Assembly (NCBI GenBank): GCA_048937405.1
Contig: JBHLNF010000020.1
Coordinates: 1-45,047, forward strand
Source of the DNA: Promethearchaeota archaeon
GTDB taxonomy: Archaea > Asgardarchaeota > Lokiarchaeia > Sigyniarchaeales > SOKP01
DNA: 45,047 nt
Reading direction: 5' to 3'
Shown here: positions 1-45,047 of the stretch, piece after piece
How the letters are laid out: every line of letters starts with the position of its first letter
Position numbering within the stretch: the stretch's first letter is position 1
The notes under the pieces: generated by a model
What the model was told of the DNA's origin: nothing
What the model saw: the letters and a program-made list of their open reading frames with translations, nothing else
Database searches by the model: none
Translations under genes and position numbers: made by a program

Positions 1-1517
1 GGTACGCCTCCCCATCCCGTTAATGATCCATTACTCAGGAAGAAATGTTTTGTTGAAGTTGTATTGAAAATATACCATCTTTTATCGATTATGTTATCAT
101 CCCAAATTTCCACCTCAAATTCTGGAACTGTGGCATTATAATAACCACTGGTTGGGGATATTATCGTGATGGCGGGAGGGGTAATATCTTTATTAACTTG
201 AGTTAGAGCGGAATTTAAATTACTGACAGAGTCATTTGCAAAAAATGTTATATTAACAATTCCCTCTGGTAGAATATTCCAAGCAAGTTGATTAATAGAT
301 CCATTATCTTCAAAAAAATGTTTTGTTGTATTAGTATTTAAAGTATACCACGTTTTGTTTAAATTAGAATCTGAAATCTCAACGGTAAATTCTGGAGCTG
401 TTGAATTAAAATAACCACCAATGGGTTTTAATATATTTATAATTGGATCTTGTTTATCAACTCTAACTATAACGTCTTCTTGGTTTATTTCTCCTAATGA
501 GTTATTTGCATAAAATCTAATAGTTAATGTTTCTGTTTCATTAGGTATATTATTCCACATGTTCTGATCAAACGTTCCTGTAACATTTTCCTTCGCGATT
601 CCTTCTAATTCAATAATAGATGAATTTTCATCAATTTCTACAAATTCATACCATGTCCAGTTCGCTAAACCCTCTATAATGGTTATTGAGAAGTTTGGAG
701 CTGTTTTATTGAATAAATCATTGTTAATTGGAGAATTAATTTGAATAATTGGAGGCGTTGATAATTTTAATGATTTTTCATCGAAAATTAAGCGATCCTG
801 TATATTATTTGATTTAAATTCAAAAATTAAATCTTTAGTAATTGAAAAAAGGATTAGTAGAAAGAAACATAATCCTAATAAAGTATAGTATATACGTTCT
901 TTACTTCCCTTAAAATATCGTCTAAAAAAGATAAAGATATAAATTAATGACAACCAAATTTGAATTATAAATCCCAAAGTATTTGAATCAAGTGATTTAA
1001 TGCTATTACCAAGTGAAAAATTAGTATTCATTGGTTCAACAATATTTTTTTTAATCAACATATCTGCATGTCCTTCTTTTCCAAAAGAGTTAACAACATA
1101 AAATCTAATCGTTATATCTCCGTTAGATAATTTATTCCATAGATTTTGATCAAATGTATCTGATATATTTTCCTTGAGAATGCCATTCAATTCAATCGGT
1201 ACTGAAGTATCTCCAGTTTCTAAAAATTCGTACCAGAAATATTTTCCTATTCCATCAATAATAGTTATTGAAAAATTAGGTGCAATGTTACTAAAAGAAG
1301 CATAATTAATTGGTGAATTTATTAAAAGTACTGGACGAGGTGATGATTTAAAAGCAAATGCTCTATAAATTAATTTATCATTTGCACTTTCAGAATTAAC
1401 ACTAAAATTTGGTTTTATTGAAGATAGCAACATTAAGCTTAAGAAAAAACAAAATAATGTTGTAAGAAATATAATATGTTTTGACTTTTTCCTTTTAAAT
1501 TGTTTAAAATAAAGCAT
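1..1517 (-). CDS. Large membrane/surface protein with tandem Ig-like repeats (partial, runs off window start; absent from ORF track)
   Basis: Manual translation from ATG 1517: MLYFKQFKRKKSKHIIFLTTLFCFFLSLMLLSS..., with no stop found down to base 1. Four ~95-aa repeats of the form P.I.I.SP....F...AP.F.(I/V).I......WY......W......I.F(Y/F)AN and many NxS/T sequons. Confidence 0.85.
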   Translation of the reverse strand, partial: MLYFKQFKRKKSKHIIFLTTLFCFFLSLMLLSSIKPNFSVNSESANDKLIYRAFAFKSSPRPVLLINSPINYASFSNIAPNFSITIIDGIGKYFWYEFLETGDTSVPIELNGILKENISDTFDQNLWNKLSNGDITIRFYVVNSFGKEGHADMLIKKNIVEPMNTNFSLGNSIKSLDSNTLGFIIQIWLSLIYIFIFFRRYFKGSKERIYYTLLGLCFFLLILFSITKDLIFEFKSNNIQDRLIFDEKSLKLSTPPIIQINSPINNDLFNKTAPNFSITIIEGLANWTWYEFVEIDENSSIIELEGIAKENVTGTFDQNMWNNIPNETETLTIRFYANNSLGEINQEDVIVRVDKQDPIINILKPIGGYFNSTAPEFTVEISDSNLNKTWYTLNTNTTKHFFEDNGSINQLAWNILPEGIVNITFFANDSVSNLNSALTQVNKDITPPAITIISPTSGYYNATVPEFEVEIWDDNIIDKRWYIFNTTSTKHFFLSNGSLTGWGGV

Positions 1518-1921
1518 AATACCATTCACTTCTATCAATCTCTTTTAAAACATATAATTTACAGAATTAACATTTTGAAATTATTATGATTTTGTTTTAT
1601 CAAATACCATATGATTTTTTTATCGTAATTAAATCTGGATTGAAAACAATTTACAGTAGTGAATTTTTAGTATATATATATTGCTTTTTTCCCTTTATTC
1701 CTGGAACAAAAAGGAAAATCTATAAAATATATACTTTATTGACTCTACTAAATAATATAGAGCTTAATAAGAGGGAAATTTCAATAATTTTTCAATTAAC
1801 TCTATTTTAACTCTTTTTTTTCCCAAAACTTTAAATTTAGAATTTTTTTATTTTAATAAATAGCAAAAGCACATTGATTTATAAAGAAAAAGAAGCATTC
1901 TTTAAATAGTGGTGAAATAAA

Positions 1922-2038
1922 CTGAAATGGAAATGTGACAAATGTGGACATGAATTTGAACTTGATGATTTTCCTGAAGAGGGATTTAAATGTCCTGGAT
2001 GTGGAGATACAGATTGTACTTTTACTTTAGCAGACTAA
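1922..2038 (+). CDS. 38-aa rubredoxin-like/zinc-ribbon small protein (probable CTG start)
   Basis: Reads (M)KWKCDKCGHEFELDDFPEEGFKCPGCGDTDCTFTLAD*, with WxCxxCG and CPxCG knuckles. SD-like GGTGA at 1911-1915. In-frame TGA at 1913 leaves CTG 1922 as the only plausible start. Confidence 0.75.
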   Translation: MKWKCDKCGHEFELDDFPEEGFKCPGCGDTDCTFTLAD

Positions 2039-2230
2039 TATGATTTCTTAAAGTGAGTTTTTGTTTTCTCAAGTTTCTATTCATTAAATGAATCTTCTTG
2101 AAATTTATAGCTTATTAAGGGGGAATAAATTTAATCTATTAGCAAATATTTTTTCTGATATTTGTTGAACTATAACGTCCATTATACTGATATGTGAAAA
2201 TTTATAAGTCTAAAATTAGGTTAGATTTGT

Positions 2231-4291
2231 ATGAGATTTAATAAAAAAAACAAACAGGGTTTATTTTTACTATTTTTATTCCTTTCAATAACTACAAGTA
2301 TCTCATTTATTACGATTAAGCCAGAAAACAAGATTCCTGATAATAGTTCAGTTTTACTTAGTGCACCAGAGGATCCTTACGAATATAATGATATACCTGA
2401 AAATGCAACAGATATACGCTTTCTAGAAGCACAATGGCTTAGTTCTTACCTTGGAAATGGTTCACAGTGGAATGACGATTGGTATATGATCGATTTAGAT
2501 ATGAACGAAGAACGATTGAGGGTGGAATTGCTTTTTGATCATTCTGCTGGGAATATTAATATTGAAGTATATGATTGGAACTTTAATTATATGGGTGGAA
2601 ATAATTCAATGGATGATAATGAATATTTTGAACGAGATATTTTTCCAAACGGAATATACTATTTGAGAGTTTTTGGAGATAATACTGGAAATTCATATAA
2701 TTTATGGTGGGAAGACCTTATGCCATATGATGATTATATGGAAGAAAATGATGATTTTTGGTCCTCAAGCTGGGTTGAATCAAGGTATTATCATAGACTG
2801 AAGATTGTGGATTCGGATGAGGATTGGTTCAATCTCTATTTAAATTCTGGTGAAACTATTGATGTTAATATTTATTTCAAACACTTAGATGGAAATTTAC
2901 AGTTAGAATTGTATGATCCTTCTTATATCAGTCGAACTTACGATAATTCCTCTGATGATAATGCATTCATCTCTTTCACTTCTAATATGGATGGTGATTG
3001 GCGAATTCGAGTGTACCATGCTGATGCTAATTCTAGTGTGTATTATGATTTAGATTTAATTACTGGAGATGATTGGATGGAGCAAAATGATGATTATTGG
3101 AATGGTTACTGGATTAGTCCCAATTTTTATGACAATCTAGTTATTTTAGGTGGTGATGAGGATTGGTTTAATATCGATTTAAATAGCGGTGATACTATTG
3201 ATATTAGTATTTTATTCAATCATATTGCTGGTGATCTACAATTAGAACTATATGATCCAAATGATAACACAAATCCTAGAAGTACATCTACTAGTACAGA
3301 TAATGATGAGTTTATTTATTTTAAGGCTGATACTCCTGGAACTTGGCGAATTCGTGTATACCATGCTGGTGCTAATACTAATTTGCATTATGACATGGAT
3401 ATCTGGATGTATAAAGGAGATGAGTGGTCAGAGCCAAATGAATATAACAGTCATCCCGGAGATATATATGATTTAAGTGATGATGAAGGTAAATGGTTAT
3501 CTGAAATTCATGGATTAGCGATTCTAAGAGATGATGATTGGTATATGATTGAAATATATCCTGGATTTCAGCATTTAATGGTTAATCTTACATGTGAACT
3601 AAGCTCTCAAGGATCTATCAATATTAACTTGTTTAGATATAGGGATGAATATGGTCTTGATGGGAATCCAGTATATTCAAATCATTCTATAACAGGTGAT
3701 AATAAAGCTGTTATTAATTGTCCATACATAGATTGGGGTATATATTTAATTCAAGTTTATGGTAACTCCTTTGAGATGGAATATGATCTGTGGTGGGATG
3801 ATTTTCGTACTGATAATAGACCTGATGATAATTATGAAGAAAATGATAATCTTAGTAATGCTTATGATCTTTCTCGTCATGAAAATGAAGAGTTATTATT
3901 CATCAATGATACTGCTATATTTAGAGATAACGATTGGTATAGAATTCAAGTACAGTCTGGACGTGAACAACTTATTGTTTTGGTTAAATTTGATTATCAA
4001 GAAGGCGCTCTTGGTATAGAAATTTATAATTCGGAAGGTTCACAAGTAATTAGCAATTTCACAAATGAGGATAATGAGATAATTAATTATAGAGTTCCCT
4101 CAAACGGAACGTATTTTATCCGAATTTTTGGAGATACAGACGCTGGAAATATTTATAGTTTATCTTGGCACACTATGGACCCTAAAGAAGAAATGATACC
4201 TGGATATGATATATTTATTCTACTTGGAGTGATAATGGGAGTAGGTGTAGTTATTACTTTAAAGTGGAATAAAAGTAAGAAAACTCAATAA
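2231..4291 (+). CDS. Secreted surface protein with five tandem PPC-like (pre-peptidase C-terminal) domains and Loki-CTERM-type anchor
   Basis: N-terminal basic + hydrophobic signal; repeated D..E.N(D/E)...D.DW(F/Y)...G.(Y/W).(I/L)(R/Q)(V/I) units; C-terminal IPGYDIFILLGVIMGVGVVITLKWNKSKK. Confidence 0.85.
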   Translation: MRFNKKNKQGLFLLFLFLSITTSISFITIKPENKIPDNSSVLLSAPEDPYEYNDIPENATDIRFLEAQWLSSYLGNGSQWNDDWYMIDLDMNEERLRVELLFDHSAGNINIEVYDWNFNYMGGNNSMDDNEYFERDIFPNGIYYLRVFGDNTGNSYNLWWEDLMPYDDYMEENDDFWSSSWVESRYYHRLKIVDSDEDWFNLYLNSGETIDVNIYFKHLDGNLQLELYDPSYISRTYDNSSDDNAFISFTSNMDGDWRIRVYHADANSSVYYDLDLITGDDWMEQNDDYWNGYWISPNFYDNLVILGGDEDWFNIDLNSGDTIDISILFNHIAGDLQLELYDPNDNTNPRSTSTSTDNDEFIYFKADTPGTWRIRVYHAGANTNLHYDMDIWMYKGDEWSEPNEYNSHPGDIYDLSDDEGKWLSEIHGLAILRDDDWYMIEIYPGFQHLMVNLTCELSSQGSININLFRYRDEYGLDGNPVYSNHSITGDNKAVINCPYIDWGIYLIQVYGNSFEMEYDLWWDDFRTDNRPDDNYEENDNLSNAYDLSRHENEELLFINDTAIFRDNDWYRIQVQSGREQLIVLVKFDYQEGALGIEIYNSEGSQVISNFTNEDNEIINYRVPSNGTYFIRIFGDTDAGNIYSLSWHTMDPKEEMIPGYDIFILLGVIMGVGVVITLKWNKSKKTQ

Positions 4292-4296
4292 TAATA

Positions 4297-4320
4297 TTTT
4301 TTTTTTAATTTCTTTTTTTT
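4297..4320 (+). terminator. Oligo-T archaeal terminator candidate
   Basis: T10 and T8 runs immediately after the stop at 4291. Confidence 0.5.
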
Positions 4321-4447
4321 ATTAATTAAAGCTTATCATAGGTCAAGGATTCTTAAAAAATAACATATGATTATCTTAATTTTAAAAACTTTGATTTATT
4401 TAATCTATTTAATTTTATTGATCGCGTTATTATCTACTTTAAAAATT

Positions 4448-4651
4448 ATGAAAGAATGTAATCAAGAAAAAAGAAAAAAGAGTTGTACTTGTACCTATGA
4501 TTGTCATAGAAGAGGTAAATGTTGCGAATGTGTAGAATATCATCTTAATATGGATCAATTACTAGGTTGTGTGTTTGCTAAAATTTCTAAAGACGCAGAG
4601 AGATCATATAATAGAGATTTTAAATACTTCGCAAGATTAGTTTTGACGTAA
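4448..4651 (+). CDS. Small Cys-rich protein, DUF6485-like
   Basis: MKECNQ...CTCTYDCHRRGKCCECVEYH...GCVF pattern. ATG 4448 preferred over 4367 because the upstream extension is low-complexity AT-rich sequence. Confidence 0.7.
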   Translation: MKECNQEKRKKSCTCTYDCHRRGKCCECVEYHLNMDQLLGCVFAKISKDAERSYNRDFKYFARLVLT

Positions 4652-4673
4652 AGAAGTAAAATTATAATTTAGA

Positions 4674-5000
4674 GACGCTTGAGATTTGTACCCGCCCTTC
4701 TGTACTAGAACTCGTCACCAAGTTCAGCTGGAGCATCAAACTAAGCGGCCTACCTAAAGCTAGCTCCAAGTACTTTATCGCTTTCATTTGGCCTTGCACC
4801 AAGGTATTAGCTCGTTCCAACCATTCCTTCCAACAATTTCTCTGGCTTATATCCAAGTCATTAATATATGTTGAAAGGCAGTGTCGTTTCAGTTGCTAAA
4901 TTACGGTTCTCACCGTAGTAGTTATCTACACCTTGCTTGGAGAGTGGGGCGAGGTTCCTCAGCGAGTCAAGCTCACCGTCAGCTCCATATCTCACTCGTC
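4674..5000 (-). ncRNA. rnpB: RNase P RNA, archaeal type A
   Basis: On the minus strand: CR-I GAGGAACCTCGCCC pairs with CR-V ACAGAAGGGCGGG (P4). P1 GACGAGTGAGAT/ATCTCAAGCGTC; P2 TGGAGC/GCTCCA; P8 GTAG-ATAA-CTAC; P9 TACGGT-GAGA-ACCGTA; CR-II GCAACTGAAACG; P12 CCTTTCAACA/TGTTGGAAGG; GTGCAAGGCCAAAT...GGTAGGCC (P15/L15); P6 CTCCAAG/CTTGGAG; P19 GAACTTG/CGAGTTC. GC-rich island. Confidence 0.95.
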
Positions 5001-5022
5001 GTTTTTTAAAAGGTAAATTTAC

Positions 5023-5037
5023 TTTATAAATCTTTTT
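5023..5037 (-). promoter_or_regulatory. BRE-TATA promoter of rnpB
   Basis: Minus strand AAAAAGA-TTTATAAA; the TATA box lies 23-30 nt upstream of the predicted P1 5' end. Confidence 0.7.
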
Positions 5038-5176
5038 CTTCAAACGAGGAACTAATTAATTACTTTTATAAAAAAAGTTTTAGGTAAATTATAATTATCT
5101 TTTTCTTGAATTAATTATAAGTATTCTTTGTATTGAAATGTAAATTAATATAGATCTTAAATTTAGAGGATATTAA

Positions 5177-6550
5177 ATGAACAAACAAGATATTTTAATT
5201 CAACTACAAAACATAGTAGGTGAAGATTTTGTGTCTAATAGATCTGAAGAATTATATATATATTCTCAAGATCCTGGCGCGTCAATACCTCGTCCAATTG
5301 ATTTTGTTATATTACCTAAAACAGTCGAAGAGGTACAAAGCATTGTTAAGCTAGCAAATGAAAATAAGATTCCGATAGTTCCTATGGGTGGTGGATTAAC
5401 ACTCAGTGGATTAGTAATCCCTTTAAAAAGAGGCATTGTAATTGATATGAAACGAATGAATAATATTATTGAAATTAATACATGGAGTAGATACGCGGTT
5501 GTAGAAGCGGGAGTTACTACGGGTCAAATATTATCTTATCTGAATGAAAATTATCCAGATTTACAACCACCTATCCCTGATGCACCAACTTCAGCTACAG
5601 TTGCAGGAAATATGTTAATACATGGTTCTGGATATTTATCTCAAAAATATGGTTGTCATTCGTCTATGATAAATGGTCTTGAAGTTGTATTGCCAACAGG
5701 AGAAATATGCAAATTTGGGTCATGTGCTATTTCAGATTATTGGTTTTCAAAAGGACCTATTCCTGATTTAGTTGGTTTATTCACAAGTGCTTTTGGAACA
5801 ATGGGTATTGTCACAAAAATATCTATTAAATTATTTCCAAAACCAAAATTTAGAGATATGGTTTTTGGCTTTCTTGAAGGATTCACAGACTTACCGAAAC
5901 TTATATCGAAAATAACTTTTACTGAACTAGCTGAAGATATTCTGATCGCTAAAGGTGATGTCCCAGAAGTTTTCAAAAATTTTGCAATGTTGATGGTTTA
6001 TATTGTTGGAAATTCTGAAGATGAACTAGAATTTAAGAGAAAAACGATAGAAAAGATTTATAAAGAGTATAATGCTCGAGTTACTCCCCTTGAAGGAAAA
6101 GCTAGGGAACGATTGATGGCACAACCACAATACGGAGCAGCATTAGCAGCAGATTGGAGGAAGGGAGGTGGATTTGAATATGTTGGATCATTTATTCCAT
6201 TAGAAAAAATCCCAGAAGCTATTGAAAAGGGTACAGCAATATCTAGAAAGTATGGGCTTTTAACCTCTCTTCTCTTTAGGTTAATTGGTAGAGGTCATGC
6301 TGTAATGTTTTCTGTGACTTTCCCATTTAATCGTGCAGATCCTAACGATTTAATAAATACAAGGAAAGGATTGGAGGAAACTGATAAAATGATATTGGAA
6401 ATAGGAGGAATCCCCTGGAAAGCAGAATTTGCTGGTCAAAAATTAATACTAGAGAAAATAGACCCAAAATTTAAAGAATTATTTAAAAACATACGCAAAA
6501 TTTTTGATCCAAATGAAATAATGAATCCTGGAAATTGGGAGGTGAATTAA
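5177..6550 (+). CDS. FAD-binding oxidoreductase, GlcD/D-lactate dehydrogenase (VAO/PCMH) family
   Basis: P.TVEEVQ.IVKLA, PMGGGLTLSG, GLEVVLPTGE, GTMGIVT, terminal FDPNEIMNPG. Confidence 0.9.
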   Translation: MNKQDILIQLQNIVGEDFVSNRSEELYIYSQDPGASIPRPIDFVILPKTVEEVQSIVKLANENKIPIVPMGGGLTLSGLVIPLKRGIVIDMKRMNNIIEINTWSRYAVVEAGVTTGQILSYLNENYPDLQPPIPDAPTSATVAGNMLIHGSGYLSQKYGCHSSMINGLEVVLPTGEICKFGSCAISDYWFSKGPIPDLVGLFTSAFGTMGIVTKISIKLFPKPKFRDMVFGFLEGFTDLPKLISKITFTELAEDILIAKGDVPEVFKNFAMLMVYIVGNSEDELEFKRKTIEKIYKEYNARVTPLEGKARERLMAQPQYGAALAADWRKGGGFEYVGSFIPLEKIPEAIEKGTAISRKYGLLTSLLFRLIGRGHAVMFSVTFPFNRADPNDLINTRKGLEETDKMILEIGGIPWKAEFAGQKLILEKIDPKFKELFKNIRKIFDPNEIMNPGNWEVN

Positions 6551-6561
6551 TCATTACTATC

Positions 6562-7731
6562 ATGGATAAACAAGATTGGAAAGATATTGTTCATAGATGT
6601 TTTAGATGTGGCTATTGTAAATTCACACACAATTATTCTGATTTTAATTGCCCAAGTTATAAAAAGTTTCGATTTGAAACTTATAGTACAGGGGGAAGAT
6701 TATGGCTCATTTATGGTATAGTTAGTGGTGAAATTGAATGGAATGAATCTTTAGCGAATGTGCTCTATGCTTGTCCTACATGTGGAAATTGTACAGAAAA
6801 TTGTAAGTTTGAAAAATTTAATGATTTTCTTGTGGATATAATTGAAGCTGCTCGAGTTGAAGCAGTTAAGAATGGATTTTGTCCAGATAAACAGAAGATT
6901 CTATTAGAAAGAACTGAAAATCCAGAATTAAACAATCCATATGGTGAACCAAATTCCGATAATACTGATTTAAAAAAAAAATATAATTTACCAGATGAAG
7001 CTGAATGGGTTTATTTTATAGGTTGTACTTCTAATTATCGTCAAAAAGATTTGAGAAATGCAACTATAAGATTTCTCAAGAAAGCTCAGATTGATTTCAC
7101 TTTGATAGACGAACATTGTTGTTGTAGTCCTATTTTACGAACAGGTCAAATTAATCCTGTGAATGATATTATGAATTATAATATTACTCAAATAAATAAT
7201 GCTGGGGCTAGAAAAGTAATAACTTCATGTGCGGGTTGTTATCGAACAATGAAAAAAGATTGGATAAAATTAGGGGCGGATTATAATTTTGAGGTATATC
7301 ATACTGTTGATTTAATTAAGCAATTGTTAGATGAGGGTAGTATGAAAATTAAATCTGAATTTAAAAAAACACTTACCTATCATGATCCATGTCATCTCGG
7401 TCGTCATATAGGAAAGTATGATGTGCCAAGAGAAATCTATAAAAAAATTCCCGGAATTAATTTTGTAGAGATGAAAAGAAACAGAGAAAACGCCTGGTGT
7501 TGTGGAGCTGGGGGAGGCGTGAAGATAGGTTATCCAGAATGGTCAGTAGAAATATCAAAAGAAAGATTGGATGAGGCTAAAGAAACTGGTGCAACTATTA
7601 TCTCATCAATCTGCCCATTTTGTAGAACAAATTTATCAGATGCTAATGAAAAATATAATATGGGATTTGAAGTAATTGATCTAGTAGAGATTTTAGATCA
7701 ACTTGAAATTGAATATAATAAAAAAAAATAA
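6562..7731 (+). CDS. Fe-S oxidoreductase, GlcF/HdrD-like (two 4Fe-4S motifs + two CCG domains)
   Basis: CFRCGYC...CP and CPTCGNC...C; YFIGC, HCCCSP, TSCAGC, YHDPCHLGR, WCCGAGGG, ICPFC. ATG 6562 follows the upstream stop by 11 nt. Confidence 0.9.
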   Translation: MDKQDWKDIVHRCFRCGYCKFTHNYSDFNCPSYKKFRFETYSTGGRLWLIYGIVSGEIEWNESLANVLYACPTCGNCTENCKFEKFNDFLVDIIEAARVEAVKNGFCPDKQKILLERTENPELNNPYGEPNSDNTDLKKKYNLPDEAEWVYFIGCTSNYRQKDLRNATIRFLKKAQIDFTLIDEHCCCSPILRTGQINPVNDIMNYNITQINNAGARKVITSCAGCYRTMKKDWIKLGADYNFEVYHTVDLIKQLLDEGSMKIKSEFKKTLTYHDPCHLGRHIGKYDVPREIYKKIPGINFVEMKRNRENAWCCGAGGGVKIGYPEWSVEISKERLDEAKETGATIISSICPFCRTNLSDANEKYNMGFEVIDLVEILDQLEIEYNKKK

Positions 7732-7741
7732 TAAAATTTTA

Positions 7742-8770
7742 TTATATTTTTTCTCCTAAAGCCATTCGGGCTAAATCACTTAACATATAGTTTTTTAATC
7801 CTTTTCTTTCAACTTTAGATCCCAAAACGTCTTTACATGCTGGGCAATTATAAACACACGCTTCAGCATCATGGTCAATCATATCTTGAATATTTTTATT
7901 TTGAGTTGTTCTTGTCAAACCAGTTTTACCTAACGTTGCAAATATTCCTGCACAACATAATGCATTTTCTCTATCATATTCTCGTGCAACGCGTTCTACT
8001 CCTATTAATTCACAAATTTTATCAACCCATTCATCAGTTTCAGGGATAAATCTATTGGAGCAATTTCTTTGATAAGCTATTTTCATATTAAGTTTGGTCA
8101 ATTCAGATTCATGGTCTTTTAGATAGTTATATACATAATCAAAGAGATGAATCGGCTTGAATGGCACTTCAATGTTATTTCTCTGACAATAAGATGTCCA
8201 TAATCCATAACATTCATCATGCCAACAAATTAATTCCTTTATTCCATGTTTTTTTATATTCTCCGTTACTATTGGAAGTCTTTCTCTGATAACAGAATCT
8301 CTTCCATAATGATGAAACATTAAATTACAAAAGAAAGGACGACCACTAATATATTGTAAATCTTCAAACAATTGTCCCTTCATTTCTTCGGAATTAGGTC
8401 TTGAAAATAAACATTTATGGAAAACTGGCTTATTAGGATCGATTTCCTTCATTCTTAGTTCGCTAGGAGGTTCGAATTGTTTAATCGTAGATTCAAGAAC
8501 CTTTGGATTAATATTTAAACTATTATATTTTTCCTGCAATTCTGTTATTATATCAAATGGATGAGAATTAAATGGACAATACTCATCACATGCAAAACAT
8601 GTAACACAATCCTTCAAGACGAATGAATCTTTTCCATTATTTATTTTTTCCATTTCAATCCTAGCGGTCTTTTTATCAATATCTATATATTGACATCGCG
8701 TCAAACAGTCAATATTTTCACATTCAGAACAATGGGATTTGTCAAACATTTTTTTATTTTTTCTAAACAA
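7742..8770 (-). CDS. Fe-S/CCG-domain oxidoreductase subunit
   Basis: CSEC...CLTRC, CVTCFACDEYCP, C-terminal LCCAG and YNCPAC. Start is TTG 8770 or ATG 8749. Confidence 0.85.
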   Translation of the reverse strand: MFRKNKKMFDKSHCSECENIDCLTRCQYIDIDKKTARIEMEKINNGKDSFVLKDCVTCFACDEYCPFNSHPFDIITELQEKYNSLNINPKVLESTIKQFEPPSELRMKEIDPNKPVFHKCLFSRPNSEEMKGQLFEDLQYISGRPFFCNLMFHHYGRDSVIRERLPIVTENIKKHGIKELICWHDECYGLWTSYCQRNNIEVPFKPIHLFDYVYNYLKDHESELTKLNMKIAYQRNCSNRFIPETDEWVDKICELIGVERVAREYDRENALCCAGIFATLGKTGLTRTTQNKNIQDMIDHDAEACVYNCPACKDVLGSKVERKGLKNYMLSDLARMALGEKI

Positions 8771-8925
8771 TTAGTATTTTATCTATAAATTAGAAAAATT
8801 CATTATTGAGAAATTAAGAAAGAGTATTTAATTTTATTAAAATAATTATTAAAAGATAAATTGTTCTTTGAACAAATATTTCCGTAATTTTAAAAAAAAG
8901 AAAAAATAGATTATTTTATAATTAG

Positions 8926-11082
8926 TTACAATGCTAAAAATTCTGCCAAAAGCCCTGCTCCATTGCTAAAAAGCATTAAAAAACCAAGAAAGATAGATGC
9001 TGTTAATGACATTACAACCAATAATGTATTAATACTTGGTCCTGCAGTGTCTTTAAATGGATCTCCAACCGTATCACCAGTAATGGATGCTTTATGTGTT
9101 TCAGTACCTTTACCTCCGAGGTTCCCATCTTCGATCCATTTCTTAGCATTGTCCCATGAACCTCCAGCATTCGACATAAAGATTGCGAATACAAAACCAG
9201 ATAAAATTGCACCTGCTAAAAATGCTCCTAATGCTGCAACTCCAAATAATATTCCTACAGAAATTGGGATAGCAATTGCAATTATACTTGGTAATATAAG
9301 TTCTTTTAAAGCACCCTTAGTCGCAATTGATATACATTTATTAAAATCTGCTGCTTCTTCACCAGTTAATATCTTAGGTTTCTCTTCAAATTGTCGTCTG
9401 ATTTCATCAACCATTTTAGCCGCGTTTCTTTGTACAGCAAGAACTAGTAAAGCAGAATAAAGTGCAGGAACAACTACTCCAATAAAGGCCCCAATTAAAA
9501 CATCTACACTAAGTAAATTCACCACATCTATCGTCCCTGCTTGAATATCATTCGCTTCAGTTGCAAATGAGAACATTAAAGCAAGTACTGTTAGATTTGC
9601 TGCGCCAATAGCAAACCCTTTAGTAATAGCTTTTGCTGTATTTCCCGCGGAATCTAATCTATCTGCAGTTCTAATAACATCTTCACCCAAATCACCTTGT
9701 TCAGCAATACCCCTCGCATTATCTACAATTGGTCCATACGCATCATTAGAGACAATAGTTCCAACAATTGCAAGCATACCTACTGCTGCCATTGCTACTC
9801 CAAATAGTCCTCCTAAGATATAGGCCGCAGCCATTGCTATAACAATACCAACAGCAGGTGGTACAACACTTAATAATCCATAAGAAAATCCGCTAAGAAT
9901 GACAACTGCATCACCTTCTTGTGCTGATTTTGCAATATTTCTTGTTGGTTTCTTATTATCACTTGTAAAGTAATCACTTGTGAATCCTATAACCAGTCCA
10001 CTAAGTAATCCTATCAATACTGAAAAATATAGTTTCCATAAGAACATTATCTCATCATTACTTAATCCTAATGCCATTATTGCTGTAATTATTGCGGCAA
10101 GACCACCAAAGACAATTGTAGCTAGATATGTTCCTAAATTTAATAATTTTCCGGGATCTTCTCCTTTTATCATTTTAATTAGGTAAATGCAAATCAGAGA
10201 AGCTATTAACCCAACACCACTTAAAACAACTGGAAATATTACAAAAGTATATCTAATTTCAATTGACATAGTTCCCCATATATCGGAAAATGCGGGAGCT
10301 AAAATTGATAAAGTTGCAGCTAACATCATTGCAGCTACAATTGATGCTACATATGAATCAAATAAATCACTACCCATCCCTGCAATATCACCAACATTAT
10401 CACCCACATTATCAGCAATAGTTGCTGGATTGCGTGGATCATCTTCAGGTAGATTATATTCAGCTTTTCCAACAAGATCAGCACCTACATCTGCAGTTTT
10501 TGTGTAGATTCCTCCTCCAGCTTTCATAAAAAGCGCAACGCTACTAGCTCCAAAACTGAAGCCTAAAACAATCATAGGATCTGGAATAATCCAATATAGG
10601 ATAGAAAGACCAATAAGCGCTACACCAACAACTGCAAGACCCATTACTGCGCCACCAAAAAAAGCTATATCGAAGCCTTTCTTGGTGCTAATAGTACAAC
10701 CTTGAGCAGAACGCGTATTAGTTTTTACACCTGTCATCATTCCTAAATAACCAGCCATCATTGAACCAACAGAACCTATAATATACGCAATCATTTGTTC
10801 CCAATTTAAGGCATCAGGTATAAGTCTATTGTATGTTTCGCTCTCCTTTAAGGGAGAAGGTAAAAATAATAATGCTATTGCTAAAACAATAACAAAAATA
10901 CCTAGGATTTTATATTGAACTTTAAGGAATGTTTTGGCTCCTTTTTCAATATACTCAGATACTTCAATCATTCTTTCATTTCCTGGATCTTCTTTCAGTA
11001 CTAACTTAGCAAAATATAAAGCCATTGCAATTGAAAGTATCCCCGCAATTAATGCAACAATTAAAATTATCGGTACAGCCAT
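8926..11082 (-). CDS. hppA: Membrane-bound ion-translocating pyrophosphatase, probably K+-independent H+-PPase
   Basis: GGGIYTKTADVGADLVGKAE, DDPRNPATIADNVGDNVGD, GGSWDNAKK, GDTVGDPFKDT. GNTAKA has Lys at the Ala/Lys K+-dependence signature. Confidence 0.95.
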   Translation of the reverse strand: MAVPIILIVALIAGILSIAMALYFAKLVLKEDPGNERMIEVSEYIEKGAKTFLKVQYKILGIFVIVLAIALLFLPSPLKESETYNRLIPDALNWEQMIAYIIGSVGSMMAGYLGMMTGVKTNTRSAQGCTISTKKGFDIAFFGGAVMGLAVVGVALIGLSILYWIIPDPMIVLGFSFGASSVALFMKAGGGIYTKTADVGADLVGKAEYNLPEDDPRNPATIADNVGDNVGDIAGMGSDLFDSYVASIVAAMMLAATLSILAPAFSDIWGTMSIEIRYTFVIFPVVLSGVGLIASLICIYLIKMIKGEDPGKLLNLGTYLATIVFGGLAAIITAIMALGLSNDEIMFLWKLYFSVLIGLLSGLVIGFTSDYFTSDNKKPTRNIAKSAQEGDAVVILSGFSYGLLSVVPPAVGIVIAMAAAYILGGLFGVAMAAVGMLAIVGTIVSNDAYGPIVDNARGIAEQGDLGEDVIRTADRLDSAGNTAKAITKGFAIGAANLTVLALMFSFATEANDIQAGTIDVVNLLSVDVLIGAFIGVVVPALYSALLVLAVQRNAAKMVDEIRRQFEEKPKILTGEEAADFNKCISIATKGALKELILPSIIAIAIPISVGILFGVAALGAFLAGAILSGFVFAIFMSNAGGSWDNAKKWIEDGNLGGKGTETHKASITGDTVGDPFKDTAGPSINTLLVVMSLTASIFLGFLMLFSNGAGLLAEFLAL

Positions 11083-11381
11083 AATTTTTCACATATTTAT
11101 TTTGTTTTTATTAAATTTTTTATAACACAAAAGTGTAATAATATCAAACAAAATTTCTTAAATCATTAAAACATTTTGAATTTTAATTAGATATATATTT
11201 AAATTGATGTAAATAAATGAATTTCTAAAAAAAAAGAATTTAAATAATAACACTTTAGAGAGAGATTTTATTAAATTACTTGAAAACCTATATTTAATAT
11301 GATCATATAAAGTCGCTAATGGATAAATACAACCATTTTTTCTTTTAGCAAATATAAACATCATTCTGAGAGGTTGAAAGT

Positions 11382-12326
11382 ATGGATGAAATTAAATGTG
11401 AAATATTAATTATTGGTAGTGGTCCAGCAGGGTTAAGTGCTGGTATTTATTGTGCACGTGCAAATAGAGATATTATAATTCTTGATGGAAAAGAATTATC
11501 TGGCTTAGAAAAAGCTAAAGAAATTCAAAATTGGCCTGGGGAGATCGATATCAAAGGAAAAAATCTCTTGAAGAAGTTTAGAGCACATGCTGAAAGCTAT
11601 TCTGAAAATATTAATATTATCCAAGGTGATATAATTTCATTAATGCTTGGGATGGGTGTAAATGTAACAACAACAAGAACATCAACAATTTCTTCCGACG
11701 TTGTTATTATAGCAACAGGAAGAGGCACTCGTAAAGATATAATTAAAGGAGAAAGCAATTTATTAGGTTTTGGTGTTTCGTATAGTGCCTTAAATGATGG
11801 ACCATTATATAGGGATAAAGTTGTCTATGTATATGGTAAAGATGAAGAAATGATAGAAGAAGCATTAACATTACAACAAATGGGTTGTATTGTTCATATA
11901 ATCACAGATTTAGAGATTGAAGATTTACCAGATAAAATTTTCGAAGTTAAAAAAAAAGGAATTGAAATTCTTGAAAAGATGGAAGTAATTGAAGCAATTT
12001 CAGATTCAGAAGGTAAGCTTCAAAAAGTATTATGTAAATCTACTAAGACTGAATTAGAAGGTATTGAAGAAATAAAGGAATTAGAGTTAGATTGTTTATT
12101 CATTTTATCTCATATTTCATCTAATTCAATTTTTAAAAAAGCAGGAGTAGAATTAGATGATTTAGGAAATATTAAAATTGATGATGATCAAAAAACAAAT
12201 CTTAAAGGTGTATATGCTGCTGGAGATTGTACTGGGGGACTTTTTCAAGTAGTTTTTGCTACGGCAGAAGGTTCACGGGCAGCGATAAGTGCATGCAAGT
12301 ATCTTCGGCAATTAAAGAAGGAATAA
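11382..12326 (+). CDS. Thioredoxin reductase-like flavoprotein lacking the redox CXXC
   Basis: IIGSGPAGLSAG, IIATG and GVYAAGD are retained; GVSYSALNDG replaces GxSYCAxCDG. Confidence 0.85.
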   Translation: MDEIKCEILIIGSGPAGLSAGIYCARANRDIIILDGKELSGLEKAKEIQNWPGEIDIKGKNLLKKFRAHAESYSENINIIQGDIISLMLGMGVNVTTTRTSTISSDVVIIATGRGTRKDIIKGESNLLGFGVSYSALNDGPLYRDKVVYVYGKDEEMIEEALTLQQMGCIVHIITDLEIEDLPDKIFEVKKKGIEILEKMEVIEAISDSEGKLQKVLCKSTKTELEGIEEIKELELDCLFILSHISSNSIFKKAGVELDDLGNIKIDDDQKTNLKGVYAAGDCTGGLFQVVFATAEGSRAAISACKYLRQLKKE

Positions 12327-12421
12327 ATTATCTAAAAGGAGAATAGAAAAAAACAATAAATAATTTTTAAAATTAATAATTACAAATGCGAATAAAGCCA
12401 CAAATATAATGGAGAATAAAA

Positions 12422-13372
12422 TTGACTTATAAAAATGAATTTGATCTTGTTATTATTGGAGGTGGACCTGCCGGTTTAACAGCAGCAATTTATGGGGGAA
12501 GAATGGGATTAAAGACCGCTCTTTTTGAAGGAAAAGGTTTTGGAGGTTTAGCAGGGACTGCTCCTAAAATTGAAAATTATCCCGGTTTTGAAAGTATCAA
12601 CGGTCTTGAATTAACAGAAAAAATGAGAGTACAAGCTGAAAATTGGGGAACAACTTTTTTCTTTAATGAAGTATCAGCAATTAACCCAAAGGAAATGATA
12701 ATCACAACATATGAAGGAGAATTCAAAGCAAAAGCAATTATAATTGCAACTGGATCAAAACATATGACCCTTGGCTTATCTAATGAATTTGAACTAGTCG
12801 GTAACGGAATATCTTACTGTGCTACTTGCGATGGCCCTTTATTTCGAGATCAGGTAGTTGCCACGGTTGGTGGTAGTAATGCTGCGGGCCTAGAAGTAAT
12901 TTATCTTTCTGGTATAGCAAAAAAAGTATATCTTATTCACAGACGTCACTGTATGAGAGCAGAAGCATGTATAGTCGATGAGGTTGATTCATTGCCCAAT
13001 GTTGAACCAATGTATAATTGTATTATTGAAGAAGCAATAATTAAAGATAACAAATTGGGTGAATTAAAAATTAAAAACATTGAAACAGGTGAAATTTCTA
13101 AGATTGACGTTAAAGCGTTGTTTATTGCAATAGGAGTAGAGCCACAGAGTGATTTAGCAAGAAAAGCCGGTATCGAACTTGATGAAGACAATAACATTAA
13201 GGTTAACAGAAATCAAGAAACTAATTTTTCAGGTATTTACGCAGCCGGAGATGTAACTGGTGGAATACGACAGGTAACCACTGCTACTGGTGAAGCGACC
13301 ACAGCCGCGATGAATGCGTATCTCTTCATCAAACAAGGTTGGTATGGAAGTGGAGAGGCTCTAAAAAAATAA
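12422..13372 (+). CDS. trxB: Thioredoxin-disulfide reductase
   Basis: GGGPAGLTAA, ENYPGF, GISYCATCDG, LIHRR, GIYAAGDV; TTG start with GGAG upstream. Confidence 0.93.
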   Translation: MTYKNEFDLVIIGGGPAGLTAAIYGGRMGLKTALFEGKGFGGLAGTAPKIENYPGFESINGLELTEKMRVQAENWGTTFFFNEVSAINPKEMIITTYEGEFKAKAIIIATGSKHMTLGLSNEFELVGNGISYCATCDGPLFRDQVVATVGGSNAAGLEVIYLSGIAKKVYLIHRRHCMRAEACIVDEVDSLPNVEPMYNCIIEEAIIKDNKLGELKIKNIETGEISKIDVKALFIAIGVEPQSDLARKAGIELDEDNNIKVNRNQETNFSGIYAAGDVTGGIRQVTTATGEATTAAMNAYLFIKQGWYGSGEALKK

Positions 13373-13447
13373 TAAAAAACATCAGATCTATTATAATATC
13401 TCAATATTATAATGTATTTTGTAATTTCACGATGATTTCTATATAAC

Positions 13448-14371
13448 ATGGAAAACTATAAAATTTCTGATTTTATTGAGGATTTCCTAATAGCCAAAGA
13501 AGTTGAAGAGGGTTGTGCTTCCTCAACAATTAAAGCTTATCAATATGATCTTCAAAAATTCATTGAACTTATTGGAGATCTCCAAATTAATTCCTCTCTA
13601 CTACGCCAAAGAATTCGTCTATTCTTGAAAAAATTGAATGAGATGAACTATACAAAAAAAGGGATAGGGAGGAAAATTGCATCTTTGCGTTCTTATTTTA
13701 AATTTCTGGAATTAAATGAATTCATTTCAAAGAACCCTATGAGTACAATTAAAACTCCTAAAATTAAGCTTGAAGAAAGCTTACCTAAGTTTTTAAGAAT
13801 TTCTGATATGGAGGTAATTTTTACTAAGTTGAAAGACCGACATTTATTCAACTCTCGAAAGAGTGAACGATATTATATGATTGTTAGACTTCTATATTCT
13901 ACAATGGCACGAGTAAGTGAGTTATGTAATATAAAAATAAGAGATATTGACTTTGAAAGAGGTTATATTCAACTCCGTGGGAAAGGAAATAAGGAAAGAA
14001 TTGTACCAGTTGATCAAAAAACGTTGGAAATTTTTAAAGAATATCTTAAAAATAGAATAATTTATGATTCTGAAGAGTATTTATTAGTAAATACGAGAAA
14101 TCAAAAACTAAATCCACGAGTTGTACAAGCAGATATTAAAACAATTAAAGAAAAATGTGGATTTTCTGAGTCTAAAATAATCACACCTCATGTATTTAGG
14201 CATACTGGTGCAACTCATTTAAGGAGATCCGGGATGGACATAAGTGAATTACAAGATATTTTGGGGCATTCTAGTCCAAATACAACACGGATTTATGCCA
14301 AAAATGATATAACTAAGTTAAAAGAATCATACTCTCAGATGCATCCTTTAAACAATATTGATAAATTATAG
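13448..14371 (+). CDS. xerA: XerA-like site-specific tyrosine recombinase
   Basis: TIKAYQYDL N-terminal domain, NPM...TPK...LPKFL, catalytic R(ARVSE), K(GKGNKER), HxxR (PHVFRH), LGH, Y (TTRIY). Confidence 0.88.
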   Translation: MENYKISDFIEDFLIAKEVEEGCASSTIKAYQYDLQKFIELIGDLQINSSLLRQRIRLFLKKLNEMNYTKKGIGRKIASLRSYFKFLELNEFISKNPMSTIKTPKIKLEESLPKFLRISDMEVIFTKLKDRHLFNSRKSERYYMIVRLLYSTMARVSELCNIKIRDIDFERGYIQLRGKGNKERIVPVDQKTLEIFKEYLKNRIIYDSEEYLLVNTRNQKLNPRVVQADIKTIKEKCGFSESKIITPHVFRHTGATHLRRSGMDISELQDILGHSSPNTTRIYAKNDITKLKESYSQMHPLNNIDKL

Positions 14372-14423
14372 GTATTAATCTAATTTCTTAGTTAATAAAT
14401 TTAATAAAAAAAAAACATAATTT

Positions 14424-14451
14424 AATAAGTATAAGAAAATTTATACTTTAA
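14424..14451. other. Candidate dif-like recombination site (11-6-11)
   Basis: AATAAGTATAA-GAAAAT-TTATACTTTAA: perfect 8-bp inner inverted repeat around a 6-bp spacer with an ATAA-N6-TTAT core, 52 nt after the xerA stop. Confidence 0.35.
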
Positions 14452-14506
14452 TCGTTCTTTTATTACGTATACATCAAAATAAAATAGTGAGTCTTCTCGA
14501 TTTATA

Positions 14507-15700
14507 ATGGATGAGGATGAATTTAGAAAACAATTTCGGAAAAAATCAGTTTTTCGACAAGCAAGCTCTCTTGATTTAAGTTATGTACCTGAAAAATTAT
14601 TTTGTCGTGATGAATCTCTTAAGACTTTAATATTTAATTATCGACGTATTTTAGAGGAAGATCTGCAACCTTCCATAAACTGTTTGATATTGGGAAAGGG
14701 AGGTGTTGGAAAAACTTGTACAGCTCGATTTTTTGGGAGAACTTTCAGAACAATTGCAATTGAAAATGATGTTAATTTATTTATTGAATATTTTAATTGC
14801 ATTAATTTTCGCTCCAAAAGTAAGATAATTAGAGAATTACTTGCTAAATATCAACATGGGAGTGGAAGAGGTTTCAGTGATGATGAGGCATTAAAACTAA
14901 TTCTCTCACAACTCATTCGGGAACAAGGATATATGTTATTGGTTATAGACGAGATCCATCTTTTAAAACCAGATGAAGTATTAGCATTTCTAGATATCGC
15001 TGAGACTTTTGGCCATCAAAATGCAAAATTATCATTACTTTTAATTTCTAGAAGTAAAGATTGGATGAAAATTGAAAATGAGAGAATTTTAAGTAGATTA
15101 AATGAAAAAATACAGCTTAAACCTTATAACTTCGATGAGTCAATGCAAATATTAAAATATCGAAGTGATCTTGCTTTTAAAGAAGATGTTATCAATATGG
15201 AGTTATTGATAATGATTTCTCAAATTGTGGTTGCTCATAAAAATATGAGACATGGTATTGAAATATTAAGAAAAAGTGGGTCCTATTGTGATAAAGAAGG
15301 ATTAAATACTATAACAGCAGATATAATTAGAGAAGCTTCTAATGATGTATATCCTACTTTTAGAAATGATATTGTTGATGAATTAAAAGATCAAGAACTT
15401 TTAGCTTTATATGGTATTGTAAGATCTTTAATTAGTACAGATGAACCTTACACGTTAGTTGATGATGCGTTTGAGGATTATAATGCGATTTGTGAAAATT
15501 ATTCAATAGAACCACATGTTAAAATGAGTTTTAGGAAATATGTTCGCCAACTTACCCAATTAAAAATAGTTTCTTCTAAAACTGTAAGAATTGAGGATGC
15601 TACACGTGGAAGACATTTAGAGATTACTCTTTTAGATATCCCGGCTAAGAAGCTAGCTGAGTTATTAGAAGATATCTTAGAAAAAAAATTTCGGACATAA
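14507..15700 (+). CDS. cdc6: Orc1/Cdc6 family replication initiator AAA+ ATPase
   Basis: LDLSYVPEKLFCR, Walker A GKGGVGKT, YFNC, Walker B LVIDEIH, ERILSRL Arg finger, C-terminal winged helix ending ...RGR. Confidence 0.92.
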   Translation: MDEDEFRKQFRKKSVFRQASSLDLSYVPEKLFCRDESLKTLIFNYRRILEEDLQPSINCLILGKGGVGKTCTARFFGRTFRTIAIENDVNLFIEYFNCINFRSKSKIIRELLAKYQHGSGRGFSDDEALKLILSQLIREQGYMLLVIDEIHLLKPDEVLAFLDIAETFGHQNAKLSLLLISRSKDWMKIENERILSRLNEKIQLKPYNFDESMQILKYRSDLAFKEDVINMELLIMISQIVVAHKNMRHGIEILRKSGSYCDKEGLNTITADIIREASNDVYPTFRNDIVDELKDQELLALYGIVRSLISTDEPYTLVDDAFEDYNAICENYSIEPHVKMSFRKYVRQLTQLKIVSSKTVRIEDATRGRHLEITLLDIPAKKLAELLEDILEKKFRT

Positions 15701-15798
15701 TTCAGAGGTTTAATACTTCAATTAATATGACTCTTTTTTTATATGATTCTATATTTAAAAATCACATATTATATAGAAGATTCTTAATATTTCTACTT

Positions 15799-16029
15799 TT
15801 AATATTGTTCTTTATCCGATTTTGAGCTTGAGTACCATTCTAACCATTCTTTACGTCGATTTTTTTTTTGTTGCAAATCATCATCTTCAGTTGTATTTTC
15901 GCTTCTTACTTTTTGCCAATATCTATCTAATTCGTGTCTACTAAGCGATAAACCACATGATTGACATACAACTTGTTTTATGGCGGAATGGTATTTCATA
16001 AAGCCTCCACATTCTGGGCAACGAGCCAT
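15799..16029 (-). CDS. Small zinc-ribbon protein
   Basis: CPECGG...CQSCGL followed by a charged helical tail. Confidence 0.8.
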   Translation of the reverse strand: MARCPECGGFMKYHSAIKQVVCQSCGLSLSRHELDRYWQKVRSENTTEDDDLQQKKNRRKEWLEWYSSSKSDKEQY

Positions 16030-16169
16030 TATTATACTATATTATTCTTTGTTTAGAGTCATAAATATGCTAATTTATTATATAGATAGAATTAATTAAT
16101 GTTAAAATATTTTGTGTCTAAAATTAGAAAGTCTAGTTATTTGTATGAGTTATTAATAGCTTTTTTTAT

Positions 16170-17402
16170 GTGAAAAAGATGAAATCAGATGTATTTTTTT
16201 TTACAGCTCGAACTCATATTCACAATCAGAGTATGAGTAAATTTAAAGGTCCATTAGCATTGAAAAAGATTGGAATTGAACAAAAAATTAAAAATGGTGA
16301 TAAAATAATAATTAAAACCCATTTTGGGGCATTAGAGAACATAAGATATCTCCGCCCTAGTTACATTCGATTTTTGTGTGATTACGTTAAAGAATTAGGT
16401 GGTATTCCTTCAGTTGCAGAATCTTGTGGATGGGGCGTTCCTGAAAGTGTTTCTGTAAAACATACAGAATATAGTGGTAGAGCCACTGAAGAAGAATATC
16501 TTAAAGTCGCACTTTTTCACGGCTATACTGAAGAAACTATGGGTGCTCCAATTCTAATGCTTGATGGAAAAACTGGAGAAGATATTGAAATTCAAAAAAT
16601 TGATGGTAAGAGATTTAAAGAAGTCCTAGTGGCAGGACGTTTAAGGGAATTTGACTATTTAATACTAGCTACTCATTTTAAAGGTCATACAGGTGGTGGT
16701 TTTGGGGGATCAATTAAAAATCTTGGAATTGGATGCGTGAGTAAGGGAGGTAAGGTAGAAGCACATACTGGAAAAACATTTGAGATCGATTTTGATAAGT
16801 GTATACCAAAATGTAAAAATTGTATTAATATATGTCCAACCAACGCATTAACTAAGGATCAGAATAATAAACTAGTTTTTAAGAAAGAAAAATGTAAATT
16901 TTGTTATATGTGTGCTTCAGTATGTAAAGATGAGTTAATCAATATTGGTACAGTTCAACGTGAAGAATTTATTACACAGATGATTGATAATGCTAAAGGG
17001 GTTGTTGAATTTTTCGGAAAAGAAAAAATATTTTATATTAATTATGCAATTGATATTACTTATCAATGTGATTGTACAGGGGGTTCTGATGTTCCATTTG
17101 TTCCAGATATTGGTATTTTAGCATCATTGGATCCTGTGGCTTTGGATCAAGCAACTGTAGATCTTGTTCACAAATCTTCAATTGCACCTCATTCAGCTCT
17201 TTCTGATATAGAGGGACTTACTACTCAAGGACCATATGAGTGGTTTTCACACACACCACGTTTTAATCCTGAAAATGGAGAAATGGATTTTAGTGGAAAA
17301 GAATCAAAACACTGGGAATTACAATTAAAATTAGCTGAAAAGATTGGCCTAGGCACAAGAGACTATAATTTAGTTAAAGTAGAAATTGAATTAGAAAAAT
17401 AA
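16170..17402 (+). CDS. DUF362-domain Fe-S protein with inserted ferredoxin domain
   Basis: IKTHFG, HFKGH..GGFGGSIKNLGIGC, two CxxCxxxC-type ferredoxin motifs, CDC...PDIGILASLDPVALDQA. Start is GTG 16170 or ATG 16179. Confidence 0.88.
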   Translation: MKKMKSDVFFFTARTHIHNQSMSKFKGPLALKKIGIEQKIKNGDKIIIKTHFGALENIRYLRPSYIRFLCDYVKELGGIPSVAESCGWGVPESVSVKHTEYSGRATEEEYLKVALFHGYTEETMGAPILMLDGKTGEDIEIQKIDGKRFKEVLVAGRLREFDYLILATHFKGHTGGGFGGSIKNLGIGCVSKGGKVEAHTGKTFEIDFDKCIPKCKNCINICPTNALTKDQNNKLVFKKEKCKFCYMCASVCKDELINIGTVQREEFITQMIDNAKGVVEFFGKEKIFYINYAIDITYQCDCTGGSDVPFVPDIGILASLDPVALDQATVDLVHKSSIAPHSALSDIEGLTTQGPYEWFSHTPRFNPENGEMDFSGKESKHWELQLKLAEKIGLGTRDYNLVKVEIELEK

Positions 17403-17590
17403 AATGATAATTTTTGTTTTTTCATTAATTTCATTTAAAATTTCAAAATATGTATAATATCAACTTTTTTAATACAAATCAAATTTTTCATTTCCAAATA
17501 TTAGAAATGGAAGAAAATAACCATCTTAACAAAAAAAAACTAAACCTCTGAAAAACAAATAAAAATAATTCACAACTCGGAATTTTCTTC

Positions 17591-18487
17591 TTAATCTGAT
17601 GTTTGAATATTTTCTTTTGAGTAATTTTCTAAATAAGTAATCCTTTTTTCTAAGATTGTCATAGTTTCTATAATATTATTGAGAACTTTGTTAGTTTCTC
17701 TAATCTCATATTGTAGATCTCCAAGTTGTTGTAATATAAATAACATAACTTTAGATTCTTTAACTGGAATAGTCAACCAATTAATTATATTTTGTATAAA
17801 TTTTCTGTTATCATATGAATTTAACCCAATTCTGGGATTTGACGTAAAAATATCAACATCTCCAATTGCTACTACTTTTCCTTGTCCAAATTGAGTATAT
17901 GCAGCAATAATTTGCTGTTTCTCATTTTCTTTAGTCCATTTATCAGACATATTGTTATAGATTTCGGCCCATACAGAATTTTTACCTGTTTGTAATAATG
18001 GTTTTACTTCTCTATTTAAAAGTAAAGAACATGCACCTCCAATTACCATTTCTCTTAAATTATTTGTATTTTGGTTTTTAAAAAAATCTTGAATATGTAA
18101 TATACTTGAACAATTTTGGTTATCATCATTCATTTCTTTAATTAGATTTTTCTGAAAAAAGATGCCAAACTTTCCAGCAATATCATTGAGATTAGTTTTT
18201 TGAAGAGAATCCGAACCATATTCACTCAAGAGTAATAGTCCACTCCCACTCCTTACATGATCAACAATATATTTTATTTCCAAACTAGAAAAGAAATCAT
18301 CAATCGGATTTCCAATGATTAGTAGATCTATATTTTCTAAGATTTCCTTAGAAATTAGACCACTTTCATTTATTTTAACCTTTAGATCTAATTTTTTAAG
18401 GATATCCAAAAATTCCTTGAATTCTTCATCGTTGGTATTTAGCATTTCGTTGTGTGCTAAATCAATAAGAACAGTTTTTTTAAGCAT
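17591..18487 (-). CDS. GIFT-domain (GldG/IFT52/DUF4350-like) protein with C-terminal coiled coil
   Basis: VLIDLAHNE, DLLIIGNP, FS..EI..I..HV..G.GLLLL, GKVVAIGD.DIF, N..FI.NII.WL; heptad tail LQYEIRETNKVLNNIIETMTILEKRITYLE. Confidence 0.7.
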   Translation of the reverse strand: MLKKTVLIDLAHNEMLNTNDEEFKEFLDILKKLDLKVKINESGLISKEILENIDLLIIGNPIDDFFSSLEIKYIVDHVRSGSGLLLLSEYGSDSLQKTNLNDIAGKFGIFFQKNLIKEMNDDNQNCSSILHIQDFFKNQNTNNLREMVIGGACSLLLNREVKPLLQTGKNSVWAEIYNNMSDKWTKENEKQQIIAAYTQFGQGKVVAIGDVDIFTSNPRIGLNSYDNRKFIQNIINWLTIPVKESKVMLFILQQLGDLQYEIRETNKVLNNIIETMTILEKRITYLENYSKENIQTSD

Positions 18488-18692
18488 ATCGAAAACGATG
18501 AGGGCTTTTATTGGGGAATTATTAAAAATAGATTATATCTTACAAGAAAATTCACATATAAAAATAATTATATATCTATTATTTTTCCGTTCTTGCCTAC
18601 CTACCAAAAATTTTTTAAAGTGTATTCAATAATCTTTTTTGGAACATTTTAAGTGTTGATAATATATAAAAAAGTCAAAAGGAAAAAGATTT

Positions 18693-19994
18693 ATGAGTAA
18701 TACAATTGCAGTAGTTGGATTAAGTTGGGGCGATGAAGGAAAAGGAAAGTTTGTAGATTATTTTGCTCAAAAAGCAGATGTAGTTGTAAGGTATAATGGA
18801 GGAAATAACGCAGGTCATACAATATATGCAAATGGAGTCAAATATAAATTGAAAATAATGCCCTCAGGTGCTCCTTTAGAAAAAGAGGGTGTAATTGCTA
18901 ATGGTTGTGTAGTCGATCCGAAAGTCTTACTTGAAGAAATTGAAAATTTGAAGAAATTAAATAAAAAGGTGGATTTAAAGTTGAGTTCTACGGCACATGT
19001 GATTTTTCCTTTTCATCGTATTTTAGATGGATTAGAAGAAAAAACTAAAGGAGAGTATGCAGCTGGAACAACTAAAAGAGGAATTGGACCAACTTACTCT
19101 GACAAAGCATCTCGTTGGGGTTTAAGAATTTATGATATAATAAATCCAGAGATTTTGAGACCAAAATTGGAAAAATTATTTAAGTTAAAGAAGGATTTAA
19201 TATCAATCTATGATCCAAGCATAGATATTGATTTAGATGCCATCTATGAAGAATATAAAACATATGGTGAGCAATTAAAACCGTATGTAATTGACACGGC
19301 ATATTATTTAAACAAGGCTGTTGATTCTGGAAAGAAAATTCTTTTTGAAGCCGCTCAAGGTAGTCTACTTGATATAGATCATGGATTTTATCCATTCGGA
19401 ACCTCGTCTAATGCGAATGCTTTAGGTATTTCTTCAGGCACTGGAATTCCTCCAAAAAAAATAAATAAAGTAGTTGGTATTGTAAAAGCATATACTTCCC
19501 GTGTAGGAAAAGGAAGATTTCCAACGGAATTATTTGATGAAACAGCTGAAAAAATAAGAGAACAAGGTCATGAGTATGGCACAGTCACCGGAAGACCAAG
19601 AAGAGTTGGATGGTTAGATCTTTTCAATATTAAATATGGTATAATGATTAATGGTGTGGATAAAGTGATAATCACTCTGTTAGATGCATTACAAGGAATT
19701 AATCCCGTTAAAATATGTGTTAACTATAAATTAGATGGAAAAATACTTGAAAGTTGGCCTATTCAATCAGAGATAATTGAACATTGTATACCAATTTATA
19801 GAAGTTTTGAAGGTTGGGAAGAAAAAACAAGGAAAGAATGGTATGAGATTGCTCTAAAAGGTTATGATGCCCTTCCAGAGACAATGAAAATATATATTCA
19901 AGCAATTAGAGAGGAACTTAAGTTAGATATCGCATTTGCTTCGATTGGTCCTGATAGAAAAGAAACTATAATTATAGAAGATTGTAATTTCTAA
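18693..19994 (+). CDS. purA: Adenylosuccinate synthetase
   Basis: WGDEGKGK, GGNNAGHT, GTTKRGIGPTY, EYGTVTGRPRRVGWLD. Confidence 0.97.
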   Translation: MSNTIAVVGLSWGDEGKGKFVDYFAQKADVVVRYNGGNNAGHTIYANGVKYKLKIMPSGAPLEKEGVIANGCVVDPKVLLEEIENLKKLNKKVDLKLSSTAHVIFPFHRILDGLEEKTKGEYAAGTTKRGIGPTYSDKASRWGLRIYDIINPEILRPKLEKLFKLKKDLISIYDPSIDIDLDAIYEEYKTYGEQLKPYVIDTAYYLNKAVDSGKKILFEAAQGSLLDIDHGFYPFGTSSNANALGISSGTGIPPKKINKVVGIVKAYTSRVGKGRFPTELFDETAEKIREQGHEYGTVTGRPRRVGWLDLFNIKYGIMINGVDKVIITLLDALQGINPVKICVNYKLDGKILESWPIQSEIIEHCIPIYRSFEGWEEKTRKEWYEIALKGYDALPETMKIYIQAIREELKLDIAFASIGPDRKETIIIEDCNF

Positions 19995-20012
19995 TTTTTT
20001 TATTCTTGTTTT

Positions 20013-20585
20013 TTATTTTAAGCATATTAAACCAAAGCGATATATATTATCTTTGGGAGGCCACTCCAAATTAAAATTTAACTTGGTAACTGTTTTTGTT
20101 ACATCAATTCCAACTGCTTCCATTGAGTATCTTTTCTTATCTGGATAACGACAAGGTTTACCAGAGTCATAAGTACATCCTTTATCATCTTTGTTAAAAC
20201 AAACTCTGCAAAATCCATCCCATAATAGAAGTTTATCTTTAAATAAAGGTTGAAAATTCTTAATAAAGCTAAAAATTTCTTTTTCAAATTTATTGCATAA
20301 GAGATTTTTCATGAAGAATTCATTCCTTATTCTTTTTTCACTTCTTTTAGGATATTTAGCTTTTTTTTTTTGAACATACTCTTTCAAATTAGATTTAACA
20401 TAAAGAAGATAAAATTTTTGATATTTAGAAATAGTTTCTTCCAAATATGGTGCTTCGGGTGGACATACCCATGAATGTCCATAATTTGGACATTTAAAAT
20501 CAGGATTCAAACAATAAGTTTGCACCTTAGGGTCAAAAAAAATATCTCCCAATTTAATTTCGAGAAATGGCAAGAGTTTTTCCAT
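20013..20585 (-). CDS. DUF2284-like predicted metal-binding protein
   Basis: CPNYGHSWVCPP, CRVC...C...PCRYP, YSMEAVGIDV. Confidence 0.8.
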   Translation of the reverse strand: MEKLLPFLEIKLGDIFFDPKVQTYCLNPDFKCPNYGHSWVCPPEAPYLEETISKYQKFYLLYVKSNLKEYVQKKKAKYPKRSEKRIRNEFFMKNLLCNKFEKEIFSFIKNFQPLFKDKLLLWDGFCRVCFNKDDKGCTYDSGKPCRYPDKKRYSMEAVGIDVTKTVTKLNFNLEWPPKDNIYRFGLICLK

Positions 20586-20733
20586 TCACTGTGATTAAAA
20601 TGTAGAAATTTTGAAAGTATATAATATTTTCTTTATATCAATCTGAGGTATGTAATGCTAAATCTATTGGAAAAAAGAAATTTTTTTTAAGAAATAAATA
20701 ATAAATGAGATTATTCGATTATTAATTGATATT

Positions 20734-21390
20734 GTGAATAGAATGAAATTATTAAAAGAGAAAAAAAACAAATTATTAGAAGTTGCAAATGAATTTCACG
20801 CTCAAGTATTAAAAGGTTCTAATTTACTCCACAATTGTATTAATGATTTAATCGAAGGAAAATTGAATAAAGATAAATTGGAGGAAGTAATTAAGTGTGA
20901 GCATGAAGCTGATCTTGCAAAAGAAAATTATATTAATACTCTTTATATGGATCGACGAGCTCTTCCTTTCTTAGTTGAAGATCGATATAGAATAATAAAA
21001 TATTTAGATATTGTTTCTGATAAGTCAGAAGACCTTGCTCGTAATTTACAGGTGTTTCCCTTTGATTGTTATGATGAAGTAAAAGAAGCTATAAAGAAAC
21101 TAAATGATATATATGAAGAAATAATAAAATTATTAATTAAAATGATAAATCTTATGGAAACTGATTTTAAAGCTGCTTATGATAAGTCATTTGAGATAGA
21201 AGCTCTGAAGAGAAAAGGTCGTGAAGCTAAATTTAATATCCTAAATGTAATTTATCAAAAGTCTGAGGAAAAATCTCTTAAGATTTATCTAACTTCAAAA
21301 ATATGTATTAAACTATTTAACATGATTTCAAATGCAGAAGAAATTAGTGATTTTCTGAGAAGTCTAATTGTAAAATATCCAAGTAAATAG
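20734..21390 (+). CDS. DUF47/PhoU-like phosphate transport regulator
   Basis: EHEAD motif, LPF..EDR, helical two-repeat layout, directly upstream of a PiT gene. Confidence 0.85.
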   Translation: MNRMKLLKEKKNKLLEVANEFHAQVLKGSNLLHNCINDLIEGKLNKDKLEEVIKCEHEADLAKENYINTLYMDRRALPFLVEDRYRIIKYLDIVSDKSEDLARNLQVFPFDCYDEVKEAIKKLNDIYEEIIKLLIKMINLMETDFKAAYDKSFEIEALKRKGREAKFNILNVIYQKSEEKSLKIYLTSKICIKLFNMISNAEEISDFLRSLIVKYPSK

Positions 21391-21428
21391 GAAAAAAAGT
21401 AATCAAAATAAGGGAGAAAAAGATAACA

Positions 21429-22415
21429 ATGGATCCTGCTGTAATTATAACAATATTTATAGTAATATCTATTATAATTTCAATAGGTATAGGAGCTAAT
21501 GATGAAACGATGGCTCCACTATATGGATCAAGAATTCTTAACATGAAACAAATTCTTATTTTAGCAACTATTTTCGCTATTTGTGGTGCTGTTATATTAG
21601 GAGAAGGTGTGGCTAAATCAGTAGGTGACAAAATTCTTTTATTAGACTATGAAACCACTGATATTAACCAAAATGCTGTTGTTATGACAATATTAATCTC
21701 AACTGCCATCTGGTTAATATTGTCTAGCGCTTTAGGTCTTCCAATTTCATCAACTCATTCTACAATTGGAGGTATAATGGGAATAGGGTTGATGCTGGGA
21801 AGTGTAGGTGGTATAAATTGGAATACAATATTAGGAATGAGTATTTGGTGGTTATTGTCTCCAATAGTTGGATTTGTAGTTACATATCTAGTTGTTAAGA
21901 TACTTAATAAATATAAACTTAAATATCTTAAAGGATTCCAAGACTATGAACGTTCAGAGAACATTTATTCCTATATAATCTTAATTGTAATATGCATTAC
22001 AGCTTTCTCTAGAGCTGGAAATGATTGTTCTAACGCAGTTGGAATAGTTGCAGGAATTGGAGATGATATTAATCTACCAGCATTATTAGTTATTACAGGA
22101 TTTAGTTTAGCTGGTGGGATTATAATTTTAGGTCGGATTGTTATAAAAAACTTAGGCAAAATAACTGAATTACGCCCGAGCACAGCCTTTGCTGTACAGG
22201 TTCCAACCGCAGCCGTTATGCTTCTCGGAACGATTCAAAAAATACCTCTTTCTGGTTCCCATCTACTTGTAGCGTCTTTAGTGGGATTATCAAAAGCAAG
22301 TAATGCACCAATGGAAAAGGGTATATTGAAAATAGTAGCAATTTGGTTATTAACATTTCCAATATCAGCAATCTTCGCAATTGTACTATTCTTTCCTATA
22401 AATACAATATTCTAA
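21429..22415 (+). CDS. pit: PiT-family inorganic phosphate transporter
   Basis: GANDETMA and AGNDCSNAVG signatures, GLPISSTHS, PLSGSH. Confidence 0.92.
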   Translation: MDPAVIITIFIVISIIISIGIGANDETMAPLYGSRILNMKQILILATIFAICGAVILGEGVAKSVGDKILLLDYETTDINQNAVVMTILISTAIWLILSSALGLPISSTHSTIGGIMGIGLMLGSVGGINWNTILGMSIWWLLSPIVGFVVTYLVVKILNKYKLKYLKGFQDYERSENIYSYIILIVICITAFSRAGNDCSNAVGIVAGIGDDINLPALLVITGFSLAGGIIILGRIVIKNLGKITELRPSTAFAVQVPTAAVMLLGTIQKIPLSGSHLLVASLVGLSKASNAPMEKGILKIVAIWLLTFPISAIFAIVLFFPINTIF

Positions 22416-22424
22416 TTAATACAG

Positions 22425-22439
22425 AAAAAAAAAAAAAAA
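22425..22439 (-). terminator. T15 tract, terminator candidate for the TIR receptor gene
   Basis: A15 on the + strand, 30 nt past the stop of the minus-strand gene ending at 22470. Confidence 0.55.
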
Positions 22440-22469
22440 TTTGATTTAGGAAAAAAAGTAAAGATGATT

Positions 22470-25400
22470 TTATCTTAAGATTTCTTGGCGAAGTCTATTA
22501 AGAAATCCATCAAAATCGGTTCTATCATATTTAACATTTAACATAGTAATCAATAGAATCGGTACATCCTCTTCATCCTCATATACAGGGATAATCTTCA
22601 TCTTATCTTTTTTAACTAATTGGTACGCAGCTTGCCATTCACCTTCAACAGCTTTAGATTCCTTAGAGTGTTGAGTACAAAATAGCACAAAAGTATTGCA
22701 TACTCTTAATGTCTTTTCCATATAGTCCACAATGTTTTGTCCACTATCTTTAAGATAGTAATATACTCTATTAATTTCTGGAGTGTTTTCTAAAACTTGG
22801 GCAATTTTATCTATTTGAAACCGATCTTCGTCAGCTGTAGAATAACTGAGAAAGACACTGACTTCTTTTTCCTTTCTTCTTTTAGGTGTAGTCTCCTTTT
22901 CTACCTTCACTTCACTTGGTAACACAGGTGTGCTTGGTACTTCTCGCTGCACCTCCTGATAAAGCCCAGCTTCAATTTCCTTGCACTTTTCAACTTTATC
23001 ATTAGCTCTATTAAAAATAGGATAGAAATCATATTGATCTGCAGTATCTTTTATTTTCCCTAACTGTCTATAAGCTAATTGAATTTTTCTTTCATTTATA
23101 AGATTGTCTACTTGGTGTAATTTCTCTTCAAGCTTTATCTTTATTTTCTCCTTTTTTTTATCACTTATTTCTTTTTCCTTCTTGTCAGGAGAAGAGATTT
23201 TCTTCCTTAAAACCACAGCACCTGCTGCTCCAGCAACGGCAATAACAGCAACAATAATTATTATTAAAATAAGCTCGAAAGGAATTCCTTCTTTATCGGA
23301 TATGAAGGTGTTATCTGTTATGATATTTCCTGTACTGGAACCCTGAATTTCAATATCATGTGTATTACCCGAAAAATAATTTTGCGTGATGCGATTATAA
23401 CTGGAATCTTGGAGATAAATGCCATAATAATTGTTATTTATTGAATTCCCTTTGATAGTATTATTGTTGCTAGTGTCCAACCAAATTCCATATTCATTAT
23501 TATTAATTGTCTCATCATTATCATTAATAGTAATATTATAACTATCGTAAAGCCTAATACCACCTAGACCATTTGAGTTTAATGTATTTTTAGTTATAAT
23601 TATATTTTGGCAGGCATAAACTACAATCCCATTGCCATTATTAGAACTGCAATTACTATTAGCAATTAATCCACTAGATACATTTTGCAATTTTATACCA
23701 CCATCATTAACGGTATCAACAGAATTAATAAAACTTGAACTATCAACAGTAAAACTTTTGTATGAATTTCGAATGGTTAAACAACTACTTGAAGCTTGTC
23801 CATCTATTTGGATAGAATCGATAATATATGGGTCACTTACAGTTCCAGAGCCACTACACCATGGGAAAGTAGCCACCGCTGCTGACCAATTATAATCCCC
23901 TCCCCCTGTATCATCAATTATTATCGGTGATTCTTCCCATAATCCAGTGCTTTCATTATAAAAACTTTCATCATAAACTTGAATATTGAGTGTATTTGAT
24001 AATTTTTCACCACTTTCGTTGTATGCTGCGACTATAAAATAATAATCTCCATTTTCTAAATCCGATATGGTAAAAGGAGAATTTACATTTTCATATGAAT
24101 TTAAACGGTATCTTTTGCTTATATATGAAATATCTCTATCAAAAATAAATACAGAATAATTATCTACTCCAGTTGAATCCGACCAAGTTAGATTAAAAGT
24201 TCCATCAGTATCAATAAAAACATCAGTAGCAACAGAAACATCAGCATTAGTATTTAAAGAAAAAACACCAGGTATATCCTGTGGTGGCTTAAGATAATGA
24301 ACCCCCCAATATGGAAAGGAAACTGAACCCGTTGCAATATTATTCGGATAATAACCAGGGTTACCTGGAACAGTAACATAGGAGGGAATAACCACTTTAT
24401 TTCCATCTAATTGCCATTGACAAAAACAACTATATGAATAGGGCCATCCTTCCCATAAAGCATGAGATTTTGTAAAAGCAATGTTCGCACTTGCAGCAAT
24501 AAAAGGATTAGTTCGATTAAAATCTTCTAAAGCTATAACAGTGTCATTTGCATCAAAAATTTTAATAGTTTCACTTATATTTGCTATTATATTAACCGCA
24601 TCATAGGAACCAATTCCAGTATAATATGGATCTATATTATATGTTGAATAAAAACTATCCCAGAATGGAATAGACTTTGAGGTTTTATAATTTCTATGTT
24701 GAGATTGCATTATAATTTCATATTGACATGTTCCTTCAGTGTCATCCCAAAAGGAGTCTATTTGGGAGAATAAATCAATACCTGCTAGGATACATTGTGG
24801 TTTAATATTTCTATATGTTTTTAACATCGTTATTGAATCATTACCATTAACTAAAGGAATTGTTAATTGCGTTTCTGAAGCATCAATTGTATCCCAAATA
24901 GTTTCAAACTCTGATTCAGAGGTACCTAAAGGAAAAGAAATTATTTGTTTGTTAGGAACTCCTAATACAGCATAAAGGGCATTTGCTAAATTTGTTGACC
25001 AAGGTATATCTTCTCGAAGTATCGTCAGATTTGTAATACCAAGATTACTACAGAGCCATGCTATTTGATTAATCACTATAATACCAATTGATGTTGCATT
25101 TAGCGGCATTATATTAAAGAAATATTTATACCTTTCATAAGTAGAAGTATCATTAATTTTTAAACAAAAATCTTCACTTGTAGTTCCAGTGGATAAAAAA
25201 GGTATTTGTGCATCCAAAATAGGTTCTAGATAATATGTTAATGATTTATTTTCAAAACCCCCTATAATGTAATGTGGATCATATGATAACATTTTATTTG
25301 CGGCAGTAATACCCTTAGATATGCTCAGAGTTGAGTTTAATTCATCTGTATCTTCTGCTACAAGACCTATATAGTAAGTTGTACTGTTAATCAAAATTCC

Positions 25401-25691
25401 TCCGGCTTCATTAATTTCTCTTGCTGCTAAAAGTGCTCCTTTCCAAGCATGATCACCAGTGATATGCTCCAAATCGTCAAGTAACCCGATTCTTATTGAT
25501 TCATTTAAGAGAGGGGGATCTGTAATTCCAGGAAATGTATAATTTCCCACAATAACATCGGATACTTCCGGATTAAGAATAAGAGCATTACTTTTTTCTC
25601 TGGTATTAGGATAAAACCAAGTTAAGCCTGCTAAAAACTGAATAGAAAATAGAATTACTAAATATAATGTAATTACTTTTTTATTTTTCAT
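22470..25691 (-). CDS. Single-pass receptor-like protein: signal - periplasmic-binding (Venus flytrap) domain - FN3-like - right-handed beta-helix - TM - TIR
   Basis: IRIGLL...GALLAAREINEAGGI (LivJ/ANF-receptor type I PBP motif); LTWSDSTGVDNYSV...GDYYFIVAAYN (FN3-like); NosD-like NNxxGIxL repeats; TM at aa ~803-828 followed by RKK; TIR motifs VFLSYS (aa 946), FVLFCT..S..S..VEGEW (E1018), IIPVY. SD AGGAGG at 25701-25706. Confidence 0.9.
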   Translation of the reverse strand: MKNKKVITLYLVILFSIQFLAGLTWFYPNTREKSNALILNPEVSDVIVGNYTFPGITDPPLLNESIRIGLLDDLEHITGDHAWKGALLAAREINEAGGILINSTTYYIGLVAEDTDELNSTLSISKGITAANKMLSYDPHYIIGGFENKSLTYYLEPILDAQIPFLSTGTTSEDFCLKINDTSTYERYKYFFNIMPLNATSIGIIVINQIAWLCSNLGITNLTILREDIPWSTNLANALYAVLGVPNKQIISFPLGTSESEFETIWDTIDASETQLTIPLVNGNDSITMLKTYRNIKPQCILAGIDLFSQIDSFWDDTEGTCQYEIIMQSQHRNYKTSKSIPFWDSFYSTYNIDPYYTGIGSYDAVNIIANISETIKIFDANDTVIALEDFNRTNPFIAASANIAFTKSHALWEGWPYSYSCFCQWQLDGNKVVIPSYVTVPGNPGYYPNNIATGSVSFPYWGVHYLKPPQDIPGVFSLNTNADVSVATDVFIDTDGTFNLTWSDSTGVDNYSVFIFDRDISYISKRYRLNSYENVNSPFTISDLENGDYYFIVAAYNESGEKLSNTLNIQVYDESFYNESTGLWEESPIIIDDTGGGDYNWSAAVATFPWCSGSGTVSDPYIIDSIQIDGQASSSCLTIRNSYKSFTVDSSSFINSVDTVNDGGIKLQNVSSGLIANSNCSSNNGNGIVVYACQNIIITKNTLNSNGLGGIRLYDSYNITINDNDETINNNEYGIWLDTSNNNTIKGNSINNNYYGIYLQDSSYNRITQNYFSGNTHDIEIQGSSTGNIITDNTFISDKEGIPFELILIIIIVAVIAVAGAAGAVVLRKKISSPDKKEKEISDKKKEKIKIKLEEKLHQVDNLINERKIQLAYRQLGKIKDTADQYDFYPIFNRANDKVEKCKEIEAGLYQEVQREVPSTPVLPSEVKVEKETTPKRRKEKEVSVFLSYSTADEDRFQIDKIAQVLENTPEINRVYYYLKDSGQNIVDYMEKTLRVCNTFVLFCTQHSKESKAVEGEWQAAYQLVKKDKMKIIPVYEDEEDVPILLITMLNVKYDRTDFDGFLNRLRQEILR

Positions 25692-25850
25692 TTGTTTCGT
25701 CCTCCTAAGATATTTTTTTGTTTATATATTTGGAATGTTAAAATCCAAATTAATTTTATAATGTTAACTAAGTTCCCACTATATTTAAAATTTTTAAATT
25801 CGAAGTAATTTCTTATCTTTTTTCTTCTAGACAAAAAGGTAATATAAATA

Positions 25851-26002
25851 TCTTAAGATTTCCTGACGGAGTTTGCTTATAAAACCATTAAAATTTACTT
25901 TATCATATCTGACATTTAGCATCGGAATTAATAGAATTGAGAATCTTCTTCATGTTCATAGACGGGGATAATGTTCATTGTACCTATTTTAACTAACTGA
26001 TA
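25851..26002 (-). pseudogene. Frameshifted remnant of the 3' end of a paralogous TIR-domain gene
   Basis: Reads YQLVKIGTMNIIPVYEHEED-(1-nt deletion)-ILLIPMLNVRYDKVNFNGFISKLRQEILR. By manual alignment 35 of 51 residues are identical to the C-terminus of the 1073-aa protein; the stop position reads TAT instead of TAA. Confidence 0.88.
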
Positions 26003-26173
26003 ATCTTTTAAAAATGTTGATTTCAATTTTACCTGTCATGATATCTCATTTATTTCCAAATTTTATGTTTTTTTAATGAGAATAAGAGAAGATTATTGTA
26101 TTTTTTTGAGATAATAAGAATAGTCTTTTCTTAAATTATTTCTCCAATATGAAATAATGAATCAAAATGTTTT

Positions 26174-27097
26174 TTAATTTGAATATTTTAAAACGATGAT
26201 ATTGGCTACGAGAATTAAACTTCCTCCAACTATAGTAAATATGGATAGTGATTTCAGAACAATAATATTTAGGATTGTAGCTGTAACAGGTTCCAGATAT
26301 GATAGAATTATGATATTCCCACTCTTATCATTTTTTATTCCAATATTATATAATAAAAAAGCCAGTGCTGTTGGGAATAGTCCTAAAATAAGAGCGAAAA
26401 TTAGATCAAAAAAGGAGAATATCATTAAATCATATAGAGATATTGGTAAAAACATAAAAATAATAAACAATGTAGGCCACCAAGCTAAAAAAGTATCGAA
26501 ATCACCTTTTACTTTAAACAGGAATTCTGAACTTTTACGTTTAATGTAGATCTTTTTTTTATAAAATATTAATATTCCCAATGTTAATCCTGAAAAAATA
26601 CCAAAAAAAGCACCTGAAATTAACGCTTCACCAGTCCAAAATTCCATAATAATAGCAACACCAACAATTGCTATAAAAAAACATAAAATATTCACTTTTG
26701 ATACTTTTTCCTCTCTTGAAAGAATTAGAAATAATAGGAAGAACATAGGTCCTGTATACAATAAAAATGCTGCAAAAGAATATCCTGTGAGAATTATATT
26801 TATAAAATAAAATAGAATGATCAATGGATTCATAATTCCAATAATTAAAAGCTCTTTCCAATGAATCTTAAGAGATTCCTTTAAAAAAGTCATTTTTAGA
26901 GAATTCGATTTAAGTAAAAACAAGGTAAGAAAAAGAGTTCCAAATAGTCCTCTTATTAAAACAATAGTTAGTACATTAAATTTATCGAGGAAACTAATAA
27001 TTAGACCTACATGTCCCATACTAATAGCAGAGATGATCATGCATATTTTAGAAACAGTAGGATTAACTTTTATATTGTTAGATTCTATGCTTGTCAT
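26174..27097 (-). CDS. DMT/EamA-family transporter
   Basis: About 10 TM segments in two repeats; AAFLLYTGP, LGLFPTALAFLLY, SYLEPV, GGSLIL. Confidence 0.88.
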   Translation of the reverse strand: MTSIESNNIKVNPTVSKICMIISAISMGHVGLIISFLDKFNVLTIVLIRGLFGTLFLTLFLLKSNSLKMTFLKESLKIHWKELLIIGIMNPLIILFYFINIILTGYSFAAFLLYTGPMFFLLFLILSREEKVSKVNILCFFIAIVGVAIIMEFWTGEALISGAFFGIFSGLTLGILIFYKKKIYIKRKSSEFLFKVKGDFDTFLAWWPTLFIIFMFLPISLYDLMIFSFFDLIFALILGLFPTALAFLLYNIGIKNDKSGNIIILSYLEPVTATILNIIVLKSLSIFTIVGGSLILVANIIVLKYSN

Positions 27098-27300
27098 TGA
27101 ATGGAATAAGAATTAATCCTTTTAATTCTAAACCTTTTATAGAATATTCTTAAAAATTTTCAATTCTACATTTAATTTCTGTAAAATTTGATGTTAGCAG
27201 GCATAGAATTTAAGGTTCAAAACTTTTATGATAAAATTGCTTAGAAGAGGGATTTCAATAGAATTTTTAAAATTTTAAAAAAGTTAAAGTTGAAGTTGAT

Positions 27301-28644
27301 TTAATTAAGTGTTGCTCCGCAAATTGGACAAGTGCTGACTAATTTATTACATGTAGCTCCACAGATTTTGCATAATTTTATTGAACTAGTTCCTTTTCTT
27401 CGTGGTGGTTTTAAGGAGGTTATTGATATTGGTTGTTCTTTCGATTCAGTGGCTTCAGATACTTCTGGAATCGTTGTTTCTCTTGATTTTTTAGTTCCAA
27501 TAGTAATTTCTTTTCCAAAAAAGCCACCAACTCTTACTTTTTTTGGTTGATCACCCGTGGAAGGTTCTGGTTCTTCTAAACTTACTTCTGACTCTTCTTC
27601 TATTATTTCATTCTGAAGTTCAGATTCTTCTGTATATTGTTCTTCTTCATAATCTGTGATTACTGTTTCTTCATAACCTGGTTTTTCCATGTCTATTTCG
27701 GGTATATTTTCTTCTAATTCTTCTTCTAAATCCTCTTCATAAACCATATTAACAAATTCTTCATCAAGTTTTAATAGCGCATCGCAATGCGGGCATCTGA
27801 ATATATGTTTAAAGCCAATATTTTTAACAAGTGCATATTTTGCCGCACAACAATTATGAAATTTTGTATTACAATTATAGCATTTATGTATCTCATCAGA
27901 ATGAGCCTCACAAATAGGACATAACTCTTGTTCACAAATATTACACAATTCTTGATCCTCAGTAGATAAACTAATGAGATCTACCGCTAATCGTTCATAG
28001 AAAATCTTATCTTGACCTAAAACCTGATCAGGTTCTTCAGATTTTATAACTTTAAATTCTTTTTTATTTTGAATTAATGATCCTAAAATATTTTGAAGAA
28101 GTTTTTCATTTGGACAATAGAATGTTCCTCCATGAGTTTCACTAGAAATAACTTTCAGTTTAACATCGTCTTCATAAAATTTCTCCTCTCCAACTCGAAT
28201 AATATCAATAAATGCAGAGAATTTTTTTGCTTTAATTAATAAATCATAAAGAGCATTATAATAATCTTCAGATAATCGGCTAGGAGTGTCTGAAATTATA
28301 ATTACACGGTAATTTTTTCTAATATCTCGACTTTTTCTGAATATATATGCAAGAATTTCATATAAACCATTTTCTAAATAACTATGTTCATCTTCTCTTG
28401 TTTCCCAAGCTTCTTCTATATTTTTCAAAACACTATCTACATCTTTAAGATCATATACATTGATAGGATTTTCATTCTTTTGAAATAATAAAATTCCATA
28501 TGAAGCAAGTGCGTTAAATTTGTCTTTTTCCTTGATAAAATGACTTATAGCTTTCATTAGTGACTTCTTCTTTAGAAAATCTGAAATTAAATCTAAATAA
28601 AAGATAAATTCTTCTGAATTTATTGTATTTGCTCGAGGTAACAT
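27301..28644 (-). CDS. vWA-like domain + RING/PHD-like Cys/His finger + C-terminal zinc ribbon protein (paralogue A)
   Basis: FIFYLD, RVIIISD, IDIIRVG, LKVISSETHGGTFY (vWA); CNIC-CPIC-CYNC-FHNCC-CPHC; acidic linker; CKIC..CPIC. Confidence 0.75.
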   Translation of the reverse strand: MLPRANTINSEEFIFYLDLISDFLKKKSLMKAISHFIKEKDKFNALASYGILLFQKNENPINVYDLKDVDSVLKNIEEAWETREDEHSYLENGLYEILAYIFRKSRDIRKNYRVIIISDTPSRLSEDYYNALYDLLIKAKKFSAFIDIIRVGEEKFYEDDVKLKVISSETHGGTFYCPNEKLLQNILGSLIQNKKEFKVIKSEEPDQVLGQDKIFYERLAVDLISLSTEDQELCNICEQELCPICEAHSDEIHKCYNCNTKFHNCCAAKYALVKNIGFKHIFRCPHCDALLKLDEEFVNMVYEEDLEEELEENIPEIDMEKPGYEETVITDYEEEQYTEESELQNEIIEEESEVSLEEPEPSTGDQPKKVRVGGFFGKEITIGTKKSRETTIPEVSEATESKEQPISITSLKPPRRKGTSSIKLCKICGATCNKLVSTCPICGATLN

Positions 28645-28809
28645 ATTAGCATCAATCGTAAAGCTTTAACAAAATAATATTATAAGTTTTATTTATTTTT
28701 ATTGATATTGAAAAAAAATTCTTTATCTTAATTATCATATTTGTCTTTAGGTTTGGAACTATGAAAAGACAATAATACGAAGTATTACAAATTAAAGGTT
28801 TTTCTAATT

Positions 28810-30138
28810 TTATAATTTATATCCACAAATAGAACACACTTTATGTTGAGAATCATTTTGACTTCCACATTGAGGACATATAAAAAAACTTGGTTTTCTT
28901 TTTGAATTAATATTTTGTTGTAGGATGACTTTTTCAGATTTGATTATATTATTTCTATCTCTTATAGTTTTGGTTTTAAAGGATGTTTGTGAACCCCTTT
29001 CATAAATGATCTTATCACCTTTCTTTTTAACTGTATATACTTTTCCAAAAAATCCCCCAATCCTTATAGTTTTACCTGGTCCTCCTTTAGATGCACTTAT
29101 TGGTTTTTCTGGAGGTTTTTCTATTTTTCTTTCTAAAGTTGGTTTAGGAATTGGTTTTTCTTTTTTAGTTACTAATTTTTGTAGATCTGCAAGTATTTCT
29201 TTTTCCATATATTCTTTTACGGTATTTACTTCTACTTCGCCCGACAATTCAATTATCTCATCTTCATCAATTTTTAAAAGAACATCACATGAAGGACAAC
29301 GTAGAATATTTGGAATTCCAATGTTATGATTTATTGTATAATTTGTAACGCAGCAATTATGAAAACTTTTATTACAATCTTCACAGATTAAAGGCATATC
29401 ATGAACATCCATACAAACAGGGCAAATTTCTTCATTACAAAAATAACACACTAAATTCATTTCATCAGATCTTTTCAATGATTTAGCTAAGTGATAGTAA
29501 AAGGTATAATCTTCTTTTGTTATTTCGATAAGATCAGGACGATCTGCAAAAGTAGTTACATACTGTTTACTTTTTACTAGTTTTTTAATAACATTAGAGA
29601 ATTCTTTTTTATCCTTAATATAAAAGATACCCCCCTTTGTATCACTAGCAAGCATGTTTAATTTTACATCATCACTAAAAAACCGTTGATTCTCTGCTGA
29701 TACTCTTATTATGTCTATAAAAGTCGGAAAGTTTTTGATTTTTGAAACCAGATTAAACAATGCCTCTTGATAGTCATCAGATAGATCGGAAGGAGTATCT
29801 GTAATAACAATAATTCTGTAAAATTTTGATTTTTTTCTTACAGTTTCAGCAATGTAAGAAAAAATGTAAAATAAGCCGTTTTCAAAAAAACTCTGTCCTT
29901 TAGGGCGATTTTTCCAATTTTCTTCAATAGAATTGGTAATAATTCCAGAATCTTTTTTATCAGTTATAAAGATTGGATTTCCTTCTTCTTGGAAAATAAG
30001 AAGTGAATAATGACCTTTCAAATTTGCTTTATTTTTTTCCTCTATATAATATTTGATTGTTTTGATGATTTCCTTTTTTTTTAGCAAATCCTTAGTTAAA
30101 TCCAAATAAAAATACACATCTTCATGTGAAATATTCAT
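28810..30138 (-). CDS. vWA-like domain + RING/PHD-like Cys/His finger + C-terminal zinc ribbon protein (paralogue B)
   Basis: VYFYLD, RIIVITD, IDIIRVS, LNMLASDTKGGIFY; CYFC-CPVC-CEDC-FHNCC-CPSC; basic Pro-rich linker; CPQC..CSIC; colinear with paralogue A. Confidence 0.75.
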   Translation of the reverse strand: MNISHEDVYFYLDLTKDLLKKKEIIKTIKYYIEEKNKANLKGHYSLLIFQEEGNPIFITDKKDSGIITNSIEENWKNRPKGQSFFENGLFYIFSYIAETVRKKSKFYRIIVITDTPSDLSDDYQEALFNLVSKIKNFPTFIDIIRVSAENQRFFSDDVKLNMLASDTKGGIFYIKDKKEFSNVIKKLVKSKQYVTTFADRPDLIEITKEDYTFYYHLAKSLKRSDEMNLVCYFCNEEICPVCMDVHDMPLICEDCNKSFHNCCVTNYTINHNIGIPNILRCPSCDVLLKIDEDEIIELSGEVEVNTVKEYMEKEILADLQKLVTKKEKPIPKPTLERKIEKPPEKPISASKGGPGKTIRIGGFFGKVYTVKKKGDKIIYERGSQTSFKTKTIRDRNNIIKSEKVILQQNINSKRKPSFFICPQCGSQNDSQHKVCSICGYKL

Positions 30139-30331
30139 TTTCTCCTCACAAGATTCTATTTTAGTTCTTTAAGTATCTCTAAAAGTATTAAATAACATAA
30201 TGAAATAACTTCCTTAAATATTTATTAGTATCGATATTTTTTAGATAAAATAAATATAATTAAAAATTCAAATGCTTTTATAATTTATATTAAATTGGAA
30301 CAATTATTTGTTAGAAGAAGGTGAAAAATAG

Positions 30332-32326
30332 ATGGACGACTTTTTGAAGAAACTAAAGCTTTCTGAATTCGCAAGAGAGATGTATCTTAAATCAATAAAT
30401 AGATTTCCCCTTTCCTTCTATGAATTATATTCGATAGTTCCTAAAGCCACCCTAGAAGAATTTAAGAAAAGTTTAAGTGAATTATTAGATGTAGGATTAA
30501 TTATTCAACAAACTTCAAAAGATCAAGAAACTGTTGCTCATTATTTAGCTCTACCCCCAATTTTTCCAATTTTAAACTATTATAATAACATTAATTCAAA
30601 TTTAGATAATATTAAAAACTCAATTCAAGAATTAATGATCAACGCAGTAAATGAAATTTTTAAAGAAAACAAGACGATAGAATTGGATTCTATTTTACAT
30701 ACGTTTCAAGAGATTAGAAAAGATATTAATGAAGATTCTATTATCCAGAAACAAGAAGCAGAAGATATTGTTGAGGGTATGGACGAATTAAAGGTAGTTA
30801 AACAAAACTTAACTATCTTTCATCAAAAAATTATTAGCATCACACAGTCCAAGTTTGCTGAGTTATTAAAAACTATAAACAATCTTGAGGTCGATATAAT
30901 TGAAAAAATTGAAGCAATGGAATTTAAAAAACACAAAGATGAAATTATTTCGGTTATCAAGCAGCAATTTAAGGAGAAATTAGATGAAATTATAAAAGTA
31001 TTTCCTAATACATTACAAGAATTAATTGAAAAAGAGTTAGATGATACTGGAAAACCAATTGAAAATTCTTCAGATTTAATAATCCAATACCAAAATGATT
31101 TTAAAATGCTGTTATTGAATCTATTAAGTAAATTTGAAACTGAAATGAATAAAATTAATGATTTTCTTATAGAGAATAATGAGAATCTCTTTGCCAAGAT
31201 GAAAAATCTAGAAATAAAAATAGCACAGAATTTAAATTCCATAATTCAAGATTCTCTTATTGAGGTTTCAAATCTTAATAAACCTATTGAATCTGTATTG
31301 AAGGATTATCTTCAAGAAATAAATAAAACTGATAGATTTCAATTTAACAAAATCAGGGCAATAAATAGTATCACAAAGATTAATGAATCAATCCAGCATC
31401 TTATAGAAAATTCCAAGAGTGACCTAATTATTATAATACCCTCTTTAGAAAATCATTTAGCAATTGAACAATTTGAGAAAAAAAATAGTGAATTAAAAAT
31501 TAAGATTGTATCTTCAGAAGCTCATACCAATAGTATAGTTAAAAAGCTCAAGAATATTAAGAATATCACATTTAAGAGCCATCAAAATGGAGATTTAATA
31601 ATTCTAAAAAGTGATAATAATACGCTTATAATAGGCGTAATTCAAGATTCAATCAATCCTCTAAATAATTTTGTTGGAGTAGAAACATCTTTTGATCCTC
31701 TAATTAAGTTATTGAATCCTATTATCCAAAATATATGGGAAGAAGCATATTCAGACACATTTCATGGTACTCAAATGGCAAAAACTCAATCTGGTGTTGC
31801 AACTACTACTACAAAATCAAGTGTCCCTATTAAACCTATCATTTCAAAACAAACAATTGGGCAATCAATAAACATCAAAAATAAGCAAACTGAACCAACA
31901 GTTAATATTTCAAATCAAATTCATAAAATCCCTGAAGTCAATTCAAGTTCTATAAAAACGCAACCTACTACAACCTCTAGCCCAACTTCAACCGCCCCTC
32001 TAATTACAGACTTAAAACAAAAATTGCAAGAGAAAATAGATTTTGTTTCTGTCGCTCAACCTAAAGCTGGTGATGAAGCGGGTGTTATAATAAATAATGC
32101 TTTTACAAATCTAATCAATAAATTAGATATTCTTAAAGGAGACCAATTTGGAAAAGAATTAGCAGAGATTGCTGATTTAATACTTGAAAAGAAAGGATTT
32201 TCAGTAACCCTACATAAAGTTAGAAGAATTATCAATAGATTCAAGGATAAACTTGTTCTATTAAATGATAGTGATAAAAAAGAAATTATAGAAGAAATCC
32301 AAGAATGGAAGAAGAAAATATTTTGA
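30332..32326 (+). CDS. TrmB-like winged-helix protein with long coiled-coil insertion
   Basis: N-terminal L..L.LSE....MY...L..L...GLI...YLALPP (TrmB HTH); ~250 aa heptad-rich helix; I..LIENSKSDLIIIIP (TrmB/PLD-like effector domain start); T/S/P-rich linker; helical C-terminal domain. Confidence 0.65.
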   Translation: MDDFLKKLKLSEFAREMYLKSINRFPLSFYELYSIVPKATLEEFKKSLSELLDVGLIIQQTSKDQETVAHYLALPPIFPILNYYNNINSNLDNIKNSIQELMINAVNEIFKENKTIELDSILHTFQEIRKDINEDSIIQKQEAEDIVEGMDELKVVKQNLTIFHQKIISITQSKFAELLKTINNLEVDIIEKIEAMEFKKHKDEIISVIKQQFKEKLDEIIKVFPNTLQELIEKELDDTGKPIENSSDLIIQYQNDFKMLLLNLLSKFETEMNKINDFLIENNENLFAKMKNLEIKIAQNLNSIIQDSLIEVSNLNKPIESVLKDYLQEINKTDRFQFNKIRAINSITKINESIQHLIENSKSDLIIIIPSLENHLAIEQFEKKNSELKIKIVSSEAHTNSIVKKLKNIKNITFKSHQNGDLIILKSDNNTLIIGVIQDSINPLNNFVGVETSFDPLIKLLNPIIQNIWEEAYSDTFHGTQMAKTQSGVATTTTKSSVPIKPIISKQTIGQSINIKNKQTEPTVNISNQIHKIPEVNSSSIKTQPTTTSSPTSTAPLITDLKQKLQEKIDFVSVAQPKAGDEAGVIINNAFTNLINKLDILKGDQFGKELAEIADLILEKKGFSVTLHKVRRIINRFKDKLVLLNDSDKKEIIEEIQEWKKKIF

Positions 32327-32383
32327 TTTATTTGAAGAGGTTGTCAGTTTCTTATCAAAACCTTAAAATAAATATTAAGATGG

Positions 32384-33154
32384 CTATTTTTCCTTTCTTT
32401 CTTTAATAAAATATAATATGAAACCTCTTAGTATTAGAAGAAATGATAAGATGAAAGCTCCTAAAAAGAAAATAGATGCAATGCTAGATACTATAAAGTT
32501 TGGTGAACTTATGCCAATTACTCCAAAAATTGGACAAAGAGGAGCAAAGATAATAAATACAATGTAAACTGTTTTATCTTTTTCTTCAAAATTAATATAA
32601 GTTGTGATATTAAACCACCCAATTATAATTAAGAAAATAGGTATTAAAAATGATGAGAGATCCAAAAATGGCAAGTTAATATCACCCTTAGCAAGCACGT
32701 AAAAGAAATTAGTATAGAAAAAAGTTATTAACATTAATGCACTTATAGGTGTTGGAACTCCTGTATATCCCGGATTTTTTGATATATTAAACCGTGCTAA
32801 TCGGAGAATTGCTCCAAATGCAAAACAAATTGCCCCGATTATAATGAATAAATCAAATAGAGTTTCTGTTTTGAAAGATTGGTAAGTCAATATTGCTGGT
32901 ACTACGCCAAAGGTCAAGGAATCACTTAAAGAATCTAACTCTCTACCAATCTCATTTAAAGTTTCAGTTTTTCGAGCAATATATCCATCAATTAAATCAG
33001 TTCCAAGAGTAATTGAAATTAGGAAAAATCCTAATGAAAGTAATTCTCGAGAACCTAAAGTTGCACAAATTAAAGCTATAATCCCTAAAGTAGTTCCTAT
33101 TAAAGTTATATAATCCTTTAATTTAAGTAATTTCGGAATACTCTCACTTGACAT
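32384..33154 (-). CDS. pssA: CDP-alcohol phosphatidyltransferase, PssA/archaetidylserine synthase-like
   Basis: DLIDGYIARK...GRELDSLSDSLTFGVVPA; LRLARFN...GVPTP typical of class II PssA. Confidence 0.8.
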   Translation of the reverse strand: MSSESIPKLLKLKDYITLIGTTLGIIALICATLGSRELLSLGFFLISITLGTDLIDGYIARKTETLNEIGRELDSLSDSLTFGVVPAILTYQSFKTETLFDLFIIIGAICFAFGAILRLARFNISKNPGYTGVPTPISALMLITFFYTNFFYVLAKGDINLPFLDLSSFLIPIFLIIIGWFNITTYINFEEKDKTVYIVFIIFAPLCPIFGVIGISSPNFIVSSIASIFFLGAFILSFLLILRGFILYFIKERKEK

Positions 33155-33314
33155 AGTGCTTATTTAACCATTTTTTATTATTAATAATTAAAGCTTATTA
33201 AATTAAAAGCTTTTTATGACGATATATTAATCATAAATTCTATCCGAAAGTTTATTAGATGAATTAATTATTCTTTTCATAAAATAATTATAAAATAAAA
33301 AAGGGAAACACCAA

Positions 33315-34016
33315 ATGTTTTGTCAGAACTGTGGTGAAGAAATTAAAGATTCCTCACAAAATTTCTGTGAAAAATGTGGGTCACCAATACCAGATAGTGT
33401 CAGACAGAGTGTAACTACTAGCTCACCAACATCAACAGCACCATCAAGTCAACAATCTTATCATCAGCCGGGGAGTTTATTTGATATTAATCGAAATTAT
33501 TATATCTTGAAAGAAAAATATTGGGATTGGGGTTCTGGAGATATTTTAGATGAAAATAACCAGATCATAGGGCGAATGAAAAGAGTAATCCTAAGCATTA
33601 GACGTAGAGTTGAATTACGAGAAGTTGATGGAACTGTATCAGCTACTATTCATGCTAAAATTGTATCTGCACGTGGAGCTCAAGATTTAAAAGACCCTCA
33701 GGGGAATTTAATAGCCCGAATTAAGAAGAAGATCCTTTCATTTTTCAGACCTGTATTTTATCTTGAAGATCCTGAAGGTAATCAATGGTTCCGTGCTCAA
33801 GGAAAATTCATGGGATTTAGTTTTAAGGTTTATGATGTAACTACTGGAAATGTTGTCGCAGAAATTGAAAAAGCAGATAAATGGAGAGATCTCTTTCTCG
33901 GAGGTCTTTTAGATTTTAAAGATACTTATGCTCTAAGAATACTTGATAATGAAACAGATAGAAGAATTCTTGTGGGATTTGTACTTTCAATTGATAATGT
34001 TCTTCATGATTATTAA
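33315..34016 (+). CDS. Zinc-ribbon + LURP-one-related/scramblase (tubby C-terminal-like) protein
   Basis: MFCQNCG...FCEKCG; S/T/P linker; YILKEK, IKKKILS, VAEIEK..W, DTYALRI, terminal helix ILVGFVLSID. Confidence 0.8.
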   Translation: MFCQNCGEEIKDSSQNFCEKCGSPIPDSVRQSVTTSSPTSTAPSSQQSYHQPGSLFDINRNYYILKEKYWDWGSGDILDENNQIIGRMKRVILSIRRRVELREVDGTVSATIHAKIVSARGAQDLKDPQGNLIARIKKKILSFFRPVFYLEDPEGNQWFRAQGKFMGFSFKVYDVTTGNVVAEIEKADKWRDLFLGGLLDFKDTYALRILDNETDRRILVGFVLSIDNVLHDY

Positions 34017-34220
34017 TTTATTATTTTTTTAATGTAGAATTAGTATGAGTTCAAAAAGGTATTTCATAGTCTTTTTAAAAAAATAAATTTAAAATAATTT
34101 AATTTATATCTTTTTTAAAATAAGTAAATTTGAAAAGAAAAATCAAATATTTTTTTGATAATCTTTATAATTCACTATAAAATTTAGAAAAATATTATTT
34201 ATTTTACCCCCTGAACGAAA

Positions 34221-35306
34221 ATGACTGAATATGAATCATTTATGGTATATGAACTTGATGATTCTGGAGAAAAAATGCGATTAGATCTTGAACAAGAACA
34301 CCTTGAAGCAAATTTACATCCAGAACAAGTCCTTGTAATTATTAGGGAAGATTTAAGAAGAATTTTTATTTGGAAAGGTCCAAAATCACCAGTTCGAAAA
34401 CGATTTATTAGTTCAAGGGTAGCTCAAACACTTCAAGAAGAGTTAATGAAAGATGCGAGATACCATCGCTGTAAAATTGTGTCTGTAGATGCAGGAGATG
34501 AACCTGCAGAATTCTTAAATGCTTTTAAGTTGCAATCAATGGAAGTTACTGAACGTTTAGCAGACATGCGATACGTTCGAAATATTGAACGTGAAAGAGG
34601 TGTTGAAGCTACCATTATGGATGTTTCTCCTAAAACTACTGAATCACCACCGGAGGAAGAATATTTTTCACCAGTATTACAAGATACTAGTAATGAAGTA
34701 GTTGTATCATCATTTTCAGCAACTTCTCCAAAACCAAGTATTAACTCTCAAAAACCATCAATAACAAAACCGACAAGAGGGTCTAAATCCATAGAACTAT
34801 CAAAAGAACATCAAAAAACAATTAAAGAAAAAATTCTTAAAGAAAAAGTTTCTGATGATTATAAAAGATTGAATTTAATATTGGGACATACTCTTTATGC
34901 TGCGGTTTCTAAAATTGCGACTGTTTTTGGAAAAGAAGTCGAAGAAACTGATTGGGAACCTGTTAAGAACGTTCCAAAAAGAATGATTGAATTAGATAAT
35001 CATATATTAAGAGTATACTTTAACGAAGAAAAAGGAATTGTTGAAGCTGTTGAAATTTTAGAAAAAAAAACAACTCCACAAAAAACTTTACAAAAATCTG
35101 CTGTAAAAAAATCAACTACTCAAAAAGAAACAATTGATTTTAATTCAATGACGGTGAAAGATCTCAAAACTTATGCTGATGAAAAGAATATAGATTTACC
35201 TGCAAATGCAAGGAAATCTGATATAATTGAAGTTTTGGAGAAATCCACAGAGAAAAAATCCAGTACTCATAGGCAATTACCTAAAATTCCTAGTAATAAT
35301 GATTAG
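34221..35306 (+). CDS. Gelsolin-like domain protein with C-terminal SAP/Rho_N-like helix-extension-helix module
   Basis: LHPEQVLVI...IFIWKGPKSP..KRF...VDAGDEPAEFLNAF (gelsolin repeat); FNSMTVKDLKTYADEKNIDLPANARKSDIIEVL from aa 307. Confidence 0.8.
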   Translation: MTEYESFMVYELDDSGEKMRLDLEQEHLEANLHPEQVLVIIREDLRRIFIWKGPKSPVRKRFISSRVAQTLQEELMKDARYHRCKIVSVDAGDEPAEFLNAFKLQSMEVTERLADMRYVRNIERERGVEATIMDVSPKTTESPPEEEYFSPVLQDTSNEVVVSSFSATSPKPSINSQKPSITKPTRGSKSIELSKEHQKTIKEKILKEKVSDDYKRLNLILGHTLYAAVSKIATVFGKEVEETDWEPVKNVPKRMIELDNHILRVYFNEEKGIVEAVEILEKKTTPQKTLQKSAVKKSTTQKETIDFNSMTVKDLKTYADEKNIDLPANARKSDIIEVLEKSTEKKSSTHRQLPKIPSNND

Positions 35307-35428
35307 ATTCTGCTTTCTAATTAATTAAAATACCAATCAATTTAATTATATTACTATTTTATTTAGCAATTTATTAAAAGAGAGAAAAATTTGGTTTTTT
35401 TTAAAATAAATTGGAATTATTTCCATTT

Positions 35429-36055
35429 CTAAAATTTTGAATTGAATGTATCTTCGCTATAATCATCTGAATCAGATAATTTCTCTCCGTAATATTCTTT
35501 TTCTTCTGGTTCTTTTCTACTTTCCCGACTTTCTGGCTTTCCCTCATTTAGATTGTTAGGCTTAATCTTCTTTTTAATTTTTTTCAATCCTTCTATTGCT
35601 TCTTTCCGAACCAAAGCACTTTCATCTTTAAGTGCTTTTGTTAATATTTCGAGGCTATATGGATGATGGAGGTCTCCCAATTCATCTGCGGCTTCTCTTC
35701 TTACATTTTCATCTGGATCATTAAGAAGAACATATGTTAAAACCCCCAATACTTTTTTGTCTCCAAAACTACCTAAAGTATCAACAGCTTCCATTCTTAC
35801 TCCTGGATCAGGATCGGTTATAGCGGTAGTAGCTAAATGTTTTGAAATATCATCTTTTCCAATAGGTTCTATCATACTTAAATCAACTCCGCAATACTTA
35901 CAGTAATTATGAGATATTTTAATATCCCGACCACATGCAGGACAAATTCTACGAGTGTCAAAATCAATAATACTTGTTTTTAGAGGAGATGGAGTTGATT
36001 TTACTCTGTATGGGTTTTCATCTCGCATTGGTTTAAAAATCTTTTTACTTCCCAT
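35429..36055 (-). CDS. Zinc-ribbon + HEAT (PBS lyase-like) repeat protein
   Basis: CPACG...YCKYCG; three DP/DE..VR.EA...LG/LK repeats. Confidence 0.85.
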   Translation of the reverse strand: MGSKKIFKPMRDENPYRVKSTPSPLKTSIIDFDTRRICPACGRDIKISHNYCKYCGVDLSMIEPIGKDDISKHLATTAITDPDPGVRMEAVDTLGSFGDKKVLGVLTYVLLNDPDENVRREAADELGDLHHPYSLEILTKALKDESALVRKEAIEGLKKIKKKIKPNNLNEGKPESRESRKEPEEKEYYGEKLSDSDDYSEDTFNSKF

Positions 36056-36159
36056 TATTCACTCATGAAAAAATTTATTCTTAAGTATGAGTAAAAAATT
36101 CTTCTTTTTATTTTTGATCCCTTAAAAAAAATATATAAAAAAAAAGAATATGTTTTTTA

Positions 36160-37221
36160 TTAAGCTATAGTAATATTATTATCTAAATACACATCTTGTA
36201 CAGCATTAAGGATTTTAATACCTTCTGGTGTAGGTTTCTTGAATGCTTTTCTTCCGAGTATGAGCCCCATACCGCCAGATCGTTTATTTATAACAGCCGC
36301 TCTTATTGCATCTTGAAGATCATTGCCTCCAGCTTCTCCTCCTGAATTAATTAACCCTGCTCGTCCCATGAAGCAATTTGCAACTTGATAACGGTTCCAT
36401 TCAATTGGGTGATCTGGTGCTAATTTTTCATAAACTAGTTTATCTGTTTTACTATAGTTTAAATCTAGAAATCCTCGATCTAATGTAGCTAGCTTTTGTT
36501 TTATGATATCTGCTTCAATTGTAACTCCAAGATAATTAGCTTGACTTTCCATATCATTTGCTGTGTGATAATCTTTTCCATTTTTTATGAATTCTTCTGA
36601 ATTTCTTAAATAACACCAAAGAACACATACCATCCCTAACTCATGAGCGTACTTAAACGATTCACTGATTTCTTGGATTTGTCGTCTTGAATTGACCGAA
36701 CCAAAATAAATTGTTGCACCTACTGCTGCGGCCCCCATATCCCATGCTTGATCAACATTTGCAAATAATGTCTGATCTGCTAAGTTCGGTTTAGTAAGTA
36801 ACTCATTATGATTAATTTTTACAATAAAAGGGATTTTATGAGCATATTTTCTTGAAACGGATCCCAAAACACCAAGTGTGGATGCGACAGCATTACATCC
36901 ACCATCTATTGCAAGTTTGATAATATTTTCGGGATCAAAATATGAAGGATTTACAGCAAAACTTGCTGAAGCCGTGTGCTCAATTCCTTGATCTACGGGT
37001 AATACTGAAAGATATCCTGTGCCTGCTAATCTACCAGTTTGATTAAACAATCGATTCATATTATTTAACACCAGATTATTTCTATCTGAATGAACAACAA
37101 CACGATCAATAAAATCTGGCCCAGGAAGATGAAGCTTTTCCTTTTGAATTCCAATACACTTATGATTTAATAAATCGTCTGCATCTTTCCCTAAAATCTG
37201 TTTTATTTCTTCTAAATCCAT
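36160..37221 (-). CDS. fbaB: Class I fructose-bisphosphate aldolase, DhnA/FbaB type
   Basis: [49 protein letters not shown] (Schiff-base Lys), GLINSGG, GRKAF. Confidence 0.93.
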
Positions 37222-37468
37222 TTTTTTTCATCAATTTTGCATTAATATTAAAATTAATGAAGAAATAAGAGTCTTAAAATAAAATATTTTACTTTTACTT
37301 TCTCTGAAAGACTATAATTTTTAGAGAAGAAATTCTAAATAAAAATAATATTTATTTATTCAAAATAAGGATAACTAATAAAAAACTCTTTTAATAATTC
37401 AAAAATAAGAGATTAAAATAATCTACTCCAAACATTAAGTTTTTCTTTAAGTATTCTTTTTCTTAAAT

Positions 37469-37807
37469 ATGCCTGATGAGTTTGATTTCAATAACTATAA
37501 ATCAATGGAGGATTACAGTAAAACTGTCGAAGGAACAAATTATTTACATTCATTATATTTAAGAGCTGTTAATAATCCGGTACGTCGGGAGATTTTAACA
37601 ATAATTAATAATTTAAAACGTATTTCAAGAGAGGATCTATTGAGTCGACTTCTTACTGAGAAAATAATCGAGGATGAAACTATGTTTGATTATAATATCG
37701 ACTATTTAATTAAAGCTTTTTGTATTAATTCTGTAAAAGATGAAATTAATGAGGAAGTATTTTATGAAATTACTCAAAGTGGTAAGGTAATTGAGTATTT
37801 AGGTTAA
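37469..37807 (+). CDS. ArsR-like winged-helix protein
   Basis: RAVNNPVRREIL...Y.IDYLIKA...YEITQSG. Confidence 0.65.
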   Translation: MPDEFDFNNYKSMEDYSKTVEGTNYLHSLYLRAVNNPVRREILTIINNLKRISREDLLSRLLTEKIIEDETMFDYNIDYLIKAFCINSVKDEINEEVFYEITQSGKVIEYLG

Positions 37808-37823
37808 ATTTTAATAAATTAAG

Positions 37824-38279
37824 TCATTCTTCATAGAACTCCTTATAACAATTACAGCAAGGAATACCTAACTGGAGGTTAAATTTATTTAATTTTGCGC
37901 TATTTATCGTCATTAATCTTAGTAATTCCCTTACTATTATTTCTTTATCCTTATCAAAATAGGCACGTTTTAAATTAAAAAAGTGGTTCAAATTTCCACA
38001 AATAGGGCATTTTGAATAGAATTTAATAAAATTATGAAATATTTGTTTTTCCGTTTTAGGTAAAGCTTTTAACTTTAAATCTGGATTATTCTTGATTATA
38101 TTCCTCAGATTAGTTAATTCATTTAACATTTCATCTCTTAGAAAGTTTGATCTTTGATCTCTTATTTCTAATGAACCTATATTTTCTTCAATGATAATTT
38201 CTGAAGTATCAAATTTATCTATATATTCTATCGCTTCATTAAAGAATCTTAAAGGTTTATTTTCCAATTTTCTACTCAT
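37824..38279 (-). CDS. Hypothetical zinc-binding protein
   Basis: CPICG and PCCNC pairs; ORF fills the intergenic space co-oriented with the upstream gene. Confidence 0.7.
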   Translation of the reverse strand: MSRKLENKPLRFFNEAIEYIDKFDTSEIIIEENIGSLEIRDQRSNFLRDEMLNELTNLRNIIKNNPDLKLKALPKTEKQIFHNFIKFYSKCPICGNLNHFFNLKRAYFDKDKEIIVRELLRLMTINSAKLNKFNLQLGIPCCNCYKEFYEE

Positions 38280-38348
38280 AAAAATAATAAAAGAATTGTT
38301 TTGAGTTGTATCAAGAATATTATTAGTTAATTTCGCTAAAAAATTTTA

Positions 38349-39635
38349 TTATAGAAATTTTAGGTATTTCTCATTTCGACTAAAGAGATCATTTTTAATG
38401 ACACCATCTATTCTCCTAAAGTTAATTATTTTTGTAGGTGCAAAATATTCAAAGTCAAATTCAACATCATCACCTGAATTTCTTCCAGGTATCGGCATGA
38501 GTCGACAAGTTAAGGGTTTATTTAATCTGACAGATATGGTACATAAATCAAGTAAGATATAAAATAACTCTCTTTCAGAAATATCCCCAGGAAGTGGAAC
38601 TACATCCAAACCTGTACCACACATTGTTGAATATAATAAAAGTGAATCTAGATTGAATTTATTTTCAGATAGTCGTTTTGATAAAATAAAGTCTTCTAAA
38701 ACGGGTTGCATAAACCCTGAAAAACCAATCACTTTTTCCTTATCGATTGGTATAGAATTTTTAATTAGGGCCACCCCAGTCAATGTTCCATTTGCTCCAA
38801 AATATTCAATTCCTAATTTCTCAATAGCTGTTCCAATACTTTTCTCAATCGTAGGATAGGGAGCTGGAGAAAAATCAATGCCTTTAAATTCAAAATTGAA
38901 ATCTCTACTAGCTTTTTCTACTATTTTTAATAAATTATCATAAATTTTATTAAATTTCGCAAGCATATTATGTTGAGCCTCCTTAAAAGACTTTGATTCT
39001 TCAAGTGCTTCAATTACTTCATCAGCCATCTCTAAACCTATAGAAAAAGCAGGTTTATCTGAAAAGTGATAAGCCGCAGGAAAGAAAGGAACATTAGGAT
39101 TTACATTTGCAGAAACACAAAATTGTAAATTACTAAAAGGGTTAGGTTCAGATAATTCCTTGATTATTTTTGCACCTGATTTTAGAGCAACTAAATTTAT
39201 GCCATCTTCACTTGATGCAACTTGAATAGAGGTAAAAAAATTCTTATGATTTTTAATAAATTTTGGAACTTCATTTAATAGTAATTTCTCGAAAATTCCT
39301 AACTCTTTAATTTTCGAGGCTAACATCATACAACATGCAAAATATTCAAAACCGTAATCTTTGAGTATATCTTGAAGAAATGTCAATTGATTGTTAATAT
39401 CTACCAAGGTTTCTTTTAAATTTTTTTCATAAAATAACTTATTTTCATAATCAAAAAGAGGTTGAGTGCAAAATCTCCTAGTTTCAACTTCAATGCCAAT
39501 TTCATTCATCATCTCAATAAATTCATCAGCAAACAGGGAGAATTTTTCAAGTCTATTTTGTAAAAATGATAAAATACTCTCATTTTTATATAAGAAAGGA
39601 ATAATATGTCCAAAAGTAATCGAACGTATTCTCAT
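38349..39635 (-). CDS. DUF711 (PFL-like/UPF0210) family protein
   Basis: MRIRSIT, PFFPAAY, GIDFSPAP, GFSGFMQPVLED, LLYSTMCGTGLDVVPLPGD, KPLTCRLMP. Confidence 0.88.
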   Translation of the reverse strand: MRIRSITFGHIIPFLYKNESILSFLQNRLEKFSLFADEFIEMMNEIGIEVETRRFCTQPLFDYENKLFYEKNLKETLVDINNQLTFLQDILKDYGFEYFACCMMLASKIKELGIFEKLLLNEVPKFIKNHKNFFTSIQVASSEDGINLVALKSGAKIIKELSEPNPFSNLQFCVSANVNPNVPFFPAAYHFSDKPAFSIGLEMADEVIEALEESKSFKEAQHNMLAKFNKIYDNLLKIVEKASRDFNFEFKGIDFSPAPYPTIEKSIGTAIEKLGIEYFGANGTLTGVALIKNSIPIDKEKVIGFSGFMQPVLEDFILSKRLSENKFNLDSLLLYSTMCGTGLDVVPLPGDISERELFYILLDLCTISVRLNKPLTCRLMPIPGRNSGDDVEFDFEYFAPTKIINFRRIDGVIKNDLFSRNEKYLKFL

Positions 39636-39790
39636 ATTTAACCCTACAAACTATAAATTTGGAAATAAAATTTGGTAATATATTATAATAGAAAATCTCC
39701 ATTAATAAGGTTTGTAAGAGGAATTATCTTTAAAAAAAAATTGAATAATTTTTAATTTAAAATAATTTTGTTATTTTGATTAACTAATTC

Positions 39791-42202
39791 CTAAATTTCA
39801 TCTAATTTTGCTCTATCTCTTAATTGTTTTCTGCTTGAAGTAGGTTTTGTATATTCATTAGGTTGAATTGGACCTAAATTATCTAATTCTTCTTTAAATT
39901 CTTTTATTTCTTTTGCAAATTTATTTCCTTCTCCAGCAGATATACTTATAATTCTTAAACGATTTATATTGATATTTGCTTCAACTAGCATTTCTTTAAT
40001 AGTATCATACCGTCTTTTGGCTTTCATAAATCCTGTTTCATAATGACAATCTTGAGGATGACAGCCAGCTATTAAGACACCATCTGCTCCATAAAAAAAG
40101 CTCTCAAATACTATTGATGGATTAAGCATAGCAGTACACATGACATGAATTGTCCTTATATTTGTTGGATAAATTATTTTACTTGTTCCTGCTAAATCCG
40201 CTCCTACGTAGGAACACCAATTGCATAAAAATGCAACTATCAAAGGAAATTCCTTTTTTTCTTTTAGAATTGTTTGCAATTGGACGGAGATTTGACTTTT
40301 TCTAAATCCAGGAATGAAAAGAGCATCATATGGACACATTGCAACACAAGCACCACATCCAGAACAATTTGCTTGAATAACTTTAAGTGTATTATTTTCT
40401 ATTTTTAAAGCATTATACTCACAAATATTTTCACATAATCGACACAGATCACATTTTCCTTTATCATAATAAACAATATGAGGATCTAATTCTACTTTTT
40501 TACGAGCTATTAATGCTAATGCTTTTGCAGCAGCACTTTCTGCTTGTGCGATGCTCGAAGGGATATCTTTAGGACCTTGGATTGCTCCTGCTAAGTAAAT
40601 TCCACTTACTAAAGTTTCTGACGGTTTAATTTTTAGATGTTTTTCTAATAAAAACCCATTTGGATCCTGAGAAATATTTAATATTTTACTTAACTTATCT
40701 GTTCCCTCAGCAGGCTCTATGCCTATTGCTAAAACTACTAAATCTGTTTTATTTTCAAAAATCGAATCCTGTATTATATCCTCACCTCGAACGATTAATT
40801 CGTCTGAAGTATCATTTTTCAATATTGCAGAAATATTACTTTTTATAAAGCGTATCCCGAAATCTTCTCTAGCTCTATTATAAAATTCTTCACAATTTTT
40901 TCCTACTGCCCTAATATCTGTGTAATAGATATTTATATCAATATTAGGAAGTTCTTTCTTTATCAATACTGCTTGTTTTATTGCCACATTGCAACATACT
41001 TGACTGCAATATTCATGATGGATTTTTTTATTACGAGATCCTACACATAATATGAAAGATATCTTTTTAGGGATTTGACCATCTGAGGGTCTTACTATTT
41101 TTCCTTTGCTAGGACCATCATTATTAAGTAGTCTCTCCATTTGCATTGTAGTTACTACATTAGAATATTTTTCATAACCATATTCTGCTAATATCGTAGG
41201 ATCAAATGGTTTTAAACCAGTTGCAACTATTATTGAACCAACTTTAATATTGATGATTTCAGGTTCTTGTTCAAAATCAATAGCATCTCTTTCTCCACAA
41301 GCCTGAGCACATGCTTTGCAACCTATACAATATTCTTGTAAAATATTTGGATATAAAGGTATTGCTTGAGGATAAGGGACATCTATAGCTTTTCTTGGAT
41401 AGAATGTATCCTCAATTTCTATTGGACAAACTTCTCTGCAGATATCAAAACATCCTACACAATTTTCTTCCTTTATAAATCGAGGATTCTTTTTTATAGA
41501 TATATTAAAATTTCCTATGTATCCTTCAACGCTCTCTATTGTAGAATAAGTTAATAATTCAACATTAGGATGATTGTTTATTTCTGTCATTAATGGTCCA
41601 AGAATGCATATTGAACAATCAAGGGTTGGAAATGTTTTATCAAACAAAGCCATGTGGCCCCCTATTGTAGCTTCTTTTTCAACTAAATAAACCTTATTTC
41701 CAGTGTCAGCGATTGCTAGAGCTGCCTTTATTCCAGCAATCCCTCCTCCAATTATTAATACAGAAGGTGTTATTTCTGAATATTGGACTTTTAATGGTTC
41801 TAGAAGTTTAACATGTTCAATTGCCATATTAATTTGATCAATTGCTTTTTTTGTAGCTTGCTCCGGATTATTAAAATGAACCCAAGAATTTTGTTCTCGT
41901 ATATTAGCAAAAGCGATTAAAAATTGGTTAATTCCTGCTTTTTCAATCGTTTTCCGAAATAATAGACCATGTAGCTTAAACGAACAAGCAGCTATAACAA
42001 CACGATCTATCTTTTTTTCTTTAATCTCATCAATAATCTTATTTAATCCTAATTCAGAACATAAATATTGATCTCTAAACACATACAAATCATTGTATTT
42101 CTCAAAATGCTTAATTAATAAACTATTGTCAATAACTCCGCTAATATTTTTCCCACAATCACAAATAAATAAGCCAATTTTCAAATTTACTCCACCATTC
42201 AT
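39791..42202 (-). CDS. hdrA: Heterodisulfide reductase subunit A fused to C-terminal MvhD [2Fe-2S] domain
   Basis: FICDCG.NI, IGGGIAG, DKTFPTLDCSIC, CVGSR...YCSQVCC, GPKDIP, ferredoxin motifs; MvhD part FLCNWCSYVGAD, VMCT, GADGV..AGCHPQDCHY, ISAGEG. Confidence 0.93.
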   Translation of the reverse strand: MNGGVNLKIGLFICDCGKNISGVIDNSLLIKHFEKYNDLYVFRDQYLCSELGLNKIIDEIKEKKIDRVVIAACSFKLHGLLFRKTIEKAGINQFLIAFANIREQNSWVHFNNPEQATKKAIDQINMAIEHVKLLEPLKVQYSEITPSVLIIGGGIAGIKAALAIADTGNKVYLVEKEATIGGHMALFDKTFPTLDCSICILGPLMTEINNHPNVELLTYSTIESVEGYIGNFNISIKKNPRFIKEENCVGCFDICREVCPIEIEDTFYPRKAIDVPYPQAIPLYPNILQEYCIGCKACAQACGERDAIDFEQEPEIINIKVGSIIVATGLKPFDPTILAEYGYEKYSNVVTTMQMERLLNNDGPSKGKIVRPSDGQIPKKISFILCVGSRNKKIHHEYCSQVCCNVAIKQAVLIKKELPNIDINIYYTDIRAVGKNCEEFYNRAREDFGIRFIKSNISAILKNDTSDELIVRGEDIIQDSIFENKTDLVVLAIGIEPAEGTDKLSKILNISQDPNGFLLEKHLKIKPSETLVSGIYLAGAIQGPKDIPSSIAQAESAAAKALALIARKKVELDPHIVYYDKGKCDLCRLCENICEYNALKIENNTLKVIQANCSGCGACVAMCPYDALFIPGFRKSQISVQLQTILKEKKEFPLIVAFLCNWCSYVGADLAGTSKIIYPTNIRTIHVMCTAMLNPSIVFESFFYGADGVLIAGCHPQDCHYETGFMKAKRRYDTIKEMLVEANININRLRIISISAGEGNKFAKEIKEFKEELDNLGPIQPNEYTKPTSSRKQLRDRAKLDEI

Positions 42203-42624
42203 TTAGAGATCTTTATTCATTTCTAATAATTATAAAATTCATTTTCTAATAACTTTTAATATTACTTTTAGAAATTGGAATATTAATATAGAAAAACCAT
42301 CTTATTAATATAGAGTCTTCATTTCTTATCTTATTTATTCTTAATTATTCCAGCTTATTTAGAGCGGTAGTCTATTAAAATAATACCAATAATTGATTAT
42401 TATTCGATTTTAATCTATAATTACAAAATGCTATTAAACATATAATAATAAATATGTAAAAGCTTTTAAATTGGTTAAAATAATTTAGATTCAATTTTAA
42501 TTTAAAAAAAAATTAAAATTATAAAATACTTTAAATAAAAAGCAAAAAAACTCTTTATTAAGTAAAATTTATATAAAAAAAAATTCAATAACTAATAGTA
42601 ATTATTGAAAAGGTGTTAAAAAGT

Positions 42625-43083
42625 ATGGTAAAAATAGATTTTAAGACAGATACATGGTTATATGCCATAATTGCTCTGATCCTTTTAATTATATCTATAT
42701 TCACCCCATGGGCTACTACAGATATGGCGGGTGTAGATGTTTATACGTGGATGGGTGGTGCCGTTCAGTATGCTGGAGATCCAGCTGATATGTGGCTTGG
42801 TGCGGGAGTAACTCTTTGGACGTTCGGACTTACAATGCTTTCTATAGGAATGCTCTTAGTTTTAGGTATACAATCCATGAAAGGAAAAGAATTGAAATGG
42901 GATTGGTTAATTTATTTATTACTTGGACTTGCTTTACTTATCTTTACAATCTTGGCACTTGCAATGGAAGGAGATGGAGATTCTATTGTTGGATTTGCAC
43001 CTATAGGAGTTATCATATCAAGTATAGTTTTAATTATCGCTTTTGTTATGGATAAAATTGTAGCTCCTCGCAGCGCAGCATAA
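42625..43083 (+). CDS. Hypothetical membrane protein (about 4 TM)
   Basis: Four hydrophobic segments; SD-like AGGTG at 42611-42615 favours ATG 42625 over GTG 42613. Confidence 0.8.
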   Translation: MVKIDFKTDTWLYAIIALILLIISIFTPWATTDMAGVDVYTWMGGAVQYAGDPADMWLGAGVTLWTFGLTMLSIGMLLVLGIQSMKGKELKWDWLIYLLLGLALLIFTILALAMEGDGDSIVGFAPIGVIISSIVLIIAFVMDKIVAPRSAA

Positions 43084-43273
43084 ATATTCTATATAATTTT
43101 TTAAAAAAAAATCAATTTTTTTTTTTATTTATCTTTTTATTTACATTCAAAGAGTCATAATACTGTTAATATGGTAATATCCAATAAACAGAGCTTTATA
43201 AATATTATAAAATTATTTAATTCTAATTCGAATTCATTTTAAAAAATAGATTATATAAGAAGAGTAATCTTAT

Positions 43274-43909
43274 ATGAGCAATGTTAACGAAACGACTGCC
43301 CCAAAAGTAATTCTTTTTATCGCGATGCTTTTTATGTTAGTGGAGACTGTATTATATTCTGAATCTGGGGGAATAGGAATTCTTTATGGAATCCTTGAGA
43401 TAATATTCATTATTCTGATATTTCTCTCGTTGGCTTTTGTTAGGACTAAACCTGTTGAGATACCTTATTATTGGTGGATCTATCTTATTCTTGGTATTAT
43501 TCTTATTCTATTTTCATTTTTACAGGAAGTATTTTTACAATTCTTTACAGGATTCTTACTTATCTTAGCGGTAATAGTAGAACTACTCTGTGAAAACAAA
43601 GAATTCAAAGCTTCTAAACTTGTGTTATTAATTGGAATTATTCTCTCACTTTATGATAGTGTATTGTGTCTATTTGCTGGTGATGCAGGAATTGGACCGG
43701 GGATTATTGGTTTAATATTAGTAATAATTCTTTTAATACTTGTATTAGATTTATTTGATATAAAAATTCCAATGGAATGGTGGACAGTTCTAGCAATAGC
43801 ATTTGTAATATTTACGTGGGTATCACCACTTGTAACTGGATATATTTTTGGTGGTTTTGGGGGATATATCCTTATGATAGCATGGGTGTTACTTATATTC
43901 GCTTTTTAA
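43274..43909 (+). CDS. Hypothetical polytopic membrane protein with internal duplication
   Basis: About 8 TM; the two halves share A.K..L.I, GI..(L)I and IP..WW motifs. Confidence 0.8.
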   Translation: MSNVNETTAPKVILFIAMLFMLVETVLYSESGGIGILYGILEIIFIILIFLSLAFVRTKPVEIPYYWWIYLILGIILILFSFLQEVFLQFFTGFLLILAVIVELLCENKEFKASKLVLLIGIILSLYDSVLCLFAGDAGIGPGIIGLILVIILLILVLDLFDIKIPMEWWTVLAIAFVIFTWVSPLVTGYIFGGFGGYILMIAWVLLIFAF

Positions 43910-44034
43910 ATTTCTAATAATTTTCTTTTTTTTTTATTTTGGGAGATTTAAGAAGAGCATTTAATGATTTAATGGTTAATGGTAAACTAAGATCTATTAG
44001 AAAGTGAATTTATAAAATTAATATTTCACAAATT

Positions 44035-44415
44035 CTAAACATTTTTTTTGCTTTTTGGATAATCTATAATTTTTTTATAAAGTGAAGGGAGCATTTCAAT
44101 ATATTTATTTTCTTCTCTATTCTCCATTATTATTTTTGAAACTATTTCCAAAATTATTTCATAATCCTCTGGTTCTTCAAGTATATTCAACATTAAAATA
44201 AAGAAATAATCTAATTCAAAACCAGAATAATACGTTACAAAATTTATATTTTCTAATGTTAAACTCGCAATTCCAGGTTGAGTACTAAATTCATGCAGAT
44301 TTAAAATATGCATTAGAGTTTGATTTGAGATATTAGCTTTTTCCTCTGGGAATTTTGCCATTATCTCCAACCCACTCCTTTCATCATATTTCATAACTAT
44401 TAATCCATCTGGCAA
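44035..44415 (-). CDS. Stand-alone longin/uDENN-like domain protein
   Basis: GLIVMKYDERSGLEIMAKFP beta-hairpin start, then helix, three strands and helices; TTG start 8 nt after the upstream stop. Confidence 0.55.
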   Translation of the reverse strand: MPDGLIVMKYDERSGLEIMAKFPEEKANISNQTLMHILNLHEFSTQPGIASLTLENINFVTYYSGFELDYFFILMLNILEEPEDYEIILEIVSKIIMENREENKYIEMLPSLYKKIIDYPKSKKNV

Positions 44416-44423
44416 AATTTTTT

Positions 44424-45017
44424 CTACTCTTGTAACATTTTTTTTGAGAGAAAAGGATATATCTTTAGAATATCAAAGTTATTTTCTTTCATCTCAAGAA
44501 AGTATTTCTTCTCAATTTCATATTCTTTTTTAGCCCAATTTAATATTTCCTCTTTTGTATAAAACTTTCCTTTCAAGGTTTGCAAGCCTTTGCATTTCTT
44601 GGTATAATCATCAAAATTTTTTCGACTTGATACCATCATTTGCCAGAATGGAAAAGATCTACACTGGAACGGTCGAGCTTTATGAACACTGCATTTATTA
44701 TTTATTAGAAAATGACAATGTTCGTCTTCCCCTGTAAACTTATATCCAAGTGTTTTAAACCTGTAAGTTTTCCCCCTTTGTGCTCCTGTTTCTTTCCAGA
44801 AAAAGGAATCGTCAACAACTTTGAGATATTTTTCAGCAAATTTTTTTAGACCGTTATCACCTTTAATTTTCAAGAATTTAATTAATCTGAAAATATCATC
44901 TTTATATAAGTAAACTTCACCTTCATTGAAACCTCGACAACATTTTCCGCACATTTGACATGAAAATTTGATTCCATTTTCAAGATTCTTCGATATTTTT
45001 ATCTCTACAGATGTCAA
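44424..45017 (-). CDS. YkgJ-family cysteine-cluster (CxxCxxCC) protein
   Basis: FSCQMCGKCC, CHFL...CSVHKARPFQCRSFPFW, CKG. Confidence 0.9.
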   Translation of the reverse strand: MTSVEIKISKNLENGIKFSCQMCGKCCRGFNEGEVYLYKDDIFRLIKFLKIKGDNGLKKFAEKYLKVVDDSFFWKETGAQRGKTYRFKTLGYKFTGEDEHCHFLINNKCSVHKARPFQCRSFPFWQMMVSSRKNFDDYTKKCKGLQTLKGKFYTKEEILNWAKKEYEIEKKYFLEMKENNFDILKIYPFLSKKMLQE

Positions 45018-45047
45018 GGTAAAATTATTAGTTGTTTTTTAAGGTTA

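Follow-up and report, generated by a model that had tools for sequence, protein, structure and literature searches.

The gene at positions 22470..25691 (minus strand, as are all features below) of the window, that is, the whole 45,047-nucleotide stretch of DNA analysed here from a Promethearchaeota archaeon (Loki-type Asgard), is a single open reading frame of 1073 codons plus stop. By its translation in the ORF list, it encodes a 1073-residue protein that is predicted to be a type-I (N-out, C-in) single-pass membrane receptor with a cytoplasmic TIR domain. The receptor is a member of a lineage-expanded, Asgard-only TIR family, in which sensor heads that can replace one another are attached to one kind of TIR tail. 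It consists, from the N- to the C-terminus, of a signal or anchor segment, a LivJ-like type I binding domain, an FN3 domain, a capped NosD-type beta-helix, a transmembrane (TM) helix, a three-helix module, a disordered tether and the TIR domain, and this architecture is common to about 19 orthologues. Four Pfam families (Peripla_BP_6, NosD, Beta_helix and TIR_2) scored above their curated cut-offs, and the Pfam mapping, together with the folds obtained from AF2 models and Foldseek, bears out the domain order proposed in the preliminary description of this DNA.

Domains and predicted topology

The protein starts with KNKK followed by a hydrophobic core, and the Kyte-Doolittle peak at residues 5-25 agrees with the N-terminal signal noted earlier. 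Whether residues 1-27 (25611..25691) form a cleaved signal peptide or an uncleaved signal anchor, the domains that follow are predicted to face outward. The hydropathy scan and the flanking residues place a single TM helix at L807-L828 (23208..23273), with GIPFE before it and RKK after it, and K830 is near-invariant in the alignment of orthologues. One TM helix followed by RKK had been described before; that part stands, while its span is corrected from 803-828 to 807-828. The ectodomain contains 21 NxS/T sequons versus 13.8 expected from shuffled sequences (P about 0.016), and the cytoplasmic part contains none versus 0.87 expected, a zero that is not significant by itself; cytoplasmic sequons are likewise absent in 17 of 18 orthologues. 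These counts agree with the sequon distribution first noted. Hydrophobic segments, RKK and sequon placement all predict that the TIR domain lies on the opposite side of the membrane from the ectodomain, as had been suggested.

The first domain after the N-terminal segment is a Venus flytrap (type I periplasmic-binding domain, HAAT/LivJ class; residues 40-480; 24252..25574). Earlier assigned to residues ~64-460, it is confirmed by a Peripla_BP_6 match at residues 66-392 (40.5 bits against a cut-off of 31.7, E 3.6e-10), by profile matches to LivJ, UrtA and Leu-binding proteins, and by an AF2 model of residues 40-480 (pLDDT 94.1, pTM 0.92), for which the best Foldseek match is LivJ (4gnr; E 6.5e-18, TM 0.82 by target), with the flytraps of GABA-B and mGluR also among the matches. 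In our hands, single-sequence phmmer searches of the PDB with the flytrap and with the TIR domain gave nothing useful; the structural matches of both were obtained with profiles and AF2 models. The flytrap is followed by one FN3-like domain (residues ~484-575; 23967..24242), which had also been anticipated. Its fn3 match in the receptor is weak (residues 495-565, E 0.064), and the precomputed Pfam lists of several relatives include PF00041; the segment matches more than one place in the orthologue P0002, which therefore has extra FN3 copies. Next to the membrane lies a capped right-handed parallel beta-helix of the NosD/CASH type (residues ~590-800; 23292..23924), recognised by NosD (residues 655-800, E 6.3e-22), by Beta_helix (residues 640-796, E 2.7e-17) and by the NCBIfam para_beta_helix repeats. 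The beta-helix seen at first is real; as a small correction, with its cap it begins near residue 590.

On the cytoplasmic side, the helical and Pro-rich linker proposed before resolves into two parts. The first is a juxtamembrane module of three helices (residues 844-915; 22947..23162; AF2 helices at fragment residues 14-36, 40-56 and 60-85), modelled with block-mean pLDDT above 90 along most of the helix length, in which K849, L854, L864, I865, I870, A873 and I892 are kept in the orthologues. The second is a disordered Pro/Lys-rich tether of ~20 residues (919-938; 22878..22937), for which pLDDT is below 50 (fragment residues 89-108). The C-terminal domain (residues 944-1073; 22473..22862), with which the protein ends in EILR, does fold as the TIR domain that it had been taken for: it matches TIR_2 of the STIR clan (residues 946-1052, 54.1 bits against a cut-off of 28, E 2.7e-14) and PADLOC ThsB (E 3.8e-6). 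The AF2 model of the whole cytoplasmic part (pLDDT 87.8) shows the three helices, the disordered 919-938 segment and a five-stranded TIR, whose strands at 944-949, 973-978, 1000-1005 and 1032-1037, plus a short fifth one, have pLDDT mostly above 90. Foldseek returned 65 PDB matches at E<=1e-3, the best 50 of which are all TIR-domain proteins; the matches include SPARTA, Hydra TRR-2, MAL, MyD88, SARM1, TLR2, TLR10 and AbTir.

The Glu that occupies the catalytic position of TIR NADases is E1018 (codon 22638..22640, translated in the context AVEGEWQAA). Already pointed out in the preliminary description, it is invariant in 19 orthologues (alignment A1) and throughout alignment A2, whose 126 family members are 34-75% identical to the receptor TIR, and it aligns with the Glu of SDWCWDEL in Cat1 and of SEWVKKEI in 9m0n, a TIR-TPR protein in the PDB. 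In the AF2 model, it is part of the helix that links strand C to strand D. A Glu residue in this helix has been called critical for NADase activity, yet Glu frequency does not track reported NADase activity (PMC7075850). The catalytic-position Glu is necessary, not sufficient, for that activity. Cat1 and 9m0n have a WxxxE motif, in which a Trp precedes the Glu by four residues. The family lacks this Trp; it has Ala or Val at that position (Ala1014 in the receptor) and a Trp after the Glu, with the consensus S-x-A-V-x-(D/G)-E-W. This WxxxE Trp is common, not universal, among catalytic TIRs.

The TIR family and the receptor locus

The family comprises 668 cluster representatives, of which 426 match at E<=1e-10. 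All 52 related loci come from MAGs labelled Asgard or "uncultured archaeon" in their record titles, from which the taxonomy was taken, and none is bacterial. In the set of the top 147 representatives, 69 have no predicted TM helix and 49 are built as type-I receptors. The survey of Asgard genomes for TM-TIR proteins suggested at the outset did find an expanded family. The usual ectodomain of this family is a beta-helix, not a flytrap: 38 of the 49 type-I members carry the NosD beta-helix and four SBP_bac_5, followed by PKD, propeller and Ig domains. The receptor carries the family signature at its C-terminus (FLSYS...NIVEYME...LFCS.NS.KS.AV..EWQ.A.Q...IPVYE...LNVK...EILR). In the TIR tree, it falls into a well-supported clade with eight PBP orthologues, and heads and tails are reshuffled across the family. 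Distribution is patchy, with the family present in 4 of 10 members of the genus and 27 of 40 family-level members, and among the 201 Asgard genomes sampled it is found mainly in one family-level group. A literature search, which missed most subscription journals and so is not proof, found no description of an Asgard TM-TIR receptor family.

This genome alone encodes five such TM-TIR receptors on several contigs, only one of which, that at 22470..25691, has a flytrap head. By Pfam and TM positions, its paralogues share the C-terminal TIR subfamily and the type-I plan, often with a beta-helix; their heads are SBP_bac_5, beta-helix-only or propeller, and in some the TIR is preceded by a PCI-like winged helix. 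The flytrap receptor has a shorter linker, of three helices. There are also eight soluble TIR_2 proteins, six of which end in the TIR subfamily of the five receptors; the soluble paralogues include LRR-TIR, WD40-TIR and small WH-TIR proteins, and a death domain was seen in none of them.

A chimeric assembly had been raised as a concern. The fusion is real: about 19 orthologues with the same architecture come from independent Promethearchaeota MAGs, and this conservation in independent assemblies argues that the receptor is not an assembly chimera. Synteny is seen in two orthologous loci, with PHO4, PhoU_div, DUF2284 and adenylosuccinate synthetase genes on one side and 447-aa and 442-aa Zn-ribbon genes on the other. 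The gene thus appears to be vertically inherited, judging from architecture and gene order. Its neighbours are PHO4, PhoU_div and EamA and, in orthologues, an aminotransferase and DAP dehydrogenase. This gene content, together with PADLOC, fits the housekeeping neighbourhood described earlier; the neighbours gave no defence-system match except a marginal MTase_II (E 5.4e-4) in a 361-aa protein ~9 kb away, and a defence-island reading of the locus was rejected. No effector or receiver gene adjoins the receptor or its orthologues at the loci examined. A direct link with an ABC transporter was rejected as well: no LivH/M permeases are encoded near the receptor gene, and the sole BPD_transp_2 pair of the genome is found on contig C7 (C7:652842-654693), beside a different PBP of 470 aa.

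Proposed function and its alternatives

The reading that we favour, and to which we assign an even chance, is that of a type-I sensor in which an external ligand drives TIR clustering and, as we infer for the functional part, NAD+ cleavage or signalling. One possible ligand is a small molecule that binds in the cleft of the flytrap, the amino-acid or amide class being the most plausible; another is a glycan or a surface that the beta-helix recognises. Ligand binding would alter the association of receptors within the membrane. Tethered TIRs would be brought together to form a composite TIR active site, and NAD+ cleavage would then either lower NAD+ or yield a signal, derived from ADP-ribose, for which there would be a receiver in the cytosol. 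The best candidate for such a receiver is a RelA/SpoT-TPR-SLOG protein, the single LSDAT_prok SLOG ORF of the genome, encoded 2.5 kb from the paralogous receptor at C13:195642-200558. Its homologues adjoin family TIR genes, or lie within ~10 kb of them, in seven other genomes; as a single-protein query, however, it had no match in many TIR-rich relatives, and it is therefore unlikely to be a universal receiver. Vertical inheritance among housekeeping genes suggests that the receptor is no mobile defence cassette but permanently in place to sense the environment, nutrients or a partner, and the position of the only LivH/M pair, on C7 and not near the receptor gene, favours a sensor over a transport role.

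The same chemistry could serve another trigger and another purpose. The receptor could be a surface sentinel against viruses or other biotic attack: the exposed beta-helix or the binding domain would be engaged by a virus or by a foreign cell, and the resulting TIR clustering would cause NAD+ depletion or produce an alarm nucleotide, in a Thoeris-like abortive or dormancy response. We consider this improbable, though it is the most serious of the alternatives. It draws on the resemblance of the TIR to ThsB-type sensors, on the lineage-specific expansion and patchiness of the family even within the genus, on the shuffling of heads and tails, and on the SLOG protein next to a paralogue, an arrangement that recalls Thoeris types I and III (bioRxiv 10.64898/2025.12.03.692087). 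The receptor is also the fastest-evolving gene of its syntenic block (52-57% identity versus 62-88% for all its neighbours), which would fit a biotic arms race too, and it adjoins a decayed TIR duplicate: 160 nt upstream of its start lies the frameshifted remnant of a second TIR gene, covering its final ~51 codons (25851..26002; tblastn E 2.9e-11, 69-75% identity to receptor residues 1023-1073). However, the locus is not a defence island, its synteny is stable between species, no effector adjoins the receptor, and the heads of both the flytrap receptor and its SBP_bac_5 paralogue are nutrient-binding folds.

It is less likely again that the TIR acts as a scaffold, as in animal TLR/IL-1R. Ligand-driven dimerisation would then expose a TIR surface to which soluble TIR paralogues are recruited, and no NAD+ chemistry would be involved. 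The soluble TIR_2 proteins of the genome, most of which share the receptor TIR subfamily, would suit this role; the TIRs of MAL, MyD88 and TLR2 match the fold about as well as enzymatic TIRs do, and the WxxxE Trp is missing. Yet the Glu does not vary among the 126 sequences, whether membrane-bound or soluble, and a TIR that is not catalytic would hardly account for this.

Least convincing is a membrane-anchored substrate-binding or adhesion protein that is no signalling receptor, with a TIR tail of housekeeping or structural use (for instance in NAD-RNA decapping at the membrane, or as an attachment to some structure in the cytoplasm): the closest flytrap relatives are indeed surface binding proteins of 600-1000 aa that end in a PGY-TM-KK anchor without a signalling tail, the GIPFE before the receptor TM resembles that anchor motif, and TIR domains can remove NAD caps from RNA (PMC10937652), but the complete head-TM-linker-TIR plan is kept by selection in about 19 orthologues and with dozens of other head types, and the gene is not beside the only LivH/M permease pair of the genome. 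Archaeosortase cutting at the GIPFE motif was also considered and is unsupported; no member of the Exosortase_EpsH family turned up in this genome, whose completeness is rated at 100%.

The favoured reading of the flytrap receptor as a ligand-driven sensor invites a broader one, which we put forward only tentatively and hold to be possible rather than probable. Loki-type Asgard archaea may possess a transmembrane TIR receptor network, with swapped ectodomains, one conserved TIR tail and shared cytosolic partners. Flytrap, peptide-binding, beta-helix and propeller heads would report different external cues through a TIR tail that is predicted to be catalytic, and the partners would be the soluble TIR paralogues and the RelA/SpoT-TPR-SLOG receiver. 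To judge from cultured Loki-type archaea, the organism described here probably lives on amino acids and peptides; receptors with amino-acid- or peptide-type heads may thus link nutrient or partner sensing to NAD+-based signalling. If it exists, such a network would be the first system of TIR signalling from the cell surface in a prokaryote, and would make an analogue of Toll-like receptor signalling in archaea. TIR domains are common to bacterial, plant and animal immunity, and to our knowledge it is animals that have until now been credited with inventing the plan in which a membrane helix joins an ectodomain to a TIR. That a conserved, expanded family of prokaryotes, the closest to eukaryotes, has this plan indicates that coupling of the cell surface to TIR arose outside animals, and it provides a simple system in which to study how a TIR is activated by an event outside the cell. 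The flytrap member is especially tractable, since its LivJ-class head is open to direct ligand screens and its tail keeps the catalytic-position Glu, which puts NAD+ chemistry as well as ligand binding within reach of standard assays.

Comparison with known systems

HAAT binding proteins (LivJ/LivK, UrtA) are the best profile and fold matches for residues 40-480; unlike them, the Asgard gene lies outside a LivHMGF-type permease operon, and its flytrap continues into another 600 residues, with a TM helix and a TIR among them. Venus-flytrap receptors, such as natriuretic peptide receptors, class C GPCRs, bacterial BvgS-type kinases and PBP-fused sensors, likewise couple an outside ligand sensor of the type I PBP fold across the membrane to a cytoplasmic output, and the flytraps of the GABA-B and mGlu receptors of class C match the Asgard type I PBP model. 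Here, however, the output is a TIR rather than a guanylate cyclase, 7TM domain or histidine kinase, and a beta-helix is placed between flytrap and membrane. Sensor-controlled oligomerisation of a Glu-dependent TIR, the logic proposed for the Asgard receptor, is that of SARM1, whose TIRs are among the fold matches, and of plant TIR-NLRs; these are cytosolic, with no membrane, and use ARM/SAM or NB-ARC-LRR sensors.

The prokaryotic enzymatic TIRs (ThsB, AbTir, BtpA, SPARTA TIR-APAZ, Cat1) share with the receptor the TIR_2-type sequence and the catalytic-position Glu, and are its best structural matches. They are, however, soluble and usually encoded in defence islands with an adjacent effector, whereas the Asgard receptor is membrane-bound, with an ectodomain of ~780 aa, and sits in a housekeeping locus with no effector adjoining; compared with Cat1, it also lacks the WxxxE Trp. 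The likeness to Thoeris extends to one paralogue, which alone has a SLOG-bearing neighbour; unlike in Thoeris, the receptor TIR gene itself has no adjoining effector gene.

Animal TLR/IL-1R receptors have the same order of signal peptide, large ectodomain, one TM helix and cytoplasmic TIR; in both cases a single kind of TIR serves a family of receptors whose ectodomains differ, and the Asgard TIR fold superposes on TLR2, TLR10, MAL, MyD88 and Hydra TRR-2. By Pfam, though, the Asgard ectodomain is built of flytrap, FN3 and beta-helix, with no LRR or Ig, and its TIR is TIR_2/ThsB-like and retains the catalytic-position Glu. The animal receptors signal via death-domain TIR adaptors of the MyD88 type, none of which is known for the Asgard receptor. 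"Toll-like" therefore applies to topology only, not to membership. As the family occurs mainly in one family-level group of the Asgard genomes sampled, the resemblance points to analogy rather than ancestry, and a kinship between the Asgard network and the eukaryotic system is much less likely than the network itself.

Architecture and orientation of the receptor

In the AT-rich window (GC ~0.29), the receptor is encoded by one long open reading frame on the minus strand (22470–25691; 1073 aa), in which four Pfam families exceed their curated cut-offs: Peripla_BP_6 (aa 66–392), NosD and Beta_helix (aa 640–800) and TIR_2 (aa 946–1052). There is also a weak Pfam match to fn3 (aa 495–565), and parallel beta-helix repeats are found by NCBIfam. 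Hydropathy marks a hydrophobic segment at the N terminus (aa 5–25) and a sole internal TM helix, L807–L828, followed by RKK. Confidence is very high in the AF2 model of aa 40–480 (pLDDT 94.1, pTM 0.92; alignment of 65 relatives); in Foldseek it resembles LivJ and other binding proteins for Leu/Ile/Val, urea and aromatic acids, with the GABA-B and mGlu receptor flytraps as further matches, and the flytrap family profile picks out the same PDB entries. The model of aa 831–1073 (pLDDT 87.8; alignment of 126 relatives) consists of three long helices (aa 844–915), a disordered stretch (aa 919–938) and a five-stranded TIR (aa 944–1073), which Foldseek matches to SPARTA TIR-APAZ, Hydra TRR-2, MAL, MyD88, SARM1, TLR2 and AbTir. 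Pfam, hydropathy and the AF2 models thus bear out the flytrap/beta-helix ectodomain, single TM helix and C-terminal TIR proposed in the preliminary description.

The Glu that had been assigned to the catalytic position, E1018 (codon 22638–22640, minus strand), lies on the helix between TIR strands C and D. It is without variation in the alignments of 19 orthologues and of 126 family members, and in the family profile it aligns with the Glu of Cat1 (SDWCWDEL) and of the TIR-TPR protein 9m0n (SEWVKKEI); the usual Trp four residues before it is replaced by Ala or Val in the Asgard TIR family. These alignments uphold the assignment. The predicted orientation, ectodomain out and TIR in, is supported as well. 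The TIR is placed in the cytoplasm because the basic residues stand on the C-terminal side of the TM helix and NxS/T sequons occur only before it: all 21 are N-terminal to the helix (13.8 expected, P ~0.016), and the cytoplasmic part has none, as in 17 of 18 orthologues. An uncleaved anchor at the N terminus, in place of a signal peptide, would leave the TIR inside as well.

Beyond this anatomy, we infer the mechanism from established TIR biology, that of SARM1, plant TIRs, AbTir and ThsB, in which the active site lies between associated TIRs and the equivalent Glu is used. The receptor would then be a TIR enzyme under the control of a ligand, which from outside the cell would shift receptor association; the tethered TIRs would be brought into contact, and NAD+ would be cleaved, either to deplete it or to produce a signal. 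We consider the chances of this reading to be about even.

Conservation and genomic setting

The fusion is no assembly chimera: some 19 proteins, whose source assemblies (NCBI, JGI, ENA and Logan) are independent of one another, combine Peripla_BP_6, NosD/Beta_helix and TIR_2, the named members being Promethearchaeota. Two orthologous loci keep the flanks: to one side lie PHO4, PhoU_div, DUF2284, adenylosuccinate synthetase and an IFT52-GIFT protein, to the other the Zn-ribbon proteins of 447 and 442 aa. The receptor gene is vertically inherited. It is the quickest-evolving gene of the syntenic block, at 52–57% identity versus 62–88% for its neighbours. The two Zn-ribbon proteins (27301–28644 and 28810–30138, minus strand), adjoining each other, combine a weak vWA match with Cys-rich fingers and, at the end, a Zn-ribbon. 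At 70–78% identity they are kept beside the receptor in each of the two orthologous loci, a linkage that may be simple synteny. Of a second TIR gene, only a frameshifted remnant of its final ~51 codons is left at 25851–26002 (minus strand), 160 nt upstream of the start of the receptor gene. It has 69–75% identity to receptor aa 1023–1073 (tblastn E 2.9e-11) and resembles the tail of P0069 even more closely, which points either to a tandem duplicate since lost or to an old recombination event.

As previously described, the receptor is surrounded by housekeeping genes, with no evident defence island: the sole PADLOC match among its neighbours in the window is a marginal MTase_II (E 5.4e-4) in a 361-aa protein ~9 kb off. 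The receptor itself gives a modest PADLOC match to ThsB. In such a setting, a surface sentinel against viruses, which would use the same chemistry as the ligand-controlled enzyme, seems rather unlikely.

Several other genes of the window deserve mention. The IFT52 GIFT-domain protein is encoded at 17591–18487 (minus strand), and in the orthologous locus L025 (16015–17471) the gene of an Arf/Ras-family small GTPase comes after it; the two proteins are of a eukaryote-like kind typical of Asgard genomes. A gelsolin-repeat-like segment (E 0.0044, weak and under the Pfam cut-off) with an HeH/Rho_N-like tail is found at 34221–35306 (plus strand); the neighbouring Zn-ribbon protein (33315–34016, plus strand) carries a LURP-one/scramblase-like domain. 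A Xer-type tyrosine recombinase gene followed by Orc1/Cdc6 occupies 13448–15700 (plus strand), near which a replication origin may lie, and the archaeal RNase P RNA (Rfam RF00373, 135 bits) is at 4676–4998 (minus strand). This RNA, Orc1/Cdc6, the gelsolin-like and IFT52-GIFT-like proteins and the named relatives of the receptor together point to an Asgard origin.

The TIR family and a candidate partner

The genome (4.47 Mb, 29 contigs) holds 13 TIR_2 matches. Five belong to type-I receptors, namely the flytrap receptor and proteins of 1638 aa (beta-helix), 1099 aa (SBP_bac_5), 1028 aa (propeller, fn3, beta-helix) and 1575 aa (beta-helix); the remainder belong to soluble proteins in which the TIR is joined to LRR, WD40 or coiled-coil parts. 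Scaffold-type signalling to these soluble paralogues is improbable for a receptor whose own TIR keeps the catalytic-position Glu. The same genome has seven large SIR2_2-domain ORFs (715–1891 aa), at C11:16507–16887, C11:31714–32061 and five other places, and the coiled-coil-TIR gene at C11:22755–25787 is flanked by two such ORFs.

Searched exhaustively, the cytoplasmic region matched 668 cluster representatives, of which 426 lie at E<=1e-10. The best 147 comprise 49 type-I receptors, 23 proteins whose part outside the TM helix is short or fragmentary, 6 multi-TM proteins and 69 without a predicted TM helix (soluble or fragments). Since NosD/beta-helix domains are carried by 38 of the 49 type-I ectodomains (SBP_bac_5 by four; PKD, propeller and Ig by a few), the beta-helix is the usual head and the flytrap a speciality of the PBP orthologue group. 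Some family members (P0080, P0081, P0082, P0084) have three to six tandem TIRs per protein, in some cases behind a multi-TM N-terminus. The receptor groups with eight PBP orthologues in the TIR tree, on which the PBP label changes at least five times and the membrane/soluble label at least nine times; heads and tails have therefore been repeatedly recombined. A scan of species-representative genomes with a family-specific motif, which divergent relatives elsewhere would escape, gave 52 loci, the named ones all Asgard and mostly Promethearchaeota, the others labelled 'uncultured archaeon'. The family is present in 36 of the 201 genomes of the phylum, 27 of them among the 40 in the family-level group to which the window belongs, and its spread is patchy even inside the genus.

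The sole LSDAT_prok SLOG ORF of the genome encodes an 857-aa RelA_SpoT-TPR-SLOG protein (C13:190514–193087; L034:1465–4035, minus strand), 2.5 kb from the gene of the 1638-aa receptor, with a 526-aa DUF4407-like coiled-coil protein between them. Homologues occur in 11 of the 201 genomes; in seven of these, family TIR genes adjoin them or lie no more than ~10 kb away. As a single-protein query, the SLOG protein had no match in many TIR-rich genomes, and nothing like it adjoins the flytrap receptor gene. As a receiver acting in trans the SLOG protein is plausible, and we put it no higher. In another Asgard genome (G171, contig C38), four family TIR genes lie inside 10 kb, close to two SLOG-protein homologues.

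The flytrap head and comparison with known systems

The closest relatives of the flytrap are TIR-less 'ABC transporter substrate-binding proteins' of 600–1000 aa (P0024–P0066), most of which terminate in a PGF-CTERM-like tail made up of IPGY(D/N), a hydrophobic helix and then KK/RK; the GIPFE motif before the receptor TM helix resembles the PGY motif of these anchors. Despite such tails, the Exosortase_EpsH family has no match in this genome. In P0050, P0062 and P0066 the anchor is replaced by a cytoplasmic Cys-rich Zn-ribbon tail of ~105 aa. The receptor gene lies outside any transporter operon, because the only LivH/M permease pair of the genome adjoins a separate 470-aa PBP. An anchored binding protein of this kind, without a signalling role, is improbable for a protein whose complete head-to-TIR arrangement is conserved.

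We found no description of Asgard TM-TIR receptors in the literature searched; the Asgard defence surveys mention only a small 2TM-1TM-TIR system (PMC11291487). The term 'Toll-like', used in the preliminary description, holds for topology and not for family membership: the likeness to Toll-like receptors is one of layout only, the ectodomain test places the receptor outside them, and its TIR belongs, by both sequence and fold, to the prokaryotic TIR_2-type domains.
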